Below the pieces are notes generated by a model. It was not told the DNA's origin, made no database searches, and was given only the letters and a program-made list of their open reading frames with translations. The position numbers and the translations under genes are program-made. A DNA stretch of 64,000 nucleotides from an uncultured Thermoleophilia bacterium (GTDB lineage: Bacteria > Actinomycetota > Thermoleophilia > UBA2241): positions 22,707-86,706 of the forward strand of contig CAWBRS010000002.1 of the NCBI GenBank assembly GCA_963791345.1. The letters are read 5' to 3'. Shown here piece by piece: positions 1 to 64,000 of the stretch (positions within the stretch are counted from its first letter, which is position 1; each line of letters begins with the position of its first letter).

Positions 1-1
1 C

Positions 2-565
2 AACCTCGGCAAGGTGCGCCAGGACGAGAACGCCCTCTGGAGCCTCGGCCCCCATGACATCTCGGTGATCAACTACGTCACCGGCGAGGAGCCCGAGGAG
101 GTCTCGGCGCGCGGCGAGTGCTACCTGCAGGACGACGTCGAGGATGTCGTCTTCGGCTACATCAGGTACCCCAGCGGCATGGTCGGCCACCTGCACGTGA
201 GCTGGCTCGACCCGCACAAGAGCCGCAAGATCACCGTGGTCGGCTCCGACAAGATGGTCGTCTTCGACGACATGGAGGCCGACCGCAAGGTCACCGTCTA
301 CGACAAGGGCGCGACCACGACGCGCACGCAGTTCGAGACCTACGGCGAGTTCGTCACCCTGCACTTCGGCGACATCCACATCCCGAAGATCTCGAACGAG
401 GAGCCGCTGCGCATCGAGTGCCAGCACTTCGTCGACTGCGTCCGCGACGGCGCGCGGCCGCTCTCCGACGGGCGCGACGCGCTCAACGTCGTGCGCGTGC
501 TCGAAGCCATGGAGATCAGCCTGCGCGAGGGCGGCCGGCCGGTGAAGACGGCCGAGCTCGCCTGA
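2..565 (+). CDS. Gfo/Idh/MocA-family oxidoreductase (WbpB-like nucleotide-sugar dehydrogenase), 5'-truncated by window edge
   Basis: Motifs NLGKVRQDENALWSLGPHD, HVSWLDPHK, EPLRIECQHF typical of the family C-terminal half; adjacent to an N-acetyltransferase. Confidence 0.8.
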   Translation, partial: NLGKVRQDENALWSLGPHDISVINYVTGEEPEEVSARGECYLQDDVEDVVFGYIRYPSGMVGHLHVSWLDPHKSRKITVVGSDKMVVFDDMEADRKVTVYDKGATTTRTQFETYGEFVTLHFGDIHIPKISNEEPLRIECQHFVDCVRDGARPLSDGRDALNVVRVLEAMEISLREGGRPVKTAELA

Positions 566-611
566 GCGCGGCCGTCGGGCCGGCCGCCGGCCGCCCTGCA
601 AGGAGGTCACG

Positions 612-1325
612 GTGGCGCTGACACGCTCAGACCTGGGACACGACCTGCTGCTCGGCGAGAACGTGCGCCTCGGCGCCGGGGTGACGTTCGGCGCCCACGT
701 CGTGGTCTACGACGACACGGTGGTCGGCGACGGCTGCTTCGTCCAGGACGGCGCCGTGCTGGGCAAGGTGCCCTCGCTCTCCCCGACGAGCACGGCGAAG
801 CGCGGCGAGCTGGCGCCGCTCGAGCTCGGCGCCGGCTGCGTGATCAGCACCGGCGCCGTCGTCTACCGCGGCACCACGCTCGGCCCGGGCTGCATCCTCG
901 GCGACTACGCCGGCGTGCGCGAGCGCTGCACGCTGGGCGAGCGCGTCGTCGTCGGCCGCGGGAGCGTGGTCGAGAACGACACCACGATCGGCGCCTTCAC
1001 CAGGATCCAGACCGACGCCTACATCACCGCCTACATGACGATCGAGGACCACGTCTTCATCGCCCCCTGCGTGCGCACGACCAACGACAACTTCATGGGT
1101 CGCACCGAGAAGCGGCACGCGCTGATCAAGGGGCCGACGATCCGCCGCGGGGCGCGCGTCGGCGGCGGCGTGGTGCTCTGCCCGGGCATCGAGATCGGCG
1201 CGGAGGCCTTCATCGCCGCCGGCGCCGTAGTGACGAAGGACGCGCCGGCCGGCAAGGTCCTCATGGGCGTGCCGGCGCGCGTCGTGCGCGACGTCGCCGC
1301 CGAGGAGCTGCTCGAGAACCAGTGA
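612..1325 (+). CDS. Hexapeptide-repeat N-acetyltransferase (WbpD-like)
   Basis: Left-handed beta-helix hexapeptide repeats; VFIAPCVRTTND and AGAVVTKD...GVPARVVR motifs. Confidence 0.85.
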   Translation: MALTRSDLGHDLLLGENVRLGAGVTFGAHVVVYDDTVVGDGCFVQDGAVLGKVPSLSPTSTAKRGELAPLELGAGCVISTGAVVYRGTTLGPGCILGDYAGVRERCTLGERVVVGRGSVVENDTTIGAFTRIQTDAYITAYMTIEDHVFIAPCVRTTNDNFMGRTEKRHALIKGPTIRRGARVGGGVVLCPGIEIGAEAFIAAGAVVTKDAPAGKVLMGVPARVVRDVAAEELLENQ

Positions 1326-1349
1326 GCTGTCGCGGGTCGTGACCGGACG

Positions 1350-1379
1350 GAGGCCGGGCGCTCGCGAGCGCCCGGCCTC
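1350..1379. terminator. Perfect 30-bp palindrome between convergent genes (likely terminator)
   Basis: GAGGCCGGGCGCTCG|CGAGCGCCCGGCCTC. Confidence 0.55.
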
Positions 1380-1425
1380 ACGCGAACCTGCGCCTCACCC
1401 GCCCTCTCGGCGGGACCCGCCTTCC

Positions 1426-3263
1426 CTACCTGACCCGCCGATAGATCGACGTCGACCAGGTCGCGGCGTGTTGCTTGTCCTCGGGTGCGAAGGCGCGCAG
1501 CTTCCAGGTGCCGGTCGTGGGCAGCGCGATCTTGACCCGGTAGCGGCTGTAGGTGGAGTAGTCGATCGTCTTGCACCAGGCCGTCTTCTTCAGCACCCAG
1601 ACGCCGTCCGCGTTCTTGCGGTAGCAGTAGAGCTTCACGGCCTCGTTCCAGCCGGGCGAGTGGCGCGGCTTCAGGGTGCCGTAGACGACGAAGGCGACGT
1701 CCTCGTAGATGACGGTCCGGGGCGACGGGGGCACCGAGGTAGACCTTGGGCTTGACGACGACCACGGTGCTCGTGCTCGGCGCGTACTCGCCGACGCCCT
1801 CCCAGACGGCGCGGAACTTGTAGGCACGGGTCAGAGCCGGCGTCGGGGTCGTGCCGCCGTCGCTCGCCACCGTCGCGAAGGTCCTCCAGACGATGCCGTC
1901 GAGCGACTTCTGGACGTCCACGAGATGGCCGGCGAGAGCCGCCCCGAGCGCGTCGGTGAGGTGCACGGTCAGCGTCGTCGTGCCGTTGTAGGGGACGATC
2001 GTCGCCGCGGCGTCGAGTGTCAGCGTGCTGGCCAGACCCGGCGAGGCGGCGACCGTCTTCGAGCGCGGCCCCACGTTGGTCGCCTCGTCGGCGGCGCGCA
2101 CGTGGTAGTAGTAGTCCTCGCCGTTCGCCACGGTAGGTGTCCTCGAACGACGGCTCGGTCGACGTCCCCACGAGGACCGGCTGCGAGGTGTACTGGGCGA
2201 CGAGGACGATGTACGGGGACTCGCCGACCGGCACCGGGTCGCCCCAGCGATAGACGCGGTACTGCGTGACGCCGTCGGCGTCGGGCGCCGCGTCCCAGGC
2301 GAGGGCGACGCCGCCGTCGCCCGCGGTCGCCGTCAGCCCGGTCACCCGGGTCGGCGCCGTCTGGTCGGCGGCGCCGTAGGCGATGTCGACGTCGGCCACG
2401 GCGCCGGTGAAGCCCGGCGCGCCGAGCGGCCAGATCGCCGCACCGATGCGGACGTTGAAGGTCTTGCCGACCGGCACGGCGAGCGAGAAGTCGCCGGCGT
2501 TCCCGGCCGGTCCGTGGTCCTCGTCGTCGACGACGCCGTTGCCGTCGTCGTCGACGCCGTTCGGCTCCGTGCGGCCGAGCGACCAGACGGCGGTGCCGCC
2601 GACCGGGATGGCGTCGACGCGCTTGCCGCCGGCCTGGGCAGTGGCGATGCCGTTGTGGACCCAGAAGGCCGGCGTCGCCCCGACGATCTTGGCCGCGGGG
2701 TCGATGACGGTGACGGCCGGCGGCTCGGCGTTGTTGAGGACGGGCGCGTCGGCGACGCCCGACCTGGCGCAGCGAGACGAGGAGGTAGTAGGTGCCGGCC
2801 TTGGCCGCGTCCCCGAACTTGAAGCCGTACCAGGTGTCGCCCGGCGAGAAGGCGCCGTTGCTGCCGGTCGTGATGGTCGGGAAGTGCGTCCAGTCCTCGC
2901 GCTCCTGCACCCACCTGCCGCTGCCGCCGTTCCAGGTGAAGCCGCGGTTCGTCGGCGTCCACCGGGTCCGGCGTCTTGACTCAGGCGGATCTTGTAGTAG
3001 TACGCCGTGCTCGGCAGGAGCGAGGGGGTCTCTGCGACCACGGTGGCGCCGAAGCGCAGGAAGTAGACCGAGTGGTCGTTCGCCACGTAGAGCGGGAACT
3101 CGTCGACTCTCGGTCCGCCGAGGTAGGTGCCGTCCGCGAGCGCCGCCGGCGCGAACAGCGCGCTGCCGGCGACGACAAGGACGACGGCCAGCAGTACCAG
3201 CCGGAGATGTCGCCGCCGGGACGGCCTAAGGGCGCGGTCGCCCGCGTGGGTGTGCCTGTGCAT
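1426..3263 (-). CDS. Secreted surface protein with Ca-binding DxDxNG motif, fibronectin type III domain and C-terminal Ig-like domains (several frameshifts; paralog of 7516-9349)
   Basis: Signal peptide ending PAALA; pieces in ORFs 1671-3263, 2020-2910, 1031-2131 and 1426-1827 align collinearly with the near-intact paralog; RBS AGGAGGGGACC-ATG. Confidence 0.7.
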
Positions 3264-3339
3264 GGTCCCCTCCTGCCCCTTCGCTGCGTGGCTGACGAAG
3301 GCGAGCGGGCACGGCTCGCGATTTGAGTGTACTGCCCTC

Positions 3340-3390
3340 CCGAAACCTTCGATGTGTACAAGATTCGCGCGCGCGAGCGGCGGGTGTCAA
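3340..3390 (-). promoter_or_regulatory. Putative sigma-70 promoter with GAAACCTT box
   Basis: TTGACA on minus strand (3385-3390); GAAACCTT (3342-3349) also occurs at 10401-10408. Confidence 0.4.
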
Positions 3391-3521
3391 GGGCGAGGCT
3401 CGCCGGCAGCCTGCGCCCGCGGGGCACGCGCCAGCGCGCCCGGCAGGATCGCGCGGGCCTTCCGGGTCCCTTGTCCTTCGGCCGCGACGGTGTGCCGTGC
3501 CTCGCGACCGTGCTGCCGGCC

Positions 3522-4322
3522 TCAGTCCGATGGCGTGACGCGTGGCGACACCGGCGGAGCGGCGTCGATCGTGCGCGGGCCGACGGCGAACCATCCGCCG
3601 GCCGCGTCACGCTGCACCGGCACCACCGGCACGCCTGCCCAGAGGCGCGGGCGGAGCCAGTCGTCGTGGCGCACGGTGTCGCCGGGTGCCGGCACCGGGC
3701 CGTCACGGTCGACGGCGAGCACGGCGATGCCGAGCGCCTCGAGGTCGCCGACAGCGATCGGGTCGGGGAGCTCACGGAGAGGGACGCGGTAGTCGATGAG
3801 GCGGCCGCTCCAGCCGTGGGCCGTGAGGCCCACGCCGGCGGCCGCCCCGATGATCCCGTCCTGCGTCCCGCCGTGCCCGGAGAGATGGGCTCCGGCGGCG
3901 GCGAACCGCGCCTCGGCCTGGGTCACCACCTCGATGGCGGCGCGCCGGCCGAAGGCGATGAGCGCCGGCAGGGCGCCCGAGTCCCCGGCGGCGACGCAGA
4001 GACCCGGGTCGCTGCCCTCCATCCAGTGACGCTCCAGGTGAGCGGCGGCGCGGCTCACGATGTCGGCGAGCTCGGCCGGCGACGGGCTCGCCTCCCCTCC
4101 ACCCGGCTCTCGCTCGAGCACGCACACGGCCGCGCTGTTGTGCGACGTGTACGGCACGTCGGGGTGCACGAGGAGCTGCTGGCGCACGACCGCCCACATC
4201 GTCCAGCCCTCGGGCAGCTCGTCGGCGAACCAGCGCCCGACCTTGCCGGTGCCGCGGTCGGCGTCGATCGTGTCGGTGTCGTCGAAGGCGACGTACACGC
4301 GGGGACGTCGCACCCCGGTCAC
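3522..4322 (-). CDS. TiaS N-terminal-like (DDTD motif) protein of unknown function
   Basis: VAFDDTD...GTG, RQQLLVHPDVPYTSHNS, SDPGLCV, GIIGAAAG motifs resemble the TiaS/DUF1743 core; no OB or Zn-ribbon domains. Confidence 0.6.
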   Translation of the reverse strand: MTGVRRPRVYVAFDDTDTIDADRGTGKVGRWFADELPEGWTMWAVVRQQLLVHPDVPYTSHNSAAVCVLEREPGGGEASPSPAELADIVSRAAAHLERHWMEGSDPGLCVAAGDSGALPALIAFGRRAAIEVVTQAEARFAAAGAHLSGHGGTQDGIIGAAAGVGLTAHGWSGRLIDYRVPLRELPDPIAVGDLEALGIAVLAVDRDGPVPAPGDTVRHDDWLRPRLWAGVPVVPVQRDAAGGWFAVGPRTIDAAPPVSPRVTPSD

Positions 4323-6419
4323 GCGGTGACCTCACGGCGCGAGGCCGCGGGCGCGGGCGAGACCGTGCCCGCGGCGGCGGGGCTGTCGCTCGCCGCGTCG
4401 TGGTCGAGTGTGGCGAGCCGCCGGTGCTCGCGCTCGGCGCGGAGCACGACGAGGGCGACGGCCGCGCCGGCGAGCGCGAGCCCGGCAAGCGGCGGCCAGT
4501 ACGGCGCCCCTTCGTCGTCCTCGGCGCTTCCCGCACTCGCCGCCCCCGTCGAGCCCGCACCCACCGCCGCCATGGGATAGCCGCTCACCGCGGTCGCGGC
4601 GCCGTCGGCGCCGGTCCCCGCCGCGAGCGCCTCGCCGGCCGCGCTGCCGCCGGTCTCGGCCGCGGTGCCCGTGCCGCTGTCGCCGACTCCGTCGCCCGTC
4701 GCCGAGCCGCTCCCCGTCCCCGTGCCGGTCGACCCCGTCCCGCTGACGGTCACCGTGCCGTCCACGGCCGTGGCGTCGGGGTCGTACGGCACGGCGGTCA
4801 CCGTCGTCGGCGTCGAGGTGTCCCCGTCGTCGGCGACGGTCACGGCCTGGTACTCGAGGGTGACGGCGTCGACGACAGGGGTGATGCGCAGCGTGCCGGT
4901 CACGCAGCGTGACGCGGTAGGCGAGGGCGGCGCCCACCGTCGTCACGGGGAGCGCCGCGACGAGGTCGTCGGAGAACGGCGCCGTTCGCCAGGTCTGGCC
5001 GTCCAGGCTGTAGTCGAGCACGAGCGCGGTCGTGGAGGGCAGGCCGGCCTCGAGCGCGATCCGCGTCCAGCGCTTGGCGGTGCCCGGGCGGCCGCCGTCG
5101 AGAAGGACCGACGCGGCGGCCGCGCGTGCCGCCACGCCGATGTCGAGGACCTGCCCGAACGCGGTGTCCGCGGTCACGAGGGAGCCCCCGAGCCCCAGGG
5201 TGGCCGCCCGCGGCTCCGCGGTGTCGGTCGCCGTGGCCGTGCCCGGGCGTCCTATGGTGCGCAGGTCCCAGCGTCGCAGGATCGCCCCGCGGCGCGAGAC
5301 CTCGAGCACGCGGCCGTTGTTGGTGTCGGCGATGAGGGTCGCCCCGGTGCTCAGGCGCTCGGCGTACGTGGGGTCGGACAGGTGAAGGTCGTCCGAGCCA
5401 GGCTCGGCGGTGACGCCGAACTGCCAGACGATGCTGTCGGCGGTGTACCCGAGATCGGGGGCGTCGGCGTCGTAGTCGCTCGCCCGCACCTCGATCACCC
5501 GCTGGCCGTCGGCGTCGCAGATGAGCACGTTGCCGTTGTCGAGGCGCTGGGGCGAGCGCGGCTTCATCAGCAGGCCGGGAGCGCTGCCGTACTCCCCGGC
5601 GACGCCGTACTGCCACACGATGCTGGCGGCCGTGAACCCGTGATCCGGAGCGCCTTCGACGTAGTCGTCGTAGCGGATCTCGATGACGCGGTTGCCGCCG
5701 TTGTTGTCGGCGATCAGCACGCGACCGTCGCGGTACGCGGCGAAGAACGGATCGGCGAGCTGGTCGACCCCGAGCCCGGGCTGATCGGTCTTGCCGTACT
5801 GCCAGACGAGCCGCTTGTCCTGGTCGACGGCGAAGACGCGCGCCGCCCAGCGGTCGGCGATGAGGGTGAGCTCACGACCGCCGGCCACGAAGCGCCGGGC
5901 CGAGAACGGCCTCACGAACGCCGCGTCGTCCTCGTGCGTGTAGGTCCACACCAGGGCGCCGCCGGCGGTGATCTCGGCGACGATCTGACGCTCGCGATCG
6001 GTGACCAGCAGGTGCCCGTCGGGCAGGACCTGGACGCTGCGCGGGTCGGCTGTGGCGTCGGGGCCCGGATACGCCTGCATCAGCGGCGAGTCGGGGCCGA
6101 GCAGCAAGGTCGCCGTGGTCCGCAGGCGCAGGGCCTGGTCGGCCCCGTCGATGAGCTCGAGCGTCTCGGGCAGCGGCGTGAACGTGAACGGGCGCGCGAG
6201 GGTGCCCTCGGTGATCGTGGTCGCGCCGGCCGGGGCGGCGAGGGCGAGGCTCGTGGCCGCGAGGGCCAGCACGGCGGCGATGCGGGCGAGACCGGAGGCG
6301 ACGGCAGCGAGACCGGAGGCGACGCGGGTGCGCGCCCGGGCGGGACGGGCGAGGCCGCCGCGGCGGGGGGTGAGCGGCGGGCGCGTCGCCCGCGGCGGCG
6401 TGGCCGGCCGGGGCCTCAT
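4319..6419 (-). CDS. Secreted beta-propeller protein (NHL/arylsulfotransferase-like repeats) with Gly/Thr/Ser linker and C-terminal membrane anchor; frameshift near 4900
   Basis: Repeated IVWQYG / NGNVLIxD / RVIEV blades; signal peptide ending APAGA; C-terminal hydrophobic helix followed by basic residues. Confidence 0.65.
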
Positions 6420-7042
6420 GGCGCGTCCTGACTCGTCAGCCGGGCGGGCTCCGCCGGGGCGCGCGCCCGACGGGCGTCCGAGGGTGTGAACATGGGGATC
6501 CTCCGCAGCTCGCGCAGCAGCAGGGCGCCGATCACGCCGCCGAGCGCGCCGAAGACGACGTGGGTCGTCGTCGACACGCCGAGGCCCAGCACGATGAAGC
6601 CGGCGGGCAGCTGCAGGGCGAGCGACACCAGCAGCATGGCGGCGAGCTTGCCGAGATGCGCGACGGCGCCGACGAGCGCCGCCTTCCACAGCGCCGTCAG
6701 CGGCCCGGGCAGGACCAGTACCATGATCTCGAGCAGGACGCCGGCGGCGAAGTACTTCGTCCATTCGAAGGGCCCCGCCCGGCCCATGCCGAGGAAGGTC
6801 GCGACGGCGCCGGCCACCCCGCCGAGCACGAGGCCGGCACCGGGCTTGTCGACCAGTCCCCTGCCGACGACGAGGAGCGAGATCCACAGGAGGCCTGAGT
6901 GACCGGGCACGTGGATCGGCGTCCTCAGGAACGCCTTGGCCAGCATGGCGAGGTCGGCGACCAGCACGAGCAGGAGCAGGTCCCGCAGCGTGAGCGACCA
7001 GAGGTAGGTCGTGCGTTCAGCGAACGGCGATCTCGACGACAT
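6416..7042 (-). CDS. ECF transporter S-component-like membrane protein
   Basis: About 190-aa core with 5-6 hydrophobic helices, PIHVPGHSGLLW motif, C-terminal HVVFGALGG. Confidence 0.55.
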   Translation of the reverse strand: MSSRSPFAERTTYLWSLTLRDLLLLVLVADLAMLAKAFLRTPIHVPGHSGLLWISLLVVGRGLVDKPGAGLVLGGVAGAVATFLGMGRAGPFEWTKYFAAGVLLEIMVLVLPGPLTALWKAALVGAVAHLGKLAAMLLVSLALQLPAGFIVLGLGVSTTTHVVFGALGGVIGALLLRELRRIPMFTPSDARRARAPAEPARLTSQDAP

Positions 7043-7502
7043 CCCTGACCCTTTCGCGCCACGACAGCTCGGGGCTCACGATCTTCACCGTGCCGCGCTC
7101 GGCGAAGTCGAGGACCACCCGGGCATCCACCTTCTCCGCGGTCAGCACGAGGTGACCTCCGTCGCGCACCCCCATGCCGGTGATCTCGACCTCGCTGAAG
7201 TCGTCGCCGACGCCGGCGGCCTCCAGGACGGCGAGCAGCGACGGACCCTCCTGCGCCTTGCCCTCGGCCGTGATGCTGACGGTCGGCAGCGCTTCGAGGT
7301 CGGCGACGGCGAAGGTGCGCAGCAGCTCGCCGTCGCGGGTCACGACGACGCTGTACACGGATACCGGCGGGCCGTCGTCGCCCGAGGCGCCGCCGGCGAT
7401 CTGTCGTTCGGCGGCCCACGCCGCCGCGACGACGAGGAGAAGCGCCGCCGCGGCCAGAAGGCCGCGGCGGCGCGTGCCCGAGCGTGTCGGGGTCTCCGTC
7501 AC
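7017..7502 (-). CDS. Membrane-anchored protein with molybdopterin-oxidoreductase-like (pterin-binding) domain
   Basis: N-terminal TM; FAVADLEALP, EGPSLLAVLEAAGV, VRDVVEIAV pattern of Oxidored_molyb-like small proteins; no obvious Mo-ligating Cys. Confidence 0.45.
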   Translation of the reverse strand: MTETPTRSGTRRRGLLAAAALLLVVAAAWAAERQIAGGASGDDGPPVSVYSVVVTRDGELLRTFAVADLEALPTVSITAEGKAQEGPSLLAVLEAAGVGDDFSEVEITGMGVRDGGHLVLTAEKVDARVVLDFAERGTVKIVSPELSWRERVRDVVEIAVR

Positions 7503-7515
7503 GCTCGCCTTCGCC

Positions 7516-9349
7516 TCACTTCACCGTCAGGTAGTGCGACGGTCGACCAGGTGGCCGCGTGCCGGTCGTCCTCGGGGGCGTAGGCGCGGAGCTTCCAGGT
7601 CCCCGTCGAGCCGAGGTAGATCGTCACCCGGTACTTGCTGTAGGTGAGGTAGTCCACGGTCTTGCACCAGACGGCCTTCTTCAACACCCAGGTGCCGGTG
7701 TCGGGGTTCTTCTTGTAGCAGTAGAGCTTCACCGCTTCGTTCCAGCCCGGTGTGTGGCGTGGCTGCAGGGTGCCCTCGACGCGGAACTCGACGTACTTCT
7801 TCACCGTCGTCGGGGCGTCGGGGTTCTGCAGGGCGACCTTGGGCTTGACCAGCACGTAGTCGCTCGTGCTCGCACCGTACTCGTCGGCCCCGGCCCAGGT
7901 GGCGCGGAACTTCATGGCGCGGGTGAGGGCGGGGGTGACCGCGGTGCCGCCGTCGCTCTCGACGGTGGCGAAGGTCGTCCACGTGACCCCGTCGAGCGAG
8001 CTCTGCACGTCGACCAGGTAGCCCGCCAGCGGCGCGGCCAGAGTGTCGGTCAGGTGCACGGTGAGCGTCGTCGTGCCCTTGTACGGCACGATCGTCGCCG
8101 CGGCTGCGATGGTCAGGGCGGTGGGCACGCGCGGCGCGCCCGTGACCTCGTTCGACCGCGGGCCGACGTTGGTCGCCGCGTCGACGGCGCGCACGACGTA
8201 GTAGTAGTCCTCGCCGTTGGTGACGTCGGTGTCCTCGCAGGTGGTCTCCGTGGTCGTCGCGAGCAGCCGCGGCTGCGGCGTGTAGGCGATGACGTCGCCG
8301 ATCGGCGTGGGGTCGGTCCAGCGGTAGACGCGGTACTCGGTCACCCCGTCCGCCTCGTCCGCAGCGTGCCAGGAGAGCGACACGGAGGCGTCGCCGGAGA
8401 CGGCCTGGAGGCCGGTCACCTTGGCGGGCGGTGTCTGGTCGGCGTTGCCCCAGGCGAGGTCGACGTCGCTGGTGAGCGCGGCCTGCAGTGGGCTGAGCGG
8501 GACCACCGGCGGCCAGACGACGCTCTGCAGGCGGACGTCGAAGGCCATCCCCGACGGGACGGCGAGCGAGAAGTCGCCGGTCGCCCCGGCGGGCCCGAAG
8601 TCCTCGTTGTCGACGACGCCGTCGCCGTCCTCGTCGACGAGGTTGAGCTCGGTCCGGCTCAGCGCCCAGATCGGATCACCCAGGCCCGAGGGCACGACGT
8701 CGACGCGCTTGGCATTCGACGCCGTGGTGGCGATGCCGTTGTGGACCCAGAAGGCAGGCGTCGCGCCGACCAGCGTCCCCGACGGGTCGACGACGGTGAC
8801 CGCCGGCGGGCCCGCGTTGTTCATCGTCGTCCCCGCGCCGCCGTCGACGGGCTGCAGCGAGACGAGGATGTAGTAGGTGCCGCTCTTGGTGACGTCGGCG
8901 AACTTGAAGGCGAACCACTGGCTGCCGGGCAGGTAGGCTCCGTCGTCGTCACTCGTGATGATGGGGAACTCGATCCACTCGGCACGCTCCTGGGCCCAGA
9001 GCCCGGTGGCGGGGTTCCAGGTGAAGCCACGGTTGGCGCTGCCCGCCGGCTCCGGCGTCGGGCTGAGGCGGATCTTGACGTAGTACTGGGTGTTCGGGAG
9101 TAGCCAGGGCGTCTCGCCCTCGGCGACCGCCGGGATGCTGAAGCGCAGCGTGCTCACCGAGTGGTCGTTGGCGACGTAGACCGGGAAGTCGCCCTCCTGC
9201 GGGCCACCGACGTAGGTCGTGGCCGCCATCGCCGCCGGCGCGAACAGCACCAGCGCCGCGACGACGGCGAGCATCACGAACAGCGTGACCCGCCAGCGCC
9301 TGCCGGCCCGTGCCGTCGCCGTAGTGCCCGTGACTTCGTGCCTCTGCAT
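7516..9349 (-). CDS. Secreted surface protein with DEDGDGVVDNED Ca-binding motif, FN3 domain and C-terminal Ig-like domains
   Basis: ATG 9349 with RBS AGGAGGGG; signal peptide; FN3 motif YYYVVRAVDAATNVGPRS; probable 1-nt frameshift near 7540 restores ...SHYLTVK*. Confidence 0.75.
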
Positions 9350-9390
9350 GGTCCCCTCCTGTAGTGGGTTCCCCCGACGGCCTCTGAGCC

Positions 9391-10389
9391 TCACGCCGTG
9401 AGCTGCTCCATGTGGCCGGTGGCGGCCGCCGAGTAGCCGTCGAGGCGCTCGACGGCGGCCGGGAAGTCCGGGGTACGGATGCACGCGACGAGCGCCTGGA
9501 GGCGTTGCTCCTCGAGGCGCTCGCGCGGGATGACCAGGTCGTAGCGCTCCTGGTAGAGCGGGATGAAATCGAGGTCGTGGCGTCGGGCGGCGACCTCGAG
9601 GCCGACGCCGGCGTCGGCGAGGCCCGCCGCCACGATACGGGCGACCTCGTCGTGGGTGAGGGCGTCGGCGACCGGAGTCGTCAGGGCCGAGGCCGGGATG
9701 CCGGCGTGCGCCAGCAGCTCGTCGACGCGCACGCGCGTGCCCGAGCCCGAGTTGCGGCTCACGAAGCGCGCCCGCCGGGCGGCCACCGTGCCCAGATCCT
9801 CGAGCCCCAGGGGGTTGCCGGGCGCGACCATCAGCCCGGCGCGGCGGTCGGCGAGGGTGACGAGCGTCAGCTGCCTGCCCGGGAAGAGATGGCGGACGTG
9901 CGAGTGGTTCGTGCCGCCGTCGGGGTCGGGCAGATGGCAGCCGCAGCAGTCGCCGACGCCCTGGCGCAGGGCGATGAGTCCCTCGAGGCTGCCCATGGCG
10001 AGGTTGACGAGGTCGAGGGCTTCCGGCCCCTCGCGGAGGTGGTCGGCGAGCAGGTCCAGCGCGGGGTCGTCGCTGCCGACGGCGACGACGATGGTGCGCT
10101 CCTCGTCCTCCGGGAGCAGGACCAGGCTGACGGCGAACGCGCGCCCGGTCGCGCGGTAGAACTTCTCGACGTACCCCTTCTCCTTGTGCTCGCCGGCCGG
10201 CTCGACCAGCCCGGCCTGCTCGAGAGAGAGGACGTGATGGCGGACCCAGGCCGGGTGGTGACCGAGAGCCTCGCCGAGCTGCGTGAGCGTCCCCGGCCTG
10301 CTCATCAGGCGGCGCAGGATCGCCAGGCGCTCGGGGCGGGCGAGCACCTTGAGGGTCGCGACGTCGGTGATGTGACGGACTTTGTCCAT
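9391..10389 (-). CDS. Transcriptional regulator: ArsR-type HTH fused to periplasmic molybdate-binding-like (PBP_like) domain
   Basis: N-terminal LKVLARPERLAIL HTH; C-terminal GSDDPAL, MGSLEGL, GLMVAPGNP, FVSRNSGSGTR, ADAGVG, FIPLYQERYDLV. Confidence 0.8.
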   Translation of the reverse strand: MDKVRHITDVATLKVLARPERLAILRRLMSRPGTLTQLGEALGHHPAWVRHHVLSLEQAGLVEPAGEHKEKGYVEKFYRATGRAFAVSLVLLPEDEERTIVVAVGSDDPALDLLADHLREGPEALDLVNLAMGSLEGLIALRQGVGDCCGCHLPDPDGGTNHSHVRHLFPGRQLTLVTLADRRAGLMVAPGNPLGLEDLGTVAARRARFVSRNSGSGTRVRVDELLAHAGIPASALTTPVADALTHDEVARIVAAGLADAGVGLEVAARRHDLDFIPLYQERYDLVIPRERLEEQRLQALVACIRTPDFPAAVERLDGYSAAATGHMEQLTA

Positions 10390-10394
10390 AAACG

Positions 10395-10447
10395 CTAAGG
10401 GAAACCTTAGTAGGACGGAGCATCGTGCCCGGACGCCGTGCTGTCAA
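10395..10447 (-). promoter_or_regulatory. Promoter with inverted-repeat operator upstream of regulator
   Basis: CTAAGG-GAAA-CCTTAG (10395-10410) just upstream of the ATG; TTGACA on minus strand at 10442-10447. Confidence 0.5.
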
Positions 10448-10536
10448 GTCGGCGCGAGCGCCGCGGGCTCGCTTGAGCCGGCCGGCGTGGGGGGAGAATC
10501 AGGAGTGAAGTACTCCTTCTACCTTGCGGAGGCACT

Positions 10537-11297
10537 GTGAGCGACGAGCAGCACGCCGAACGGCGCGGGTGCGCCGCGCTCTTCGCAGGCGTCGCCGGAG
10601 GCCAAGCGCCACGGCGCCCCGCGCCACAGCCGGCGCCGCTTCATCAAGGGCGGCGCCCTGCTGGCCGGGATCGCCGCCCTCTTCGCCCTCGTGCGCGCCG
10701 CCGGGGTGCGCGGGCCCGGCGGCGGCGGGGGCACGGGCGCCTTCGATCTGCTCGCGAGCTTCCCGGTGCGCAGCATCGAGGACGAGCCCGAGACGTCGCC
10801 GGCGGAGTGGGTCGTCGAGGTCGACGGGCTCGTCGAGCGGCCGCTGCGCATCGTGCGCACCGACTGGGCGCGCCTGCCGCGCTTCGAGCAGACCGTCGAC
10901 TTCCACTGCGTCGAGGGCTGGAGCGTGCCGGACGTCGCCTGGGGCGGCGTCACGCCGGCCGTCCTGCTCGACGAGGCCGGCGTCCGCCCCGAGGGCACCC
11001 ACGTCGTCTTCCACGCCGCCGGCGGCGAGTACGTCGACAGCCTGCCCATGGATCTCGTCCGGCACCCGCAGACGGTGCTGGCCGACACCATGGACGGCGA
11101 GCCGCTGGAGCGGAAGCACGGCGGCCCGCTGCGTCTCGTCGTGCCCGGTGCAGCTCGCCTACAAGAGCGTCAAGTGGGTGACGCGGCTCGAGGTCACCGA
11201 CCGTTCGGTGCAGGGCTACTGGGAGGAGCGCGGGTACCCGATGGACGCGCCGGTCGGCGGCGGCGGACGGTCGAGCGGCTCGCAGCCGCGCGGCTGA
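10537..11297 (+). CDS. Molybdopterin-dependent oxidoreductase (MsrP/sulfite oxidase family), Tat-exported; frameshifted
   Basis: Twin-arginine RRRFIKGG; DFHCVEGWSV; HGGPLRLVVP; YKSVKWVTRLE; GYWEERGY. Confidence 0.85.
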
Positions 11298-11393
11298 GTC
11301 CGGAGCGGGGCCGGCGGCCCGGCGTCCGCCACCGCCGGCCGCGCCCCGGATGCGGACCGCGTCACCCGTTGCCCGCCCGCGTCGCGCCAGGCG

Positions 11394-12691
11394 TCAGCCC
11401 GGCAGGCGGTCGTCGAAGTACAGCACCCCGGGGAAGGGCCGCAGGCAGTGGGTGTGCCAGGCGGCCTGGCAGTAGGAGCCCACGCACGGCAGGGCGACGA
11501 CGTCGCCCTCTTCGAGGGCCGGCAGCGGCGCGTCATGGGCGAAGATGTCGGGGCCTTCGTTGATGTGGCCGGCCACCGTGTAGCGCCGCTCCGCGGGCGC
11601 GTCGGCGGCGCGGCAGAGCACGACGCCGACGGGCTCGTGGTAGACGAACGCGCGTGCATGATGTTCCAGCCGCAGTCGAGGCCGGCGAAGACGGCGCTGC
11701 CGTCGCCGGCCGCACTCCTGTCCTCCACGGTCACGACCTCGGCCAGCAACACGCCGGCGTCGGTGCTGAAGTACTCCCCCGGCTCGACGGCGACGGTGAC
11801 GCCGAGGGGGCCGAGGTGGCGGGCGAGCACCCCGGCGTAGGCGGCGAGGTCGAGGGCGTCGTCGCTCGTGGTCGGCGCCGCGAGACCGCCGCCCATGTTG
11901 ACCTCGGTCACGGGGCAGCCGAGGTCGAGCAGGCGCCGGGCGATCGCGGCGACGGTGGCCGTCGCCTCCTCGAAGCGCGGCAGCAGCGACGTCGCAGCTG
12001 GTGGGCGAGGTGCACGTGCACGGTGTCGATCGTGAGCGCGTAGGAGCGCGCGACGGCGACGGCCTCCTCGAGGCGCTCCGGGTAGATGCCGAACTTCGTC
12101 GGCCGGTCGCCGGAGTACGCGTGCGTCACGTTGGCGGGGTCGACCGCGCTGACGCGCGGGTTCACCCTGAGCCCGACCGCGGTCCCCGGCGCGCGCCGCC
12201 CGTAGCGGTGGATCTGGCTGATCAGGTCGAGGTTCACGTGCACCCCGCTCGCGAGGATGACGTCGAGGTCGCGCTCGCTCACGTTCGTGCCCGTGTAGCT
12301 GATCTCGGAGGGGAGGAAGCCGTGGGCGAGGCCGTGCTCGACCTCGCCCGGCGAGCAGACGTCGAGACCGATCGCGTCGGCCGAGCCGGGCGACCCGAAG
12401 GCGCGGAAGCGGGCGAGGACCTCGGGCTCGCGCTGCGCCTTCAGCGCGGCGCGGACGCGGAACGCGACGCCGCTGCCGGCGAGCGCGTCGCGCAGGGCGC
12501 GCGACGTTCTCGTCGATGCGCGTCAGGTCGTAGACGTAGAGCGGCGTGCCGTGCTCGCGGGCCAGGGTCTCGGCGTCGCGGCCGGCGATGCGCAGGCGGC
12601 CGTCGACGGCACGCAGGCCCGCGTGCTCCCACCACGGCCGCGCCGTCCCGGCAGGGGGTGAGCCGCCGCCGCTCTCGTCAAGGGGTCGCAT
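11394..12691 (-). CDS. Diaminopimelate decarboxylase-family (Orn/DAP/Arg) PLP decarboxylase; frameshifted
   Basis: [49 protein letters not shown] motifs across three frames. Confidence 0.75.
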
Positions 12692-12908
12692 GAGGGTAGT
12701 GTCTCGTGGGCATCGGGCGCGCGGCAAGCCGGGCGAGCGGGTGCGGGGCGGCGCCCGGCGGCCGTCGCGCCCGGGCCGGCACGCCTGCCGCGACGGCGCC
12801 GGGTTAGCGGGCCCGCGCTGGCGGGCAGGATGGCCACGGAGCCGACGGCGTCGATCCTCGCCGCGCGGCAGAGCCGTCGATGCTGAAGCCCGGCCGAGGA
12901 GGAATCCG

Positions 12909-13070
12909 ATGAAGTGGCGCTGCACCGTCTGTGACTACATCTACGATCCCGAGGTGGGCGACCCCGACAGCGGCGTCGAGCCGGGGACCGCGTGGGACGA
13001 CCTGCCGGACGACTGGGTCTGCCCGGAGTGCGGCGTCGAGAAGGACATGTTCGAGCCGGTCGACGACTGA
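12909..13070 (+). CDS. Rubredoxin
   Basis: [19 protein letters not shown]...[13 protein letters not shown]; two CxxC; RBS GAGGAGG. Confidence 0.95.
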
Positions 13071-13281
13071 CGAGCGTCCCAGTCACACCAATGGGGCCGC
13101 GACGGGCGCCGCGCGAAGTGCGCGCGGCGCCCGTCGTGCGTTCGGCGCGGGGGCGTGGCACCGGTCACGCTTCCCGCCCCGTGCCCGGCCGGCGTCGCGC
13201 CTCCGTGCGCGGTGTGCACGACCCTCGGCATCCGCGCTACAGTTGGGGCAGGAGCGAGCGAGTGAGGGGAGCGAGGCACCG

Positions 13282-14029
13282 ATGAGTCTGCTCGAGCTGA
13301 AGGACGTCAGCCTGAACCTTGGCGGCAAGGACATCCTCAACAACTTGACCGTCGAGTTCTGGGAGGGGCACATCCACGCCCTGATCGGCCCCAACGGCGC
13401 CGGCAAGTCGACCCTGGCGAGCACGCTCATGGGCCTCCCCGGCTACACGCACCACAGCGGCGACATCCTTCTCGACGGGGAATCGCTCGTCGGGGTCCCC
13501 GTCGACGAGCGCGCCCGCCGCGGCATGACCCTCGCCTGGCAGGAGCCGGCGCGCTTCGAGGGCCTCCGCGTCGACCGCTTCATCGCCGCCGGGGCGAAGG
13601 ACAAGAGCACCGACACCGTGCGCCGCGTGCTCGACCGCGTCGGCCTCGACCCCGACAAGTACATGACGCCGCGCCGTCGACCGCACGCTCTCCGGGGGCG
13701 AGCGCAAGCGCATCGAGCTCGCCTCGATCCTCGCCATGGAGCCCCGTCTCGTGCTCATGGACGAGCCCGACTCGGGCATCGACGTCGAGGCCCTCAACCG
13801 CATCTTCGACGCGCTCTCCGACTTCAAGGAGCGCGGCGCCACGGTGATCATGATCACCCACAGCCAGGAGGTGCTGAAGCACGCCGAGCACGCCTTCCTC
13901 ATGTGCTGCGGGAGCATCCTCGAGAAGGGCCCGGTCGGGCGCATCGAGGGCTACTTCGCCAGCCACTGCGTGCCCTGCGACCACGAGAACGCGCCCGACA
14001 TCGACGAGCTCGCGGGGGTGGAGGCATGA
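13282..14029 (+). CDS. sufC: SufC-like Fe-S assembly ABC ATPase; frameshift near 13670
   Basis: Walker A GPNGAGKST, LAWQEP, LSGGERKRIE, MDEPDSGID; C-terminal Cys motif. Confidence 0.8.
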
Positions 14030-14974
14030 GCCCGACGTCGCAGCAGGTGGAGACGGCCCGCGAGCTGCTCGCCAGCCTCGGCGACTTCGGCGGCCACGTG
14101 AAGGGCGACGACATCGCCCACCTCGAGGTGCACGGCAACGAAGTCGTCGGCGTCGCACCTCGTCCCCGGCTTCGAGGTCGACGTCGACCAGCTCGACGAC
14201 GGCATCGCGGCGCACATCCACCTGAAGAAGGGCGTGCGCCTCGCCAAGCCCGTGCACCTCTGCTTCGGCATGCTGCCCGAGACCGGCCTGCAGCGCATCG
14301 TCATGGACGTCGAGGTCGAGGAGGACTCGTTCGCCTCGGTGCAGGCGCACTGCACCTTCCCCAACGCCGTCGACATCACCCACAAGATGGACGCCGTGGT
14401 GCGCATCGCCGCGGGCGCCACCTACGAGTACTTCGAGCGGCACCTGCACGGCGCCGGGGGCGGCGTCCTCGTGGTGCCGAAGACGAAGGTCGAGGTCGGC
14501 GAGGGCGCGCGCTTCAAGACCGAGTTCGAGCTCATCAAGGGGCAGGCCGGGGTCATCGACTTCGACTACGAGGTCGACTGCGACGCCCACAGCCTGCTCG
14601 ACATGATCGCCCGCATCTGGGGCCGCGGGCACGACCGCATCACGATCCGCGAGACCGCGCGCCTCAACGGCGAGGAGGCGACCGCCGTGCTCCAGAGCCA
14701 CATCGCCGTCAAGGACGAGGCGGTCGCCGACGTCTACAACTCGCTGGCCGCCAACGCCGCCGGCGCCCGCGGGCACGTCGACTGCAAGGAGATCGTGCAG
14801 GGCGCGGCGATCGCCAGGGCGGTGCCCGTGGTCGAGGTCAACCACCCCCGGGCGCACATCACCCACGAGGCCGCGATCGGCAGCGTCGACTCGAAGCAGC
14901 TGCAGACGCTCATGAGCCGCGGCCTCGACGAGGAGAAGGCGACCGACCTGATCATCGAGGGGCTGCTGGGCTGA
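14026..14974 (+). CDS. SufB/SufD-family Fe-S scaffold protein (minimal SmsB-like); frameshift near 14155
   Basis: PVHLCFG, AHCTFPNA, GARGHVDCKEI, THEAAIGSVD, LMSRGLDE. Confidence 0.85.
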
Positions 14975-14994
14975 CGCAGGGCCGGGCCGGATGA

Positions 14995-16252
14995 CTAGAG
15001 CTCGAGCCCCTCGAGGACCGAGATCGCCTCGGTGCGGGTGAGGCCGCCGGAGACGCGCACGGCGTAGCCGTCGTCCCAGACCACGGCGGCCGGGCCGTCG
15101 GCCCCGTACCACGTGTGCGCCGTGCGGCCTGCGAAGAGCCCGTACGTGCAGCTCGACCGTCTGGTGCCCGAGGAGGTCGTTCCAGCCGGGGTCGATCGGC
15201 GTCGTCCAGGAGCCGCCGGTGACGATCTCGATGGTGTACGACGAGAGGCCCTTGGCGTAGAGGAGCACGGCGGCGTTCGGGGCGGCTGCGCCCGGGTACG
15301 GACCCTCCGCTCGCCCGCCGCCCGCGGCGCGACCCAGACGGCGGGCGCGCTCCCGATCCGCGTCACGCCGACGGCGACGAGGTCGTAGCCGTCCGGGTCC
15401 AGCGTCGAGGCGGGGAGGGCGACCCCGAGGCGCTCGGCGGCCTCGTCGAGGTCGCCGACGATCTCGGGGTCGCCCGACTCGAAGCTCTCCAGCCGGGCGC
15501 CGGCCGGCGGTGTCGTGTCGAACGTCCCGGCGGCCGGCGGTTCGTCGATCCGGAGCTCCTCGACCCGGTACTCGACACGCATCCCGGCCCTCCACGCCGT
15601 TCAGGCTGTACCAGACCACCAGCCCGGTGTCGCGGTCGACGATGAGGTCCTTCAGCCACGAGCCGCTGCGCCAGGAGGCGCGCCACGCCTCCCTGCCCTG
15701 GTAGAGGACCGGCTTGATGCCGATCGTCTCGTCGTCGTCCTCGACGGCCGAGCGCACGATGGCGGCGTCGCCCTGGAAGTCGACCGGCGTGGGGCCGCCG
15801 ACCCGCCAGCGCGGCGGCCACTGGTCGGTGACGAGGGTGGCGCGCGGCCGCCCTTCGGCAGGCTCGAGCACGTGCAGCTCCTCGCGCGCCGCGGCGTCGT
15901 ACGCCCAGCGGTGACCGCCGGCGCGCTCGAAGCGCAGGCCGTCGTTCGCGACGACCGCGTCGACCGTCGCACTGCCGTCGCCGGAGAGCACGAAGGACCC
16001 GCTCGTGGTGGTGCTCACCGTGGAGCCGTCGCGCACCTGCTCCTCGGTGTAGACGAAGCGGCCGGAGGCGCTCGCGAGGGCCGGCATCGTCACCGACGGC
16101 GGCGGCTTGAGCACGAAGGCGTAGAACAGCAGGAGGAGGAGGGCGAGCGCGGTCAGGGTGACGGCGAAGCCGGCCGGCGTGCGGCGTACACGCGCGGTCC
16201 GGATCTGCTCGCTGACGCGTTGCTCGCGGTCCTTCGGGGGGAGCATGGCCAT
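14995..16252 (-). CDS. Hypothetical membrane-anchored protein (LolA-like/extracellular), frameshifted
   Basis: Single N-terminal TM then beta-rich domain (LIVDRDTGLVV); pieces in three frames. Confidence 0.45.
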
Positions 16253-16256
16253 GGCG

Positions 16257-16548
16257 TCAGATCCCCTCGCCGTCGAGGCCGGGCTCGTCGCCCCGTCCGT
16301 CCCCCGGCTCGTCCGCGTCCCGGCCGCGCCCGGGCCGATCGCTCTTCGCCCTCTTCCGCCCGACCGCCGGACCGTTCGACGTCGGCGCCTCCGTCCTCGT
16401 CGCGTTCGCCTCCGCCCCCACCCCACGACCAGACGAAGAACAGCGGCAGCAGGAAGAAGACGACGCCGAACCGCCACGAGACGAAGAGGGTGACGAGGGC
16501 CACCGTCACGCCGGCGAGCAGCAGGATGAGGTTGCGCGACCGCATCAC
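16257..16548 (-). CDS. Small hypothetical membrane protein
   Basis: Two hydrophobic segments followed by a charged tail; end approximate. Confidence 0.4.
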
Positions 16549-16566
16549 GTCACCCGCACGGTGGCG

Positions 16567-16938
16567 TCAACGCCGCCCTGCGCGGGTCGCGCGCTCGTGG
16601 ACCGTCCGGCGGCGGAAGGGACGCAGCAGGGCGTCGCCGACCAGGGGCACCACGATGGGCAGCGTGCGGATGAGGACGAGGACGGTGAGGGCGAGGGCGA
16701 CGGTGATCGCCCCCATGATGGCGAGGACGTTCCCGATCGCCAGCATGAAGGCGCAGAGGCCGCCGACACCGAGGTAGACGAGAGGGACCCCCCACTCCGG
16801 CATGTGGTCGAAGGCGGACTCCGAGAGGCGGACGGCGATGGCGACGAGGACGCCGAGGATCACGTACGTCGCGGCCAAGCCGATGGCGAAGGCGGTCACG
16901 GTCCTCCAGTGCCGAGTCGCAGACCCGTCCGGGACCAT
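16567..16938 (-). CDS. Hypothetical membrane protein (3 TM)
   Basis: ATG 16938 with GGAGG RBS; strongly hydrophobic. Confidence 0.5.
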   Translation of the reverse strand: MVPDGSATRHWRTVTAFAIGLAATYVILGVLVAIAVRLSESAFDHMPEWGVPLVYLGVGGLCAFMLAIGNVLAIMGAITVALALTVLVLIRTLPIVVPLVGDALLRPFRRRTVHERATRAGRR

Positions 16939-17020
16939 GCTACTCGTTCCTCCCGGACGGCGTCCCCGGGCGACCGGCGGGCGATGCGCGCGGCAGCGGA
17001 CGGCGTCGCCGCTGTCCTGC

Positions 17021-17100
17021 GCTACTCCGCGGCGGAGACCGCGAAGGTGCTCTGCTCGCGGCGGAGACCGTGGGGGTGCTACTCCGCGGCGGAGACCGCG
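17021..17100. repeat. Three ~28-bp tandem units duplicating the 3' end of the adjacent gene
   Basis: GCTACTCCGCGGCGGAGACCGCG at 17021 and 17078; degenerate copy at about 17049. Confidence 0.7.
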
Positions 17101-17971
17101 GCCGCGTCGAGCGGCCCGCAGTCGAGCGTCCAGTCGTCGGTCGGCGTCGTGTGCAGCGAGAGACTGCAGGACGAGCGGTCGGCGGCGAGCTCGTAGCTGA
17201 AGTCGCCGACCGCGTCCGACTGGGTCATGGGGCCGTGGTTCCAGGGGTTGCTCGGCCACAGGGCGCCGTCGCGCAGAGCCCCGACGCCGCCTTCGCGCGA
17301 CACCTGGGAGGCGGGAGGGTAGAGGCCGTCGTGCCGCCGGGCCCACTCGATCACGTACTGGCGGATCAGCGAGAGCCCTTCCTGCTCGCGATGGCGGTAC
17401 GCCAGCCGGCCCGAGCCGGGCATCGAGCCCCTCACCTCGAACTCGCCGTCGGGCAGGTGGCCGACCAGGCGATAGCTCCGGCGGTCGGCCGCCACGGTGT
17501 AGGTGTAGCGGCCCGGAGATGTGCCGGGGCGCATGGCTTTGCCGGTCCACGGGTCCGCCGGCCAGAGCGGCGCGTGGAGCCCGCCGCTCTTGCGCACCAT
17601 GTCGGCCGCGGGGTAGCTGTAGTAGCGCTCCAGGGCGTAGGTCTCGATGTAGCCCTGCAGGAGCAGCAGGCGCTCCCGCATCGAGTCGCTCCTCGGTGAC
17701 GACGGCCGGCCTCGCCGAGGGGTCGAGGCTCGGCTCGGGCTCGCCGGACGGCCCGGCCGGTGCCTTCCGGGCTCGGCGCGGCGCTCCCGGCGGCGCCCGG
17801 CTCATCCCCGCCGCAGCCGCTCGCCGTCACGGCGATCAGCAGCCCGGCGACCAGCAGGAGGCCGGCGGCGAGGAGTCGTGCCCGGCGGCCCGCGCGCCGC
17901 GGCGCACCACGCGACGCGTCGCTCCTGCGCGGCGGCGCCAGACCTCGCCGGGCGGCCGTGCTGCGCTGCAT
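17079..17971 (-). CDS. Lipoprotein with two tandem pilin/GspG-like globular domains; frameshifted
   Basis: Lipobox ASGC; two repeats of YP...LWPxxPWxxxxM....G.Y.Y...AD. Confidence 0.6.
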
Positions 17972-18162
17972 GTGTCCCTCCCTCGGGCCCCGGGTCCGTG
18001 TCGTCGCGCAGTCTGCGACGGGCATCGCACGCGGTCAAGCCGGCCGCGCGCGGGCGGTTCGCGCCCGGGTCCGGGCGGGGCCCGTCGGCGTCGCCGTCCG
18101 GCCGTGGAGAGCCGCCCTTCCCTCGGGCGACGCCGGACACCACCGAGCGCCGTCGCCGCCGG

Positions 18163-18200
18163 CATGTCCAATTGCGCAGGATGATGTTCAATTGGGCATG
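18163..18200. promoter_or_regulatory. Inverted repeat (putative operator) upstream of mtbB
   Basis: CATGTCCAATTG-N14-CAATTGGGCATG, 11/12 complementary, AT-rich relative to surroundings. Confidence 0.55.
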
Positions 18201-18248
18201 ATCGCGCGACCCCCGGGTCGCACCCCCCGCGAGCGTGAGGTGACGCCG

Positions 18249-19635
18249 GTGGAGCCGAGGATCCCGACCCGCATGGGCGACGGGTTCATGGTCGAGAGGA
18301 CCCGTAGCGAGCTGCGCGCCGACATCGAGGCGGCGACGGCCGAGGCGGCGCGCAAGGCGAAGTGCCCGCCGCTCGCCGCCGGCGAGCTCGACCACCTGCT
18401 CGACATCTACGCCTCGCCCGCGTCGTTCACCGCCGTCGACATCGGCGACCAGGTCGTCCTCTCCTGCGACGGCGGCGGCAGCAAGATGACCGGCACCGAC
18501 CTCCAGGACCTCCTCGAGAGCGAGCAGCGCCTCGGCCAGGACATCCTCGAGCTCTGGCACATCGAGTACAGCTACAAGGCCATCAAGACGATCCTGCCGT
18601 TCCAGCAGCAGCTCATGCAGAACGCCCAACTCATGCTCACCGCGCCGATCCAGTACGGGGCGCAGCCCAACCTGGCCTTCTACTCGAAGCCCGACGGCCC
18701 TGCCGACAACTGGTTCGAGCTGCTGCCGCAGGGCCGCATCGCCGAAGCCAAGGCGGCCATCGAAGAGGCGATGGAGCACGCGACCAAGGACTTCATCTAC
18801 GTGAGCGACGGCATGATGGAGGCCGGCGCCGACGGCATGGACTTCGACACCACCGGCGGCGCCGGCGACGCCGACCTCTTCAGCACGCTGCGCGCGGTGA
18901 AGCACGTGCGCGAGAGGTGGCCGGAGGCGGGCATCGAGGTCGGCATGGCCGGCGAGTTCGTGATCGGCGTGCACGGCGAGCTCGCGTGGGAGGGCCGCCG
19001 GCTCGCCGGCATGTGGCCCAAGGACCAGCTCGAGGTCGCCCAGGACGCGGGGGCGACGCTCTTCGGCCCGGCGGTGAACATCCGCACCTCGAAGAGCTGC
19101 GCCTGGAACGCCGCCTTCTCCCTCACCGTGATGAAGCCGTGCATGGAGGCGGCGCGCATCCCCGTCCATCCCAACGTCGGGCAGGGCGTGTGCGGCGTGC
19201 CGGTCAACGGCTACCCCGGGGAGGACGCCTCGTCGCGGGCGGCCAAGGCCTGCGTCGAGATCCTGCGCTGCGACGGGTTGTAGGTGGGCTCGGGTGACTC
19301 CAGGGGCATGGACGTCACCCACGCGCTCGCCGCCGGCATGGGCGGGATCCGGACGGCCGGAGATCTGGTGGCCCGGATGCAGATGTCGCGGGGCATGCGC
19401 CTGAACGGAGGCGAAGGAGTACGTCGCGGGGAAGCTGGGCTGCGGGGTGCGCGACCTGAGCGACAGCTACGCCATGGAGCAGCTCAGGGGCGAGCTCGGT
19501 CTGGGGAGGATCCTCGACCACTCGAACCTGCACCCCGGCGAGCCGAACGCGATGTACGCCAAGTTCCGTATCGCCGAGCTGCTCGGGCTGCGCATCAACT
19601 CGGTCGAACGATTCAAGGACCTGGCCGGTCTCTGA
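18249..19635 (+). CDS. mtbB: Dimethylamine:corrinoid methyltransferase MtbB homolog with in-frame amber (pyrrolysine) codon at 19281-19283; +1 frameshift near 19408
   Basis: TRMGDG, YGAQPN..YSKPDGP, GADGMDFDTTGGAGDAD, GMAGEF, FGPAVN; DGL-(TAG)-VGSGD corresponds to MtbB DGI-Pyl-IGVGD; homology continues AGMGGIRTAGDLVARMQ...EAKEYVAGKLG...INSV. Confidence 0.9.
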
Positions 19636-19742
19636 CGATACAGGGTTCGGTGGGGCGGCCGGCGGCGGGGGCCACGGTCGCCCCGCCGATCAGCCGCGCA
19701 CCGCCGTTGCGGCGGGCGTGGGGTGGACTGACCGGAGGCCGG

Positions 19743-20161
19743 ATGATGCGCGCGAAGTCGTTCGATCGACGCCGGCCGTGCGCGGTCGCTGCCGGCGGTC
19801 GCGGCGCTGGTCGCGGCGCTCGCCCTCTCCGCCGCCTGCCTCATCTGCGCTTGCGCCGGGGAGGCCGCCGAGCCGGTCACGGCGCCGGTCGACCAGGCGA
19901 AGGATCTCGCGGCGAAGGCCGCCGTGCTGGCGATCGCGACCGGCGTCAAGGCGCACGTCGCGACGTCCGGCGAGGCGCCGGCGGACGCGAGCCAAGCCAC
20001 GCTCGGCGCCTTCGTGAGCCCCTGGCCCGACAACCCCTTCACGGGCGCCCCGATGGCGCCCGGCTCGAACCCCGGCGACTACGTCTACGACGGCGCTCGG
20101 CGACGGGGCCTACGAGCTCTCCGTGTACCTCTCCGACGGGACGCTGTCGCCGGCTCCGTGA
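19743..20161 (+). CDS. Small lipoprotein with pilin/GspG-like domain; frameshifted
   Basis: Hydrophobic Cys-containing leader; AVLAIATGVKAH...WPDNPFTGAPMAPGSNPGDYVY...YELSVYLSDG. Confidence 0.55.
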
Positions 20162-20290
20162 CGGGCACCGCCCGCGGCCGCCTCGGCGGGCGCCGCCCTG
20201 CCGCTGCGTGATCGGCGCCGCCCCGCGGCGCCTCAGCGGCCCCCGCCCTGCCGCTCCGTGATCGCGCCGCTCGCGGCGCCTCAGCGGCGC
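20150..20290. repeat. ~48-bp degenerate tandem repeat (3 units) beginning at gene stop
   Basis: Recurring GCT(C/G)CGTGA...GCCGC...GCGG(C)GCCTC(A/G)GCGG. Confidence 0.5.
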
Positions 20291-20474
20291 CGCCCCGACG
20301 GTCCCCGTCGGGCAGCGCCTTGACCGGCTCGGGCGGGCCGGGCGGCCGGAGCACCGGTCGTCGGGTACGATGCGGGGAGCGCCGTCGCCTCGCGGGCCGT
20401 GTCCGGACCCGCGGCGCCGCCTCACGCGGCCGGCGGCGACGCCACGCGCGGCCCACGACGAGGAGGACGCACCG

Positions 20475-21899
20475 ATGGACCCCGCCGAGTTCCGCACGCT
20501 GGGCCACGAGCTGGTCGAGTGGATCGCGGCCTACCGCGAGCGCCTCGAGGGACTGCCGGTCATGAGTCGCGTCGAGCCCGGCGAGGTCGCCGCGCAGCTC
20601 CCGGCCGAGCCTCCGCAGCAGGGCGAGGGCCTCGACGACATCGTCGCCGACCTCGAGCGCATCGTGCTGCCGGGGATCACGCACTGGAACCACCCCGGCT
20701 GGTTCGCCTACTTCCCCTCGAACTCCGGACCTCGCCTCGGTGCTCGCCGACCTCGTCGCGTCGGGGCTCGGCCCCCAGGGCATGAGCTGGCAGACGAGCC
20801 CCGCCGCGACCGAGGTCGAGGACGTGGTCATGGACTGGCTGCGGCAGATGATCGGCCTGCCGGAGTCGTTCACCGGCGTGATCCACGACAGCGCCAGCAC
20901 GGCGACCTTCTGCGCTCTGCTCTGCGCGCGCGAGCGCACGACGGGCTTCGGCCAGAACCGCGGCGGCCTGCAGGCCGAGGAGGCGCCGCTCGTCGTCTAC
21001 GCCTCGGACCAGGCGCACAGCTCGATCCCCAAGGCGGCGCTGCTCGCCGGCTTCGGCGCCGAGCACCTGCGCCTGGTCCCGACCGACGACGAGCACGCGC
21101 TGCGCGTCGACCTGCTCGAGGAGGCGGTCGCGGAGGACCGCGCCGCCGGCCGCAGGCCCTGCGCGGTCGTCGCCGCGACCGGGACGACGGCGACGACGGC
21201 GCTCGACCCGGTCGGCCGGGTGGCCGACGTCGCCGAGCGCCACGGCCTCTGGCTGCACGTCGACGCGGCGCTCGCCGGGACGGCGATGATCTGCCCCGAG
21301 TTCCGCTGGATGTGGGAGGGCGTCGAGCGCGCCGACTCGCTCGTCTTCAACCCCCACAAGTGGATGGGCCCGGGCTTCGACCTCTCCGCCTACTACGTGC
21401 GCGACCCCGAGCACCTGGTACGCGTGATGAGCACCGACCCGAGCTACCTGCGCACGGCCCAGGACGGCCGCGTGCGCAACCTGCGCGACTGGGGCATCCC
21501 GCTGGGCCGCCGCTTCCGCGCCCTCAAGCTGTGGTTCGTGATCCGCGAGCACGGCGTCGAGGGCCTGCAGGCGAGGATCCGCAGAGACGTGGCGAACGCG
21601 CAGTGGCTGAAGGAGCAGGTGGACGCCGCCGCGGAGTGGGAGCGCCTCGCCCCCGTGCCGCTGCAGACGGTCTGCCTGCGACACGCACCCGCGGCGCTCG
21701 CCGGCGACGAGGCGGCGCTCGACGCCCACAACCTCGCCATCGTCGACGCCGTGAACCGCGCGGGGGAGAGCTACCTGACGTCGGCGGTGGTCAAGGGGGT
21801 GCGGGCCGTGCGCGTCTCGATCGGCGCCCAGGCGACCGAGCGGCGGCACGTGGAGGCCGTCTGGCGGGCGTTGCGCGAGGCCGCCGCCGGCGCGCTGAG
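20475..21899 (+). CDS. Aromatic-L-amino-acid decarboxylase (group II PLP); frameshift near 20725, end approximate
   Basis: PGITHWNHPGWFAYFP, SPAATEVE, AHSSIPKAA, LHVDAA, FNPHKW, GRRFRALKLW. Confidence 0.9.
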
Positions 21900-21995
21900 T
21901 GCGGCGGCTGCGAAGTGCTGCAGTCGGCGGTCGCCGCGTCGGCCGAGCACGGCGGCCGCCGTCGTGTCCGGCGCGAGGCGGCGGTCCACAACGGC

Positions 21996-22034
21996 AAGGG
22001 CCGGGCGGTCCCCCGCGGGGACCGCCCGGCCCTT
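21996..22034. terminator. Bidirectional hairpin terminator between decarboxylase and htrA
   Basis: AAGGGCCGGGCGGTCCCC-CGC-GGGGACCGCCCGGCCCTT. Confidence 0.65.
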
Positions 22035-22085
22035 CGTCGCTGCTGGTCGCGGCGCTTCGTCCGCGCTCGCGTCCGTCGTCCGGGC

Positions 22086-23267
22086 TCAGTACGCCTGCGG
22101 CCTGACCTCGAGGGTGACGTTCACGTCGGTCGTCGCGCCGTCGCGCAGGACCGTCAGTGTGATCTCGTCGCCCGGCGACTTCTCGGAGATGGTACCGGCG
22201 AGCTCCTCCATGCTGGTCACGGCCTCACCGTCGATGGCGGTGATGATGTCGCCGCCGACCACGTAGGGCTGGCCCTGCACGCTGGTCTCACTGGTGCCGC
22301 CCTGCAGGCCCGCCTCGGCGGCGGGGCTGCCGTCCACGACCTCGGCCACCAGCACGCCCTCGCCCTCGATGCCGAGCGCGGCGGCGATGTCGGCGGTCAG
22401 GGTCTGGCCCTGGATGCCGAGCCAGGCGTACTCGACCTGGCCGCCGTCCTTGAGCTGCTCCATGACGCGGATCGCGGTGTTGATCGGGACGGCGAAGCCG
22501 AGACCCTGGTTGCCGCCGGACTCGGAGGCGATCTGCTCGTTGATGCCGATCACGTGGCCGGTCGCGTCGATGAGCGGGCCGCCGGAGTTGCCGGAGTTGA
22601 TGGCGGCGTCGGTCTGGATGCCGTTGGAGATGATGGAGCCGTTCGGCGACTGGAGCTCGCGGTCGAGGGCGGAGACGACACCCGTCGTCAGGGTGAAGTC
22701 GAAGCCCAGCGGGTTGCCGATCGCGACCACGGGCTCGCCGACGTTCAGCTCGTCGGAGTCGCCGAGCGGGATCACGGTCAGGTCGCCGACCTCGTCGGGG
22801 TCGATCTTGAGCAGGGCCACGTCGCTCGAGTCGTCGGCGCCGACGACCGTGGCCGTCACCTTGGTGCCCGCCGACTCCTCGTCCTTGAAGCTCACGGTCA
22901 CCGACTCGGCGGTCACGCCGCTCTCGCTGACCACGTGGGCGTTGGTCAGGATGTAGCCGTCCTCGGACACGACGAACCCCGTGCCGAGCGCCTGCTGCGA
23001 GCCGCTGCTGGGGCTGTACGGATCCATCGACGAGGCCGCGGAGAAGGTGGCGACGACCTCGACCACTCCCTGGGCGTAGGTGTCGTAGATCTCCTCGGGG
23101 GTCATGCCGGTGGTCGTCATCGAGACGGTGCTCGTCTGCGCCGGCTCGACCACGGTCTTCGTCACACTCTCCACGGGGACGAGCCCGGTCGCGAGCGCGA
23201 GCGTCATGCTGCCGACCGCGGCCACGATGCCGAGGGCGATGCTCGCTACGGCGGTACGCATCCTCAT
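22086..23267 (-). CDS. htrA: HtrA/DegP-family serine protease with PDZ domain
   Basis: LTNAHVV, SDVALLK, QTDAAINSGNSGGPL, PDZ with GSPAAEAGL; N-terminal TM. Confidence 0.92.
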   Translation of the reverse strand: MRMRTAVASIALGIVAAVGSMTLALATGLVPVESVTKTVVEPAQTSTVSMTTTGMTPEEIYDTYAQGVVEVVATFSAASSMDPYSPSSGSQQALGTGFVVSEDGYILTNAHVVSESGVTAESVTVSFKDEESAGTKVTATVVGADDSSDVALLKIDPDEVGDLTVIPLGDSDELNVGEPVVAIGNPLGFDFTLTTGVVSALDRELQSPNGSIISNGIQTDAAINSGNSGGPLIDATGHVIGINEQIASESGGNQGLGFAVPINTAIRVMEQLKDGGQVEYAWLGIQGQTLTADIAAALGIEGEGVLVAEVVDGSPAAEAGLQGGTSETSVQGQPYVVGGDIITAIDGEAVTSMEELAGTISEKSPGDEITLTVLRDGATTDVNVTLEVRPQAY

Positions 23268-23574
23268 CGTCTGTCACCTTCCTTGGTCCTGGGGACCGCT
23301 GCTGGGGGCGCCGGGCCGGCGGCCGCGAGGGGGGCGCGCCCGCCGGCCCGGCTGGGGGCCGTCTTCGTTGTGTGTGAGTCAGTTGTAGCCGCCCGGGTTG
23401 TGGTGGACCTGAATGGATGCTGGGAACTTCCTGTGAGTCCGCGGGCTCTGCGGCACCTCTGCGAAACGCCGGTCGATGACGGCATATGCAGACCGCAGAA
23501 GTCCGCCGAGGCGTCACGTCGTACCCGGCCAGACAACGCCTCAGTGCAGGGTTTCCTACTTCCACGCCGCCCGC

Positions 23575-23646
23575 GGTGCTATCCTCGTAGCCTGAAAGGG
23601 CCGGCAGTGTGAAGGACTCTCCCACACTGCAGACTACTTGTTAGAG
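23575..23646 (+). promoter_or_regulatory. Putative cassette promoter and attI-like entry site of the cassette array
   Basis: TATCCT -10-like hexamer at 23580; GCAGTGTG/CACACTGC hairpin; core GTTAGAGC at 23640 complementary to GCTCTAAC ending cassette 1. Confidence 0.4.
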
Positions 23647-23665
23647 CCAGCAGGCAGGAGCGCAG

Positions 23666-24084
23666 GTGCACGGCGCAGAGCAGACGGCCAGTCCGCCCGT
23701 GCGTCTGCACTCACGCTCGGCCGCGTCGTCGTCGTGCTCCCTCTCGCGTTCGGCATCTACGGCGCACCTGTCCGGTCTGGCGTGCGCTACTCGCGCGCGC
23801 CGGACCAGGACACCCTCTTCTACGTGGCTCGGTGCCGCGGTCGACCTGGCGCCGCTCCTCCTCTACGCCTTCGCCGCGTTCCTCGTGCTCACCGGTCGCC
23901 GCCCTCTCGCCGGCTGGACGCTCCTCTTCGTCTCGTGGCGTCGTCCTCAGCGCGATCGCCGCCTACTACCTCTGGCAGTACCGCGACTGGGGCAGCGCTC
24001 ATGGCTGTACCGCCCTACCTGACCGCGCTCGCGCTCGTGGAGCTCCTGCGTGGGCGCAGGCCGGTGGTCACAGCCTCCGGCTGA
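23666..24084 (+). CDS. Cassette 1: hypothetical membrane protein (frameshifted)
   Basis: AGGAG RBS; several hydrophobic segments distributed over frames. Confidence 0.45.
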
Positions 24085-24100
24085 TCATGGCGTTGAGCAG

Positions 24101-24190
24101 CTCTAACCAGCGCATCGAGCTGATTGGCCCGCAGCGTAAGATGAGGCGCAACGCGCAGCGAGCCAACAGCTCATGCGCACCACGTTGATG
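24101..24190 (+). repeat. attC site 1
   Basis: CTCTAAC-CAGCGC-ATCGAGCTG...CAGCTCAT-GCGCACCAC-GTTGATG; R''/L''/L'/R' layout with extrahelical base. Confidence 0.8.
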
Positions 24191-24399
24191 CGCAAGCAGG
24201 GGCGCATCGGCGGCATGTCGACCGTACGTCGCCGTCACGGCGGCGGCAACTCGACCACCACGCAGGTTGCCGACCCCCGTGGCCGCCGCCGGTCGCGACG
24301 CTCGCCCTGGCCCGTGACTTCGCCATCGTCATCCAGTCCCGCTGCGTGCAGTCCGGGCTCAGGGCTCCGTGCGTCCACGGGCGACGCTACGCCGCGTTG

Positions 24400-24493
24400 C
24401 CATAACCAGCGCGTCAGACCTGACTCGCAGACGGCCAGGCGTCGAGATACCTCCAGCGCAGACCGCTCGCAGGTTATGCACACCACGTTGTAC
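24400..24493 (+). repeat. attC site 2
   Basis: CCATAAC-CAGCGC...ACCTG...CAGGTTATGCACACCAC-GTTGTAC. Confidence 0.7.
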
Positions 24494-24517
24494 GGAACAG
24501 AACCTCGGCGGATCGGG

Positions 24518-25189
24518 GTGGCGACCGTGGACTACCAGGGCTCGCTCGAACTCGTAGAGCTCGACGCTCGCGGGAATGCTCGTGTCGCTGACTGTCTGTC
24601 GGACGGCAAGACGCTGGCGCAGCGGCTGGCGACCGAACTCCCCATCGCTGACGGCACGGTCTACGCCGTGGTCGGGCCCGGCGTTTCCGAAGACCACCTG
24701 TACCACTTCAAGTGGGGCGGCGTCGTACCCCAGATCCCGCCGGATCAGTCGGGCTGGCAGGAGGTCGTGACCGCCGGCGCGGTCTTTGCCCGGGCGGTCG
24801 CCGCGAGACTCCGCGACCTTTGTGGCACTCTCGTCGTACAGGACTGGCACGTCACGTCCTCGCATCCCGGTCTCGCGATTCGGGGGCACGAGCCCTGGCT
24901 CTTTGGCGAGGAGGTCTACTTCGTCAGCCGAGACAGCACTGTCGATGAGGCAGAGCATCTCCTCGCGATGGGCGACCTCTGGCCGGGACTCACCGCCCTC
25001 GTGGCGGAGGTCGATCTCCCCGCAGCACTTCGCCAGTCGGCTCACGAGATCGAGCCGTCGCTCCTCGATGAGCTGGTGGGTGGCGCGCGGGAGCTCATCA
25101 TCGGCGCCTACGACGGCGAGAGCTTCCTCTTGTGGGCGAGAGACTCGCACGCGGTGGAGTTCTACCGGTCGGCAATGGTGGCCGAGTAG
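24518..25189 (+). CDS. Cassette 3: hypothetical protein
   Basis: Intact ORF between attC2 and attC3; ends LIIGAYDGESFLLW. Confidence 0.6.
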   Translation: MATVDYQGSLELVELDARGNARVADCLSDGKTLAQRLATELPIADGTVYAVVGPGVSEDHLYHFKWGGVVPQIPPDQSGWQEVVTAGAVFARAVAARLRDLCGTLVVQDWHVTSSHPGLAIRGHEPWLFGEEVYFVSRDSTVDEAEHLLAMGDLWPGLTALVAEVDLPAALRQSAHEIEPSLLDELVGGARELIIGAYDGESFLLWARDSHAVEFYRSAMVAE

Positions 25190-25201
25190 CGTGCCCTGTC
25201 C

Positions 25202-25288
25202 GTCCAACCAGTGCATCAACCTGACGCGCCCACGCGCCGAGATATCCTTCAACGGCGCGGCGCGCAGGTTATGCACGCCACGTTAGGC
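25202..25288 (+). repeat. attC site 3
   Basis: GTCCAAC-CAGTGCATCAACCTG...CAGGTTATGCAC-GCCAC-GTTAGGC. Confidence 0.85.
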
Positions 25289-25316
25289 GCAAAGACGTGA
25301 CACCGACCGGGGGTCC

Positions 25317-25760
25317 ATGGTGAGCACGCGTATCGTCTCTCTTCCACTCGTTCTCCTCGCCGCCGCGCTCGCCGCCGCCTCTCTCCTGGGCGGCTGCGGC
25401 GATGAGGCGACCGCGGGCGAGGGAGCCGAAGCGTCGTCGTCACCGGCGCCCGCCTGGCTCGCTTCAGAGGCGGCGGCGCAGGCGGAGCGTCTCGGCGATC
25501 CTGCGCCGGAGGCCGCCTTCTGGCGCTACGACCCCACCCACGACAGCTACACCATCGTGCTCATCGGCGAGTTCGACACGGCTCACTCTATCCGCGACGG
25601 CGCCCTCCTCAGCCCTAGCGGGGCATCCGAGATCACCGTCGAGCCGAGCCGCTGGGTGCTGTTCACCTACAGTGGCCCGCACGCGGTCGAGGTGTTCGGC
25701 TGCGGGCCCCGTGAGTCCGACGGCCTGGCCCTTCCGGGCCTCCAGCCTCTCGATCTGTGA
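25317..25760 (+). CDS. Cassette 4: hypothetical lipoprotein
   Basis: Signal peptide with lipobox LLGGC. Confidence 0.65.
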   Translation: MVSTRIVSLPLVLLAAALAAASLLGGCGDEATAGEGAEASSSPAPAWLASEAAAQAERLGDPAPEAAFWRYDPTHDSYTIVLIGEFDTAHSIRDGALLSPSGASEITVEPSRWVLFTYSGPHAVEVFGCGPRESDGLALPGLQPLDL

Positions 25761-25819
25761 GCGGGCGTAGGTTTGAGGCGCTGCGCCTAACAAGCGCATC
25801 TTAGTGTCACTCTTCCCGC

Positions 25820-26010
25820 GGGATGCCTGACCAGAGTCAGGTAGCCTCGGCCCCGACGGCGGAGTGACCCAAAGCGCATCTGTCGCCCTTTCGGGCTGAC
25901 CGTCTGCTCTTCTGTCCCCCGCCGCCGGGAGCCGAGGGGTCGCCGACGTGACCTGATAGGAGCCTGGCCAAGAGGCCCCAGCTAAGGCGTGTCCGCCGGC
26001 GGTCCCCGCT
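25820..26010 (+). ncRNA. Predicted bridge RNA of the IS110 element
   Basis: 5' hairpin plus two internal loops; guides AAGCGCAT (25872-79) and GTCTGCTCT (25902-10) match attC; ATAGGAGC (25956-63) and CTAAG (25982-86) match element ends. Confidence 0.75.
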
Positions 26011-26039
26011 CGCACCGGTCGCAGCCGAGCAAGGGGGAC

Positions 26040-27090
26040 ATGCAGGTGATCGTAATCGGGATCGACCCGCACATGAAGAGCCACACCGCCGTGGCGCTCG
26101 ACGCCGCCAGCGGTCGCAGCCTCGGGCAGACGATCATCGCCAGCGACGCCGCCGGCTGCGCGGCGCTGATCGCCTGGGCGCGCCGCCTCGGAGATGAGCG
26201 CTGCTTCGCCATCGAGGACTGCCGCCACGTCTCCGGTCGCCTCGAGCGTCACCTGCTGCCCCACGGCGAGCGCCTCGTGCGCGTGCCGCCCAAGCTGATG
26301 GCCAAGGCGCGCGCCTCGGCGCGCACCTACGGCAAGTCGGACCCGATCGACGCCGAGTGCGTGGCCCGCGCGGCGCTGCGCGCAGCCGCACCTGCCCGAG
26401 GCGCGCCTCGCCGGACCCGAGGCCGACGTGCGCCTGCTCGCCGACCACCGCGACGACCTCGTCGGCGAGCGCCAGCGCGCTGCAGACTGCGCCTGCGCTG
26501 GCACCTCCACGACCTCGAGCTCGACCTCGCGCTGCCGCCGCGGGCGCTCGACCGCTACGTCTGGCTCGATCGCGTCGAGGCGTCCCTGCGCGCCCTGCCC
26601 GCGGGCACGCGCGTCCGCATCGCCCTCGAGCTCGTCGGCCGCTGCCGCGAGCTGACCCGCGAGGTGCGCGCCCTCGAGCGCGAGATCGGCGCGCTCATGC
26701 GCGCCCTCGCCCCCGAGCTGCTCGCGCTGCCCGGCTGCTCGGCGCTCTAGCGCGCGCAGCTCGTCGGTCAGGTGGCCGGCGCCGCGCGCTTCCGAAGCGA
26801 GGCCGCCTTCGCCATGCACACGGGCACCGCCCCGCTGCGCGGTCTCCTCGGGCAAGTCGCAGCGCCACCGCCTCAACCGCTGCGGCAACCGGCGCCTCAA
26901 CTCGGTCATCCACATGATCGCCGTGACGCAGGCGCGCATGCACCCGCCGGCGATCGCCTACCTGGCGCGCAAGCGCGCCCAGGGCATGAGCACGCGCGAG
27001 GCGCTGCGCTGCCTCAAGCGGCACATCGCGCGGACCGTGTTCAGGACCATGCGCCGGGCGGAGCTGGGCCGGCTGGCGGTATGCTGTTGA
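26040..27090 (+). CDS. IS110-family transposase/recombinase (frameshifts and one internal stop)
   Basis: IGIDPHMKSHTAV, AIED, GKSDPIDA (DEDD RuvC-like); HTGTAP..SSG..RHRLNRCGNRRLN; ALRCLKRH. Confidence 0.9.
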
Positions 27091-27207
27091 CATAGGAGCA
27101 AGAGCTGATTGGCCCGGGGCGTAAGATGACGCCGGAAGCGCAGCGAGCCAACAGCTCACGCGCACCACGTTCGGTGGGACGGCTGCATGGTCACGAGCGA
27201 GGATGTG

Positions 27208-28164
27208 ATGGCTCAACAGACAACAATGAAAGCGGTTGCGTGCCCCAAGTACGGGCCGCCGGAGGTGCTCAGACTCGTCGAAGTCCCTGTTCCGTCACCG
27301 ACGCCTGAACAGGTTCGGATTCGAATCCACGCGGCCGGCGTAACGATGAGCGACATCTTCATCCGCTCGGCGCGCGTCACTCCGCTGCTCCAAATCCCGT
27401 TTCGACTCATGATGGGAATCACGAAGCCGCGCGCGCCGGTCGTTGGCTTTGTATTCTCTGGCGTGATCGAACAGATCGGTGCGAGAATCACCCGCTTCAA
27501 ACTCGGTGACGAGGTCTTCTGCACGACCGGCTTCTCGCTCGGCGCGTATGCGGAGTACCGCTGCATGGCGGAAACCGACTCGAGGAACCATGGCTGTTTG
27601 GCGCTCAAGCCCCACAACCTCACCCACGAGGAAGCGACTGCGGCAGCGTATGGTGGATTGCTCGCCCTGCAGTACAGCGACAAGGGCAGCATAGAAGCGG
27701 GTGACGAAGTCCTGATCTACGGCGCCTCCGGTACGTCAGGTACGATCGCTGTTCAATACGCCAAGCACCTGGGTGCGCGCGTCACCGGCGTGTGTGGCCC
27801 TCACAACGTCGATCTCGTCAGATCACTCGGCGCCGACGAGATCATCGACTACACCAAGAGCGATGCCCCGCCCTCGGGCGCGCACTATGATTTCGTGCTG
27901 GACTCGGTCGGCGGTGTGAAGTCCTCTCCACTCAAGAAGGCCGTCAGAAGAGCTCTCAAACCGGGCGGCTCGTACGTCTCGATCGACGACGGCGACATGC
28001 TACTGGAGTCCGCGCGCTTGGATCAGATTCGTGAGCTCGTTGAGAGCAAGGCGATCACGCCGGTCCTCGGTCACACGTTCCCCATCGAGGAGATCGTCGA
28101 AGCGCACCGGTTGGTTGAATCCGGTCACAAACGCGGGGGTGTGGCAGTCACGATCGCGGGGTAG
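27208..28164 (+). CDS. Cassette 5: NAD(P)-dependent medium-chain dehydrogenase/reductase (quinone-reductase-like)
   Basis: YGPPEVL, GAYAEY, VLIYGASGTSG, LGADEIIDY, GHKRGGV; atypical lower-GC codon usage. Confidence 0.88.
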   Translation: MAQQTTMKAVACPKYGPPEVLRLVEVPVPSPTPEQVRIRIHAAGVTMSDIFIRSARVTPLLQIPFRLMMGITKPRAPVVGFVFSGVIEQIGARITRFKLGDEVFCTTGFSLGAYAEYRCMAETDSRNHGCLALKPHNLTHEEATAAAYGGLLALQYSDKGSIEAGDEVLIYGASGTSGTIAVQYAKHLGARVTGVCGPHNVDLVRSLGADEIIDYTKSDAPPSGAHYDFVLDSVGGVKSSPLKKAVRRALKPGGSYVSIDDGDMLLESARLDQIRELVESKAITPVLGHTFPIEEIVEAHRLVESGHKRGGVAVTIAG

Positions 28165-28242
28165 CTGCGTGAAACCACAGGCTCACCATCTCAATGACAA
28201 GTCACGCGAACGCGCCAGCCCCATGCCGACGGTGGAGGCCAC

Positions 28243-28332
28243 ACCGAACAAGTGCATCGAGCAGACCGGCGCCGAAGGTATGCTGAGCTCCGCCGGCTGC
28301 GAGGCCGGCAGCTCATGCACATCACGTTCGCC
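28243..28332 (+). repeat. attC site 5
   Basis: ACCGAAC-AAGTGCATCGAGCAG...CAGCTCATGCAC-ATCAC-GTTCGCC. Confidence 0.8.
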
Positions 28333-28346
28333 ACAACCCTGCGCAC

Positions 28347-28386
28347 TTGACATCCAGCGCCCCGACACGTACGCTTTGCTGTACGT
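28347..28386 (+). promoter_or_regulatory. TA promoter with autoregulatory palindrome
   Basis: TTGACA-N17-TACGCT; ACGTACG-N6-TGTACGT overlapping the -10. Confidence 0.7.
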
Positions 28387-28401
28387 ACTGGGAGGTCCGC
28401 G

Positions 28402-28644
28402 ATGACGACCATCAGCGCCACCGAGGCACGCAGACACCTCTACCAGCTCCTCGACGACGTGGCACGCTCGCACGAGCCGGTGCAGATCACCGGCAAGCGC
28501 GGCAACGCCGTGCTCGTCTCAGAGGACGACTGGCGTGCCGTGCAGGAGACGCTCTACCTCGTCTCGATCCCCGGTATGCGTGAGTCCATCCTCGAGGGCA
28601 TGGCGACGCCCGCCGCTGAGCTCGAAGACGAGCTCGACTGGTGA
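28402..28644 (+). CDS. yefM: Phd/YefM antitoxin
   Basis: ATEARRHLYQLLD, PVQITGKRGNAVLVSE, ETLYL. Confidence 0.92.
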   Translation: MTTISATEARRHLYQLLDDVARSHEPVQITGKRGNAVLVSEDDWRAVQETLYLVSIPGMRESILEGMATPAAELEDELDW

Positions 28645-28904
28645 GCTGGCGGCTGCTCTACACGAAGCAGGCGCGCAAGGACGCGAGGAAGCTCGCCGCG
28701 GCGGGTCTCAAGCCCAAGGCGCAGGAGCTGCTTGCGATCCTCGAGGCCGATCCGTTCCAATCGCCGCCGCCGTTCGAGAAGCTCGTCGGCGACCTCAGCG
28801 GCGCCTACTCGCGGCGCATCAACATCCAGCATCGCCTCGTGTATCAGGTAGTCGTCGACGAGCGTATCGTCAAGGTGCTCAGGATGTGGACCCATTACGG
28901 GTGA
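28641..28904 (+). CDS. yoeB: Txe/YoeB toxin
   Basis: FEKLVGDLSGAYSRRINIQHRLVY, RMWTHY; GTGA overlap with antitoxin. Confidence 0.92.
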   Translation: MSWRLLYTKQARKDARKLAAAGLKPKAQELLAILEADPFQSPPPFEKLVGDLSGAYSRRINIQHRLVYQVVVDERIVKVLRMWTHYG

Positions 28905-28907
28905 GGC

Positions 28908-29279
28908 TGAGTTCAAGTTCGAACCGCAACACCTGCGCTTCTGACGCTCTCTCCTACCGGGCTTGTACATAGCACTCCTCCGGGGTCCTGTAGCCCAAGC
29001 GTTTCCGCGGTCGTGTGTTGAGCTTCGCCGCGATCGCGTCGCAGTCGGCCTGGGTGACGTGGGCCATGCTCCGGCGTTTGGGCAGGTACTGGCGCAGGAG
29101 GCCGTTCGTGTTCTCGTACGTGCCCCGCTCCCAGGCGTGGTGCGGGGTCGCGAAGTAGAACAGCGTCCCGGTCTCGGCCTCGATCTCGGCGTAGCTGTGG
29201 AACTCGGAGCCGTTGTCGGCGGTCACGGTGGCCACGCGCCCCAGGTGGCGGTGTGAGTTCAAGTTCGAAGTGCAACACC
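28908..29279 (-). mobile_element. IS30-family remnant (3' transposase fragment between two direct copies of a terminal sequence)
   Basis: TVTADNGSEF, FATPHHAWERGTYENTNGLLRQYLPK, LNTRPRKRLGYRTP; 26-bp direct repeats at 28908 and 29254. Confidence 0.85.
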
Positions 29280-29304
29280 GGCGCCCCCGTCGCGCCTCCG
29301 TGTC

Positions 29305-30681
29305 TCAGGCGCCGATCAGCTTCTTGATCAGGTCGGCGCGGCGCGTCGGGCGACCCTTCGACTCCTCGCTCTTGTCGGCGCTGGCCATCATCTGCAGGGC
29401 GAGGTTGATGCCGAGCCAGCGCAGGGGCTCGGGCTCCCAGAGGGGCGACTTGTGGCCGACCCAGGGCAGCGCGGTGAGCTCCGTGGTGGCGCCGGTGATG
29501 AGGTCGCGCAGCGTGCGCCCGGCGAGGTTGGTCGTCGACACGCCGTCGCCCACGTAGCCGCCGGCCCAGGCCATGCCCGCGGCGCGGTCGAGGCCGACCG
29601 AGCCGTACCAGTCGCGCGGCACGCCGATGGCTCCGCCCCAGCGGTGGGTGACACGGAAGTCGCCGACCTGCGGGAAGAGGGTGTGGATCAGGCGGCGCAG
29701 GTGCTCGTGCACGGCGTCGTTCACGATGTAGCCCTCGTCGAGCTTGGAGTCGTAGTGGTAGGGCGCCCCGCGGCCGCCGATGGCGATGCGGCCGTCCTCG
29801 GTGTGGCAGGCGTAGAAGATCAGGTGGCGCATGTCGCCGAAGACCTCGTGCTTCTTCCACCCGAGGCGCTCCCAGGTCTCGTCGGAGAGCGGCTCGGTCG
29901 CGATCATCAGCGAGTAGAGCGGCACGAGCTGGCGCTCGTAGCCGGGGAGCTCGGGGGTGAAGGCCTCGGTCGCGCGCACGACGACCTCGGCCTTGACCGT
30001 GCCGAACGGCGTCTCGGCGGCGTGCGGGGCGAGGGCGGTGACCGGCGTGCGCTCGTAGATCGGCACGCCGAGCTTCTCGACGACGTCGGCGAGGCCGCGG
30101 GCCAGGCGCGCCGGGTCGACGGCGGCGCCGTGCGTGCAGAGCACGGCGCCGAGGCAGCCGGCGACCTTGAGGCGCTCGCGCGTCTCGGCGGCGCCGAGCA
30201 TGACGTAGTCGTCCTCGCCGAAGCTCCAGGAGCGCTGGTACTCGAGCTCCTGGGCGAGGCGCAGCAGCTGCACGGGGTTGTTCGCGAGGTCGAGCTGGCC
30301 GTCGAGGTGGAAGCGGGCGTCGATCTGCTCGTCGGCGACGACGCGCTCGATCTCGTAGACGGTGTCGAAGAGGGCGCGCTGCTGGGCGACGACCGCGTCG
30401 CGCCCGTGGGTCTTGGCGGCGCGCTCGCGCGAGCCGGGGAAGGTGGTGTGGCACCAGCCGCCGTTGCGCCCCGAGCCTCCGTAGCCGGCGATCTCGCGCT
30501 CGAGGACGCAGACGCGCAGCTTGGGGTCGGCCTTCTTCAGGTAGTAGGCCGTCCAGAGGCCGGTGTAGCCGGCGCCGACGATGGCGACGTCGACCTCGGC
30601 GGCGCCGGGCAGGGAGGGCCGCGGGGTGAGCTCGCCGGGGACGCCGTCGAGCCACAGGCTGCGGGAGCGGTAGTCGGTCAC
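29305..30681 (-). CDS. FAD-dependent oxidoreductase (DAO family, PuuB/OrdL-like amine oxidase)
   Basis: VGAGYTGLWTA, GGSGRNGG, WGGAIGVPRD, GYVGDGVS, WEPEPLRW. Confidence 0.85.
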   Translation of the reverse strand: MTDYRSRSLWLDGVPGELTPRPSLPGAAEVDVAIVGAGYTGLWTAYYLKKADPKLRVCVLEREIAGYGGSGRNGGWCHTTFPGSRERAAKTHGRDAVVAQQRALFDTVYEIERVVADEQIDARFHLDGQLDLANNPVQLLRLAQELEYQRSWSFGEDDYVMLGAAETRERLKVAGCLGAVLCTHGAAVDPARLARGLADVVEKLGVPIYERTPVTALAPHAAETPFGTVKAEVVVRATEAFTPELPGYERQLVPLYSLMIATEPLSDETWERLGWKKHEVFGDMRHLIFYACHTEDGRIAIGGRGAPYHYDSKLDEGYIVNDAVHEHLRRLIHTLFPQVGDFRVTHRWGGAIGVPRDWYGSVGLDRAAGMAWAGGYVGDGVSTTNLAGRTLRDLITGATTELTALPWVGHKSPLWEPEPLRWLGINLALQMMASADKSEESKGRPTRRADLIKKLIGA

Positions 30682-30877
30682 GGGACCCTCCTCGGGGCGC
30701 GCGGTGATGTGCCTTCGCGAATCCTACACCGGCGCCGAGCCTGCGCGGGGCGCCTGAGACGCGGCGCGAGCGCCGGCGCAGCGCTTGAGCGCCGCCGTGC
30801 CGCGGATCGGCGGCGGCGTGCGGCGTGTCGGCGCGATCGGGGCTGACGGCGGCGGGCCGACGCATCAGAATGCCGGC

Positions 30878-31912
30878 ATGTGGTACGAGCGGCTGCTCGA
30901 GAGGGAGGTCGTCCCCGACGCGGTGACCCGGCGGGCCGTACGCCTGCGCCTCGCCCGCCTGCTGGCACGGCTCGAGCGGGAGGCCGGCGGCGACGCGGAG
31001 GCGCAGCTCCGCCGCGTCGCCGCCGGCCTCCGTCGCGAGCCCATCGCCGTGCACGTCGACGACGCCAACCGGCAGCACTACGAGCTGCCGACGGCCTTCT
31101 TCGCCGAGTTCCTCGGCCCCCGGCTCAAGTACTCGTGCTGCCTCTGGCCGCCGGGCGTCGACGACCTCGCCGCGGCCGAGGAGGCGATGCTCGCCCTGAC
31201 CTGCGCGCGCGCCGGGCTCGAGGACGGCATGACCGTCCTCGACCTCGGCTGCGGCTGGGGCTCGCTCGCCCTCTACGCCGCCGAGCGCTTCCCGGGCTCA
31301 CGGGTGCGGGCGGTGTCGAACTCGGGCTCGCAGGGCGAGCACGTCCGCGCCGAGGCGGCGCGGCGGGGGCTCGCCAACGTCACCGTCGACACCGCCGACG
31401 TGAGCACCTACGCGCCCGGGGCGCGCTTCGACCGCGTCGTCTCGATCGAGATGTTCGAGCACGTGCGCAACTATGCGCGCGCCTTCGCCCGGGTGCGCGA
31501 CTGGCTCACGCCGGACGGGCGCCTCTTCGTCCACGTCTTCAGCCACCGGCGGCACGCGTACCTCTTCGGGGACGGCCCGGAGGACTGGATGGGGCGCACG
31601 TTCTTCAGCGGGGGCACGATGCCGGCTCACGATCTCTTCCTCGAGTTCCAGGACGACCTCGAGGTCGTCGACCGCTGGCTCGTCGACGGCCGAGAGTACG
31701 CGCGCACTCTCGAGGACTGGCTGCGGCGCTTCGACGCCCGCGCGGCCCGCATCGACCCGATCCTCGCCGCGACCTACGGGCCCGACGCGGTGCGGCGGTG
31801 GCGCGTGAACTGGCGGCTCTTCTTCATCGCCTGCGCCGAGACCTTCGCCTACGCGGACGGGCAGGAGTGGGCCGTCTCGCACTACCTGTTCGCGCCGCGC
31901 GCCGCGGGCTGA
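30878..31912 (+). CDS. SAM-dependent methyltransferase (cyclopropane-fatty-acyl synthase family)
   Basis: ANRQHYELP, LKYSCC, LDLGCGWGS, VSIEMFEHVRNY, FFSGGTMP. Confidence 0.88.
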   Translation: MWYERLLEREVVPDAVTRRAVRLRLARLLARLEREAGGDAEAQLRRVAAGLRREPIAVHVDDANRQHYELPTAFFAEFLGPRLKYSCCLWPPGVDDLAAAEEAMLALTCARAGLEDGMTVLDLGCGWGSLALYAAERFPGSRVRAVSNSGSQGEHVRAEAARRGLANVTVDTADVSTYAPGARFDRVVSIEMFEHVRNYARAFARVRDWLTPDGRLFVHVFSHRRHAYLFGDGPEDWMGRTFFSGGTMPAHDLFLEFQDDLEVVDRWLVDGREYARTLEDWLRRFDARAARIDPILAATYGPDAVRRWRVNWRLFFIACAETFAYADGQEWAVSHYLFAPRAAG

Positions 31913-31969
31913 GCCGCCGAGCCTCGTCGGCGGGTCGACGCGCCGCACGCCGCCGGCCCCGCCTTCAGC

Positions 31970-33022
31970 TCAGGGGACGAGCACCAGCTTGCCGAGCGCC
32001 GGACCCTCGATGAGCAGGCGGTGGGCCTGCGGCGGCCTCGGCGAGCGGCAGCTCGCGGCCGACGACCGGCCGCAGGCGGCCGGACTCGAGGGCCGCCTGC
32101 ACGCCGGCACGTGCGGCGGCGAGCTCCTCGGGGCGCGCGTTCGGGAGGCGCATGGCGAGGATCGTCGCCTCGCGGTCCATGAGGTCGCGCGGGTCGATCT
32201 CGACCCGGCCGCGGCTGCCGACGACGACGACGCGGCCGCGCGGCGCCAGCGCCGGCAGGTCGCGGCCGAGGTTCGCGTTCGCGAGCAGCTCGACGACGAG
32301 GTCGACACCGCGCCCTCCCGTCCGCTCGCGTACCGCGTCGAGGTGTCCCGGGTCGCGGTGGTCGAAGGCGGCGGCCGCGCCGTGCTCGAGCACGAGCGCG
32401 CGGCCCTCGCGCGCTGCCGGCCGTGGCCAGCACGGTGAGGTCGCCGGCGACGGCGAGCTGCACGGCGGCCAGGCCGACGGCGCCGCTGCCGCCGTGGACG
32501 AGCACGGTCTCGCCCGGACGCGCCCGGCCGCGCTGGAAGAGGGCGCGGAAGGCGGTGACGGCAGGGGTGCCGACGGCCGCGCCCTGGGCGAAGGTCAGCT
32601 CTTCGGGCAGCGGGTGGACGTCTTCGGGGCGGCAGAGGGCGAGCTCGGCGTAGGTGCCCGTGAGCGAGCCCGAGGTGTAGACGCGATCGCCCGGTGCGGG
32701 GGACCAGACCGGCCCGCTGCCGGCGGCCGGTGCGCCGGCGGCGGCCGGCTCGCCGGCGGCAGACGAGTCGGTCGTGTCGGCCGCCCCTCCCGCCGTCGAG
32801 GGCCCGAGCGCCACCACGACTCCGCCGGCGTCCCCGCCGGGCGTGTACGGCAGGTCGCGGCAGCTCTGCGTACGCGCCGCCGCGCTTGTACGTGTCCACG
32901 GGGTTCACGCCGGCGGCTCTCACGCGGACGAGGATCTCCCCGGGTGCCGGAGAGGGCTCCGGGACTTCCTCGACCACGAGCACCTCGGGACCCCCGAAGC
33001 GGTGGATGCGAACGGCTCTCAT
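31970..33022 (-). CDS. NADPH:quinone reductase (zeta-crystallin family), frameshifted
   Basis: FGGPEVL, AAGVNPVD, GTYAE, VLVHGGSGAVG, GRGVD, GKLVLVP. Confidence 0.85.
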   Translation of the reverse strand: MRAVRIHRFGGPEVLVVEEVPEPSPAPGEILVRVRAAGVNPVDTYKRGGAYAELPRPAVHARRGRRRSRGGARALDGGRGGRHDRLVCRRRAGRRRRTGRRQRAGLVPRTGRSRLHLGLAHGHLRRARPLPPRRRPPAARRADLRPGRGRRHPCRHRLPRPLPARPGASGRDRARPRRQRRRRPGRRAARRRRRPHRAGHGRQRARAARSCSSTARPPPSTTATRDTSTRYASGREGAVSTSSSSCSRTRTSAATCRRWRRAAASSSSAAAAGSRSTRATSWTARRRSSPCASRTRAPRSSPPHVPACRRPSSPAACGRSSAASCRSPRPPQAHRLLIEGPALGKLVLVP

Positions 33023-33048
33023 CCTGCTCCCCCTTGCCGTGCCGGCGC

Positions 33049-34264
33049 TCAGGGAACGACGACCGTGGCGCCGTCGCTCAGGTAGCCGGTCAGCCGGTAC
33101 GTCTGCCCCGCGTCGAGCTGCTCGTACGTGTAGTCGCCCGGCGTGCTGCCGGGCTGCATCGGGGCGCCGGTGAACGGATTGTCCGGCCACGGGTCGACGT
33201 ACGCGCCGATCTCACCGGCGGCGGTCACCTCGTTCACGGGCGGGAAGAGGCCGCCGTGCTCGGCGGCCCAGCTCAGCACGCCGACCTGGAGGCGGGTGAT
33301 CGCCGCCCGGACCTGGTCGTCGGGCGACGCCGTCGGCGTCGGGCTGGCTGCCCGGGCTGCCCGTCGTCGTCGGCGTGGCCGTCGGCGTCTGGGTCGGGCG
33401 TCGCGGTCGGCGCGGGCGCCGGGCTGGTCTCCGCTGGGCCCGAGCCCAGCGACGAGACGCGCGCCAGGCGCTGCACGGCGGTCCCGCCCGCGGACTCGAG
33501 GGTCGCCATGAGGTGGTCGTCGTCTTCGCTGTGGGCGAGGCGCAGCGTCGCCGGACCTCCGCCGTCCACCAGCGGCCCGGCGTCGGCGAACGTGACGACC
33601 AGGTCGTCGCCCTCCCACGCCGCGGCGACCGTGGCGATCGCCTCGACCTCGGCGGAGTAGACCGTCACCGCGGCCACGTCGCCCTGGTCCTCGATCACGA
33701 GGCCGCCGAGCGGCCCGAGGCTGTCGGCCGTGGGGCCCCACGTGCCGACGAAGGGCTCGAGGTCGGGCCCTCTCGTGAGCAGGGCGAAGGTGACGGCCAG
33801 GCCGAGCCCGACGGCGATGCCGATGAGGGCGAACCAGACGACGCGGGGCGGGCGCCACCCGCCCCCGCCGTCGGCGGGTGCGGCCGGCGACGTCCAGACC
33901 TCGCGGCCGACCGGCGGCGGCGTGCCCGGTGCGCGTGCGGCGCGCCGAGGACGCGCGTCGCCGCCTCGCCGGGCAGCGCCCGAGTCGGAGGCTCCGCGGG
34001 GGGCGCGACGCTGGTGACCGCGGCGTCGCCCGGGGGCTCGGCCGCGTCGTCGGGCGTCGCGCCGGGTCCCGGCGCGACCCTCGTCGCTTCATCGCCGGGC
34101 CGGACCTGCGTCACGTCGTCGCCCGGCTCGTCGCCGTCGCCGGGCCGGACCTGCGTCGCGTCCCCACCGGGCTGCCCCGGCGTAGCTTCCTCTGCGCTTG
34201 GGCCGCCCGGCCCCTCTGCCGACTCTCCGCCTCGCGGCGTCTCGTTGCGCTCGTCGTCGCTCAT
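33049..34264 (-). CDS. Membrane protein with acidic repeat N-terminus, TM helix and C-terminal pilin/GspG-like domain; frameshifted
   Basis: DxTQVRPG repeats; TM near 33800; LQVGVLSWAAEHGGLFPP...WPDNPFTGAPMQPGSTPGDYTY...YRLTGYLSDG. Confidence 0.55.
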
Positions 34265-34297
34265 GCTCAGCGTCCTCTCCGCCGGAGGTCTTCCCGC

Positions 34298-35596
34298 TCA
34301 GCCGGCGGTGTCCTCCGGCGTGCCGCTCCGCTCGAGGCGCCGCCAGAGGTCGAAGAACCCGGGGCAGGTCTTGGCCACGCAGTCCGGGTCGAGGATGGTG
34401 AGGCCCCGGGACCGCAGACCCGTCACCGCGAACGACATCGCGATGCGGTGGTCGCCGCGCGGGTCGATCTCCGCCGCGTGGGGGGTGCCGGGGATCACGC
34501 GCAGCCGGTCCGGGCCCGACTCGACCCGGATGCCGGCTCCGCGCAGGTTCTCCTCGACGGCGGCGATGCGGTCCGACTCTTTGAGGCGCACGTTGCCGAT
34601 GCCGGTGATGGTGACCGGCGCGAGGGCGAACGGCGCGATCGCGGCCAGGGTCATGAAGGTGTCGGAGATGTCGCCCATGTCGACGGTCAGGCCGTTGAGC
34701 AGCCCCGTCCCCGCGACCTGCAGGCCGTGCGGCGTGTCGCGCACCTCGGCGCCCATCGCCTCGAGGACGTCGACGAAGCGCACGTCGCCCTGCAGCGCGC
34801 CGTCGCGCCGCAGGCCCTCGACGGTGACGCGGCCGCCGGTCAGGGCCGCCGCGGCGAAGAAGTACGACGCGGTCGAGGCGTCGGGCTCGACCGCGTACTC
34901 GCGCCCGGCGTAGGCGCCCGGGGCGGGCACGGTGAAGCGCTCGTGGGCTTCGCGCTGCACGGCGACGCCGAAGTCGCGCATCATGGCCAGCGTCATGTCG
35001 ATGTACGGACGGCTGACGGGACCGTCGACGTGCAGGCTCAGCGGCGCCGCGCCGAGCGGCGCCGCCATGAGCAGCGCGGAGACGAACTGGCTCGACACGT
35101 CGCCCGCCAGGCGCAGGTCGCCGCCGGAGATACCGCGCCCGGTCACCGTCACCGGGAGGTGCTCGGCGGCCGGAGGCGCGACGCCGGCACCGAGCGTCTC
35201 CAGGGCGCGCAACAGCGGGCCCATCGGGCGGCGCCGCAGCTGCGGCGAGCCGTCGAGGGTGTAGACGCCGCGCGAGGCGGCGCAGGCGGCAAGGAGGAAG
35301 CGCGCCGCCGTCCCGGCGTCGCGACAGTCGACGGCGGCTCGGTCGGCCGGCAGCCGGCCGGCCGCGCCCTCGACGGCGAGGCGGCCGGTCGCCTGCCGCT
35401 CGACGGTCACGCCGAGCGCCCGCAGGCCGTCGATGAAGGCCGAGGTGTCGTCGGCCTCGAGGGCGTCGAGGATGACCGAGTCGCCGTGCGCGAGAGCGGC
35501 GAGGAGAAGTGCCCGGTTGGTGACGCTCTTCGAGCCCGGCAGGCGCACGACGACGTCGAGGTCGGAGCGGGCGGGGCGGATCGGTCGTGCCGGCAT
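34298..35596 (-). CDS. aroA: 3-phosphoshikimate 1-carboxyvinyltransferase
   Basis: PGSKSVTNR, AGTAARF, RRRPM, SSQFVSALLM, RLKESDRI, DHRIAM, KTCPGF. Confidence 0.95.
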   Translation of the reverse strand: MPARPIRPARSDLDVVVRLPGSKSVTNRALLLAALAHGDSVILDALEADDTSAFIDGLRALGVTVERQATGRLAVEGAAGRLPADRAAVDCRDAGTAARFLLAACAASRGVYTLDGSPQLRRRPMGPLLRALETLGAGVAPPAAEHLPVTVTGRGISGGDLRLAGDVSSQFVSALLMAAPLGAAPLSLHVDGPVSRPYIDMTLAMMRDFGVAVQREAHERFTVPAPGAYAGREYAVEPDASTASYFFAAAALTGGRVTVEGLRRDGALQGDVRFVDVLEAMGAEVRDTPHGLQVAGTGLLNGLTVDMGDISDTFMTLAAIAPFALAPVTITGIGNVRLKESDRIAAVEENLRGAGIRVESGPDRLRVIPGTPHAAEIDPRGDHRIAMSFAVTGLRSRGLTILDPDCVAKTCPGFFDLWRRLERSGTPEDTAG

Positions 35597-35673
35597 GATG
35601 CTGGGGATGATACCAGCGCCGGGTGCCGGCGGGCGGTCGCGGACCGCCCGCCGGCACCCGGCGTCCTCTGCGG

Positions 35674-36049
35674 TCAGAGGCCGGTCACGTGCACCGCGAC
35701 GGCCGAGATCTCGGCGTCGCTGAGCGACTCCTCGAAGCCGGGCATGCCGCCTCCGCCGCTGCGCACCTTCGCCTCGATCTCGGCGAGGTCGTCCTCGCCG
35801 CGCAGGTCGGGCCCGACGCCGCCGGAGCCGTCCTCGTTGTGGCAGCCGGCGCACTGCCCGGCGAAGATCACGGCGCCGTCGGTGTCGCCGGCAGGGGTCG
35901 TTTCCGCCGGGGTCGGCTCGGCCGAGGTAGACGCCGCCGGTGTCGGTCGACGGCTCGGCCGCGCCGCCGTTCTCCTCTTCCCCGCAGGCCACGACCGCCA
36001 GAGACGCGACGGCCAGGAGCAGGACGAGGAACAGCACGCTTCCCTTCAT
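35674..36049 (-). CDS. Lipoprotein monohaem cytochrome c (frameshifted)
   Basis: Lipobox VVAC; CAGCH haem motif; GGGGMP axial Met. Confidence 0.8.
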
Positions 36050-36150
36050 GAGGCTCCTTTCGTCGGGGACTCGCTCGTACGTACCCCGGCAGGTGCCCGT
36101 CCACGCCACGGTACAATGCCCGCCGGGGACGACGGGAAGAAGGGAGCGCG

Positions 36151-36822
36151 ATGCCGCGAGTGTGGCGGGGCGAGACACGACGACCTCCAGTCACGGGGCG
36201 ACGACGCGGCCGAGACCGCCGGCTCGGCGACGCCGCCGCGCTGCGACGCGCCGCGGGCGCCGCTCTGCCGCTGGTTGCGGCTCTGCTGCTCGCCGGCCTG
36301 CTTGCAGCTCTTGCCGTCGGCGCCTGCGGCGGCGGGGAAGAGGCCGCGCCGGCGCCGGCCGAGCCCCTCGTCGGCCGGCGCTTCCCGTCCGTGGTCGGCG
36401 AGGCGCTCTCGGGTGCCGCCGTGCGGCTGCCGGAAGACTTCGCAGGGGCGCCGGTCCTCGTCGTCGTGGCGCCGGCCGGTGAGGCGCAGGAGGACGCCGA
36501 CCGCTACCTCGTCTCCCTGCGCTCCCGCGGCGTGGCGTTCATCGAGACCCCGGTGCTGGCCTCGCTCGTCACCCGTCTGACACAGCGGTACCACAACGGC
36601 AAGCTCAAGGAGACCGAGCCGCGCGACATCTGGGGGCGCATCGTGCCGCTCTACAAGGACGGCGCCGTGCTCGCCGAGTTCATCGGCGAGGTCGAGGACG
36701 AGGCAAGAGCGCTCGTCCTCGTGCTCGACCGCGACGGCGTCATCCGCTTCCTCGACGACGGGGGCTACGACGCCCCGACGCTCGAGGCGGCGGTCGCCGC
36801 CTACGAGAGCCTGCGCCGCTGA
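36151..36822 (+). CDS. Hypothetical lipoprotein (thioredoxin-like fold); start uncertain
   Basis: Lipobox VGAC; FPSVVGEALSG..VRLP, VLVLDRDGVIRF. Confidence 0.55.
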   Translation: MPRVWRGETRRPPVTGRRRGRDRRLGDAAALRRAAGAALPLVAALLLAGLLAALAVGACGGGEEAAPAPAEPLVGRRFPSVVGEALSGAAVRLPEDFAGAPVLVVVAPAGEAQEDADRYLVSLRSRGVAFIETPVLASLVTRLTQRYHNGKLKETEPRDIWGRIVPLYKDGAVLAEFIGEVEDEARALVLVLDRDGVIRFLDDGGYDAPTLEAAVAAYESLRR

Positions 36823-36899
36823 GCGAGCGGCCCAGGCGGGCTGAGTCCCGCGGCTCCGGGCCGTCGTCGGCGGAGGCTCGAGCCGCGCGGCCCCGCCGC

Positions 36900-37886
36900 C
36901 TACGCGAGCCTGCGGTCCGGAGGCAGCTTCCGCTGGTACAGCAGGTACTCGTGGGCGACGTGCATGCCGGCGCGCTCGTACACCTTGAGGGCGCGCGTCG
37001 CGGCGTCGGCGTCGACGCCGAGCTCGACCCGCGCCTGACCACGCGCCAGGAGGGCGGCGAAGACGTGCGACAGCAGCGCACCGCCGACGCCTCGCCGGCG
37101 CCAGGGGCGCAGCACCCCGAGTCCCTTGACCCAGCCGAGGTCGCCGTGGTCGTAGGCGATGATCCCGCCGACGGCCTGCTCGCCGGTCTGATCTCCGGCT
37201 CCGGCGGCAGCCCAGGCGAGGGACCAGAGCCCCGGGTCGAAGTCGGGGTGGTCGACGAGTCGCCGGCGCCAGGCCTCGAAGGGCTCCTCGCTCTGGCGGA
37301 AGTGGTCGGCGAAGGACTCGTTCATCACGTCGCGCATGGTGCGCTCGTCAGAGCCCGGGCGGAAGGGCCGGATCTCGACGCCGTCGGGAGCCTCGAGGCG
37401 CGGCGTCGCCGCGCCGAGGTCGGCGGCCATGCGCAGCACGCGGCGCCGCAGCGCGTAGCCGCCCCCCTCGAGGAGGTGGCGTTTCGCCGCGTTGCCGCCG
37501 AAGGCGAAGATCGAGAGCCGCGGCTCGGGGTACGCGCGTTCGGCGGCGAGCTCCGCGGCGCGCCGCTCGACGAGGTCGAGCAGGCGGCGCGCCAGCCCCG
37601 CCTCGCCGCCCTCCGGGTGCACGAACACGTCGCCCTCGAGCTCGCCGGTGCGGAACTGGTCGCCGGCGTAGGCGTAGCCCGTCGGCACTCCGTCGGGGCC
37701 GACGGCGAGCCACGCGTCGCGGGCGAGGTCGAAACCGGCCTCGCCCCAGTCGCTCTCGAGGTCCTCGGCCGTGCTGTCGGGGTGGCCGATCTCGGCTACG
37801 TCGATCGTGTTCAGCAGGTCGACGACCTCGGGCAGGTCGCCGCGCGTGGGCGCACGGACGTCACTGGGCGGAGCTCCTGCAGACAT
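36900..37886 (-). CDS. Tandem GNAT-family acetyltransferase
   Basis: VHPE..EAGLARRLL; LGVLRPWRRRGVGGALL; ALKVYERAGM. Confidence 0.8.
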   Translation of the reverse strand: MSAGAPPSDVRAPTRGDLPEVVDLLNTIDVAEIGHPDSTAEDLESDWGEAGFDLARDAWLAVGPDGVPTGYAYAGDQFRTGELEGDVFVHPEGGEAGLARRLLDLVERRAAELAAERAYPEPRLSIFAFGGNAAKRHLLEGGGYALRRRVLRMAADLGAATPRLEAPDGVEIRPFRPGSDERTMRDVMNESFADHFRQSEEPFEAWRRRLVDHPDFDPGLWSLAWAAAGAGDQTGEQAVGGIIAYDHGDLGWVKGLGVLRPWRRRGVGGALLSHVFAALLARGQARVELGVDADAATRALKVYERAGMHVAHEYLLYQRKLPPDRRLA

Positions 37887-37912
37887 CGCTGGATCGGTCT
37901 CAGCGCGGCGGC

Positions 37913-39215
37913 TCAGAACGTCGAGCCCCTCGAGCCGTGCGAAGATCACCTCGCGACCGGCGCGGTACTGCTCGGGGTCCATCGCGGCGTCGACCTCTTC
38001 GGGGCTCAGCACGGCCATGGCCTCGGCGTTCTCCTTGATCAGGCCGCCGAAGTCGACGCCCTCGCGCCAGGCGCGCATCGCCGAGTCCTGCACGACGCGG
38101 TAGGCGTCCTCGCGCGACATCCCCTTGTCGACGAGGGCGAGCAGGACCGACCCGCTGAAGACGAGACGCTGCGACTGACCCAGGTTCGCGAGCATGCGGT
38201 CGGTGTCGACGACGAGGCGGTCGAACATCGTCGTGCTCTTCTGCAGCATGTAGTCGAGGAGGATGCAGCTGTCGGGGAGGACGATGCGCTCGGCCGAGCT
38301 GTGGCTGATGTCGCGCTCGTGCCAGAGGGCGACGTTCTCGAGGCCGACCATGGCGTTGCCGCGCAGCACGCGGGCGCAGCCCGCCATGCGCTCGCTGAGG
38401 ATCGGGTTGCGCTTGTGGGGCATGGCCGAGGAGCCCTTCTGGCCCTTGCCGAACGCCTCCTCGGCCTCGCGCACCTCGGTGCGCTGCAGGTGTCGGACCT
38501 CGAGAGCGAACTTCTCGAGGCTCGCGCCGATGACCGCGAGGCAGCTCAGGAAGCAGGCGTGGCGGTCGCGCTGCACGACCTGGTTCGAGATCGGCTCGAA
38601 GCCGATGCCGAGCTCGGCGCAGACGAGCTCCTCGACGCGCGGGTCGATCGCGTTGTAGGCGCCGACGGCGCCGCTCAGCTTGCCGACGGCGGCGTTCTCG
38701 GTGACGCGGCGGAGGCGTTCGAGGTGGCGTGCCACCTCGAACGCCCACATCCCGAGCTTCATCCCGAAGGTGATCGGCTCGGCGTGGATGCCGTGCGTGC
38801 GCCCGACCTGGACCGCGTCCTTGAATTCGAAGGCGCGCCGCTTGAGGACCTCGCCGAGGGCGAGGAGGTCCTTCTCGAGCAGCGCGCCGGCGCTCTTGAT
38901 CTGCAGGGCCAGGCCGGTGTCGAGCATGTCGCTCGAGGTCATGCCGTAGTGGACCCACTTGGAGGCCTCGCCGACGTGCTCGGCGACGTTGGTGAGGAAG
39001 GCGATGACGTCGTGGTTCGTCGTCGCCTCGATCTCGGCCACGCGCTCGACCTCGAAGGCCGCTTTGGCCTCGATCTCGACGACCGCGTCGTCCGGCACCT
39101 TGCCCAGCGTGTTCCAGGCCTTCACGGCGGCGATCTCGACCTCGAGCCAGGCCTGCATCTTGGCCTCTTCGGTCCAGACGGCGCCCATCTCGGGCAGGGT
39201 GTAGCGCTCGATCAT
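37913..39215 (-). CDS. purB: Adenylosuccinate lyase
   Basis: MIERYT, HYGMTSSD, GRTHGIHAEP, GSSAMPHKRNP, HERDISHSSAER; runs in-frame into GNAT in this assembly. Confidence 0.95.
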
Positions 39216-39411
39216 CGTCCCCTCCGGTGCGACGGCGTTGACGGCACGCAGGGTCACGCGAGGTGTGCGGCGATTCTCTCACAGAGACCCGCGCCGCGGG
39301 GCGCCGCGCGGCGACCGGCCGCGTGTCGCGCGGCCGCGGCCGGCGTGCGGGCGCGTCCCCGCGTTCGGTGGGGGTAGGATGCCGCCGATGGCTGTCGCGA
39401 GAGGAGGCGGG

Positions 39412-39678
39412 ATGCAGTCGGAGGAGGAACTTCGCACACGGGCTCTCGAGCGGGTGAAGAAGAAGCGCGACCTCTTCACCCACCTCGTCGCCTACGTGAT
39501 CGTCAACGCCTTCCTCATCGGCATCTGGTACTTCACCGGGGCGGGCTACTTCTGGCCCGGCTGGGTCCTGGGCGGCTGGGGGATCGGCGTCGCCTTCAAC
39601 ATCTGGGACGTGTACGGGCGGAGCGAGATCACCGAGGAGGACATCCAGAAGGAGATGGAGGAGCTGCGCCGCCGATGA
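39412..39678 (+). CDS. 2TM-domain membrane protein
   Basis: HLVAYVIVNAFL, YFWPGWVLGGWGIG. Confidence 0.8.
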   Translation: MQSEEELRTRALERVKKKRDLFTHLVAYVIVNAFLIGIWYFTGAGYFWPGWVLGGWGIGVAFNIWDVYGRSEITEEDIQKEMEELRRR

Positions 39679-39784
39679 GCGCCTGCGGAGCGACGGCGCA
39701 CGACGCCGCCGAGGCGCCGGCCGCCGCGTGCCCGCCCAGCCCGGCTCACTCTGTCACCGGCCGGCCCACTCGGCGCCGCTTGGC

Positions 39785-40189
39785 TCACTCCGGCTGGGGC
39801 CGGGTGAAGCGTACGAGCTGCTCCTCGCCCTCCTCGGGGTCGTAGCGCGCGATCAGTTGCTGTCCGCCGGCGTCGAGCTCGAAGGCGATCGTCCAGCGTG
39901 CCCCCTCAGCCCCGCCCTCGGCGTACAGCCTGCCGCCGTCGCTGTAGATGCGCTCGGGCGAGGCGCCGTCGACCCGCAGCCCCTCGATGCGGTACGACTC
40001 GCCCTGCTGCTGGATGTCGAGGCGCGTGTCGCCGAGGAGGACGCAGGAGCCGGCCCACTCGCCGGTCAGGTCGTCGCCGTGACGCAGCAGCCGGCCGAAC
40101 CCCCAGACGGCGACCCAGACGACGGCGACGAGGAGGGCGAGCGCGACCAGTCGCCGCCGCCACGCCGTCTGCCTGTCGATGCGCCCCAC
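39785..40189 (-). CDS. Hypothetical protein with N-terminal TM
   Basis: RRRLVALALL...; LTGEWAG. Confidence 0.5.
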   Translation of the reverse strand: MGRIDRQTAWRRRLVALALLVAVVWVAVWGFGRLLRHGDDLTGEWAGSCVLLGDTRLDIQQQGESYRIEGLRVDGASPERIYSDGGRLYAEGGAEGARWTIAFELDAGGQQLIARYDPEEGEEQLVRFTRPQPE

Positions 40190-40528
40190 GTCCGCCCTCG
40201 CCCCTCTCGTCCGCCCTGCGCTCTCAGCTGCGCGGGTCTCGCGTTCGCCGGGCCGGTCTGCCCGGTCCCGATTCTACCGGCCGCGCTCACGACTCGTCGA
40301 AGGGCACTTCGCACTCCGCGGACTCGGGGCAGAGCTTCCCCGGGCTCGTCGAGGAGCCAGACGCAGCCCATGGCGACGACGCAGCTGAGCGGGCGGCGAC
40401 GCAGCGGAGCGCCAGGGTGAACCAGGCGAGCGAGGACGAGCCGGTGAGATCGACGAGGGCGCCGGATCCGGGCGGGCCCACGAAGACGCCGACGTTGACG
40501 GCCGCCGCCGCTGCGTCCGCGCCGTTCC

Positions 40529-40909
40529 TCACGCGCGGACGGCGATCGCCTCGATCTCGAAGAGGGCGTCCTTCGGCAGGCGCGCGACCTCGACCGTGGA
40601 GCGCGCCGGGAAGGGCTCGGCGAAGAACCCCGCGTAGACGGCGTTGACCTCGGCGAAGGTGCCCATGTCCTGGAGGAAGATGGTCGTCTTCACGACGGCG
40701 TCCATGCCGAGCCCGGCCGCGGCGAGCAGGGACCTCAGGTTCTCGAGCGCCTGGTGCGCCTGCTCGGCGGCCGTCGCCCCGACCATCGCGCCGTCGGCAT
40801 CGAGCGCCAGCTGCCCGGAGACGAAGACGAGGTCACCGGCGCCCACGGCCGGTGAGTAGGGACCGACGGCCGGGGCGCCGTCAGGTGCTGCGTGGATCGA
40901 ACGGTCCAT
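40529..40909 (-). CDS. ridA: RidA/YjgF-family reactive-intermediate deaminase
   Basis: GPYSPAV, VSGQL, VVKTTIFL, FPARSTVEVARLP, EIEAIA. Confidence 0.92.
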   Translation of the reverse strand: MDRSIHAAPDGAPAVGPYSPAVGAGDLVFVSGQLALDADGAMVGATAAEQAHQALENLRSLLAAAGLGMDAVVKTTIFLQDMGTFAEVNAVYAGFFAEPFPARSTVEVARLPKDALFEIEAIAVRA

Positions 40910-40977
40910 GGGGCCTCCTTGGGTCAGGCAAGGTCGCGCAGCGGGTCGACGGCGCGGCTCGCCGTTGCGCAGCCCGC

Positions 40978-41427
40978 CTACACGTCGAGGATCTTCGCCG
41001 CCAGGATCGCGGCGTTGCGGGCACCGTTGATGGCCACGCAGGCGACCGGGACGCCGGGCGGCATCTGCACGATGCTGAGCAGCGAGTCGAGGCCGCCGAG
41101 GTCGCTGGTCTTGATGGGCACGCCGATCACCGGCAGGTTGGTATAGGCGGCCAGCACGCCGGGCAGGGCCGCCGCCTTCCCGGCCCCGCCGATGAGGACC
41201 TTGAGACCGCGCGCCTGGGCCGCCTTCGCATACTCGGCGACCTTGTCCGGCGTGCGGTGCGCGCTCAGCACGCTGACTTCGTAGGCGATGTGGCGCTCGT
41301 CGAGCTCCTTCGCCGCGGCGTCCATCACCTCGCGGTCGCTCTCGCTCCCCATGACGATGCCGACCAGCACGGGGTCCATCCGGATGCCCTGCAGAAGGGC
41401 CTCGACCTCGGTGCTCGTCCTCTCCAC
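40978..41427 (-). CDS. purE: N5-CAIR mutase (start may be ATG 41379)
   Basis: [34 protein letters not shown]. Confidence 0.95.
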
Positions 41428-41495
41428 TTCAGACTCCTCTCATCGACCGGCACGCACTGACGTGCGGCCGGCGCGGACGACGACGGGCGGGGGGC

Positions 41496-42836
41496 TCAGG
41501 GCCTCCACCCCCCGGGGAACAGGCTGAGCTCGCCCGACTGGGCGCGCACGGCGCGCTCGGCGATGTCGGGCCGTGTCTGGGCGCCGTCGAAACAGATCGC
41601 GCCGAGGCCCTCATAGGCCCGTTCGCGGGCGGCAGCGAAGCCGTCGCCGAGCGCGCTCACGGCGAGGACGCGGCCGCCGGCCGTGACCACGGCCGGCGGC
41701 CGCGTCCCTTCGGCATCGCCGGCGGCCGCGGCGGTGCCGGCGTGGTAGACCGTCACGCCGGGAAGGGCAGCCGCCGCGTCGAGACCTTCGATCACGTCAC
41801 CTTTGTGGCTGCTCGCCGGGTACCCGGCCGAGGCCATGACGACGGTGACGCAGTCCTCGGGCGTCCACGCCGGCGTCACGCCGGCGAGCTCGCCCGAGGC
41901 CGCGGCGAGGCAGAGCTCGAGCAGGTCGCTCTCGAGGCGCGGCAGCACGGCCTGCGTCTCGGGGTCGCCGAAGCGGCAGTTGAACTCGAGCACCTCGAGG
42001 CCACCGGCGGTGACCATGAGGCCGGCGTAGAGCACGCCGCGGTAGGTGATGCCGCGGCGCTTCAGGGCGGCGAGCACGGGCTCGACGACGGTGTCCATGG
42101 CGGCGTCGACGGCCGCCGGGCCGAACCCCGGCACGGGGCAGTAGCTGCCCATGCCGCCGGTGTTCGGGCCCTGGTCGCCGGCGAAGATGCGCTTGTAGTC
42201 CTGGGCGGGGGCGAGCGGCACGGCGGTCTCGCCGTCGCAGAGCACGAGCAGCGACACCTCGCTGCCCGTGAGGTGCTCCTCGATGAGGACGACGTCGCCG
42301 GCGGCGCCGAACGAACGCGCGACGAGCATGTCGTGGACGGCGGCGCGCGCCTCGGCCTCGTCGGCGGCGATGATCACGCCCTTGCCGGCGGCGAGGCCGT
42401 CGGCCTTGACCACGACCGGGTACGCGGCTTGGGCGGCGAGCGCTGCGAGCGCCGACTCGGCGCTCGTGTGCCGGCTGAATGCGCCGGTCGGCGCCCCGGC
42501 CTCGTCCATGACCTCCTTGGCGAAGACCTTGCTGCCCTCCATGCGCGCCGCCCGGGCGTCGGGGCCGAACACGAGCAGGTCGCGCTCGCGGAAGAGATCG
42601 GCAAGGCCGTCGACCAGAGGCATCTCGGGACCTACGACGGTGAGGTCGGGGCGCTCGCGCACGGCGAAGCCGAGCAAGCCCTCGAGATCTTCGGCGCCGA
42701 CCGGCACGCAGTCGGCCTCGGCGGCGATGCCGGCGTTGCCCGGTGCGCAGAAGACCTGTGGGCTCAGCGACGAACGGGAGAAGGAGTGGACGAGGGCGTG
42801 CTCCCTGCCCCCGCCGCCGACCACGAGCACCCGCAT
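41496..42836 (-). CDS. purD: Phosphoribosylamine-glycine ligase
   Basis: GGGGREHAL, KADGLAAGKGV, GPNTGGMG, EFNCRFGDPETQ. Confidence 0.95.
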   Translation of the reverse strand: MRVLVVGGGGREHALVHSFSRSSLSPQVFCAPGNAGIAAEADCVPVGAEDLEGLLGFAVRERPDLTVVGPEMPLVDGLADLFRERDLLVFGPDARAARMEGSKVFAKEVMDEAGAPTGAFSRHTSAESALAALAAQAAYPVVVKADGLAAGKGVIIAADEAEARAAVHDMLVARSFGAAGDVVLIEEHLTGSEVSLLVLCDGETAVPLAPAQDYKRIFAGDQGPNTGGMGSYCPVPGFGPAAVDAAMDTVVEPVLAALKRRGITYRGVLYAGLMVTAGGLEVLEFNCRFGDPETQAVLPRLESDLLELCLAAASGELAGVTPAWTPEDCVTVVMASAGYPASSHKGDVIEGLDAAAALPGVTVYHAGTAAAAGDAEGTRPPAVVTAGGRVLAVSALGDGFAAARERAYEGLGAICFDGAQTRPDIAERAVRAQSGELSLFPGGWRP

Positions 42837-42997
42837 GCGCCCTCCTCCTTCTGCCGGGGCCGCGCGCGCTCGTCACGGTGCGCACGGAGCGACTCGGCGG
42901 CCGGCCGGGAAGTGCCGCCTGGCCGGCCGCCACGGTCTCAGAGTCTATCCGCGGGCCGGCGGCCGGACAATGGCGCGTGTCATCGGTCGCTCTCGTC

Positions 42998-44219
42998 TCA
43001 GCGGCGGCCTGTCATGAGGGCGTAGGCGGGGCGCGCCCAGCGGCGCAGGGCCCAGGCTGCGCCGAGGCACACGGCGATCGTCACGATCGGCGCCGTGAAG
43101 TAGACGAAGAGCACGCTCGCGTCGCCGGCCGACGGACCCGCGGCCCAGCGCATCAGCACCCGCTTGACGATCATCAGCGTCGGTTCGTGGGCGGCGTAGA
43201 CGAAGAACGAGAATCCCGCCGCCCACAGCACCGCCGGCCGGCGCGCCAGCGGGGCCAGGTAGGCGTCGTAGCCGAACCAGAGGGCGGCAACGGCGAGGCA
43301 CATGAGGGCCTTGTGCAGGGCGCCGCCCCACCAGGCGGTCTCGCCGCGCAGCAGCCACGTGAAGAGGAGTGAAGCGACGACGAACGACGGCAGCAGGATG
43401 CGGCCCAAGGCCCGTGAGCGCTCGGCGCCCCGGGGGCCGCTCAGCGGCACCCGGCGGCCGTCGCGCGACCTCACGGCGATGAGCGCTCCGAGGGTGAAGA
43501 AGAGCAACGCCTTGAGGTTGACGTAGTTGGAGCCGCCGACGCTGACGTCGAGCGCCCACAGGGCGGCGAACGGCAGAAGTGCCATGGCCTTCAGGTAACG
43601 CACCATGACCCAGAGCAGCGGCGAGACGAGCACGCAGAAGAGCAGCGCCTGGAGGAACCAGAGCGGGTAGGCGACGGGGCGCACCAGGAGCATCTCGAGC
43701 ACCGCGGCCGGCGTGAGCCGCTCGATCGCGCCGCTCGACACGTAGCTCGAAGCGAGCGGGAGCGCGTGGAGGGCGACGTAGACGACGACGCCCCACGCGC
43801 TCCAGAGGAGAAAGGGGACGGCCAGCGTGCGCGCCCGGCGCCGGTACTTGGCCGAGAACCCCTCCGCAGTCGGCGTCAAGGTGCGAAAGAAGAGAAAGCC
43901 CGAGATGGCGAACAGAAGGGCCGCGGGCCACCGCGCCAGCGCCTGTGACGACGAGATACTCCACGAAGCCCGCCACCCCGGGGGCGCCTGCCATGTCCGG
44001 TGCGTTCTCGCCCGGTCGCGTTCGGCTCCCCAGGTTGTAGGCGTGCACCCAGACGACCGCGACGATGGCGATCCAGGTCAGCAGCGTCAACTTGGCGCTG
44101 AGGTACGGGGAGACCGGGGGGCAGTCGTGCGACGCCGCCCCGCGGGAGGCTCGGTCGGCCGTGCCCGGTGCCTGAACGGGCGCGGCCGGCCTGCCGCCGA
44201 GGGCAGAGTCGCCGGTCAT
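42998..44219 (-). CDS. Acyltransferase-3 family membrane O-acyltransferase; frameshifted
   Basis: VVWVHAY, FAISGFLFF, RRARTLAVPFLLW, YPLWFL, SFFVYAAH. Confidence 0.8.
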
Positions 44220-44392
44220 CAGGGGCAGACGTGGGTCGGGAGGGCGGTAGCGAGCATGGCGGCACACTAGCGCAAGGCTCACGCGCAGTCAGCCGGCGGA
44301 GTCACCGGCCGCAGGACTTGCCGCCGCGGCGTGGAACCACGGCCCCAGTGTCTCAGGGCCGCCTGAGCGTCCGCATCTTGAGGAGGGGGAGC

Positions 44393-45751
44393 ATGAGGAA
44401 GCACGGGCCGATCCGGCGACGTGCGGTATCGGGACTCGTCGCGGTAGCACTGGTAGCCATCGCGGTGCTCGTCGTGGCGCCGACGGTCTTGGCCAACGGC
44501 GGCGTCGCGCCACTGTGGAGCGACGTGTGGAACGCGAGGATACCCGGTGTCGTCAGCAACGTGCACGTGGCGAAGACGCCGACCGGTGAGATCTACGCGG
44601 CCTGCTCGCTCCTCCGGCCGACGACTGGCAAGTACGACGTGATCGTCACCCGGTACCTGGCGGACGGCACCCGTGTGTGGGCCAAGTCCTGGAGCCAGGG
44701 TACGGCGTACGACGACATGGTGGAAGGCATCGCCAGCGACCCCGACGGCCGCCTGATCGTCTGCGGCTGGACCACCAGCGGCAAGGCAGGCCCTCCCGAC
44801 TGGTTCATCCTCAAATTCGGGAGGATCGGCAATCTCCTGTGGTCGAGGACCGTCGGTGGGGCCGTGGGCCTCGACGACCGCGCCCTCGATGTGGCCGTCA
44901 ACAGCCGCGCGCGCATCTTCGTCGGCGGCTACATCACGGCCAAGGCCGGCGACACGGATTGGCGGCTCATGAAGCTGACGCCGGCGGGCGACACCGCCTG
45001 GTCGCGTGCCTACAGTGGCGCCGCGGGTCTCGACGATGCGCCGGCGGCGATCGCGCTCGACGTCGATCGCAACATCTACCTGACCGGGATGGAGGGCACC
45101 GACACCGACGTGCGCAGCGACGCCGTCACCGTGAAGTGGGACCGCCTGGGAGTGCAGCAGTGGGCCACCGCCTACAGCGACGGGGACGAGGAGTCCGGCG
45201 TCGACGTCGCCGTCCGCAGGAGCGGCGTCGCCGTGGCCGTCAGGACCGTCGACGAGGCCGGGGTCTCCACACACGGCCTCACGGCGATGTACACGCGCGA
45301 GGGCGGCATCGTCTGGACCGGGCCGTTCGTCGATCGCGACACGGAGAGCGACGAGTGCTGCTGCGCCGGCCTCGACACGCTGGGCCGCGCCGTCTTCGGG
45401 GGGCACGAGGTCGCGCCGACGACGTTCGACGCCGCCGCGCGCCTCACCCAGCGCGGCGCCGGCGGCGTGTCCGAGTGGTACGTCAGTCATTTCGGCGGCG
45501 GGCTCGCCGGCGACCAGTTCAACGACCTCTACGTCGCCATGGACGGCACGGTCTGGGCGACCGGGGCGGTCGACGGACACGGCGTGACGTGGTCGTTCGA
45601 CGCCGCCGGCGTCGCCCGCTGGTACGGCTGGAACGGCGTGTACGACGCGGTGATCGTCGACAGCGGCGACGCGCTGACCGTCACCTCGACGGCGGTCTAC
45701 GTCGCCGGGCGCAGCGGCGACAGCCTGGCGGTCATGAAGTACGTGCGCTGA
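44393..45751 (+). CDS. Secreted beta-propeller repeat protein (paralog 1 of 3)
   Basis: Signal peptide; repeated IALD..xNIYxTG / K(Y/L)xxxG..xW blades; ends VMKYVR. Confidence 0.7.
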   Translation: MRKHGPIRRRAVSGLVAVALVAIAVLVVAPTVLANGGVAPLWSDVWNARIPGVVSNVHVAKTPTGEIYAACSLLRPTTGKYDVIVTRYLADGTRVWAKSWSQGTAYDDMVEGIASDPDGRLIVCGWTTSGKAGPPDWFILKFGRIGNLLWSRTVGGAVGLDDRALDVAVNSRARIFVGGYITAKAGDTDWRLMKLTPAGDTAWSRAYSGAAGLDDAPAAIALDVDRNIYLTGMEGTDTDVRSDAVTVKWDRLGVQQWATAYSDGDEESGVDVAVRRSGVAVAVRTVDEAGVSTHGLTAMYTREGGIVWTGPFVDRDTESDECCCAGLDTLGRAVFGGHEVAPTTFDAAARLTQRGAGGVSEWYVSHFGGGLAGDQFNDLYVAMDGTVWATGAVDGHGVTWSFDAAGVARWYGWNGVYDAVIVDSGDALTVTSTAVYVAGRSGDSLAVMKYVR

Positions 45752-46033
45752 AGCGCGCCGGCGCGCCCCGCGGGGCGCGCCGGCGAGAGGGCCCGCGCGC
45801 CCGCCGTACGCTCGGCGCGCGGGCCCTTCGTCGTCCCGACGCGCCGCCGGCGGCTTCCGAGCAGGCTCAGCGGCGCCTTCCCCAAGAGCTCCCTCGGCGT
45901 CGATCTCGCCGGCGGGCCGTGCCGTATCCGGGTCGGCCGCGGCTGGGTGACGGAGGACGACGATACGGGGGCACCGCTGCCCGTTGTCACCCGAGGCGAC
46001 GGAAATCGGTGCGCGAGCCGTTTCGTGGCGTAC

Positions 46034-46061
46034 TTGAATATTCATCGCCCGGGCTTATACT
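46034..46061 (+). promoter_or_regulatory. Putative sigma-70 promoter
   Basis: TTGAAT-N16-TATACT; TGAATATTCA palindrome. Confidence 0.45.
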
Positions 46062-46116
46062 GAGCGCGAGCACGAACATTACAAGTGGAGCACGAGGGTA
46101 CCAACAAGGGGGGACC

Positions 46117-47469
46117 ATGGGAGTCTGCAGCACTCCGGCGAGAGTGACGACTAGGGGCGTTCTCGTCCTGATTCTGGTGGCGGTCGTCACCGTTACTGCT
46201 GGCGCCGGCGGCCTTCGCGGCCGACCCGGTCGATCCGCTCTGGACCGTAGTCTGGAGCGCGAAGTCACCCGGTGAGGTGACGAACGCGCAGGTGGCGCGG
46301 TCGGCGGCGTCCGACGTCTTCACCGCCTGCTCGGTGTTTCGCCCGTCGTACTCGACCTACGACGTGATCGTGGCGAAGTACCAGCCGGACGGCACGCGCG
46401 CGTGGATCCGCTCGTGGAGCCGGGGCACCGACATCAACGAGATGGTCGCGGGCGTCGCGACCGACCCCGACGGCAACCTCATCGTCGTCGGCTGGTTCGA
46501 CAAGGGCGGCCAGGACGACTGGTTCGTGCTCAAGTACGACCCCGAGGGCTGCCTCTGCTGGGTCAAGACGACGAGCGGCAGCGCCGGCGCCGACGACCGC
46601 GCCGTCGACGTGGCCGTCAACAAGTACGGGCGCATCTTCGTCACCGGGTTCATCACGCAGCTCACGGGCGGCAAGAACTGGCGCACGGTGAAGTACACGC
46701 CCGCACGGCGACCTCGCCTGGGGGCGCACGTACACGGGCACCGACCAGCTCGACGACGAACCGACGGCGATGGCCATCGACGCGGCGCGCAACATCTACG
46801 TGACCGGCTTCGAGGGCAGCGACCAGAACAACCACCTGAACAACGACGCCGTCACCCTCAAGTACGCCCCGGACGGCACCACCGAGTGGGTCATGCCGTT
46901 CAACATGCAGTACGAGGAGACCGCCGCTCGACATCGCCGTCCGCAAGGCCGGCGTGGTCGTCGCGGTCAAGGCCGTCGGCGAGGATCCCGACGTACACGT
47001 CCGCCTACGCGCTGAGGTACTCGCGCGACGGCGAGCTGCTCATGGCGGCCGCGCTCGACTACGGCAGCACTGTCACCGACGAGTACCTGTGCGCCGGCAT
47101 CGACGGTCTCGGCGCCAGCGTCTTCGGCGGCTTCCAGGTGCACGACGACGACTCGAACGCGCTGCTCACGCAGTACGACGCCGACGGCGTGTCGCAGTGG
47201 GGCGTTCGACCTGACCGGACCGGGCAACGTCCTCGGCGACCAGTTCAACGAGTGTTCGTCGGCCTCGGGCGGCACGTGTGGGCCACCGGGTGCGTCGCGG
47301 CGCGGCCGTGACGTGGTCCCTCGACGCCGCCGGCGTCGAGCGCTGGAACGCCGTCTACGACATCGCCCACCGAGGTCGACAGCGGCGAGGACCTCGCCGT
47401 GGGGCGAAGTCGACGTACGTCGTCGCCACAGCGACACCAGCCGTGGTGCTCATGCGCTATCCGCGATAA
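46117..47469 (+). CDS. Secreted beta-propeller repeat protein (paralog 2 of 3), frameshifted
   Basis: Collinear with paralog 1; ends LMRYPR. Confidence 0.65.
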
Positions 47470-47799
47470 GGCGGCTGGGGGGCGACCCCGGGGGTCGTCG
47501 GCGCCCCGAAGGCCGGTCGTGTGAAGGCCGGGCGAGGCCCGGGCGCCGAGGCGCCCGGGCCTCGCGGCCGTCCGGTCCTCGCTTGCCACGGGCCCCTGCG
47601 TCGAGCTCGCCTCCCGCGGGCTCGGCGCCCGGGTCCCGTGAGGCGCGGCGCCGAGCACCGTTCCCGGTTCGTGCGTGAGCGGTGTAGAATGGTTTTGATG
47701 TTCACCGTACTCGCTCGCTCGCGGGTGCGGCGAGGGTGTGAGGCGCGCGCCGTCGGAGCCCCCGACGTCGGCAGGGCGCCGCGTCCGAAGGGGGAGACC

Positions 47800-49168
47800 A
47801 TGGGCCAGGATCGATCGACCGCGAGGGCGGCCGCCCTCGCGCTGCTCGTCGCACTCGCGGCGCTTCTCATGACGCTGCTGCTCGCGCCCGCGGCCGGCGC
47901 GACGACGCCTCCGGGGACGCTTCTCTGGCGCGGTATCTGGAACGCCGACCCCCCCGGGGTGGTGGCCAACGTCCACGTCACCACGGCGCCGACGGGCGAC
48001 ATCTACGTGGCCTGCTCGATCCTGCGTCTCACCCCCGACAAGTACGACGTCGTCGTCGCGCGGTACCGCCCGGACGGCACGCGCGCGTGGGTCCGCTCGT
48101 GGAGCCGGGGGGTCGAGGTCGACGAGTGGGTCGAGGGCGTCGCCGCCGACGCCGACGGTGACCTCGTGGTCTGCGGCTGGTTCGCCGGGGGGCGGGCGGG
48201 TACGCCCGACTGGTTCGTCGTGAAGCTCGACCGCGGCGGCGACCGCCTCTGGGCCAAGACCGTGGCCGGGCTCGCCGGCGGTGACGACCGTGCGCTCGAC
48301 GTGGTCGTCAACGGTGCCGGGCGTATCTACGTCACCGGCTCCGTGGCGAAGAGCGCCGGCGGCAAGGACTGGCGCACGACGAAGCTCGCGCCCAACGGCA
48401 CCACGCTGTGGGCGCGCACCTACGCCGGCCCGGAGGGTCTCGACGACCTGCCGTCGGCGGCGGCCCTCGACGCCGACGGCAACGTGTACGTCACCGGCTT
48501 CGAAGGCACGGTCCTGCAGACGCGGCGCAACGTCGTGACCCTGTCGTACGCGGCGACCGGCACGCGCCGCTGGGCACGCGTCCTCGATGCGGGCCGCGAG
48601 GAGTGGGGCGCCGATGTCGCCGTGCGCCGCAGCGGCGTCGCCGTGGCCGGCCGCACGATCGACGCGGCCGGCGTCGACCGCGACTCGCTGGCGCTGCGCT
48701 ACACGACCTCCGGCGACCTCGTGAGGTGGACCGTCTTCAACGGCCCTGTGGCCGGCGACGACCACTTCGCCGGCGCCGGCATCGACGGCAGCCGGGCGCA
48801 GCGTGTTCGGCGGGTTCATGACGAACGACCTCGTGAACCAGCGCGACGCGGAGCTGCAGTGGCTCGAGGCCGACGGCGACACCGGGCTGCACTGGGGCTG
48901 GGTCGGCGACGCCGCCGGTGACGACCAGGTGACGGACATCCACGTGTCCTACGACGGCACCCTCTGGGCCACGGGCTGGGTCGACACGATGCTGACCGGG
49001 CGCGACGTCATGACCTGCTCGCTCGGCTGGAACGCCGGGTACCGCTGGGACGACCGCTGGGCCACGACGGCCAAGGACGTCGGCGACGACCTCGTCGTCA
49101 CCTCGTCGGCCGTCTACGTCGCCGGGCGTCGCGGCAACGACCTGCTGCTCCTGAAGTACGTGCGGTAG
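47800..49168 (+). CDS. Secreted beta-propeller repeat protein (paralog 3 of 3), frameshifted
   Basis: Collinear with paralog 1; ends LLKYVR. Confidence 0.7.
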
Positions 49169-49243
49169 ACGGGGGCGCGAGCGGCCCGCACCGCCGCCCC
49201 TCGCACCGCACGGGCCTCGCGCCGGCCGTCGCCCGGCTTCGCC

Positions 49244-52082
<2,839 letters not shown>

Positions 52083-52411
52083 GCGCGTACCGTCCGCTGA
52101 CGAGGGCGAGGGGGAGGTCCGAAAGGGAAGACGTTCCCTTCACGGGATGATAGCCGCCCGGCGGCCGCGGCTCAACGCCGGCGTCTCGGCCGACGCCGCC
52201 GGCGGCGCGGCGACGGCCGCGATACGGGGCCAACGGTAGAGAATCATCGCTGTGGGGTATGGAGCGGAGCGACCGCGAGATGCGGGCAAGAGAGACCCCC
52301 CTGGCCGGCAGAAGTGCCTGCCATCGAGCCGGGTGGCGCCCCGAGCGCCACCCGGCTCGCCCTTCTTGTAGGCTTCGGCGCCCGACCCGCGAGTGAACGA
52401 GGAGGCGTGCG

Positions 52412-52704
52412 GTGGGCGACCCCGTGGCAGCCCCCGACCCCAGGGCACGAACGGTATGCCAGGGCATCCTCGGCCGGCGCAGCGTGCGCCGCTTCGAGCG
52501 CCGGCCCGTCGACGACGCGCTCGTCAGGCCGTCGTTTGGCTCGGCGTCTACCCGCTCGAGGAGCGTGTCGCGGCGATGCGCGACGAGCTCGGCGTCCCGG
52601 TGGGTACCGCCCCGTTCGCAATGGTGGCCCTCGGCCACCCAGCCGTACGCAAGGAGCTGGGGGCGCGCTACGAGCCGGGGTGCGTGCACCGCGAGCGCTG
52701 GTGA
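52412..52704 (+). pseudogene. Nitroreductase remnant with internal deletion
   Basis: N-terminal RRSVRRF..PV joined out of frame to C-terminal WLGVYP...ALGHP...RY...VHRERW; middle missing. Confidence 0.6.
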
Positions 52705-52855
52705 GGCGGCTCCCGTGTGTCCGTCGCCGCGGCGCGGGGCAACCGTTTGCCCCATCTGCACGGTGGGAATGACGAGCGACGAACCCGTCCCGACGCCGTC
52801 GGCGCTGATCGCGCGCGGGCGGCGGTGGGCCCAGCCGAACAGGAAGGGGTGAGCC

Positions 52856-53176
52856 GTGGCGGGATCCTCCTGGACCGCGACCGTCGACGAGGCCAAGGTG
52901 CGCGAGGGGTCGCCGGTCCCCGTGTACCCGAAGGGCGTCGGAGTCTTGCTGGTCCGGCTCGACGGTGAGCTCCACGCGATCCGTAACAGGTGCGCCCACA
53001 TGGCCTGCCCCCTCGAGGGGGGCTTGCTCGAGGGGCCGATCCTCACCTGTCCCTGCCACGACTGGCGCTTCGACGTGCGCAGCGGCGAGTTCCTCGACGC
53101 ACCCGAGCTCATGGTCCCCGTGTACGCGACCCGGGTCGAGGACGGCAAGGTGCTCGTCGACCTGACGGAGGGATGA
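52856..53176 (+). CDS. Rieske 2Fe-2S ferredoxin
   Basis: CAHMACPL and CPCHDWRFD. Confidence 0.9.
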   Translation: MAGSSWTATVDEAKVREGSPVPVYPKGVGVLLVRLDGELHAIRNRCAHMACPLEGGLLEGPILTCPCHDWRFDVRSGEFLDAPELMVPVYATRVEDGKVLVDLTEG

Positions 53177-53178
53177 CG

Positions 53179-53439
53179 ATGGCCGCCGACGTCTTCGTCT
53201 ATGCCCTCAGCACCTGCCCCTGGTGTCGCAAGGCCAAGCGCTGGTTCGCCGACAACCAGGTGCCGTTCGACTACGTCGACGTCGACCAGCTGAAGGGCGC
53301 CGAGCAGGACGCGGCCGCCGAGAAGGCCTACGAGCTCAGCGGCGCCCGGCGTTACCCGGTGGTCGTCATCAACGGCGAGGTCGTGGCGGGGTACAACCCC
53401 GACCGCTATCTCGAGCTGCTCAAGTCGGGGGGGTGGTGA
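53179..53439 (+). CDS. Glutaredoxin-like protein (NrdH-like)
   Basis: YALSTCPWC, YPVVVING. Confidence 0.9.
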   Translation: MAADVFVYALSTCPWCRKAKRWFADNQVPFDYVDVDQLKGAEQDAAAEKAYELSGARRYPVVVINGEVVAGYNPDRYLELLKSGGW

Positions 53440-53442
53440 ACG

Positions 53443-53769
53443 ATGGCCGAAGCGACCCGCAAGGACGCCCTGCGGTACCTCTACGAGAAGGTCGTCGACC
53501 CGCTGGGCTACAAGTTCACGCCCGACGAGGAGCTCGCCGACTTCCTCCTCGAGCAGGAGGTCAAGCTCGAGCAGGACCACGGCGCGCCGTACTGCCCCTG
53601 CCAGGGGCGCAGCGGCGTGCGCGCCGAGGACATGCAGATCGTCTGCCCCTGCATCCCGTTCCACCGCGAGCACTTCGACACGATGAAGCGCTGCTGGTGC
53701 GGGCTCTTCGTCCACAAGGACGTGACCGACCCCGACAGCCTGCCCCAGCTCCCGCCGGACGAGCTCTGA
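53443..53769 (+). CDS. Ferredoxin-thioredoxin reductase catalytic-subunit-like protein
   Basis: YCPC...CPC...CWCGLF. Confidence 0.88.
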   Translation: MAEATRKDALRYLYEKVVDPLGYKFTPDEELADFLLEQEVKLEQDHGAPYCPCQGRSGVRAEDMQIVCPCIPFHREHFDTMKRCWCGLFVHKDVTDPDSLPQLPPDEL

Positions 53770-53781
53770 GAGGAGGACGCG

Positions 53782-54174
53782 ATGTGGCATGAGGTCGCGC
53801 GGCTCGACGACGTCGCCCCGGGCGGGATCAAGTACGTGCGCGTGGGTGAAGAGGAGATCGCCCTCTGCAACCACGACGGCGACATCTACGCCGTCAGCCG
53901 CCGCTGCGGGCACCAGAACGCTCCGCTCGACCAGGGGGCGCTCGACGGGTGGATCATCACCTGCCCGCTGCACGACGCCCAGTTCGACATCCGCACCGGC
54001 AAGAACCTGAGCTGGCCCCTCGACCGCGACTACGGCGACGAGCCGGTCCCCGAGCCCATCCGGCGCTTCTTCAACCTCGAGAAGCGCCTGCAGTGGAAGA
54101 CGCGCGTCCACGACCTCGAGACCTGGCCCGTCCGTGTCACGGACGGAGCCATCGAGGTCGAGGTCGCGGACTGA
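53782..54174 (+). CDS. Rieske 2Fe-2S ferredoxin with insertion
   Basis: CGHQNAPL and CPLHDAQFD. Confidence 0.88.
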   Translation: MWHEVARLDDVAPGGIKYVRVGEEEIALCNHDGDIYAVSRRCGHQNAPLDQGALDGWIITCPLHDAQFDIRTGKNLSWPLDRDYGDEPVPEPIRRFFNLEKRLQWKTRVHDLETWPVRVTDGAIEVEVAD

Positions 54175-54227
54175 GCCCGGCGCGCGCGGCGCGTCCGGCG
54201 ACGACACGAGGACACAAGGAGGACCAG

Positions 54228-54824
54228 ATGACGTTCGAACTTCCCGCCCTGCCGTGGGCCGAGGACGCGCTCGAGCCGGCCTACTCGGCACGCACCGTGA
54301 GCTTCCACTACGGCAAGCACCACAAGGCCTACGTCGACAAGCTCAACGAGCTGACCGCGGGGACCGACCTCGAGGGCAAGGGCCTCGAGGACGTCGTCAT
54401 GGCCGTGGCCGGCAAGGCCGACAAGCAGGCGGTCTTCAACAACGCCGCGCAGGTGTGGAACCACACCTTCTTCTGGCACTCGATGACCCCGGGCGGCGGC
54501 GGGCGCCCGGCCGGCGACCTCGCGGCGCGGATCGACGCCGCGTGGGGCGGCTACGACGAGTTCGTCGCCGCCTTCAAGGCCGCCGCGGTCGGGCGCTTCG
54601 GCAGTGGCTGGGTCTGGCTCGTCGACGACAGCGGCGAGCTCAAGATCACGAGCACGGCCAACGCCGAGATGCCGGCGGGCCAGGGCGTGAAGCCGCTCCT
54701 GACCTGCGATGTGTGGGAGCACGCCTACTATCTCGACTACCAGAATCGCCGCCCCGACTTCGTGCAGGCGTTCTTCGACAGCCTGGTCGACTGGGGGTTC
54801 GCGGCGAAGAATCTCGGCGGCTGA
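54228..54824 (+). CDS. sodB: Fe/Mn superoxide dismutase (Fe-type signature)
   Basis: HYGKHHKAYV, FNNAAQVWNHTFFW, FGSGWVWL, DVWEHAYY. Confidence 0.92.
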   Translation: MTFELPALPWAEDALEPAYSARTVSFHYGKHHKAYVDKLNELTAGTDLEGKGLEDVVMAVAGKADKQAVFNNAAQVWNHTFFWHSMTPGGGGRPAGDLAARIDAAWGGYDEFVAAFKAAAVGRFGSGWVWLVDDSGELKITSTANAEMPAGQGVKPLLTCDVWEHAYYLDYQNRRPDFVQAFFDSLVDWGFAAKNLGG

Positions 54825-54835
54825 GGCGGAGCCGC

Positions 54836-54871
54836 GAGGGGCGGGGGCGCCGGCAGGCGCCCCCGCCCTTC
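54836..54871 (+). terminator. Hairpin terminator after sod
   Basis: GAGGGGCGGGGGCGCC-GGCA-GGCGCCCCCGCCCTTC. Confidence 0.6.
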
Positions 54872-55067
54872 GTCATCCCGGCAGCGCCGGCAGACGCCGC
54901 CTCCGGCCGCCTCCCCCGCCGACTCGCGGCGCCCTTGCTGCGACGCCCGCCGCCCATCGCTCAAGACCTGCTGTCGCCGCTTGCCGCCGCTGCGGTAGAG
55001 TGGCGCTGACCGTCGAGCTCCGAACGGCCGTCCGGCGCGACGGCCGATCCTCGACGAGGAGGGTGCG

Positions 55068-55478
55068 ATGAAGCTGCAAGAGCTCAAGACGTTCCTGCTG
55101 CGCGGCAACGTCATCGACTTGGCGATCGCGATAGTCATCGGCGTCGCCTTCGGCGCGGTGGTGACGTCCTTCGTCAACGACATCCTCATGCAGATCATCG
55201 CCGCGATCTTCGGGCAGCCCGACTTCTCGGCCCTGTCGTTCTCGCTCGGTGACAGCGAGATCTACTACGGCAAGTTCCTCAACGCGGTCATCACCTTCGT
55301 CATCGTCGGGGCCGCGGTCTTCTACTTCGTGGTCGTGCCGATCAACGCGATGAACGCGCGCTTCCACAAGGAGCCCCCGCCGGACCCGAGCATCAAGAAG
55401 TGCCCGGAGTGCCTGAGCGACATCCCCGCCGAGGCGCGCAAGTGCGCCTTCTGCGCCTCGCCGCAGGCGGGCGACTGA
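55068..55478 (+). CDS. mscL: Large-conductance mechanosensitive channel with C-terminal Zn ribbon
   Basis: FLLRGNVIDLAIAIVIG, YGKFLNAVI, CPECLS...CAFC. Confidence 0.93.
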   Translation: MKLQELKTFLLRGNVIDLAIAIVIGVAFGAVVTSFVNDILMQIIAAIFGQPDFSALSFSLGDSEIYYGKFLNAVITFVIVGAAVFYFVVVPINAMNARFHKEPPPDPSIKKCPECLSDIPAEARKCAFCASPQAGD

Positions 55479-55511
55479 GCCGGCCGGCGTCCTGATCTGA
55501 CCGGGGCGAGC

Positions 55512-56208
55512 GTGCCGCGCGACCACTGGGACGAGACCTACGCGCGCCTCGGGCGGCGCTGGGGCGTCGGGCCCTCCGAGGTCGCCGTGGTCGCGGAGGA
55601 GCGGCTGGCGACGCTGGGGCGTCGCGGGCCGCTCCTCCGCGTGCTCGACCTCGGCTGCGGCTACGGCCGCGACACCTTCCACCTGCGGGACCGGCTGGGC
55701 GGTTCGGTGGTCGGGGTGGATGCGTCGGCCGAGGCCATCGCGCTCGCCGAGCGGCGCCGCGAGGAGCTCGCCCGGGCCGACGAGACCTTCGCCCACGGCC
55801 TGCGCTTCGTGCGGGCCCGCCTCGAGGAGCTCGACGCGGGGTGGTTCGACGTCGTCGTGACCAACGGTCTCTACCACCTGCTGGACCCCGCCGGGCGCGA
55901 GGCCTTCGCCGCCTGCGTGCGGCGGCACCTCGCTCCCGGCGGGTTCCTCTTCCTCGCGACCCTCTCGCCGCAGGACCCCGAGCACTTCGGCAAAGGCTGC
56001 GTCGTCGCGGGCGAGATCGACTCGTTCGTCGACGCCGTCTACCTGCACTTCGCGCGCGAGCGCGAGCTGCGCGACTGCGTTCGCCTTCCTCGACGTGCGC
56101 GAGCTCTACGAGCACGAGTACATCGAGCCGCAGACCGACGGCTCGGTGCACCACCACGTCTCCTGGATCCTCGTCGCCGCGCGCCCCGACGCCGGGCGCG
56201 CGCCCTGA
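55512..56208 (+). CDS. Class I SAM-dependent methyltransferase (frameshift near 56080)
   Basis: VLDLGCGYGRD, GVDAS, FDVVV, LAPGG. Confidence 0.8.
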
Positions 56209-56530
56209 CGCGCGCCCGGCGCGTCGCGTCCTCTGCGCAAGGCCGTCGGGCGACATCTCCATGGCTCCTTCTCGAGGCCGGCGGCGGCTTCGCGGAGGGC
56301 GCGAGCGGGCATGGTAGAGTCCGTCCCCATGGCGCGGCAGGGCGAGGCCGAGTACGAAGTCATCGCCGGGCGCACCGTCGCGGCGGCCTTCGCCGCCGGC
56401 GTGTTCGTCGGGCGAGCTTCGCACGCCGCCTCGGCATCGACGGCTTCGCCACCGACGGCCCGCACGCGGCCGCGGCCGCCCTGCTCGACCTCATCGCCGC
56501 CCCGCCGGCGGAGAAAGGAGACCCGCGCCG

Positions 56531-57403
56531 ATGAGCGTCCTCTACGAGTCGAACGAGAGCGCCTGGCCCCTGCTCGCCCGCGGCAAGGTCCGCGACGTCT
56601 ACGAGTACGCGCCCAACGAGCTGCTGATCGTCACCAGCGACCGGCTCTCGGCCTTCGACGTGGTCCTGCCGACGCCGATCCCCGAGAAGGGCGTCGTGCT
56701 GACGCAGATCTCGAACTTCTGGTTCGCGCGCACCAGCGGCATCGTGCCCAACCACCTGATCGAGGCCGAGCCGTTCGCGACCGACGCGGAGCACGCCCAC
56801 CTCGCCGGGCGCTCCGTGGTCGTGCACCGCGCCCAGGCGTTGCCGATCGAGGCCATCGTGCGCGGGTACCTCACGGGCTCCGGCCGCAAGGACTACGAGC
56901 GCACCGGCTCCGTGTGCGGTATCCGTCTGCCCGAGGGTCTGGTCGAGGCGAGCCGGCTGCCGGAGCCGATCTTCACGCCGTCGAGCAAGGCCGAGCAGGG
57001 CTCCCACGACGAGAACATCGACTTCGCCGGCGTCGCCGACCTGCTCGGCAGGGAGCTCGCCGAGAAGGTGCGCGACACCGCGCTCGAGCTCTTCCGGGTC
57101 GGCGCCGAGTACGCCCTCGAGCGCGGCATCATCATCGCCGACACGAAGTTCGAGTTCGGTCTGCTCGACGGCGAACTGATCCTCATCGACGAAGCGCTCA
57201 CGCCCGACTCGTCGCGCTTCTGGCCGCTCGACGGCTACGAAGAGGGGCGCAGCCAGCCGAGCTTCGACAAGCAGTACGTGCGCGACTACCTCGAGACGCT
57301 CGACTGGGGCAAGACGGCGCCCGGGCCCGAGCTGCCGCCCGAGGTCGCGCAGCGCACCTCGGAGAAGTACGTGGAGGCGTGGCGCCGGCTGACGCAGGCG
57401 TGA
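56531..57403 (+). CDS. purC: SAICAR synthetase
   Basis: GKVRDVY, SDRLSAFD, VRGYLTGSG, ADTKFEFG, LTPDSSRFW, SFDKQYVRD. Confidence 0.95.
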   Translation: MSVLYESNESAWPLLARGKVRDVYEYAPNELLIVTSDRLSAFDVVLPTPIPEKGVVLTQISNFWFARTSGIVPNHLIEAEPFATDAEHAHLAGRSVVVHRAQALPIEAIVRGYLTGSGRKDYERTGSVCGIRLPEGLVEASRLPEPIFTPSSKAEQGSHDENIDFAGVADLLGRELAEKVRDTALELFRVGAEYALERGIIIADTKFEFGLLDGELILIDEALTPDSSRFWPLDGYEEGRSQPSFDKQYVRDYLETLDWGKTAPGPELPPEVAQRTSEKYVEAWRRLTQA

Positions 57404-57491
57404 CGGCCGGCCCGCCACAGGCGCGGCGTGGACGGCCGGACGACGTCGACGCTCACCTGACGCCCGGCCGCGGGCCGCGCCGCCCGACCCG

Positions 57492-58331
57492 CTACCGGGC
57501 CGGCACCGCCGCCGGATAGCGCCGGCGGAAGGCCTCGACGCTCGCCTCCTCGGCGGCGCCGAGCAGCGCCTGCAGCCGCTCGACCAGACCTCCGTCGACG
57601 CGCAACGTGCGGTCGTCGACCCTGCCGACGGCGACGATGCCGCGCACGCTGCTCGTGAGCAGCATGCCGTCGTCGGGCCGCAGCTCGGCCACGCGAGCGT
57701 AGGCCTCGACCACGGGAACGCCGTCGGCGGTCGCCAGCTCCTCGACCCTGGCGCGCAGCACGCCGGGGAGGATCGCGCCTTCGGCCGGCGGAGTGACGAG
57801 ACCGCCGCCGCGCACGAGGAACATGTTCGAGGTCGCGCCCTCGAAGATGCGCCCCTGCTCGTCGACGAGGATCGCGTCGTGCACGCCGGCCTGCTGGGCG
57901 GCGCGCTGGGCGAGGTACGACTGCATCACGGTCATCGCTTTGAGCTGGGCGCTGACGCGCACCCCTTCGAAGGTGATGACGTCGAGCGGCGGCGCGGCGA
58001 AGCGCCGCAGGTCGGCCTCGATGAAGAGCGTCGGAGGCCCCTCGGGCGGCCCTGCCGTGAGCAGCACGCGGCAGCCGTTGGGCGTGTCGTTGGCCGCCGC
58101 CAGGCGGCAGATCTGCGCGGCCAGCTCGGCGCGGTCGAAGCGCGGCTCGAGCCCCAGTTCGGCGACACCCCGGTCGAGCCGGTCGGCGTGCTCGTCGAAG
58201 AAGACGGGCGCGCCGTCGACGAGTTTGAGCGTCTCGTAGAGCCCGAGCCCGTGGGTGAAGCCGCGATCGGTGACGGGGACCACGGCTTCGCTCGCCGCGG
58301 TCAGGACGCCGTTCAGCATCACCCAGGTCAT
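57492..58331 (-). CDS. Class IV aminotransferase / aminodeoxychorismate lyase-like
   Basis: DRGFTHGLGLYET, EGATSNMF, ILPGVLR, LTSSVRGI; adjacent to pabB-like gene. Confidence 0.85.
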   Translation of the reverse strand: MTWVMLNGVLTAASEAVVPVTDRGFTHGLGLYETLKLVDGAPVFFDEHADRLDRGVAELGLEPRFDRAELAAQICRLAAANDTPNGCRVLLTAGPPEGPPTLFIEADLRRFAAPPLDVITFEGVRVSAQLKAMTVMQSYLAQRAAQQAGVHDAILVDEQGRIFEGATSNMFLVRGGGLVTPPAEGAILPGVLRARVEELATADGVPVVEAYARVAELRPDDGMLLTSSVRGIVAVGRVDDRTLRVDGGLVERLQALLGAAEEASVEAFRRRYPAAVPAR

Positions 58332-58340
58332 GACGCTACT

Positions 58341-59975
58341 CTACCGTGTCGTCCGGGGAGGCTCATCCTGAGTCGGCCCGGGCCGCTCGGCGATGCTGGC
58401 CGCCACCGCACGCAGCATGCCGGTCGCCTTGTGCAGGGTCTCGAAGTACTCGTCGGCGGGGACGGAGTCGGCGACGATGCCCCCGCCCACCTGCAGGTAG
58501 AGGCGGTCGCCGACCCGCACCAGCGTGCGGATGATGATGTTCATGTCGAGGGCGTCGAGGGCGAGCCAGCCGAACGACCCGGTGTACGGCCCGCGGCGGA
58601 CCGTCTCGAGCTCGTCGATGATCTCCATGCAGCGCACCTTGGGGCAGCCGGTGATGGTGCCGCCGGGGAACATCGCCGCGAGCAGGTCGACGCCGTCGCG
58701 GTCGGGACGCAGCCGGCCGCGCACGTTGCTCACGATGTGGATCACGTGCGAGTAGTACTCGTTGACCATGAGCTCGGAGACGCGCACCGTGCCGTACTCG
58801 CAGACCTTGCCCAGGTCGTTGCGCTCGAGATCGACGAGCATGACGTGCTCGGCACGCTCCTTGGGGTCGAGGTTGAGCTCGCCGGCGAGGTCGTCGTCGG
58901 CGCGGCCGGGGGCGACGCCGATGACTCCGCCGGCCGCCGCCTGCTGGCTGTGCTCGCCGTCGGTGCCGCCGCGCGGCCGCGTGCCGGCGATGGGCCGCGT
59001 CTCCGCCCAGCCGTCAGGCCGCAGGGCGACGAGTCGCTCGGGCGACGAGGAGATGAGCTCGTAGTCGCCCATGTGGAGGTAGCCCGCGAACGGCGACGGG
59101 TTGACCGTGCGCAGCGTCGCGTAGAGGTGGAGGCTGGGGAGCGTGTAGCAGACGTCGAGGCGCTGCGAGACGTTAGCCTGGAAGATGTCGCCGGCGAAGA
59201 CGTACTCGCGGGTGCGGGCGACCACGGCCTGGTGATCGCGCCGGCTGAAGTTGGAGTCGAAGACCGGCAGGTCGTCGCCGTGGACCGGCGCGGTGGACGT
59301 CGCCGGGGCGGAGAGGGCGGACACGACGCGGCCGGTCCAGCCGGCGTGGGCCGGCCACCGCTCGGCCACAAGGGCCGTGCCGTCGTCGAGCTCGTACCGG
59401 AGCAAGACGCCGGGGAGGAAGAGGTCGATGTCGGGGATCCCGAGGTCGTCGCGGTTGGAGTCGGGCAGGCGCTCGAGGTAGCGGGCCGCGTCGTACGAGA
59501 CGAGACCGACGAGGGCGGCGAGCTCGGCCAGGTCGCCTGGGGCCGCAGCCGCGCCGGCGGGCGGCTCAGACGGTCCGGCGGCCGCGCGTGCAGGCGGCTT
59601 CGCGGCCGCTGCCGCCGTGGCGGTCACCGGGTGCGCCCCGTCGCCGGTCGCGGCGTCGACGGCGGCGGGCGTGAGCTCGGCGGCCAGTCGGGCCGCGGCG
59701 CGCACTGCGGCGAACGGCTCGAGCTGCTCGACCGCGGGCCCCGCCGCCGCGAGCCGGCGGGCGACGTCGTCGCCCGCCCGCACGGCGGCAGGCCCTGGCG
59801 CGAAGGCGACGCGCCCGTCCTTGACCGTGAGGCGGAAGACGGGGTCCCAGGCGAGGTAGTGCCGGCGGGCGAGCGAGGCCGCGCCGCCGGCGGAGTCGAG
59901 CAGTACGACTGGCGCGGCGCCTTCGAGCCCGAGCGTGCGGATCAGCGCGACGGGGTCGGGCGCGGAGGCGCGCAA
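58341..59975 (-). CDS. Anthranilate synthase component I / aminodeoxychorismate synthase family (start approximate)
   Basis: GDIFQANVSQR, NPSPF, SSSPE, RPIAGTRPRG, KERAEHVMLVDLERNDLG, FPGGTITGCPK. Confidence 0.88.
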   Translation of the reverse strand: MRASAPDPVALIRTLGLEGAAPVVLLDSAGGAASLARRHYLAWDPVFRLTVKDGRVAFAPGPAAVRAGDDVARRLAAAGPAVEQLEPFAAVRAAARLAAELTPAAVDAATGDGAHPVTATAAAAAKPPARAAAGPSEPPAGAAAAPGDLAELAALVGLVSYDAARYLERLPDSNRDDLGIPDIDLFLPGVLLRYELDDGTALVAERWPAHAGWTGRVVSALSAPATSTAPVHGDDLPVFDSNFSRRDHQAVVARTREYVFAGDIFQANVSQRLDVCYTLPSLHLYATLRTVNPSPFAGYLHMGDYELISSSPERLVALRPDGWAETRPIAGTRPRGGTDGEHSQQAAAGGVIGVAPGRADDDLAGELNLDPKERAEHVMLVDLERNDLGKVCEYGTVRVSELMVNEYYSHVIHIVSNVRGRLRPDRDGVDLLAAMFPGGTITGCPKVRCMEIIDELETVRRGPYTGSFGWLALDALDMNIIIRTLVRVGDRLYLQVGGGIVADSVPADEYFETLHKATGMLRAVAASIAERPGPTQDEPPRTTR

Positions 59976-60026
59976 GGCGGTGACCAGCAGGGGGGGCGCC
60001 CGGCGGCGCCTGGCGCCGCGCCCACC

Positions 60027-61397
60027 TCACACCTCGACGTCGTCGTAGTCGTAGGTGTCGGAGCGCGGCAGCACGCGGAACTTGGTGTACTCCTTGACCC
60101 AGCCGAGGCGGATGGTGTCGGTGGGGCCGTTGCGGTTCTTGGCGATGCGCACGTTGATGACGCCCTTGGACTGCGGCCCCTGCTCCTTGCGCGGGTCTTC
60201 GTAGAGGAAGATGACCATGTCGGCGTCCTGCTCGATGGCGCCCGACTCGCGCAGGTCGGCGAGCTGCGGCTCGCGGTCGGCGCGCACCTCGGGGGCACGG
60301 TTGAGCTGCGAGACGGCGATGATGGGCAGCTGCAGCTCGCGCCCGAGCTGCTTGAGCGAGCGCGAGATGGCGGCGACCTCCTGCTGGCGGTTCTCGGCCC
60401 GGCCGTCGCCGGCCATGAGCTGCAGGTAATCGACGATGATCAGCTGGAGGTCATGCTTGCTCTTGAGGCGCCGCGCCTTGGCGCGCAGCTCGAACATGTT
60501 GAGGCTGGCGCTCTCGTCGATGAAGATGTCGGCCTTCTCGAGCTCGCCCGCCGCCTGCACGAGCTTGGCGTAGTCGTCGCCGGAGAGCGAACCGGTGCGC
60601 ACCTTGTGGGAGCTCACCCGCGCCGCCGAGCACATGAGGCGCTCGCCGAGCTCCTGGGCACTCATCTCGAGGCTGAAGATGGCGACCGGCGCCTTGCCGC
60701 CCTGGGCGACGTTGTGGGCGATGTTGAGCGCGAGGGACGTCTTGCCGACGCCGGGGCGCGCGGCCAGCACGATGAGGTTGGTGGGCTGAAAGCCGCCGGT
60801 GAGGCGGTCGATGGGCTCGAACCCGGAGGCGACGCCGCTGACGGTCTGGTCGCGCTGCATGGCGTCGAGCTTCTCGAAGTTGCCGACGATGACGTCTTTG
60901 AGCAGGTGGAAGTCGCCGCCCCCGCGCTGCTGCTGGATGGCGAAGACGATCTGCTCGCAGCGGTCGAGGAGCTCGGGGACGGTGCCCGGGTGCCGGCTGC
61001 CCAGCTCGAAGATCTCGGAGCCGGCGCGGATGATGCCGCGCAGCACGCTCTGCTCGTGGACGATGCGCGCGTAGTGGCCGGCGTTGGCGGCGGTCGGGAC
61101 GAACTCGGCGAGGGAGTGGACGAACTCGCGGCCGCCGGCCTTCTCGAGCTTGCCGCCGCGCTCGAGCTCGGCGCTGACCGTGATGACGTCGACCTCCTCG
61201 CCGCGGTCGTAGAGCGTGAGCACGGCGTGGTAGACGAGGCGGTGGGCGTCGCGGTAGAAGTCGTCGACGGCCACCGACTCGGCGGCCACGGCGATGGCGT
61301 TGGGGTTGACCAACATGGCCCCCAGCACCGACTGCTCGGCCTCGAGGTTGTGCGGCGGCAGGTTCGGGGTGGACTGTTCGATGCGTTCGACCGCCAC
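60027..61397 (-). CDS. dnaB: Replicative DNA helicase
   Basis: PPHNLEAEQSVLG, AARPGVGKTS, FSLEM, VDYLQLM, SQLNR, LRESGAIEQDAD, KNRNGP. Confidence 0.96.
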   Translation of the reverse strand: MAVERIEQSTPNLPPHNLEAEQSVLGAMLVNPNAIAVAAESVAVDDFYRDAHRLVYHAVLTLYDRGEEVDVITVSAELERGGKLEKAGGREFVHSLAEFVPTAANAGHYARIVHEQSVLRGIIRAGSEIFELGSRHPGTVPELLDRCEQIVFAIQQQRGGGDFHLLKDVIVGNFEKLDAMQRDQTVSGVASGFEPIDRLTGGFQPTNLIVLAARPGVGKTSLALNIAHNVAQGGKAPVAIFSLEMSAQELGERLMCSAARVSSHKVRTGSLSGDDYAKLVQAAGELEKADIFIDESASLNMFELRAKARRLKSKHDLQLIIVDYLQLMAGDGRAENRQQEVAAISRSLKQLGRELQLPIIAVSQLNRAPEVRADREPQLADLRESGAIEQDADMVIFLYEDPRKEQGPQSKGVINVRIAKNRNGPTDTIRLGWVKEYTKFRVLPRSDTYDYDDVEV

Positions 61398-61625
61398 ATC
61401 TCCTCCGGCTCGGGACGACCCGCCGTGCGGCAGCGGGGATGGAAGTGTATCGCCGCCGCCGCCCGCGGTCACCCGTGGATTCTGACCGTCGCCGGTGACG
61501 GCAACGCCGCGCCCGCCGGACCCTCCGGTGGCGCCGGCCGGCCGCTGGGCAAGGAGGCGCCGAGTCGCGCAAGGGCGCGTGACGAGGCGGAGGGCCCACC
61601 TCTGCACACGAGGAGGGAGAGAAGC

Positions 61626-61663
61626 AGCGACGGCCGCGCGCTCGCGAGCGCGCGGCCGTCGCT
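61626..61663. terminator. Perfect 38-bp palindrome after rplI
   Basis: AGCGACGGCCGCGCGCTCG|CGAGCGCGCGGCCGTCGCT. Confidence 0.6.
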
Positions 61664-61669
61664 CTGTAC

Positions 61670-62119
61670 TCAGTCCTCGGGGACGACGATCGTCTTGACC
61701 GAGGCGACGAAACCGTCGGCCACCTCGACGTCGACGATGAACGAGCCGATCTGCTTGAGCGGCTCTTCGAGCAGCACCTTGCGCTTGTCGATGGTGTAGC
61801 CGCGAGCGCCCTTGATGGCGTCGGCGATGTCGGCATTGGTGACCGACCCGAAGAGATGGCCGCCCTCGCCCGCCTTGGCCTCGATGGTCAGCACGGTGCG
61901 GTTGAGCGCCGCGGTGATCTCCTCGGCCCGGACGGCCATGCGCGCCTCGCGGGTCTTGCGCTCTTCTTCGCGACGCCTGAACTCCTCGATCTTGCCCGGG
62001 GTCGCCGGTTCGGCCAGCCCGCGCGGCAGCAGGAAGTTGCGCGCGTAGCCGTTGCTCACGGTGTGCAGCGTGCCCTTCTCGCCGACCGAGGGCACGTCCT
62101 GGAGCAGGATGATCTCCAC
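61670..62119 (-). CDS. rplI: 50S ribosomal protein L9
   Basis: GYARNFLLPRGLA, LFGSVT. Confidence 0.96.
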   Translation of the reverse strand: MEIILLQDVPSVGEKGTLHTVSNGYARNFLLPRGLAEPATPGKIEEFRRREEERKTREARMAVRAEEITAALNRTVLTIEAKAGEGGHLFGSVTNADIADAIKGARGYTIDKRKVLLEEPLKQIGSFIVDVEVADGFVASVKTIVVPED

Positions 62120-62132
62120 AGGGATACCCTCC

Positions 62133-62396
62133 TCAGCTGTTGACGTGGGGGAGCAGGGCCATCTCGCGGGCCCGCTTGACGGCGGCCGCGACCTGCATCT
62201 GGTGGCGGCGACAGACGCCGGTGGCGTGCCGCGCGCGGATACGACCCGTGCCGGTGACGAAGCGGCGCAGGGTCGCGGGGTCCTTGAAGTCGACCTCCTC
62301 GACCGCGGCCTCGCAGAACGGGCACGGGCGGGGCCGCGCCGCGGCGCCGTCGCCCGCCGTCTTCGCCCGGCGCGGTCGTGCTGTGGTGGTCGCCAT
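62133..62396 (-). CDS. rpsR: 30S ribosomal protein S18 (Cys-containing type)
   Basis: CPFC, DFKD, TGVCRRHQ, VKRAREMALLP. Confidence 0.95.
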   Translation of the reverse strand: MATTTARPRRAKTAGDGAAARPRPCPFCEAAVEEVDFKDPATLRRFVTGTGRIRARHATGVCRRHQMQVAAAVKRAREMALLPHVNS

Positions 62397-62438
62397 AGGT
62401 CTTACCTCTCAGCGGCGCCGCCGCGCGGCGCCTCGCTC

Positions 62439-62897
62439 TCAGAACGGGATGTCGTCGTCGTCCCCGGCGCTCTCGCGCGGGGCGTCGAGGCCGCCGGTGT
62501 CGACCGCGGGGCCCGTGGCGCGGCTGTAGTCACCGCCACCACCCGCCGGACCGCCGCCTTCGCGTGGACCGATGAACTCGATGTTGTCCGCGCTGATCGA
62601 CACGGCCTGGCGCTTCTGGCCGTCCTGGGTCTCCCACTCGCGCCAGCGAAGACGTCCCTCGATGCCGACGAGCTTGCCGCGCGTGAGCCATTGCGCGAGG
62701 CGCTCGGCGCGATCTCCGAACATGTCGACGTCAAAGTAGTTGGGGCGGTCGATCCACTGCCCCGACGCGGGGTCCTTGGCGCGCTCGTTGACGGCGACGC
62801 GCATGTTGCACACCGGCAGCCCCGAAGGCGTCGTTCGCATCTCGGCGTCACGCGTGAGGTTGCCGACGATGACGACCCTGTTGATTGACCCTGCCAC
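62439..62897 (-). CDS. ssb: Single-stranded DNA-binding protein
   Basis: NRVVIVGNLTRD, C-terminal DDDIPF. Confidence 0.96.
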   Translation of the reverse strand: MAGSINRVVIVGNLTRDAEMRTTPSGLPVCNMRVAVNERAKDPASGQWIDRPNYFDVDMFGDRAERLAQWLTRGKLVGIEGRLRWREWETQDGQKRQAVSISADNIEFIGPREGGGPAGGGGDYSRATGPAVDTGGLDAPRESAGDDDDIPF

Positions 62898-62925
62898 GAT
62901 CGCTCCCTTCGCTCGGGTGGTGCGC

Positions 62926-63222
62926 TTACGCCTTGGGGCGCGTGGTCATGAAGCGCAACACCTCGTCGGTGATGCCGAGCACGCGCTCCGCCTCGGCGAG
63001 GGTCTCCGGCGTGGCCGTGAACGTGACGACGGTGTAGACGCCCTCGGTCTCGTGCTTGATCTCGTAGGCGAGCTTGCGCTTGCCCCAGTCGTCGACACCG
63101 ATGATGGCACCCTTGCCGGCCTCGACCGTCGCCCTGAAGCGGTCGAGGATCTCGGCCTGCCGCTCGGCTTCGGTCGCGGGGTGGGTGATGAGCATGAGCT
63201 CATACCTGTTGATGGTGATCAC
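62926..63222 (-). CDS. rpsF: 30S ribosomal protein S6 (start GTG 63222 or ATC 63213)
   Basis: RYELMLI, WGKRKLAYEI, VLRFM. Confidence 0.95.
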   Translation of the reverse strand: MITINRYELMLITHPATEAERQAEILDRFRATVEAGKGAIIGVDDWGKRKLAYEIKHETEGVYTVVTFTATPETLAEAERVLGITDEVLRFMTTRPKA

Positions 63223-63272
63223 CTCCTCCGGTCTCAGCGGCCCCAGCCTCTCTGCTGGAGCAGGGGTGACGG
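63220..63272 (-). promoter_or_regulatory. S6:S18 ribosomal-protein leader (autoregulatory RNA)
   Basis: CCCCTGCTCCAGC-AGAGAG-GCTGGGGC-CGCTGAGACC-GGAGGAGG: CCC motif and hairpin preceding the SD. Confidence 0.6.
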
Positions 63273-63390
63273 CGCCGCCCGGCGGCGACGCGAACCGGAA
63301 CGATACCAGCCCCTCGCGACGCCTACAACCATAGTGCGGGGCGGGGCGGACGGAGAGGTTGCCGATACGCGCGGTGAGGTGACGTTGGCC

Positions 63391-63448
63391 GGCGCAGGCT
63401 CCGGCGCGGCCGTCGGCGCAGGCTCCGGGGCGGCCGTCGGCGCAGGCC
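63391..63448. repeat. 24-bp tandem repeat (about 2.4 units)
   Basis: GGCGCAGGCTCCGG(C/G)GCGGCCGTC repeated. Confidence 0.65.
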
Positions 63449-63500
63449 ACGGGCGGGTGCCGCCGCGGCCACAGCCCCGCCCGGGCTGGGCCGGGCCGGC

Positions 63501-64000
63501 TCAGGCTTCAGCGACGAGTTCGGCGTCGGTCGGCGTCGGGATCTGCGACTCCTCGAGGGCGAGCTCGTCTCCGTCGAGTCCGGTCACGCTCCAGACCGCG
63601 GCCAGCCGCGGCAGCCCCTTCTCGTCGGAGTGCATGTGGATGAACACGGGGCGCACGGCGGCGAGCAGGCGCTTGGCCTCAGTGTCGCCGCCGAGGGCGC
63701 CGACGACCGCTTCGACGGCGCGCGCGGCGCTCTCGGCGCGCAGGGTGGCCATGCCGCCGACGCGGGCGTCGTCGGCGAGCAGCAGGAAGAACTCGCGACA
63801 CTCGGCGCCGTGCATCTCGCCGAGGACGAGGCGGCCGGGGGTCATCCGCCGCGCCTTGGCGAAGAGCGCCTCGAGGTCGGTGTCGTCGTCCACCCCGAGG
63901 CGCACGCAGAACGACCGTTCCTTGAGGGCCGGGAGGTCGGGGCCGCGCTCGACGGCGACGAAGCGCTCGTCGAGCGAGACCAGCTCGAAGAGCGCGTTCA
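63501..64000 (-). CDS. Secretion/Tad-type (CpaF/VirB11-like) ATPase-related protein, C-terminal part
   Basis: RMTPGRLVLGEMHGAE and GMATLRAES resemble the RxxPDRIxxGEVRGxE / GxxTxHA motifs, degenerate. Confidence 0.5.
   Translation of the reverse strand, partial: NALFELVSLDERFVAVERGPDLPALKERSFCVRLGVDDDTDLEALFAKARRMTPGRLVLGEMHGAECREFFLLLADDARVGGMATLRAESAARAVEAVVGALGGDTEAKRLLAAVRPVFIHMHSDEKGLPRLAAVWSVTGLDGDELALEESQIPTPTDAELVAEA

Follow-up and report, generated by a model that had tools for sequence, protein, structure and literature searches.

A putative pyrrolysine-encoding MtbB-family gene in an uncultured Thermoleophilia bacterium, with a probable consensus frameshift downstream of its in-frame UAG

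What is encoded at positions 18,249 to 19,635 of a 64,000-nucleotide stretch of DNA (hereafter the window) from an uncultured soil bacterium of the Thermoleophilia? Profile searches identify 18249-19635 (+) as one gene of the MtbB family, matched by PF09505 (Dimeth_Pyl) and by TIGR02368, the NCBIfam equivalog model for dimethylamine:corrinoid methyltransferase. Each model matches the gene in three collinear pieces, and an in-frame TAG takes the place of a single missing profile position. The first piece comprises codons 1-344 (18249..19280, +), in whose frame GC3 is about 0.95-1.0; it is covered by PF09505 positions 4-353 (364.8 bits) and TIGR02368 positions 7-355. The TAG itself, the putative pyrrolysine codon, lies at 19281..19283 (+) and coincides with position 354 of PF09505 and position 356 of TIGR02368. 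The second piece continues in the same frame through codons 346-386 (19284..19406, +), matching PF09505 positions 355-395 (52.5 bits) and TIGR02368 positions 357-396. The 3′ end of the gene (19408..19635, +) is in the +1 frame, with 75 codons and a TGA stop at 19633-35; here PF09505 positions 411-462 align over 19408-19632 and TIGR02368 resumes at positions 398-463. The break between the last two pieces is a single extra base at 19404..19408 (+), visible as a private insertion column at 19406 and as a switch in GC3 phase.

In-frame translation of 18249-19635 gives EILRCDGL*VGSGDSRGMDVTHALAAGMGGIRTAGDLVARMQ, with the TAG at 19281-19283. A preliminary description of the window had reported that the open reading frame ends at this TAG while the likeness to MtbB goes on in frame, and had equated the TAG with the pyrrolysine position of MtbB; the profile flanks meet exactly at the TAG, at the positions given above, and both statements hold. 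That description also ended the gene at 19635—the right coordinate, reached only in the +1 frame, for the frameshift had been overlooked. A plausible GTG start lies at 18249, with a conserved ATG at 18273 as the alternative; the paralogs share the N-terminal start M-E-x-R-I-P-T-R-M-G-D-G. On the three window pieces TIGR02368 yields 272 + 42 + 44 bits, each alone below the equivalog cut-off of 369.1 bits, while an intact, 97%-identical ortholog with the TAG read as a residue reaches 401.2 bits. In a control search with PF09505, Methanosarcina acetivorans was the sole match among 14 named genomes.

A sequence search of the PDB returned no relative of MtbB at E <= 0.01. For the intact ortholog, AlphaFold2 gave a model (pLDDT 78.5, pTM 0.82) that is poor near the pyrrolysine site, with pLDDT < 50 at residues 348-368 and also at residues 91-117, and a Foldseek search of the PDB with this model produced 0 matches at E <= 0.001. 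The top-ranked Foldseek rows were BHMT and other generic TIM-barrel methyltransferases (E 3e-3, TM 0.22-0.26). The predicted model resembles a decorated (beta-alpha)8 barrel, and the Foldseek rows support no more than that.

How widely is the TAG conserved? We assembled an ortholog set of 58 loci from species-representative genomes—nearly all of them Thermoleophilia metagenome-assembled genomes (MAGs), one locus (L062) coming from a palsa MAG—in which 53 loci reach the TAG site. TAG stands at the site in all 53 of these, with adjacent codons varying synonymously, and in 11 of 11 orthologs from congeners. The genome itself holds eight MtbB copies, found as 15 matches: five are intact with one TAG each, and three, including the window copy, are frameshifted. 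In all five intact paralogs the single TAG occupies the same site, within the motif DGL-TAG-[VI]G.GD. The site is also spanned by contigs from three DNA runs, which show no difference there among the rows listed. The recurrence of the same TAG in 5/5 paralogs, 11/11 congeners and 53/53 loci means that its match to the pyrrolysine position is not due to chance.

The region that follows the TAG is conserved no less than the region before it. Among the 34 orthologs that are intact with a match covering residues 1-461 (a set that excludes ten single-frame loci whose matches are slightly shorter or partial), 561 pairwise comparisons gave a median dN/dS of 0.16 after the TAG vs 0.20 before it. Mean column conservation in the same set was 0.931 over the 116 codons after the TAG and 0.916 over the 344 before it. 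As judged from these substitution patterns, the part downstream of the TAG is under purifying selection. Decay beyond the TAG, which the preliminary description had proposed to look for by aligning homologs, is absent.

Does the genome encode the means to read UAG as pyrrolysine? In this 3.13-Mb, 72% GC genome, ARAGORN located a tRNA-Pyl (CUA) gene at C21:701020-701092 (-), and pylB, pylC and pylD lie consecutively 1.5-5 kb from it on the same contig. Against the NCBIfam equivalog models, their products score above the curated cut-offs (PylB 444 vs 348 bits, PylC 321 vs 248, PylD 183 vs 150), as do PylSn (122 vs 51) and PylSc (314 vs 178), which are encoded by separate genes, both on contig C17. 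Every component named for this search in advance—pylS(n/c), pylBCD and tRNA-Pyl(CUA)—is thus in the genome. A B12-binding gene split between frames (C17:116386-116719, +) adjoins pylSc (C17:116880-117605, -). The genome also has a tRNA-Sec(UCA) gene (C16:48125-48222), together with selA (556 vs 268 bits) and selB (305 vs 242 bits) at C16:70564-73193, and appears, from its gene content, to decode both selenocysteine and pyrrolysine.

The trait extends well beyond this one genome. Of 41 related genomes, 25 encode MtbB and 24 encode PylSc. Within the Thermoleophilia family to which the window belongs the proportions were 23/24 for MtbB and 22/24 for PylSc; outside that family each was present in 1/16, in one and the same genome. 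The suggestion that pyrrolysine decoding is unusual for an actinobacterium was therefore overstated, because the trait is family-wide in one Thermoleophilia family and pyrrolysine in Actinobacteria is already in print.

UAG also serves this organism as a stop codon. We chose 1587 coding-like open reading frames by codon-position GC, a rough set that counts the few pyrrolysine sites as ends, and found that 273 of them (17.2%) end in TAG; TGA closes 80.5% and TAA 2.3%. A further stop in the same frame follows at a median of 64 codons after TAG vs 69 after TGA, and there was no excess of back-up stops near the TAG terminators of these 1587 frames and no visible adaptation. In the window, 10 of 49 coding-like frames end in TAG, the internal mtbB TAG being counted among them. 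The TAG-ended neighbors listed earlier are real (purE at 40978-41439(-), and the frames at 48725-49168(+) and 27187-28164(+)), and with 273 of 1587 frames ending in TAG, the premise of ambiguous or conditional decoding—that TAG is still a stop—is sound. Two intact MtbB paralogs, at C10:72468-73865 and C21:350527-351895, have a terminal TAG in addition to the internal pyrrolysine TAG; in these, a single mRNA would carry TAG with both meanings.

Is there an RNA signal that could mark the internal UAG? A PYLIS-like stem-loop 3′ of the UAG was sought in the window clade and the five paralogs, without support. The window clade has an 11-bp hairpin starting 11 nt past the TAG (19292-19320, +), with z scores of -1.6 in a 123-nt segment and -2.3 in a 63-nt segment. 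This hairpin is kept in 12 orthologs only by way of the conserved coding sequence, and its helix showed no two-sided compensatory change. Among the five paralogs we found no common hairpin after the TAG (z -1.15 to +1.0). A second helix, further downstream of the TAG, showed a few two-sided changes.

As assembled, the gene cannot yield a full-length protein, because an extra base at about 19406 puts its last 76 codons in the +1 frame. The window reads AACGGAGG at 19404..19408, where relatives have one base fewer. Past about 19406 the original frame looks non-coding, the family match resumes in the +1 frame, and GC3 changes phase at the insertion site; the +1 frame is open over 19405-19635 with a GC3 of 0.93. 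A TGA of the +1 frame at 19402-04 places the shift downstream of that codon, and fifteen profile positions correspond here to 46 bases, hence exactly one base is extra. In orthologs, a single frame runs through the 3′ part and all that precedes it.

Where does the extra base come from? We aligned the window gene with orthologs from 10 of 12 congeners (88-97% DNA identity). The 11-sequence alignment contains six internal indel columns, each private to one genome. The window genome contributes a single one, at 19406, and the base is absent from the ten congener orthologs. Three other assemblies of 20-30 contigs carry one or two private indels each, elsewhere in the gene; five many-contig and two few-contig assemblies carry none in the alignment. 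One contig from each of runs X1, X2 and X3, which come from three studies and represent related strains (the best public run has 0.40 of the stretch's sampled words), likewise omits one base at 19406. Across the orthologous loci, 9 of 53 are frameshifted (11 events), and the frameshifts fall in 9/35 long-contig records named "contig_N" vs 0/18 other records (Fisher p = 0.02); names of the "contig_N" form presumably mark long-read assemblies. The window genome is rated 77% complete despite consisting of only 21 contigs. Also split between frames in this genome are rpoC, one pterin-binding gene, the B12-binding gene next to pylSc, and the PLP-dependent decarboxylase gene that adjoins mtbB. In rpoC (C21:678900-683020, -), profile positions 1-1071 lie in one frame and positions 1065-1146 in another. 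Contigs of the RNA library X15 match 26 of 30 bins at 90-99% likeness, 19406 not among the positions covered, and are no proof of transcription.

Two features of the gene as assembled, the TAG and the frameshift, could each be taken at face value. If the TAG were a true stop, translation would end after 344 residues, the C-terminal part would be made separately or not at all, and no pyrrolysine would be incorporated. Public gene calls do treat the TAG as an end—most of the best 120 public protein matches are 336-346 residues long, and coverage of the full-length query does not exceed 75% in any of the 120—and many genes of this genome terminate in TAG. The many TAG terminators, with no excess of nearby back-up stops, count, in turn, against the reading of the internal codon as pyrrolysine. 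We nevertheless regard a true stop as very improbable, given that the pyl gene set is complete, that MtbB and PylS co-occur, that the TAG is invariant across all 53 loci while the codons next to it drift, and that the 116 downstream codons stand in frame, lack a start signal of their own and show the low dN/dS reported above. The reading of UAG 19281-83 as pyrrolysine, as the preliminary description had proposed for this MtbB homolog, is supported by these comparisons: the pyl genes are in the genome, the TAG does not vary, and the part downstream is constrained (dN/dS 0.16).

The frameshift is most probably a consensus or assembly error rather than something present in the organism itself: the base is private, runs of related strains are without it, such breaks track assembly type, and rpoC and the decarboxylase gene are split too. 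The window copy might instead be a pseudogene recently inactivated in the source strain. The extra base is, after all, present in the sole assembly of that strain, the loss of one among eight paralogs could be tolerated, and two other MtbB copies in the genome are also broken. We consider this improbable, though, because 97%-identical orthologs and the three runs of related strains lack the base, the gene has no further defects (its +1 frame being open, with the high GC3 noted above), frameshifts sort with the type of assembly (9/35 vs 0/18), and rpoC, which is presumably indispensable, is frameshifted in the same genome. The chance that the ribosome shifts frame here by a programmed +1 event is close to nil. 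Nothing speaks for it except the shift itself; the base is missing in all 10 other orthologs and in the 3 runs, other assemblies carry their private indels at different places, and orthologs without the extra base in practice refute the idea.

Which genes could serve this methyltransferase as partners? The window copy had been described as an orphan that has neither a corrinoid-protein gene nor pyl genes near it in the window, and so it is: all 12 B12-binding matches of the genome fall on contigs other than the window's, and so do the pyl genes, which occupy two contigs. The 12 matches include four MtbC-like proteins; when these four were searched against the 58 ortholog loci, no match occurred within 6 kb of the gene. 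In none of the 58 loci is there a corrinoid, activator or transporter gene beside mtbB. Elsewhere in the genome there are two activators of the RACo/RamA type and several pterin-binding methyltransferases, one of them adjoining a RACo gene. A search for the mtbC, mttB, mtmB and ramA types, recommended in the preliminary description, turned up matches of each kind: 4 MtbC-like proteins, 56 matches to the MttB superfamily (PF06253), 1 MtmB-like gene and the 2 RACo/RamA-type activators. The PF06253 matches include many fragments, and 7 have one in-frame TAG; the MtmB-like gene is without a TAG. Fifty-six MttB-superfamily matches are a very large set for a 3.1-Mb genome, and by this measure of gene content the organism is an amine-demethylation specialist. 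The single URO-D family match (429 bits) looks like hemE.

We conclude, with a good deal of confidence, that the locus encodes a predicted pyrrolysine-containing, vitamin-B12-dependent methyltransferase of the MtbB family and that its frameshift is most likely a consensus error. In the mechanism that we propose, the UAG at 19281-83 would be decoded by tRNA-Pyl(CUA), which would be charged by the split, bacterial-type PylSn and PylSc, with pyrrolysine made by PylBCD. By analogy with its family, the enzyme would use its pyrrolysine to hold and activate a methylated amine, dimethylamine being the default, and would transfer the methyl group to a small corrinoid protein in its Co(I) state. Candidates for this carrier are the four MtbC-like proteins whose genes lie elsewhere in the genome. 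A pterin-binding methyltransferase would pass the methyl group on to tetrahydrofolate, a transfer suggested by the position of one such gene beside an activator gene, as in other bacteria, and an activator of the RACo/RamA type would repair cobalt that has become oxidized.

Is dimethylamine the substrate of this particular copy? The preliminary description had called the gene divergent and had seen in this a hint of a different amine. Distance from canonical MtbB is expressed here in profile scores rather than by direct alignment to methanogen MtbB. On the TIGR02368 scale the window clade reaches 401 bits, which exceeds the equivalog cut-off by just 32 bits, and the five intact paralogs reach 508, 445, 412, 407 and 397 bits. 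Identity of the window clade is 53-59% to four of these paralogs and 44% to the fifth; the nearest (58.9%, C21:553754) has a Pyl-type mttB and a gene for a corrinoid protein next to it. In ten alignment columns, at least 33 of the 34 orthologs share a residue that differs from the one common to all five paralogs. They include a D-to-E change in the motif HI[D/E]YS, present in 34/34 orthologs, and an S-to-F change at position 156, and the fixed changes are mostly conservative (D/E, E/Q, G/A, L/I, M/V). The hint of another substrate is weak: the D-to-E change is fixed throughout the orthogroup, but the clade is no more distant from the model than most of its sister copies, three of which score 397-412 bits.

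The orthogroup may, somewhat doubtfully, have specialized on a methylated amine other than dimethylamine, in which case the eight paralogs would represent a radiation over substrates. Their age (44-59% pairwise identity), the persistence of the orthogroup as a gene of its own at 58 loci, each from a genome at species level, the ten fixed columns (D-to-E in HI[D/E]YS and S-to-F at 156 among them), a TIGR02368 score barely above the equivalog cut-off and the 56 MttB-superfamily matches all point this way. Against it stand the mostly conservative nature of the fixed changes and the equal distance of three other paralogs from the model; moreover, no neighboring gene suggests a substrate, and we found no MtbB structure on which the changed residues could be mapped. 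We offer a wider version of this idea just as tentatively: the eight MtbB paralogs might be pyrrolysine-dependent demethylases for other secondary or tertiary amines, beyond mono-, di- and trimethylamine, that share a few corrinoid carriers. If so, pyrrolysine enzymes would not be confined to mono-, di- and trimethylamine, and the radiation would have taken place in an organism that appears to decode selenocysteine as well and uses UAG as the stop of a sixth of its genes.

The best-known counterpart is the system of Methanosarcina, in which MtbB1-3 and MtbC form a dimethylamine:corrinoid methyltransferase with a UAG-encoded pyrrolysine. The gene described here is like Methanosarcina MtbB in matching the same full-length family models, in having a single in-frame TAG at the pyrrolysine position and in requiring a separate corrinoid protein and an activator. 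Unlike that system, it resides in a bacterial host, has no adjacent mtbC, transporter or pyl genes, and would feed methyl groups probably to tetrahydrofolate rather than to coenzyme M. The MtbB copies of Methanosarcina are near-identical isozymes, whereas the eight paralogs of this genome share 44-59% identity.

In its decoding machinery, by comparison, the genome is of the Bilophila, Acetohalobium and Desulfitobacterium type: PylSn and PylSc are separate, and pylT and pylBCD are present. Passages of one report on Bilophila (PMC7593587) describe a methyltransferase gene that does not adjoin the pyl genes and is cut at its TAG in public data sets, and they state that this organism has no dimethylamine methyltransferase. 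Bacteria of the split-PylS type are described mainly with MttB, while the enzyme here is an MtbB. The pyl genes are also more scattered in our genome, with pylSn and pylSc on one contig and pylBCD and pylT on another, and the host is a high-GC actinobacterium. Pyrrolysine in Actinobacteria has been published before, in at least two papers (PMC9630628, PMC10805028), the former counting PylRS genes in "two Actinobacteria". In the available portions of the Actinobacteria reports we found no description of this orthogroup, of the eight-fold paralogy, of a full pyl set or of stop-codon usage; such genes may be listed in their supplementary tables. The present analysis adds the frameshift with its probable artefactual origin, an orthogroup that stands alone and is conserved, and figures on the use of stop codons; that Actinobacteria decode pyrrolysine was known.

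These observations bear on how such genomes are read. Gene finders cut genes of this kind at the TAG, as public gene calls do here, so methylamine use by soil and sediment actinobacteria is undercounted. Breaks in long-contig metagenome assemblies call for a comparison with relatives before a pseudogene or a recoding event is named. Two questions are raised by the genome as a whole: why does one family keep eight diverged MtbB copies, and how does UAG act both as a sense codon and as a frequent stop?

The immediate surroundings of the gene have features of their own. The adjacent genes encode members of an unassigned secreted-protein family, a PLP-dependent decarboxylase and an HtrA-type protease, none of them a methyl-transfer partner. 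The decarboxylase gene (PF00282; 20370-22000, +) follows mtbB only in the closest relatives; it is split near 20720-20745, with profile positions 1-51 in one frame and 55-373 in another, which is probably the same assembly noise. The secreted-protein genes flank mtbB at 17079-17681 (-) and about 19720-20211 (+). A Pfam search with the flanking secreted proteins gave no match at E <= 0.01. In 50 of the 58 loci, mtbB is flanked by paralogous genes of this kind (160 open reading frames, about three per locus), whose products share the motif W-P-x-[ND]-P-[WF]-[TS]-G-x-P-M ... G-x-[YF]-T-Y. This motif is tentatively reminiscent of type II secretion pseudopilins.

Follow-up and report, generated by a model that had tools for sequence, protein, structure and literature searches.

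An integron gene-cassette array with an attI-like head in an uncultured high-GC Gram-positive lineage

Gene-cassette arrays that stand apart from an integrase fall into the IntegronFinder category CALIN, whose definition sets a distance limit of a few kilobases to the integrase. Among sedentary chromosomal integrons, Treponema denticola is an example of the "inverted integrase" type. That type is described in PMC13323075. According to PMC12444791, a functional IntI is able to mobilize CALINs in trans, and in Xanthomonas the integrase has been lost or displaced in some lineages, with CALINs at conserved positions. Surveys of complete genomes, as given in the IntegronFinder 2.0 paper (PMC9024848), found no complete integron in Actinobacteria, and in the literature the high-GC Gram-positive bacteria appear as nearly lacking integrons. 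Our literature search on integrons of Coriobacteriia and Actinomycetota MAGs, which covered the main text of openly available papers, returned no description of the integron of the lineage studied here.

We analysed a stretch of 64,000 nucleotides (the window, to which positions refer) from G000, a 3.1-Mb MAG that is 77% complete in 21 contigs; genomes carry G numbers and contigs C numbers below. Positions 23470-28907 are an integron gene-cassette array with an attI-like head and six co-oriented cassettes (Table 1). Elements of this kind are known, but the host lineage, of high-GC Gram-positive bacteria, has been little described. We put at about 0.9 the probability that this array, next to htrA, forms an arm of a chromosomal integron whose intI is not adjacent.

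Layout, cargo and insertion sequences

The original prediction, made from the window sequence, described an array of five attC sites between single same-strand genes. All five repeats lie where it had placed them, and attC4 is in two pieces, with an insertion sequence inside that had gone unremarked. The five-attC array stands, but its extent needed correcting: it starts at the attI-like site, and the toxin-antitoxin (TA) pair is a sixth cassette. Whereas attC sites close five of the six cassettes, the sixth, the Phd/YoeB pair, has none, its site having been lost to a second IS remnant. The conserved right flank begins at 29305.

Table 1. Features of the array and its flanks, in window positions
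Feature	Position	Strand	Evidence
HtrA-like serine protease gene, conserved left flank, outside the element	22086..23267	-	Pfam Trypsin_2 3.6e-35 and PDZ_2
attI-like site	23470..23642	+	Core shared with intI-proximal sites of relatives
Cassette 1, ends in attC1 (24101-24190)	23641..24184	+	R1 score 97.2 bits
Cassette 2, 303 bp, ends in attC2 (24400-24493)	24185..24487	+	R1 score 70.6 bits
Cassette 3, 230-aa protein and attC3 (25202-25288)	24488..25282	+	R1 score 79.2 bits
Cassette 4, lipoprotein-like ORF and split attC4	25283..27169	+	R1 score 51.9 bits
IS110-type insertion sequence inside attC4	25801..27101	+	Pfam DEDD_Tnp_IS110 5.5e-13
Cassette 5, medium-chain dehydrogenase/reductase and attC5 (28243-28332)	27170..28326	+	R1 score 85.7 bits
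Cassette 6, Phd/YefM and Txe/YoeB, attC cut off	28327..28907	+	Pfam and NCBIfam matches
Second-IS remnant, truncates array	28908..29304	-	rve_3 fragment and two IS-end copies

The predicted cargo was confirmed: the cassettes encode an MDR/ADH_zinc_N oxidoreductase, a lipobox protein, a Phd/YefM plus Txe/YoeB pair and one protein without a family. Cassette 1 offers two ORF candidates (23638-24084 or 23666-24022; GC3 0.69-0.76) without a Pfam or NCBIfam match; its ORF may be frameshifted in this assembly, and a 74% identical stretch lies in the intI-linked array of G004 (C15:3588-3972). The layout of one same-strand gene per cassette does not extend to the short cassette 2, for which six-frame translation gave no convincing ORF. 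The product of cassette 3 (ORF 24497-25189) matched no family in Pfam or NCBIfam and, in the ESM Atlas, only hypothetical clusters with scores of 0.90 or lower and low recognition; records 2-3 of the metagenome contigs X1 match window 24485-25233 with two differences each. For the cassette 4 ORF (25317-25760), a 77% identical stretch was found at G009:C109. The cassette 5 ORF (27187-28164) matches Pfam ADH_zinc_N_2, ADH_N and ADH_zinc_N, with a cassette GC of 61.7% and GC3 of 0.75, and X1 record 6 matches 27996-28330, followed by about 1.5 kb of unlike sequence.

The antitoxin gene of cassette 6 (28402-28644) is followed by the toxin gene (28641-28904), after which the attC stops at its first R'' bases (GGC, 28905-28907). 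In G005 and G008, the same cassette (89% identical) reads on as GGCGAAC... and forms a short but complete attC with GTT at its end; the R'' of this attC is the complement of the start of the window cassette, GTTCGCC. Further arrays in G005, G008, G012 and G001 also have the TA cassette, at 78-89% identity and with homology from GTT onward; it may have a stabilising role. GC3 was 0.69-0.89 in the cassettes versus 0.96-0.99 in the flanking genes. The cassettes look promoterless. A sigma-70 promoter scan of window 23200-29400 found 0 sites (shuffles gave 0.4), from which we conclude nothing about expression.

The array is partly crippled by two IS events. The first element, of 1301 bp, has a 240-nt non-coding region (25801-26040) upstream of tnp and 11 nt after the stop codon of its DEDD transposase gene (PF01548; about 26041-27090), which is frameshifted in this assembly and scored 76.3 bits with the NCBIfam model for IS110 family RNA-guided transposases, below the cut-off of 140. 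All copies examined (five full and one fragment) sit at the same point of attC, and 6/6 insertions follow AACAARCRCATC(G). In the window, attC4 is left as 25785-25800 and 27102-27175, the 3' half being 89% identical to attC1. The IS1111-attC group (ISPst6, ISKpn4 and relatives) likewise has a DEDD transposase and one fixed point and orientation in attC, but differs in the position of its non-coding region, which in the window element is upstream of tnp (240 nt versus 11 nt downstream). In the IS1111 layout, the non-coding region follows tnp and the inverted repeats are subterminal; by the non-coding-region criterion, the window element has the IS110 layout and not that of IS1111 (PMC11187229). 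The remnant of the second IS includes an rve_3 fragment (28954-29262) and direct IS-end copies at 28908-28947 and 29254-29293; the same end interrupts the IS110-type copy at G012:C4. By splitting attC4, the attC-seeking IS110-type element makes a single unit of cassettes 4 and 5, and the second IS removed the attC of the TA cassette, fixing that cassette in place.

attC sites, capture footprint and attI-like site

To find attC sites, we ran a covariance model built from eight of them over the 3.1-Mb genome. It gave 26 matches at E<=1, all in four clusters except for one weak stray (E 0.75), with 52-103 bits on the top strand versus 14-26 bits on the reverse strand. The AAC and GTT frame is present in all five window sites, and in the family of 38 sites AAC occurs in 35-37 and GTT in all 38; the wider attC core consensus, RYYYAAC/GTTRRRY, is followed only loosely. 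Both predicted sub-families are visible, yet attC5 is just 61% identical to attC1. Three unpaired features of the folded site are taken as defining attC (PMC5027507). In the 38 sites, the unpaired spacer is 2 nt versus 5 nt, a top-strand C (bottom-strand G) is bulged in 37 and an A (bottom-strand T) in 31; the bottom-strand fold of attC3 bulges both T and G, 6 bp apart, and the folds of attC1 and attC5 show the T bulge and the G bulge, respectively.

Pairing was found in 95.4% of alignment cells, with both sides changed in 12 of 20 pairs; 0/500 shuffles matched this covariation and slid controls paired at 18-39%, figures in which structure is favoured by an alignment fitted to the covariance model. 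Folding energies relative to shuffles were z = -3.15 for attC1 and -4.92 for attC3; those of attC2 (-1.00) and attC5 (-1.51) were not significant. The two strands differ little in how well they fold. The sites fold in an attC-like manner and covary; by energy alone, only attC1 and attC3, of the four intact ones in the window, do better than shuffles.

We then scored complementarity between cassette starts and R'' ends over the 6 nt beyond AAC/GTT in 31 cassettes from five arrays. A cassette start matched its own R'' with a mean of 5.0/6 (17 perfect) and that of the adjacent cassette with a mean of 2.74/6 (1 perfect), so the start/end complementarity described in the original prediction is real. 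Window cassettes 1, 2, 3 and 5 scored 5, 2, 5 and 5 of 6, and cassette 4, read by eye, 6/6 (start AGGCGC, R'' extension GCGCCT). The weak match is that of cassette 2, as had been noted, and attC2 is the weakest site both in this score and in folding energy. Each cassette would have been captured as a circle, by recombination of attI (G/TT) with its own attC, folded as the bottom strand.

Positions 23627-23644 are the attI core, CTGCAGACTACTTGTT/AG, in which the crossover G/TT falls at 23640-23642; upstream of the core are repeats resembling those after the intI stop codon in relatives. The core occurs twice in the genome, at C2:46333 (window 23627) and C2:175476; each copy heads an array, and the two are conserved to the base. 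A search with it gave one further match at 3 mismatches, and one in the reversed-genome control. In G005, G003, G008, G022, G012 and G020, the site that directly follows intI is homologous to this core, and the first cassette starts at the attI GTT in G000, G004, G010 and G002. We regard the site at the head of the array as attI-like, a putative target of IntI. The second attI-headed array adjoins lysS in G000, a locus arranged as lysS-attI there versus lysS-intI-attI in G012. Among 13 genomes of the genus, ten have 1-6 attI cores, with at most one full-length IntI over the cut-off each; attI-headed arrays or cores number two in G000, four in G012 and up to six (cores) in G008. Between htrA and attI, a tblastn search for an intI remnant (window 22000-24200) gave a best match of only E 0.43. 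By eye, 23462-23490 resembles the last intI codons, a likeness that tblastn does not back.

The repeats might instead be REP-like or terminator-like intergenic palindromes spread between genes, as the folding energies of attC2 and attC5 would allow and as might also fit the 0 matches returned by Rfam (evalue mode) for window 22000-30000. Repeats of the REP type, however, predict no preference for own-end over neighbour pairing; the GTT boundaries are common to the attI next to intI in relatives, and the sites are strictly asymmetric between strands. The repeats also co-occur with IntI: of the 24 genomes of family f1, 16 have an IntI over the cut-off and 20 have attC, whereas in the other sampled families of the class both counts are 0/16. 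We consider dispersed palindromes very improbable, and treat the repeats as attC sites below.

Integrase, relatives and host

A TIGR02249 profile search found no IntI on the window's contig, C2, in line with the prediction that the array has no integrase of its own. Its corollary, an integrase elsewhere, was borne out by an intact IntI on another contig (C21:642954-643895), a 338-aa open frame that scored 478.7 bits (cut-off 265) over model positions 1-314 of 315; none of 14 control genomes passed this cut-off. Residues 28-336 align with residues 9-318 of PDB 2A3V (E 3.8e-95), including the motifs GLRLMEC, GKGGK, HTLRHSFATHLL, LGH and IYTH and the IntI-specific insert region. To serve the array, this gene, the only intact intI of the genome, would have to act in trans, and such recombination may still take place today. 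Downstream of intI on the same strand are 11 attC-like sites scoring 13-64 bits with our covariance model. In this array, R'' AAC is changed in about five of the 11 sites and there is no attI core; since the intI-linked array is decaying, the system may be eroding. In all 11 genomes with intI and attC on one contig, intI and the attC top strand were on the same strand.

Comparison of relatives indicated turnover at the htrA locus. Up to window 23642, G004 and G010 match the htrA flank at 88-90% identity, and G000, G004/G010 and G002, with flanks 88-94% identical, share this flank to GTT and then diverge at once; X1 record 1 likewise matches 23506-23642 and is unlike thereafter. At E<=1, the locus has seven attC sites in G004 and five in G002, and neither attI nor an array in G009. 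Gene order is thus not fixed, a point on which the original prediction depended: G004/G010 and G002 carry other cassettes, and G009 none. Differences in first cassettes between relatives could also stem from homologous exchange of whole arrays. No sequencing run contained half or more of the stretch's words (best share 0.17), and no RNA run was among the matches. Joints linking one attC site to another, such as 24186 to 25206, were set aside, since their sides of 20-32 nt at 90% likeness could come from other organisms or repeats.

Alternatively, this may be a true integron array in which recombination has ceased and which the TA pair keeps as inert chromosomal DNA. The IS in attC4, the truncated attC6, the weak attC2, the lack of a clean ORF in cassette 1 and the decayed intI-linked array without an attI core would all fit, and progressive loss of activity is known in Xanthomonas (PMC12444791). 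Such a relic is nevertheless the less likely reading in our judgement, with intI an intact full-length frame, four of the five attC sites scoring 70-97 bits, attI unchanged between both arrays and first cassettes that differ exactly at G/TT beside closely similar flanks. Joining of another organism's array to an actinobacterial contig during assembly or binning seems scarcely credible: the MAG is incomplete and frameshifts are frequent in it (lysS, the IS transposase), but the array lies inside a 211-kb contig with a uniform GC of 72%, and the htrA-attI junction was assembled independently in G004, G010 and G002. An arm of a chromosomal integron remains our preferred reading.

The phylum group of G000 has WhiB in 33 of its 61 sampled genomes (30/58 without the unpublished G046, G062 and G090), and among 14 named controls only Corynebacterium glutamicum does; the host therefore belongs to Actinomycetota, as predicted. 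G000 and its class have no WhiB. The class is probably Coriobacteriia, judging from the record titles of IntI relatives. PurD is 47-52% identical to that of three Coriobacteriia-titled MAGs, with no full match in a fourth, and a Chloroflexia MAG also reaches 47%, so that PurD identity does not inform on the class. IntI over the curated cut-off was found in 24 of 401 sampled genomes of the phylum (about 6% of an even species sample; 22/399 without the unpublished G246 and G307), including several other Actinomycetota families. The integron had been called lineage-specific. The attC family and IntI are indeed family-wide, but the term is too strong, as this IntI shares 65-70% identity with IntIs from MAGs whose labels include Nitrospirales, Omnitrophota and Chloroflexia.

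Significance and comparison with known systems

The whole uncultured Actinomycetota family carries the full kit of IntI, attI and a homogeneous attC family. The integron of this genus may be distributed, with one integrase serving several attI arrays spread over the chromosome at housekeeping junctions and cassettes moving between them in trans; we hold this tentatively, at somewhat less than even odds. If true, the architecture would be undescribed for integrons, and in a phylum held to lack them. The family-wide kit and the share of the phylum with IntI shift the question from why Gram-positive bacteria lack integrons to which of them have integrons and whether the mechanism is the same in high-GC hosts. 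Concrete attI, attC and IntI sequences are now available for a recombination assay, and several attI sites per genome together with an attC-homing IS110-type element provide handles on how arrays are built and broken.

Like a CALIN, the window array has at least two attC sites in the same orientation and no intI nearby: it has five, and its contig, C2, lacks the one IntI match over the cut-off, which lies on C21. Unlike a CALIN, it begins with an attI-type site homologous to the integrase-proximal sites of relatives. An integron arm from which the integrase was lost, or in which it was never present, is a better description than a detached array fragment. With "inverted integrase" sedentary chromosomal integrons it shares a homogeneous lineage-wide attC family, chromosomal arrays and intI on the same strand as the attC top strand, but the host here is an actinomycetote, the arrays are short (5-12 sites seen) and several loci are involved. 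The Xanthomonas integron, with intI next to ilvD, offers a parallel for an ancestral platform with a fixed place beside a housekeeping gene, as in the lysS-intI-attI arrangement of G012; in contrast to Xanthomonas, an intact integrase lies elsewhere in the genome, and attI together with attC sites in good condition persists at the ancestral locus. Finally, the predicted integrase aligns with VchIntIA/IntI4 of Vibrio cholerae (PDB 2A3V), integron-specific insert included, but comes from another phylum, and its putative recombination sites are GC-rich attC sites about 90 nt or 65 nt long.

Architecture of the cassette array

Between an htrA-like gene and an FAD oxidoreductase gene, the window carries a 5.9-kb stretch with a GC content of 62-71%, below that of its flanks, and a GC3 of 0.69-0.89, compared with 0.96-0.99 in the flanks. 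Within this stretch we found five copies of a ~90-nt repeat running AAC...GTT on the plus strand, in agreement with the original prediction of five attC sites between co-oriented genes. The fourth copy (attC4) is split by an IS110-family element; with the element removed by eye, its halves aligned to attC1 (89% over the 3' 70 nt, plus the 5' AACAAGCGCATC). We identified the stretch as an integron cassette array, with a probability of about 0.9.

Features of the window array and of the related loci in the source genome (bare coordinates are window positions)
Feature	Coordinates	Strand	Remarks
htrA-like gene	22086-23267	minus	left flank of array
attI-like site	23470-23642		head of array
Cassettes 1-6 with attC1-attC5	23641-28907		
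Cassette 1			ORF of uncertain extent; frame possibly broken in assembly
Cassette 2			303 bp; without convincing ORF
Cassette 3			230-aa protein, no family assigned
Cassette 4			lipobox protein
Cassette 5			MDR-type oxidoreductase
Cassette 6 (unit after attC5)			Phd/YefM-Txe/YoeB pair
IS110-family element	25801-27101		1301 bp; splits attC4
FAD oxidoreductase gene	29305-30681	minus	right flank of array
Second attI-headed array	G000:C2:175391-181902 (L006 7392-13903)		adjoins lysS; nine attC sites and a broken tenth
intI locus	G000:C21:632630-643895 (L007)		intI, Phd/ParE-like pair and 11 diverged attC-like sites

A covariance model built from eight sites (four from the window and four from the second array on the same contig) gave 26 matches at E<=1 in the 3.1-Mb genome. 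All except one stray at E 0.75 fell in four clusters, and plus-strand scores were far above minus-strand ones. Across 38 sites from the source genome and three relatives, in an alignment fitted to the model, which favours structure, 95.4% of stem cells were paired and both partners varied in 12 of 20 pairs. Such pairing and covariation was not reached in any of 500 shuffles, and sliding the partner gave pairing of 18-39%. The spacers that separate the AAC/GTT pairs from the main stem (2 nt versus 5 nt) are unpaired; a top-strand C is bulged in 37 of the 38 sites and an A in 31, and on the bottom strand these are a G and a T spaced 6 bp apart. Judged from aligned sequence and predicted fold, the unpaired positions agree with the attC pattern. 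Folding energy alone was less convincing evidence than covariation. The bottom-strand hairpins on which the original prediction depended were upheld by covariation and bulges, and by folding energy for attC1 (z -3.15) and attC3 (z -4.92), which folded better than all 200 shuffles, but not by the energies of attC2 (z -1.00) and attC5 (z -1.51), which did not beat all 200.

Capture of circular cassettes by crossover at G|TT requires that the bases following each opening GTT pair with the R'' extension of the cassette's own attC rather than with that of its neighbour. In 31 cassettes from five arrays, this own-cassette match averaged 5.0 of 6 nt, with 17 perfect, compared with 2.74 of 6 and a single perfect match, from a duplicated cassette, in the adjacent-cassette control. 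Several low own-cassette values mark places with an IS or an undetected site between the two matches. The window values (5, 2, 5, 6 and 5 of 6) reproduce the complementarity between start and own end core that had been noticed beforehand, weak cassette 2 included. Array architecture and boundary footprints are demonstrated at the level of sequence.

Array ends, insertion elements and variation among relatives

The left end of the window array is an attI-type site. A conserved stretch ending ...CTGCAKAATCMTTGTT|RG lies downstream of intI in six relatives; its window counterpart is CTGCAGACTACTTGTT|AG at 23627-23644, and the upstream repeats ATGCAGACCGCAGAAG and GTCACGTCGTAC resemble those after the intI stop codon in relatives. 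With up to two mismatches to the relatives' consensus allowed, the whole source genome contains the core twice, once in the window and once at C2:175476, where it heads the second array. Ten of 13 genus genomes contain 1-6 attI cores each (reversed-pattern control, 0), and in the relative G012 all four cores lie upstream of same-strand attC or cassette matches.

The htrA flank is common to the window and the relatives G004, G010 and G002 up to the GTT. Directly after it the sequences diverge, and the cassette content beside htrA, which the original prediction had proposed comparing, differs from that of the window in all three; G004 has seven attC sites at this locus and G002 five (E<=1). Another relative, G009, departs ~195 bp before the GTT and carries an unrelated 1.06-kb segment, in which the attC model found no match. 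One groundwater-metagenome contig matches 23506-23642 and is then unlike the window, and another matches 27996-28330, followed by ~1.5 kb of unlike sequence; in both contigs the break is at most 2 nt from a predicted crossover point.

The sixth cassette, a toxin-antitoxin (TA) unit, begins at the GTT of attC5 (GTTCGCC). In G005 and G008, which carry the unit at 89% identity, it ends ...GGGTGAGGCGAACAAGC..., followed by a short attC to GTT in which R'' (GGCGAAC) is complementary to the start of the cassette. The last bases of the window unit are ...GAGGC (28907). An end of another IS adjoins them, and a 400-bp remnant of this IS occupies the gap up to the conserved flank at 29305; the array was thus truncated by IS activity. 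The second IS (28908-29304) carries part of an rve-type integrase and has TGAGTTCAAGTTCGAA...GCAACACC as its end; in G012 (L102, about 4983 onward), it is inserted in the 3' end of the IS110-type element.

We compared five full copies and one fragment of the IS110-type element from four genomes (the window copy, L097, L101, L102, L103 and the fragment at L006 13806-13903, which breaks the tenth attC of the second array). Every insertion was at the same attC point, after AACAARCRCATC(G) and before GAGC/GAAC. Two short guide-like segments of the element's 5' non-coding region match the target flanks: AAGCGCATC (25872-25880) matches in the same sense, whereas TGCTC matches as a reverse complement. 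In the two G012 copies, both segments have changed in step with the target (AAGCACATC and GTTC), and the G001 copy retains the guides of the source-genome type at a target of the G012 type. The element looks like an attC-seeking bridge/seek-RNA element with an IS110 rather than an IS1111 layout.

Pseudogene calls are unsafe in the source genome, a MAG of 77% completeness in which indel errors are evident. lysS (L006 5656-7255) and the IS transposase (window 25989-27095) are each spread over two or three frames, which points to assembly indel errors rather than true pseudogenes; cassette 1 is possibly frameshifted in the assembly. At 36900-39278 on the minus strand, adenylosuccinate lyase (residues 22-446) and an MshD-like GNAT acetyltransferase region (532-781) share one stop-to-stop frame, representing either a fusion or two genes merged by assembly error.

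The integrase and its predicted action

The array had been described as lacking an integrase, which was expected elsewhere. Indeed, one intact IntI was found in the source genome, a 338-aa open frame on another contig (C21:642954-643895). Its TIGR02249 score is 478.7 bits (cut-off 265), with model positions 1-314 of 315 covered; all 14 control genomes stayed below this cut-off. The alignment to Vibrio IntI4 (PDB 2A3V, E 3.8e-95) runs from end to end; the catalytic-motif regions are identical or conserved, and the integron-specific insert is present. After the intI stop codon come the Phd/ParE-like pair and the 11 attC-like sites, on the same strand and several with a mutated R''. The attI core search of the genome found none adjoining this gene. 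Two more attC matches lie on the same contig at C21:132312-132927, 500 kb from the intI locus.

The gene order at the second array is lysS-attI-cassettes, compared with lysS-intI-attI-cassettes in G012, and the two lysS genes are 88.8% identical over 1.2 kb. Because G012 keeps lysS-intI-attI, the lysS locus looks ancestral, with intI apparently deleted or displaced from there in the source genome. No intI remnant was detectable beside the window attI.

Under the standard integron mechanism, IntI would bind double-stranded attI together with the attC of a circular cassette, the latter as a folded bottom strand, and exchange strands at G|TT. New cassettes would enter at the first array position, attC x attC recombination would excise cassettes, and IntI would act in trans on the two attI-headed arrays. 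We infer recombination activity from three observations: intI is intact, the attC sites are well preserved, and close relatives differ by whole cassettes at an attI that has no integrase beside it. The chance that it persists today is about even, given two broken sites, attC4 and attC6, and the decay of the array linked to the integrase.

Host, distribution and comparison with known integrons

The host phylum is Actinomycetota, as originally proposed: of 61 genomes sampled from the phylum group, 33 carry WhiB (30 of 58 when the unpublished G046, G062 and G090 are excluded), and C. glutamicum was the sole control with a match. In the window at 17700-19700 (+), a dimethylamine methyltransferase-like gene matches TIGR02368 (270 bits, model positions 7-355 of 466). 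Its frame stops at a TAG (19281-19283), where pyrrolysine read-through of ~50 residues is plausible (...CDGL-O-VGSGDS...), making a Pyl-encoding gene in an actinobacterium possible.

Counts across relatives are non-independent. A sample of 40 relatives included 24 from the host family, of which 16 had IntI above the cut-off and 20 had attC model matches; of the 16 from other families of the class, none had either. The class sample had IntI in 21 of 151 genomes (host family f1, 16/25; f4, 3/25; f6, 1/24; other families, 0). An even phylum sample had it in 24 of 401 (22 of 399 when the unpublished G246 and G307 are excluded), with families f15 (6/10) and f17 (7/21) standing out. Coriobacteriia is the probable class: among the 16 best IntI relatives that carry a name, six were MAGs with this title. 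A PurD comparison did not confirm the assignment. The intI gene and the attC top strand were co-oriented in all 11 genomes with both on one contig.

One study describes Actinobacteria as without complete integrons and lists a few CALINs and an In0 from them (PMC9024848), another describes Actinomycetota MAGs as virtually integron-free (PMC13323075), and a review counts Actinobacteriota among phyla with integrons detected (PMC8618304). We found no description of this lineage's integron system in the searchable literature. The window array fits the definition of a CALIN; by anatomy, it belongs to a sedentary chromosomal integron of the inverted type, of which it forms one arm, and the co-orientation of intI and attC is the same layout as the known 'inverted integrase' arrangement, as set out in PMC13323075.

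What the first reader, a model, noticed from the sequence alone, without database searches (positions are those of the whole stretch)
25800..27100. IS110 element whose bridge RNA is programmed against integron attC sites
Seen: the element interrupts attC4. Its upstream non-coding end folds into a 5' hairpin (CCTGAC-CAGA-GTCAGG) and two stem-internal-loop domains. Loop 1 carries AAGCGCAT (25872-79), identical to the target left flank (25792-99). It also carries GTCTGCTCT (25902-10), whose reverse complement AGAGCAGAC matches the right flank AGAGCTGAT and attC5 CGAGCAGAC. Loop 2 carries ATAGGAGC (25956-63), identical to the element right end (27092-99), and CTAAG (25982-86), complementary to the left end CTTAG. 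Established: IS110 recombinases use bispecific bridge RNAs, and the attC-targeting elements I know of belong to the IS1111 group with a downstream non-coding end. Inference: this is an upstream-NCR (IS110-group) element that targets a conserved attC arm in an actinobacterium-like host, and intact attC1 and attC5 are further targets.
Basis: partly seen in the sequence, partly recalled or inferred. Interest (0 to 1): 0.9.

Follow-up and report, generated by a model that had tools for sequence, protein, structure and literature searches.

The report
Bridge-RNA insertion sequence that targets integron attC
A decayed copy of an RNA-guided jumping gene sits exactly at the unpaired-base position of an integron recombination site, and its many relatives show that a whole branch of this family is programmed by its guide RNA to hit such sites.

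Summary
Window 25801-27101 (1301 bp) is an IS110-group element: a 239-nt upstream non-coding end, then a DEDD/Transposase_20 recombinase gene. It splits an integron attC site between C25800 and G27102, beside the base that is extrahelical in the folded bottom strand. An intact paralogue in the same genome and seven metagenome contigs read straight across this point.

The non-coding end folds as a bridge RNA: a 5' hairpin and two stem/internal-loop/hairpin domains. Across about 20 genomic and 57 metagenomic relatives the scaffold is conserved and the loop blocks change with the flanks. Fifty-three of the 57 metagenomic copies lie at the same attC position. Relatives with other guides lie in other repeats.

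Corrections:
- The window copy is broken as assembled (three indels, one in-frame TAG), so it is probably a relic. 18 of 20 full-length metagenomic copies have a long open frame.
- Donor and target share no core dinucleotide.
- Better-matching intact attC sites exist, including one outside the window.

The host genus carries titles naming Thermoleophilia, and the genome has an integron integrase. My literature searches found attC targeting only for IS1111-group elements.

The parts
25785..25800 (+). Left arm of the interrupted attC: R'' box GCCTAAC (25785-91), the 8-nt left target AAGCGCAT (25792-99), and C25800, the complement of the extrahelical G of the bottom strand.
   Evidence: The intact paralogue at C2:178196 reads AACAAGCGCATC|GAGCTGATTGGCCCGGGG.
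25801..27101 (+). The inserted IS110-group element, 1301 bp, TTAGTGTCA...TTGACATAGGAGCAA, with no target duplication in this copy.
   Evidence: Comparison with intact attC sites. Seven metagenome contigs join ..AACAAGCGCATC directly to 27102. Ends aligned with relatives.
25801..26039 (+). Left non-coding end, the bridge-RNA template.
   Evidence: Fold z = -2.7. On a 15-sequence alignment, 45 scaffold pairs are 91.5% paired, against 32-49% when the partners are slid. Eight pairs show compensatory changes.
25805..25809 (+). Left subterminal inverted repeat TGTCA. Its partner is TGACA at 27088-92.
   Evidence: the longest inverted match between the first and last 40 nt. A short repeat of this kind is described for the IS110 group in PMC11208160.
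25826..25841 (+). 5' hairpin CCTGAC-CAGA-GTCAGG.
   Evidence: Helix 1 is 83% paired, with UA changing to CG at one pair.
25872..25881 (+). Left target guide AAGCGCAT plus CT, on the 5' side of internal loop 1. It is identical to the top strand of the left flank, so it would pair with the bottom strand.
   Evidence: This 8-nt block changes with the flank in relatives.
25882..25900 (+). Inner hairpin of the target-binding domain (GTCGCCC-TTTC-GGGCTGAC).
   Evidence: helix 4: 99% paired, 2 pairs with compensatory change.
25901..25911 (+). Right target guide CGTCTGCTCTT, on the 3' side of loop 1. Its reverse complement AAGAGCAGACG compares with the right junction AAGAGCTGATT.
   Evidence: Own flank matches at 8 of 10. 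The twin copy L017 matches at 9 of 10 and L019 at 10 of 10.
25956..25965 (+). Left donor guide ATAGGAGC plus CT, on the 5' side of loop 2. It is identical to the right end at 27092-99.
   Evidence: Both the guide and the right end are nearly invariant in relatives, so the support is identity, not covariation.
25966..25977 (+). Inner hairpin of the donor-binding domain (GGCC-AAGA-GGCC).
   Evidence: helix 6: 93% paired.
25982..25987 (+). Right donor guide CTAAGG, on the 3' side of loop 2. It is complementary to the left end TTAG plus the two bases before it.
   Evidence: Covaries with the left end: CTAA with TTAG, CCAA with TTGG, CTGA with TCAG. RNAalifold itself paired these columns (UA 13/CG 2; GC 8/AU 7).
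26040..27090 (+). Recombinase gene (DEDD RuvC-like N-terminal domain, Transposase_20 C-terminal domain), broken as assembled. Relative to an intact relative (L197, 91.9% identical in DNA over the element), it has one extra base at 26383, two at 26481-82 and one at 26837, plus an in-frame TAG at 26748-50. The stop codon TGA is at 27088-90.
27087..27101 (+). Right end: TTGACA (contains the right inverted repeat TGACA), the 8 nt matched by the donor guide (27092-99), and the terminal AA (27100-01) that is complementary to the UU at the 3' end of the right target guide.
   Evidence: AA in 33 of the 36 full-length copies tabulated in these two calls (some places appear twice). The exceptions are AG in L051, GT in L044 and TA in L179; L051 also carries the matching change in its guide.
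27102..27175 (+). Right arm of the interrupted attC: GAGCTGATTGG ... CACGCGCACCAC, then the R' box GTTCGGT (27169-75).
   Evidence: Bases 1-70 are 94% identical to the intact site at C2:178208-178277.
24101..24190 (+). Intact attC of the same type (CTCTAAC CAGCGCATC GAGCTGATT ... GTTGATG).
   Evidence: The bottom strand folds into a hairpin with two bulged bases, T and G (z = -3.9).
25202..25288 (+). Intact attC of a second type (GTCCAAC CAGTGCATC AACCTGAC ... GTTAGGC).
   Evidence: (z = -5.3).
28243..28332 (+). Intact attC (ACCGAAC AAGTGCATC GAGCAGAC ... GTTCGCC). Of the three intact sites scored in the window, it matches the element's guides best: 8/9 plus 8/8.

Best explanation
The window holds a relic copy of an IS110-group insertion sequence whose clade is aimed by its own bridge RNA at integron attC sites.

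Proposed mechanism:
- The 239-nt left end is transcribed into an RNA with a 5' hairpin and two stem/internal-loop/hairpin domains.
[quoted passage not shown] Eight to ten bases on the 3' side pair with the top strand just beyond the unpaired C.
- In loop 2, the 5' side pairs with the element's right end (ATAGGAGC) and the 3' side with its left end (TTAG).
- The DEDD/serine recombinase then joins the circularised element into the site without a target duplication.
- The insertion point is next to the base that is extrahelical in the folded bottom strand. The IS therefore separates the two arms of attC and should make that site useless to the integron integrase.

Shown here: the anatomy, the target, the guide/flank and guide/end covariation, the conserved position and orientation, and intact relatives.

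Inferred from IS621 and ISEc21 work: that the RNA is made, that it binds the recombinase, that a circle forms, and the strand-exchange chemistry.

This copy has lost its reading frame as assembled and is most likely inactive.
For: Recombinase family and architecture:
- Pfam hits and reading frames.
- A distant but significant match to the solved IS621 recombinase (E = 2.6e-4).
- The nearest annotated plasmid genes are named IS110 family transposase.

Insertion point:
- Twelve of 12 intact attC sites scored on contig C2 read ..CATC followed by GAGC, AACC or AGCC, with nothing between.
- The paralogue at C2:178196 is identical over the left 9 nt and 94% identical over 70 nt on the right.
- Seven metagenome contigs read across the point.

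Genuine attC:
- R''/R' boxes are present.
- The bottom strand forms a hairpin with bulged T and G.
- Sites of the same family lie 2-10 kb from an integron integrase that scores 478.7 bits against a cut-off of 265.
- A YefM/YoeB cassette lies in the array.

Bridge RNA:
- Scaffold is 91.5% paired, against 32-49% with slid partners; 8 pairs show compensatory changes.
- Left guide matches the left flank at 53 of 56 positions; 1 of 5040 permutations reaches this.
- Right guide matches at 31 of 40 positions; 1 of 120 permutations.
- Within the attC clade, 244 of 288 positions match; 0 of 10000 shuffles reach this.
- The right donor guide covaries with the left end in three states.

Target class:
- Thirteen genomic copies or fragments of the attC type lie at the same position in different attC sites.
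- 53 of 57 metagenomic copies have AAC 9-11 nt before the left end.

Natural retargeting: relatives with guides TTGGGTTG, ATACTGCG, CATCCTGC and others lie in matching non-attC sequence.

Living relatives: 18 of 20 full-length metagenomic copies have an open frame of at least 361 aa. One of them, L197, is 91.9% identical to the window copy and carries the same guides.

Geometry of the guides agrees with PMC11208160. Insertion without duplication agrees with ISEc21 in PMC11187229.
Against: - No RNA data. No RNA run is listed for this stretch, so expression of the non-coding end is inferred.
- The left donor guide and the right end are nearly invariant, so that pairing rests on an 8/8 identity, not on covariation.
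- The defining shared core dinucleotide of IS621-type bridge recombination is not found. The left junctions carry C, CG, CC or CA. The right junctions carry AA, rarely AG, GT or TA.
- Bases 9-10 of both 5' guides (mostly CT) do not track the DNA.
- The window copy's right guide matches its own flank at only 6 of 8 positions beyond AA.
- Some copies match worse: L021 and L022 at 6/8 on the left, and L048 at 3/10 on the right in fixed register, where a 1-nt offset restores the match.
- The left junction comes in two forms that differ by one base (8+1 or 8+2 nt between AAC-proximal guide match and the element). I cannot explain this.
- Copies within related hosts are not independent, so the shuffle statistics overstate significance.
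- The structure I tested was derived from these same sequences.
- The recombinase gene is broken here and in 5 further same-family genomic copies (L017, L018, L019, L020, L036).
- Only 17 of the 26 full-length attC-type copies passed my strict test for the far arm of attC, and 3 of those 17 at an implausibly short distance.
Confidence: 0.85

Rival explanations
1. Targeting is set mainly by the protein reading the attC hairpin or its extrahelical base. The RNA complementarity would be secondary, or a by-product of repeated residence in attC sites.
For: - Position and orientation are extremely uniform: 53 of 57 copies.
- The insertion point sits at a structural landmark, the bulged G.
- An IS110 element with a target stem-loop acting as a second specificity layer has been reported (bioRxiv 10.64898/2026.03.19.712850; abstract read).
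Against: - Guides covary with target variants inside the attC clade.
- Relatives with the same scaffold but other guides sit in other sequences that lack the AAC box.
- A purely protein-read target would not need loop blocks that track the flank.
- A dual requirement, RNA match plus structure, remains quite possible. It is compatible with the main explanation.
Confidence: 0.1
2. The frameshifts and the stop codon in the window copy are assembly errors, and the copy is in fact active.
For: - The genome has few contigs, and same-genus records look like long-read assemblies.
- Several same-family copies also show frameshifts, whereas 18 of 20 full-length copies from other metagenome assemblies are open.
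Against: - Neighbouring genes in the window have long uninterrupted frames with full-length Pfam matches: ADH 325 aa, FAD oxidoreductase 458 aa, HtrA 393 aa.
- Three indels and a nonsense codon within 1 kb contrast with this.
- The indels are not in homopolymer runs.
- The TAG needs substitutions.
- The only other copy in the genome is a 100-nt stump.
Confidence: 0.12
3. The flanking repeats are not integron attC sites but another family of palindromic repeats (REP- or MITE-like). The element would then be an ordinary repeat-targeting IS110.
For: The window array has no integrase beside it. It is flanked by an HtrA-like protease gene and an FAD oxidoreductase gene.
Against: - RYYYAAC and GTTRRRY boxes are present.
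- The sites are imperfect palindromes with two bulged bases on the bottom strand.
- Most spacers inspected hold a plus-strand ORF; one holds the two-gene YefM/YoeB pair.
- The same repeat family lies next to a bona fide integron integrase on contig C21.
- The cassette downstream of the insertion has no counterpart in 20 relatives searched, as expected for cassettes.
Confidence: 0.03

Closest known systems
IS621 and IS110-group bridge-RNA elements (Durrant et al. 2024, PMC11208160; Hiraizumi et al. 2024, PMC11208158; passages read)
   Same: - Upstream non-coding end that encodes an RNA with two internal loops.
- In each loop the 5' side matches the top strand (so pairs with the bottom strand) and the 3' side pairs with the top strand.
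- Loop 1 reads the target and loop 2 reads the element ends.
- Short subterminal inverted repeat around the donor sequence.
- DEDD plus serine recombinase.
   Different: - The protein is only distantly related (E = 2.6e-4, C-terminal domain only) and longer (about 347-359 aa).
- The left guides are 8 nt.
- No CT core is shared between donor and target.
- The bases next to the right guides are complementary to the partner DNA (AA of the element; C-C or T-C of the target). This resembles the handshake guides of IS621, moved onto the core positions.
- The target is an integron attC site.
ISEc21 cluster of the IS110 family (Siddiquee et al. 2024, PMC11187229; passages read)
   Same: - Upstream non-coding end.
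- Recombinase of intermediate length (ISEc21: 358 aa; here 359 aa in L021).
- Insertion without duplication of target bases.
- The bottom-strand guide comes before the top-strand guide.
- Natural retargeting among relatives.
   Different: - ISEc21 targets a linear site inside IS3-family transposase genes, not a structured attC.
- I did not compare the sequences directly, so membership of that cluster is not tested.
IS1111-attC group (ISPa21, ISKpn4, ISPst6 and others; Tetu & Holmes 2008; Post & Hall 2009). Known to me from citations and from recall. The Tetu & Holmes paper is not in the library; I did not try Post & Hall.
   Same: - DEDD-recombinase insertion sequences that insert in one orientation at a fixed place in one end of integron attC sites.
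- Guided by an RNA from the non-coding end (shown for ISKpn4 and ISPst6 in PMC11187229).
   Different: - Those elements carry the non-coding end downstream of the gene, have long subterminal inverted repeats, and have the opposite guide order.
- They occur in Proteobacteria and clinical integrons.
- Whether they cut the same arm and position of attC I could not check.
ISPpu10, an IS110 element with a sequence-structure dual match (bioRxiv 10.64898/2026.03.19.712850; abstract read)
   Same: An IS110-group element whose natural targets are copies of a repeat that forms a stem-loop.
   Different: Its target is an intergenic repeat of Pseudomonas putida, not attC. A role for target structure is untested here.

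Membership tests
IS110 family (DEDD recombinase insertion sequences) | N-terminal DEDD RuvC-like domain and C-terminal Transposase_20 domain | tested here: met
   PF01548 at 8.9e-13 on 26040-26375 and PF02371 at 3e-6 on 26848-27087. The motifs IDPH, EDCRH, KSDPIDA and SSGKS can be read.
IS110 group (as opposed to IS1111 group) | Long non-coding end upstream of the gene and a short right end | tested here: met
   239 nt lie upstream (25801-26039) and 11 nt follow the stop codon (27091-27101).
IS110 group (as opposed to IS1111 group) | No long (7-17 bp) subterminal inverted repeats | tested here: met
   The longest inverted match between the first and last 40 nt is 5 bp, TGTCA/TGACA.
IS110 group (as opposed to IS1111 group) | The guide complementary to the bottom strand precedes the guide complementary to the top strand | tested here: met
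   25872-79 is identical to the top strand of the left flank. [quoted passage not shown] The rule is taken from PMC11187229.
Bridge RNA (IS621 type) | Two stem/internal-loop domains conserved in structure | tested here: met
   45 pairs, 91.5% paired against 32-49% with slid partners, 8 pairs with compensatory change. The structure was derived from the same sequences.
Bridge RNA (IS621 type) | Loop 1 covaries with the target flanks | tested here: met
   figures are given under the observation check.
Bridge RNA (IS621 type) | Loop 2 matches and covaries with the element ends | tested here: inconclusive
   The right donor guide covaries with the left end in three states. The left donor guide and the right end are nearly invariant: an 8/8 identity with no variation to test.
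Bridge RNA (IS621 type) | The same core dinucleotide in target and donor, present on both sides of the inserted element | tested here: not met
   The left junction carries C, CG, CC or CA. The right junction carries AA in 33 of 36 tabulated full-length copies. No duplication occurs in the window copy.
Bridge RNA (IS621 type) | The RNA is expressed and bound by the recombinase, and a circular intermediate forms | not testable with these tools
   No RNA run is listed, and contigs cannot show circles.
Integron attC site | R'' RYYYAAC and R' GTTRRRY boxes around an imperfect palindrome | tested here: met
   The interrupted site has GCCTAAC and GTTCGGT; the latter departs from the consensus at one base.
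Integron attC site | The folded bottom strand has extrahelical bases | tested here: met
   The DNA folds of the bottom strands of 24098-24187 and 25202-25288 each leave two single-base bulges on the R''-L'' side, G and T in the first site. The 28246-28332 site did not fold cleanly (z = -1.8).
Integron attC site | Association with an integron integrase | tested here: met
   TIGR02249 scores 478.7 bits (cut-off 265) at C21:642954-643895. Three sites of the same family lie 2-10 kb away on the same strand. The window array itself has no integrase.
Integron attC site | Recombined by the integrase | not testable with these tools
   Needs an experiment.

The most novel reading that the evidence does not exclude
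This clade performs bridge recombination without a shared core. The donor carries AA(S), where S is G or C, at the place where the target carries C(G). The 3' ends of the two right-hand guides are complementary to the partner molecule rather than to their own DNA: UU to the element's AA, and GG or GA to the target's CC or TC. Full pairing would then be reached only after strand exchange, which would drive insertion forward and lift the core-identity constraint. In addition, the one or two unpaired bases of the attC R''-L'' arm would be what lets the element tell that arm from its near-palindromic partner, giving a single orientation.
Probability: 0.3. Interest if true: 0.75.

Novelty: new variant of a known kind. 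Interest (0 to 1): 0.6.

Why it matters
- It would show that both branches of the IS110 family, with the guide RNA at opposite ends of the element, have independently been programmed against the same structured target, the integron attC site.
- The clade gives a ready-made natural series of guide/target pairs in GC-rich hosts. I tabulated 36 distinct pairs, plus retargeted relatives.
- It is an example of bridge-type insertion with no shared core, which bears on the design limits of bridge recombinases.
- A parasite specialised on attC implies that integrons are long-standing residents of these Actinomycetota. A survey of complete genomes found no complete integron in that phylum (PMC9024848).
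- Each insertion splits an attC site, so it should lock the neighbouring cassettes together.

Tried and rejected
CT-core model. I first assumed a CT core as in IS621, because both 5' guides end in CT.
- It predicts ..GGAGC-CT-right target at the right junction. All tabulated right junctions read GGAGC followed by AA, AG, GT or TA, not CT.
- Moving the right end to the CT at 27105-06 fails, because L017 and L023 have no CT there.

TTGACA at 27087-92 as the -35 box of a junction promoter.
- No conserved -10 partner lies at 16-18 nt in the left end.
- The scan found no sigma-70-like promoter in 25600-27300.
- The hexamer is better explained as the right half of the 5-bp inverted repeat.

One-base rule at the junction. 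I tested whether the base before the left end equals the third base after the right end. By my tally it held in about half of the copies, so I dropped it. The two junction forms remain unexplained. Among copies with the AAC box, 45 of 53 metagenomic and 6 of 13 genomic copies have 8+2 nt. The rest, 8 of 53 and 7 of 13 including the window copy, have 8+1 nt.

Rfam. Nothing matched the non-coding end at the gathering thresholds. Up to E = 10 there were only chance-level hits.

Expression. No RNA holder is listed for this stretch.

Laid contigs. All four runs hold only small shares of the stretch. The contigs come from related elements and paralogous attC sites. No excision or circle joint was seen, and contigs cannot show one.

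Empty site in relatives. No match to the downstream cassette at E <= 1e-20 in the 20 relatives searched.

A 721-aa frame at 28916-31078 (minus strand) was considered as a neighbouring transposase.
- It has no Pfam hit.
- Another frame in that stretch encodes an FAD oxidoreductase.
- The likeness of 28905-29000 to the DNA after the truncated copy L036 marks the end of a syntenic array.

Rows dropped before counts.
- Of 120 metagenome loci fetched by the pattern, 62 did not match my profile of the non-coding end. I set them aside as chance pattern matches.
- Two of the 59 hits failed my left-end pattern (L124, L163), although both flanks show AAC.
- Only 30 of 57 copies gave a left-guide block with at least 16 nt of flank. 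The rest are fragments or variants.
- In one search I first chose L017, not the window copy, as right-side representative. One search repeats the test with the window copy.
- Several loci appear to be the same places fetched twice, because their flanks are identical: L017=L043, L018=L115, L036=L050, L021=L041, L023=L047, L037=L049.

Sources I could not use.
- Supplementary files of the bridge-RNA and seekRNA papers were not consulted. Their tables of elements and targets might already list an attC-targeting IS110-group member.
Full report
WHAT IS THERE

The stretch 25801-27101 is an insertion sequence. It has three parts:
- a 239-nt non-coding left end;
- a recombinase gene, 26040-27090, with Pfam DEDD_Tnp_IS110 (8.9e-13) and Transposase_20 (3e-6);
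- an 11-nt right end.

The gene is not intact as assembled. Compared with an intact metagenomic relative that is 91.9% identical and has the same guides (L197), the window copy has one extra base at 26383, two at 26481-82 and one at 26837. It also has an in-frame TAG at 26748-50.

THE INSERTION SITE IS AN attC SITE

The left flank reads GCCTAAC AAGCGCAT C. The right flank reads GAGCTGATTGG...CACGCGCACCAC GTTCGGT.

Intact sites of the same family show what the site looked like before insertion.
- Intact sites in the window lie at 24101-24190, 25202-25288 and 28243-28332. A second array lies at C2:175835-180969.
- They read RYYYAAC, then 8 nt, then C, then GAGC, AACC or AGCC, and end in GTTRRRY.
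- The paralogue at C2:178196 is identical to the left flank over 9 nt and 94% identical to the right flank over 70 nt. It has nothing between C and G.
- Seven contigs from two public metagenome runs also join ..AACAAGCGCATC directly to base 27102.

Folded as single-stranded DNA, the bottom strands of two of the three intact window sites form long hairpins with two single bulged bases on the R''-L'' side, G and T in the 24098-24187 site (z = -3.9 and -5.3). The third site did not fold cleanly (z = -1.8). The element sits immediately beside the position of the bulged G.

The genome encodes an integron integrase: TIGR02249 at 478.7 bits against a cut-off of 265, at C21:642954-643895. Three sites of this family lie 2-10 kb from it. 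The window array itself has no integrase. It lies between an HtrA-like protease gene and an FAD oxidoreductase gene, and it holds a YefM/YoeB cassette.

RELATIVES

A DNA search of 60 related genomes found full or partial copies in several. A protein-pattern scan of named genome contigs gave 80 loci, and 44 of them share the non-coding scaffold. Same-genus records carry titles naming uncultured Thermoleophilia.

A pattern taken from inside the left end, and therefore blind to the flank, was scanned against metagenome contigs.
- It gave 120 loci.
- 58 of them, with 59 hits, match a profile of the non-coding end.
- 57 hits could be placed.

The window genome has one further copy, a 100-nt left-end stump at C2:181800-181902. 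It also lies directly after CCCAAC AAACGCAT CG, at the end of the second array.

THE NON-CODING END BEHAVES AS A BRIDGE RNA

The aligned left ends have constant blocks and four variable blocks. I tested a scaffold with these parts:
- a 5' hairpin;
- a stem that closes domain 1;
- domain 1 outer stem, internal loop and inner hairpin;
- domain 2 outer stem, internal loop and inner hairpin.

This scaffold is 91.5% paired over 15 sequences. It is 32-49% paired when the 3' partners are slid by 1-3 columns. Eight of its 45 pairs show changes on both sides. The structure was drawn from these same sequences, which favours it.

The variable blocks lie in the two internal loops, in the geometry described for IS621. 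[quoted passage not shown]

Block 1 (25872-79 here) equals the 8 nt of left flank that follow AAC.
- Seven lineages with different targets give 53 of 56 matches. Only the true pairing among 5040 permutations reaches that.
- Inside the attC-targeting clade, variants such as GCGAAT, GCGGAT, TGGCAT and GGCGT in the flank are mirrored in the guide. The total is 244 of 288 matches, against a shuffled mean of 210 (sd 4.1). None of 10000 shuffles reaches the observed value.

Block 2 (25901-11) is complementary to the right junction.
- The match is 8 of 10 for the window copy, 9 of 10 for L017, 10 of 10 for L019, and 9 of 10 for L023 and L045.
- The worst case is L048 at 3 of 10, where a 1-nt offset restores the match.
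- In the permutation test, 1 of 120 orders reaches the observed score with the window copy as representative.

Block 4 (25982-87) is complementary to the left end and changes with it: CTAA with TTAG, CCAA with TTGG, CTGA with TCAG. RNAalifold paired these columns on its own.

Block 3 (25956-63) equals the last 8 nt before the terminal AA. Both are nearly invariant, so there is identity but no covariation.

TARGET CLASS

- All 13 attC-type genomic copies or fragments lie at the same place and in the same orientation, in attC sites that differ in type and in the neighbouring cassette. They are therefore separate events.
- Of the 57 metagenomic copies, 53 have AAC 9-11 nt before the left end.
- Of the 26 full-length attC-type copies, 17 pass a strict test for the far arm: a reverse-complement 6-mer with at most one mismatch, then GTT. 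Three of these pass at an implausibly short distance and two copies run off their contig.
- Relatives with other guides (TTGGGTTG, ATACTGCG, CATCCTGC, TAGACTGC, AAGAGTCG, TAGGCTCG) lie in matching sequence without the AAC box. One of these targets is itself a repeat occupied six times or more.

The pattern it said would refute the idea was not seen.

JUNCTIONS

The family does not follow the shared-core rule of IS621.
- The right junction is always ..TTGACATAGGAGC plus two bases. These are AA in 33 of 36 tabulated full-length copies, AG in L051, GT in L044 and TA in L179. The 3' end of the right target guide is complementary to them; L051 has the matching change.
- The left junction keeps target bases: 8 nt, then CG, CC or CA, then TTAG, TTGG or TCAG. 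This form holds for 45 of 53 metagenomic copies with the AAC box and 6 of 13 genomic copies. The other form has 8 nt plus C only, in 8 of 53 and 7 of 13, the window copy among them.
- Bases 9-10 of both left-hand guides (mostly CT) do not follow the DNA.
- The two bases after the right donor guide (GG, or GA in L018 and L026) are complementary to the two bases before the left end in L018, L026, L042, L051 and L044. This recalls the handshake guides of IS621, which pair with the partner DNA after strand exchange (PMC11208158). ISEc21, an IS110-family element, was reported to insert without duplicating target bases (PMC11187229).
- A 5-bp inverted repeat, TGACA/TGTCA, brackets the donor sequence, as described for the IS110 group.

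I cannot explain the one-base difference between the two left-junction forms.

IS THIS COPY ALIVE?

Probably not.
- It has three indels and a stop codon within 1 kb.
- The neighbouring genes are intact.
- The indels are not in homopolymer runs.
- Five further same-family genomic copies are also broken.

The clade itself is alive. L021 (359 aa), L023 and L037 are intact, and 18 of 20 full-length metagenomic copies have an open frame of at least 361 aa. Assembly error cannot be excluded without reads.

FURTHER TARGETS

Measured against the guide-specified sequence AAGCGCATC | GAGCAGAC:
- the occupied site scores 9/9 plus 6/8;
- three intact sites in the second array score the same;
- the site at 28247 scores 8/9 plus 8/8;
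- C2:180915 scores 9/9 plus 7/8;
- the site at 24105 scores 8/9 plus 6/8.

COMPARISON WITH WHAT IS KNOWN

By architecture and guide order, this is an IS110-group element with a bridge RNA. The protein is only distantly similar to IS621. Its nearest annotated relatives on plasmids are Rhodococcus genes named IS110 family transposase, at about 54% identity.

In the papers I could read, attC targeting is attributed to IS1111-group elements with a downstream non-coding end. Three full-text searches found no report of an IS110-group element or a bridge RNA aimed at attC. The library holds open-access papers only. Supplements were closed, and the Tetu & Holmes paper was not held.

A survey of complete genomes reported no complete integron in Actinobacteria (PMC9024848). 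That makes the integrase plus arrays in this genome worth noting.

VERDICT

This is a real feature, correctly read by the first stage. It is a new target-and-architecture combination within a known kind of system, with an unexplained junction rule. The window copy is a relic.

Noticed in passing
window 17760-20258 (+): A dimethylamine methyltransferase gene (Pfam Dimeth_Pyl) runs through an in-frame TAG at 19281-19283. The Pfam profile continues across the TAG. Rfam PYLIS_2 matches 19281-19380 at 58.9 bits (gathering score 36). This looks like a pyrrolysine-containing enzyme in an actinobacterial genome.
   Followed up: partly
G000 contig C21:633000-643900 (outside the window): An integron integrase gene (TIGR02249, 478.7 bits, open frame of 354 aa) has at least three attC sites downstream on the same strand. 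That is the inverted arrangement relative to classical integrons. The genus carries titles naming Thermoleophilia, and a survey of complete genomes found no complete integron in Actinobacteria.
   Followed up: partly
G000 contig C2:175835-181902 (outside the window): A second integrase-less array of at least 10 attC sites. It ends in a 100-nt stump of the same insertion sequence, which is cut off against the 3' end of a long minus-strand ORF that I did not identify.
   Followed up: partly
window 28402-28901 (+): A YefM antitoxin / YoeB-ParE toxin pair forms the last cassette of the window array.
   Followed up: no
L023, L037, L038 and L071-L073 (two Thermoleophilia-labelled genomes): Retargeted relatives with the guide TTGGGTTG sit in at least six copies of another repeat (..GCGATTTGGGTTGC | GAATGGTTGCAGACGG..). 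The nature of this repeat is unknown and it lacks the attC AAC box.
   Followed up: no
L036 (G012:C4), compared with window 28905-29000: In a same-genus genome, a copy of the element is truncated at its 3' end. It abuts sequence like the downstream boundary of the window array. The array locus therefore appears to be syntenic across species while its cassettes differ.
   Followed up: no
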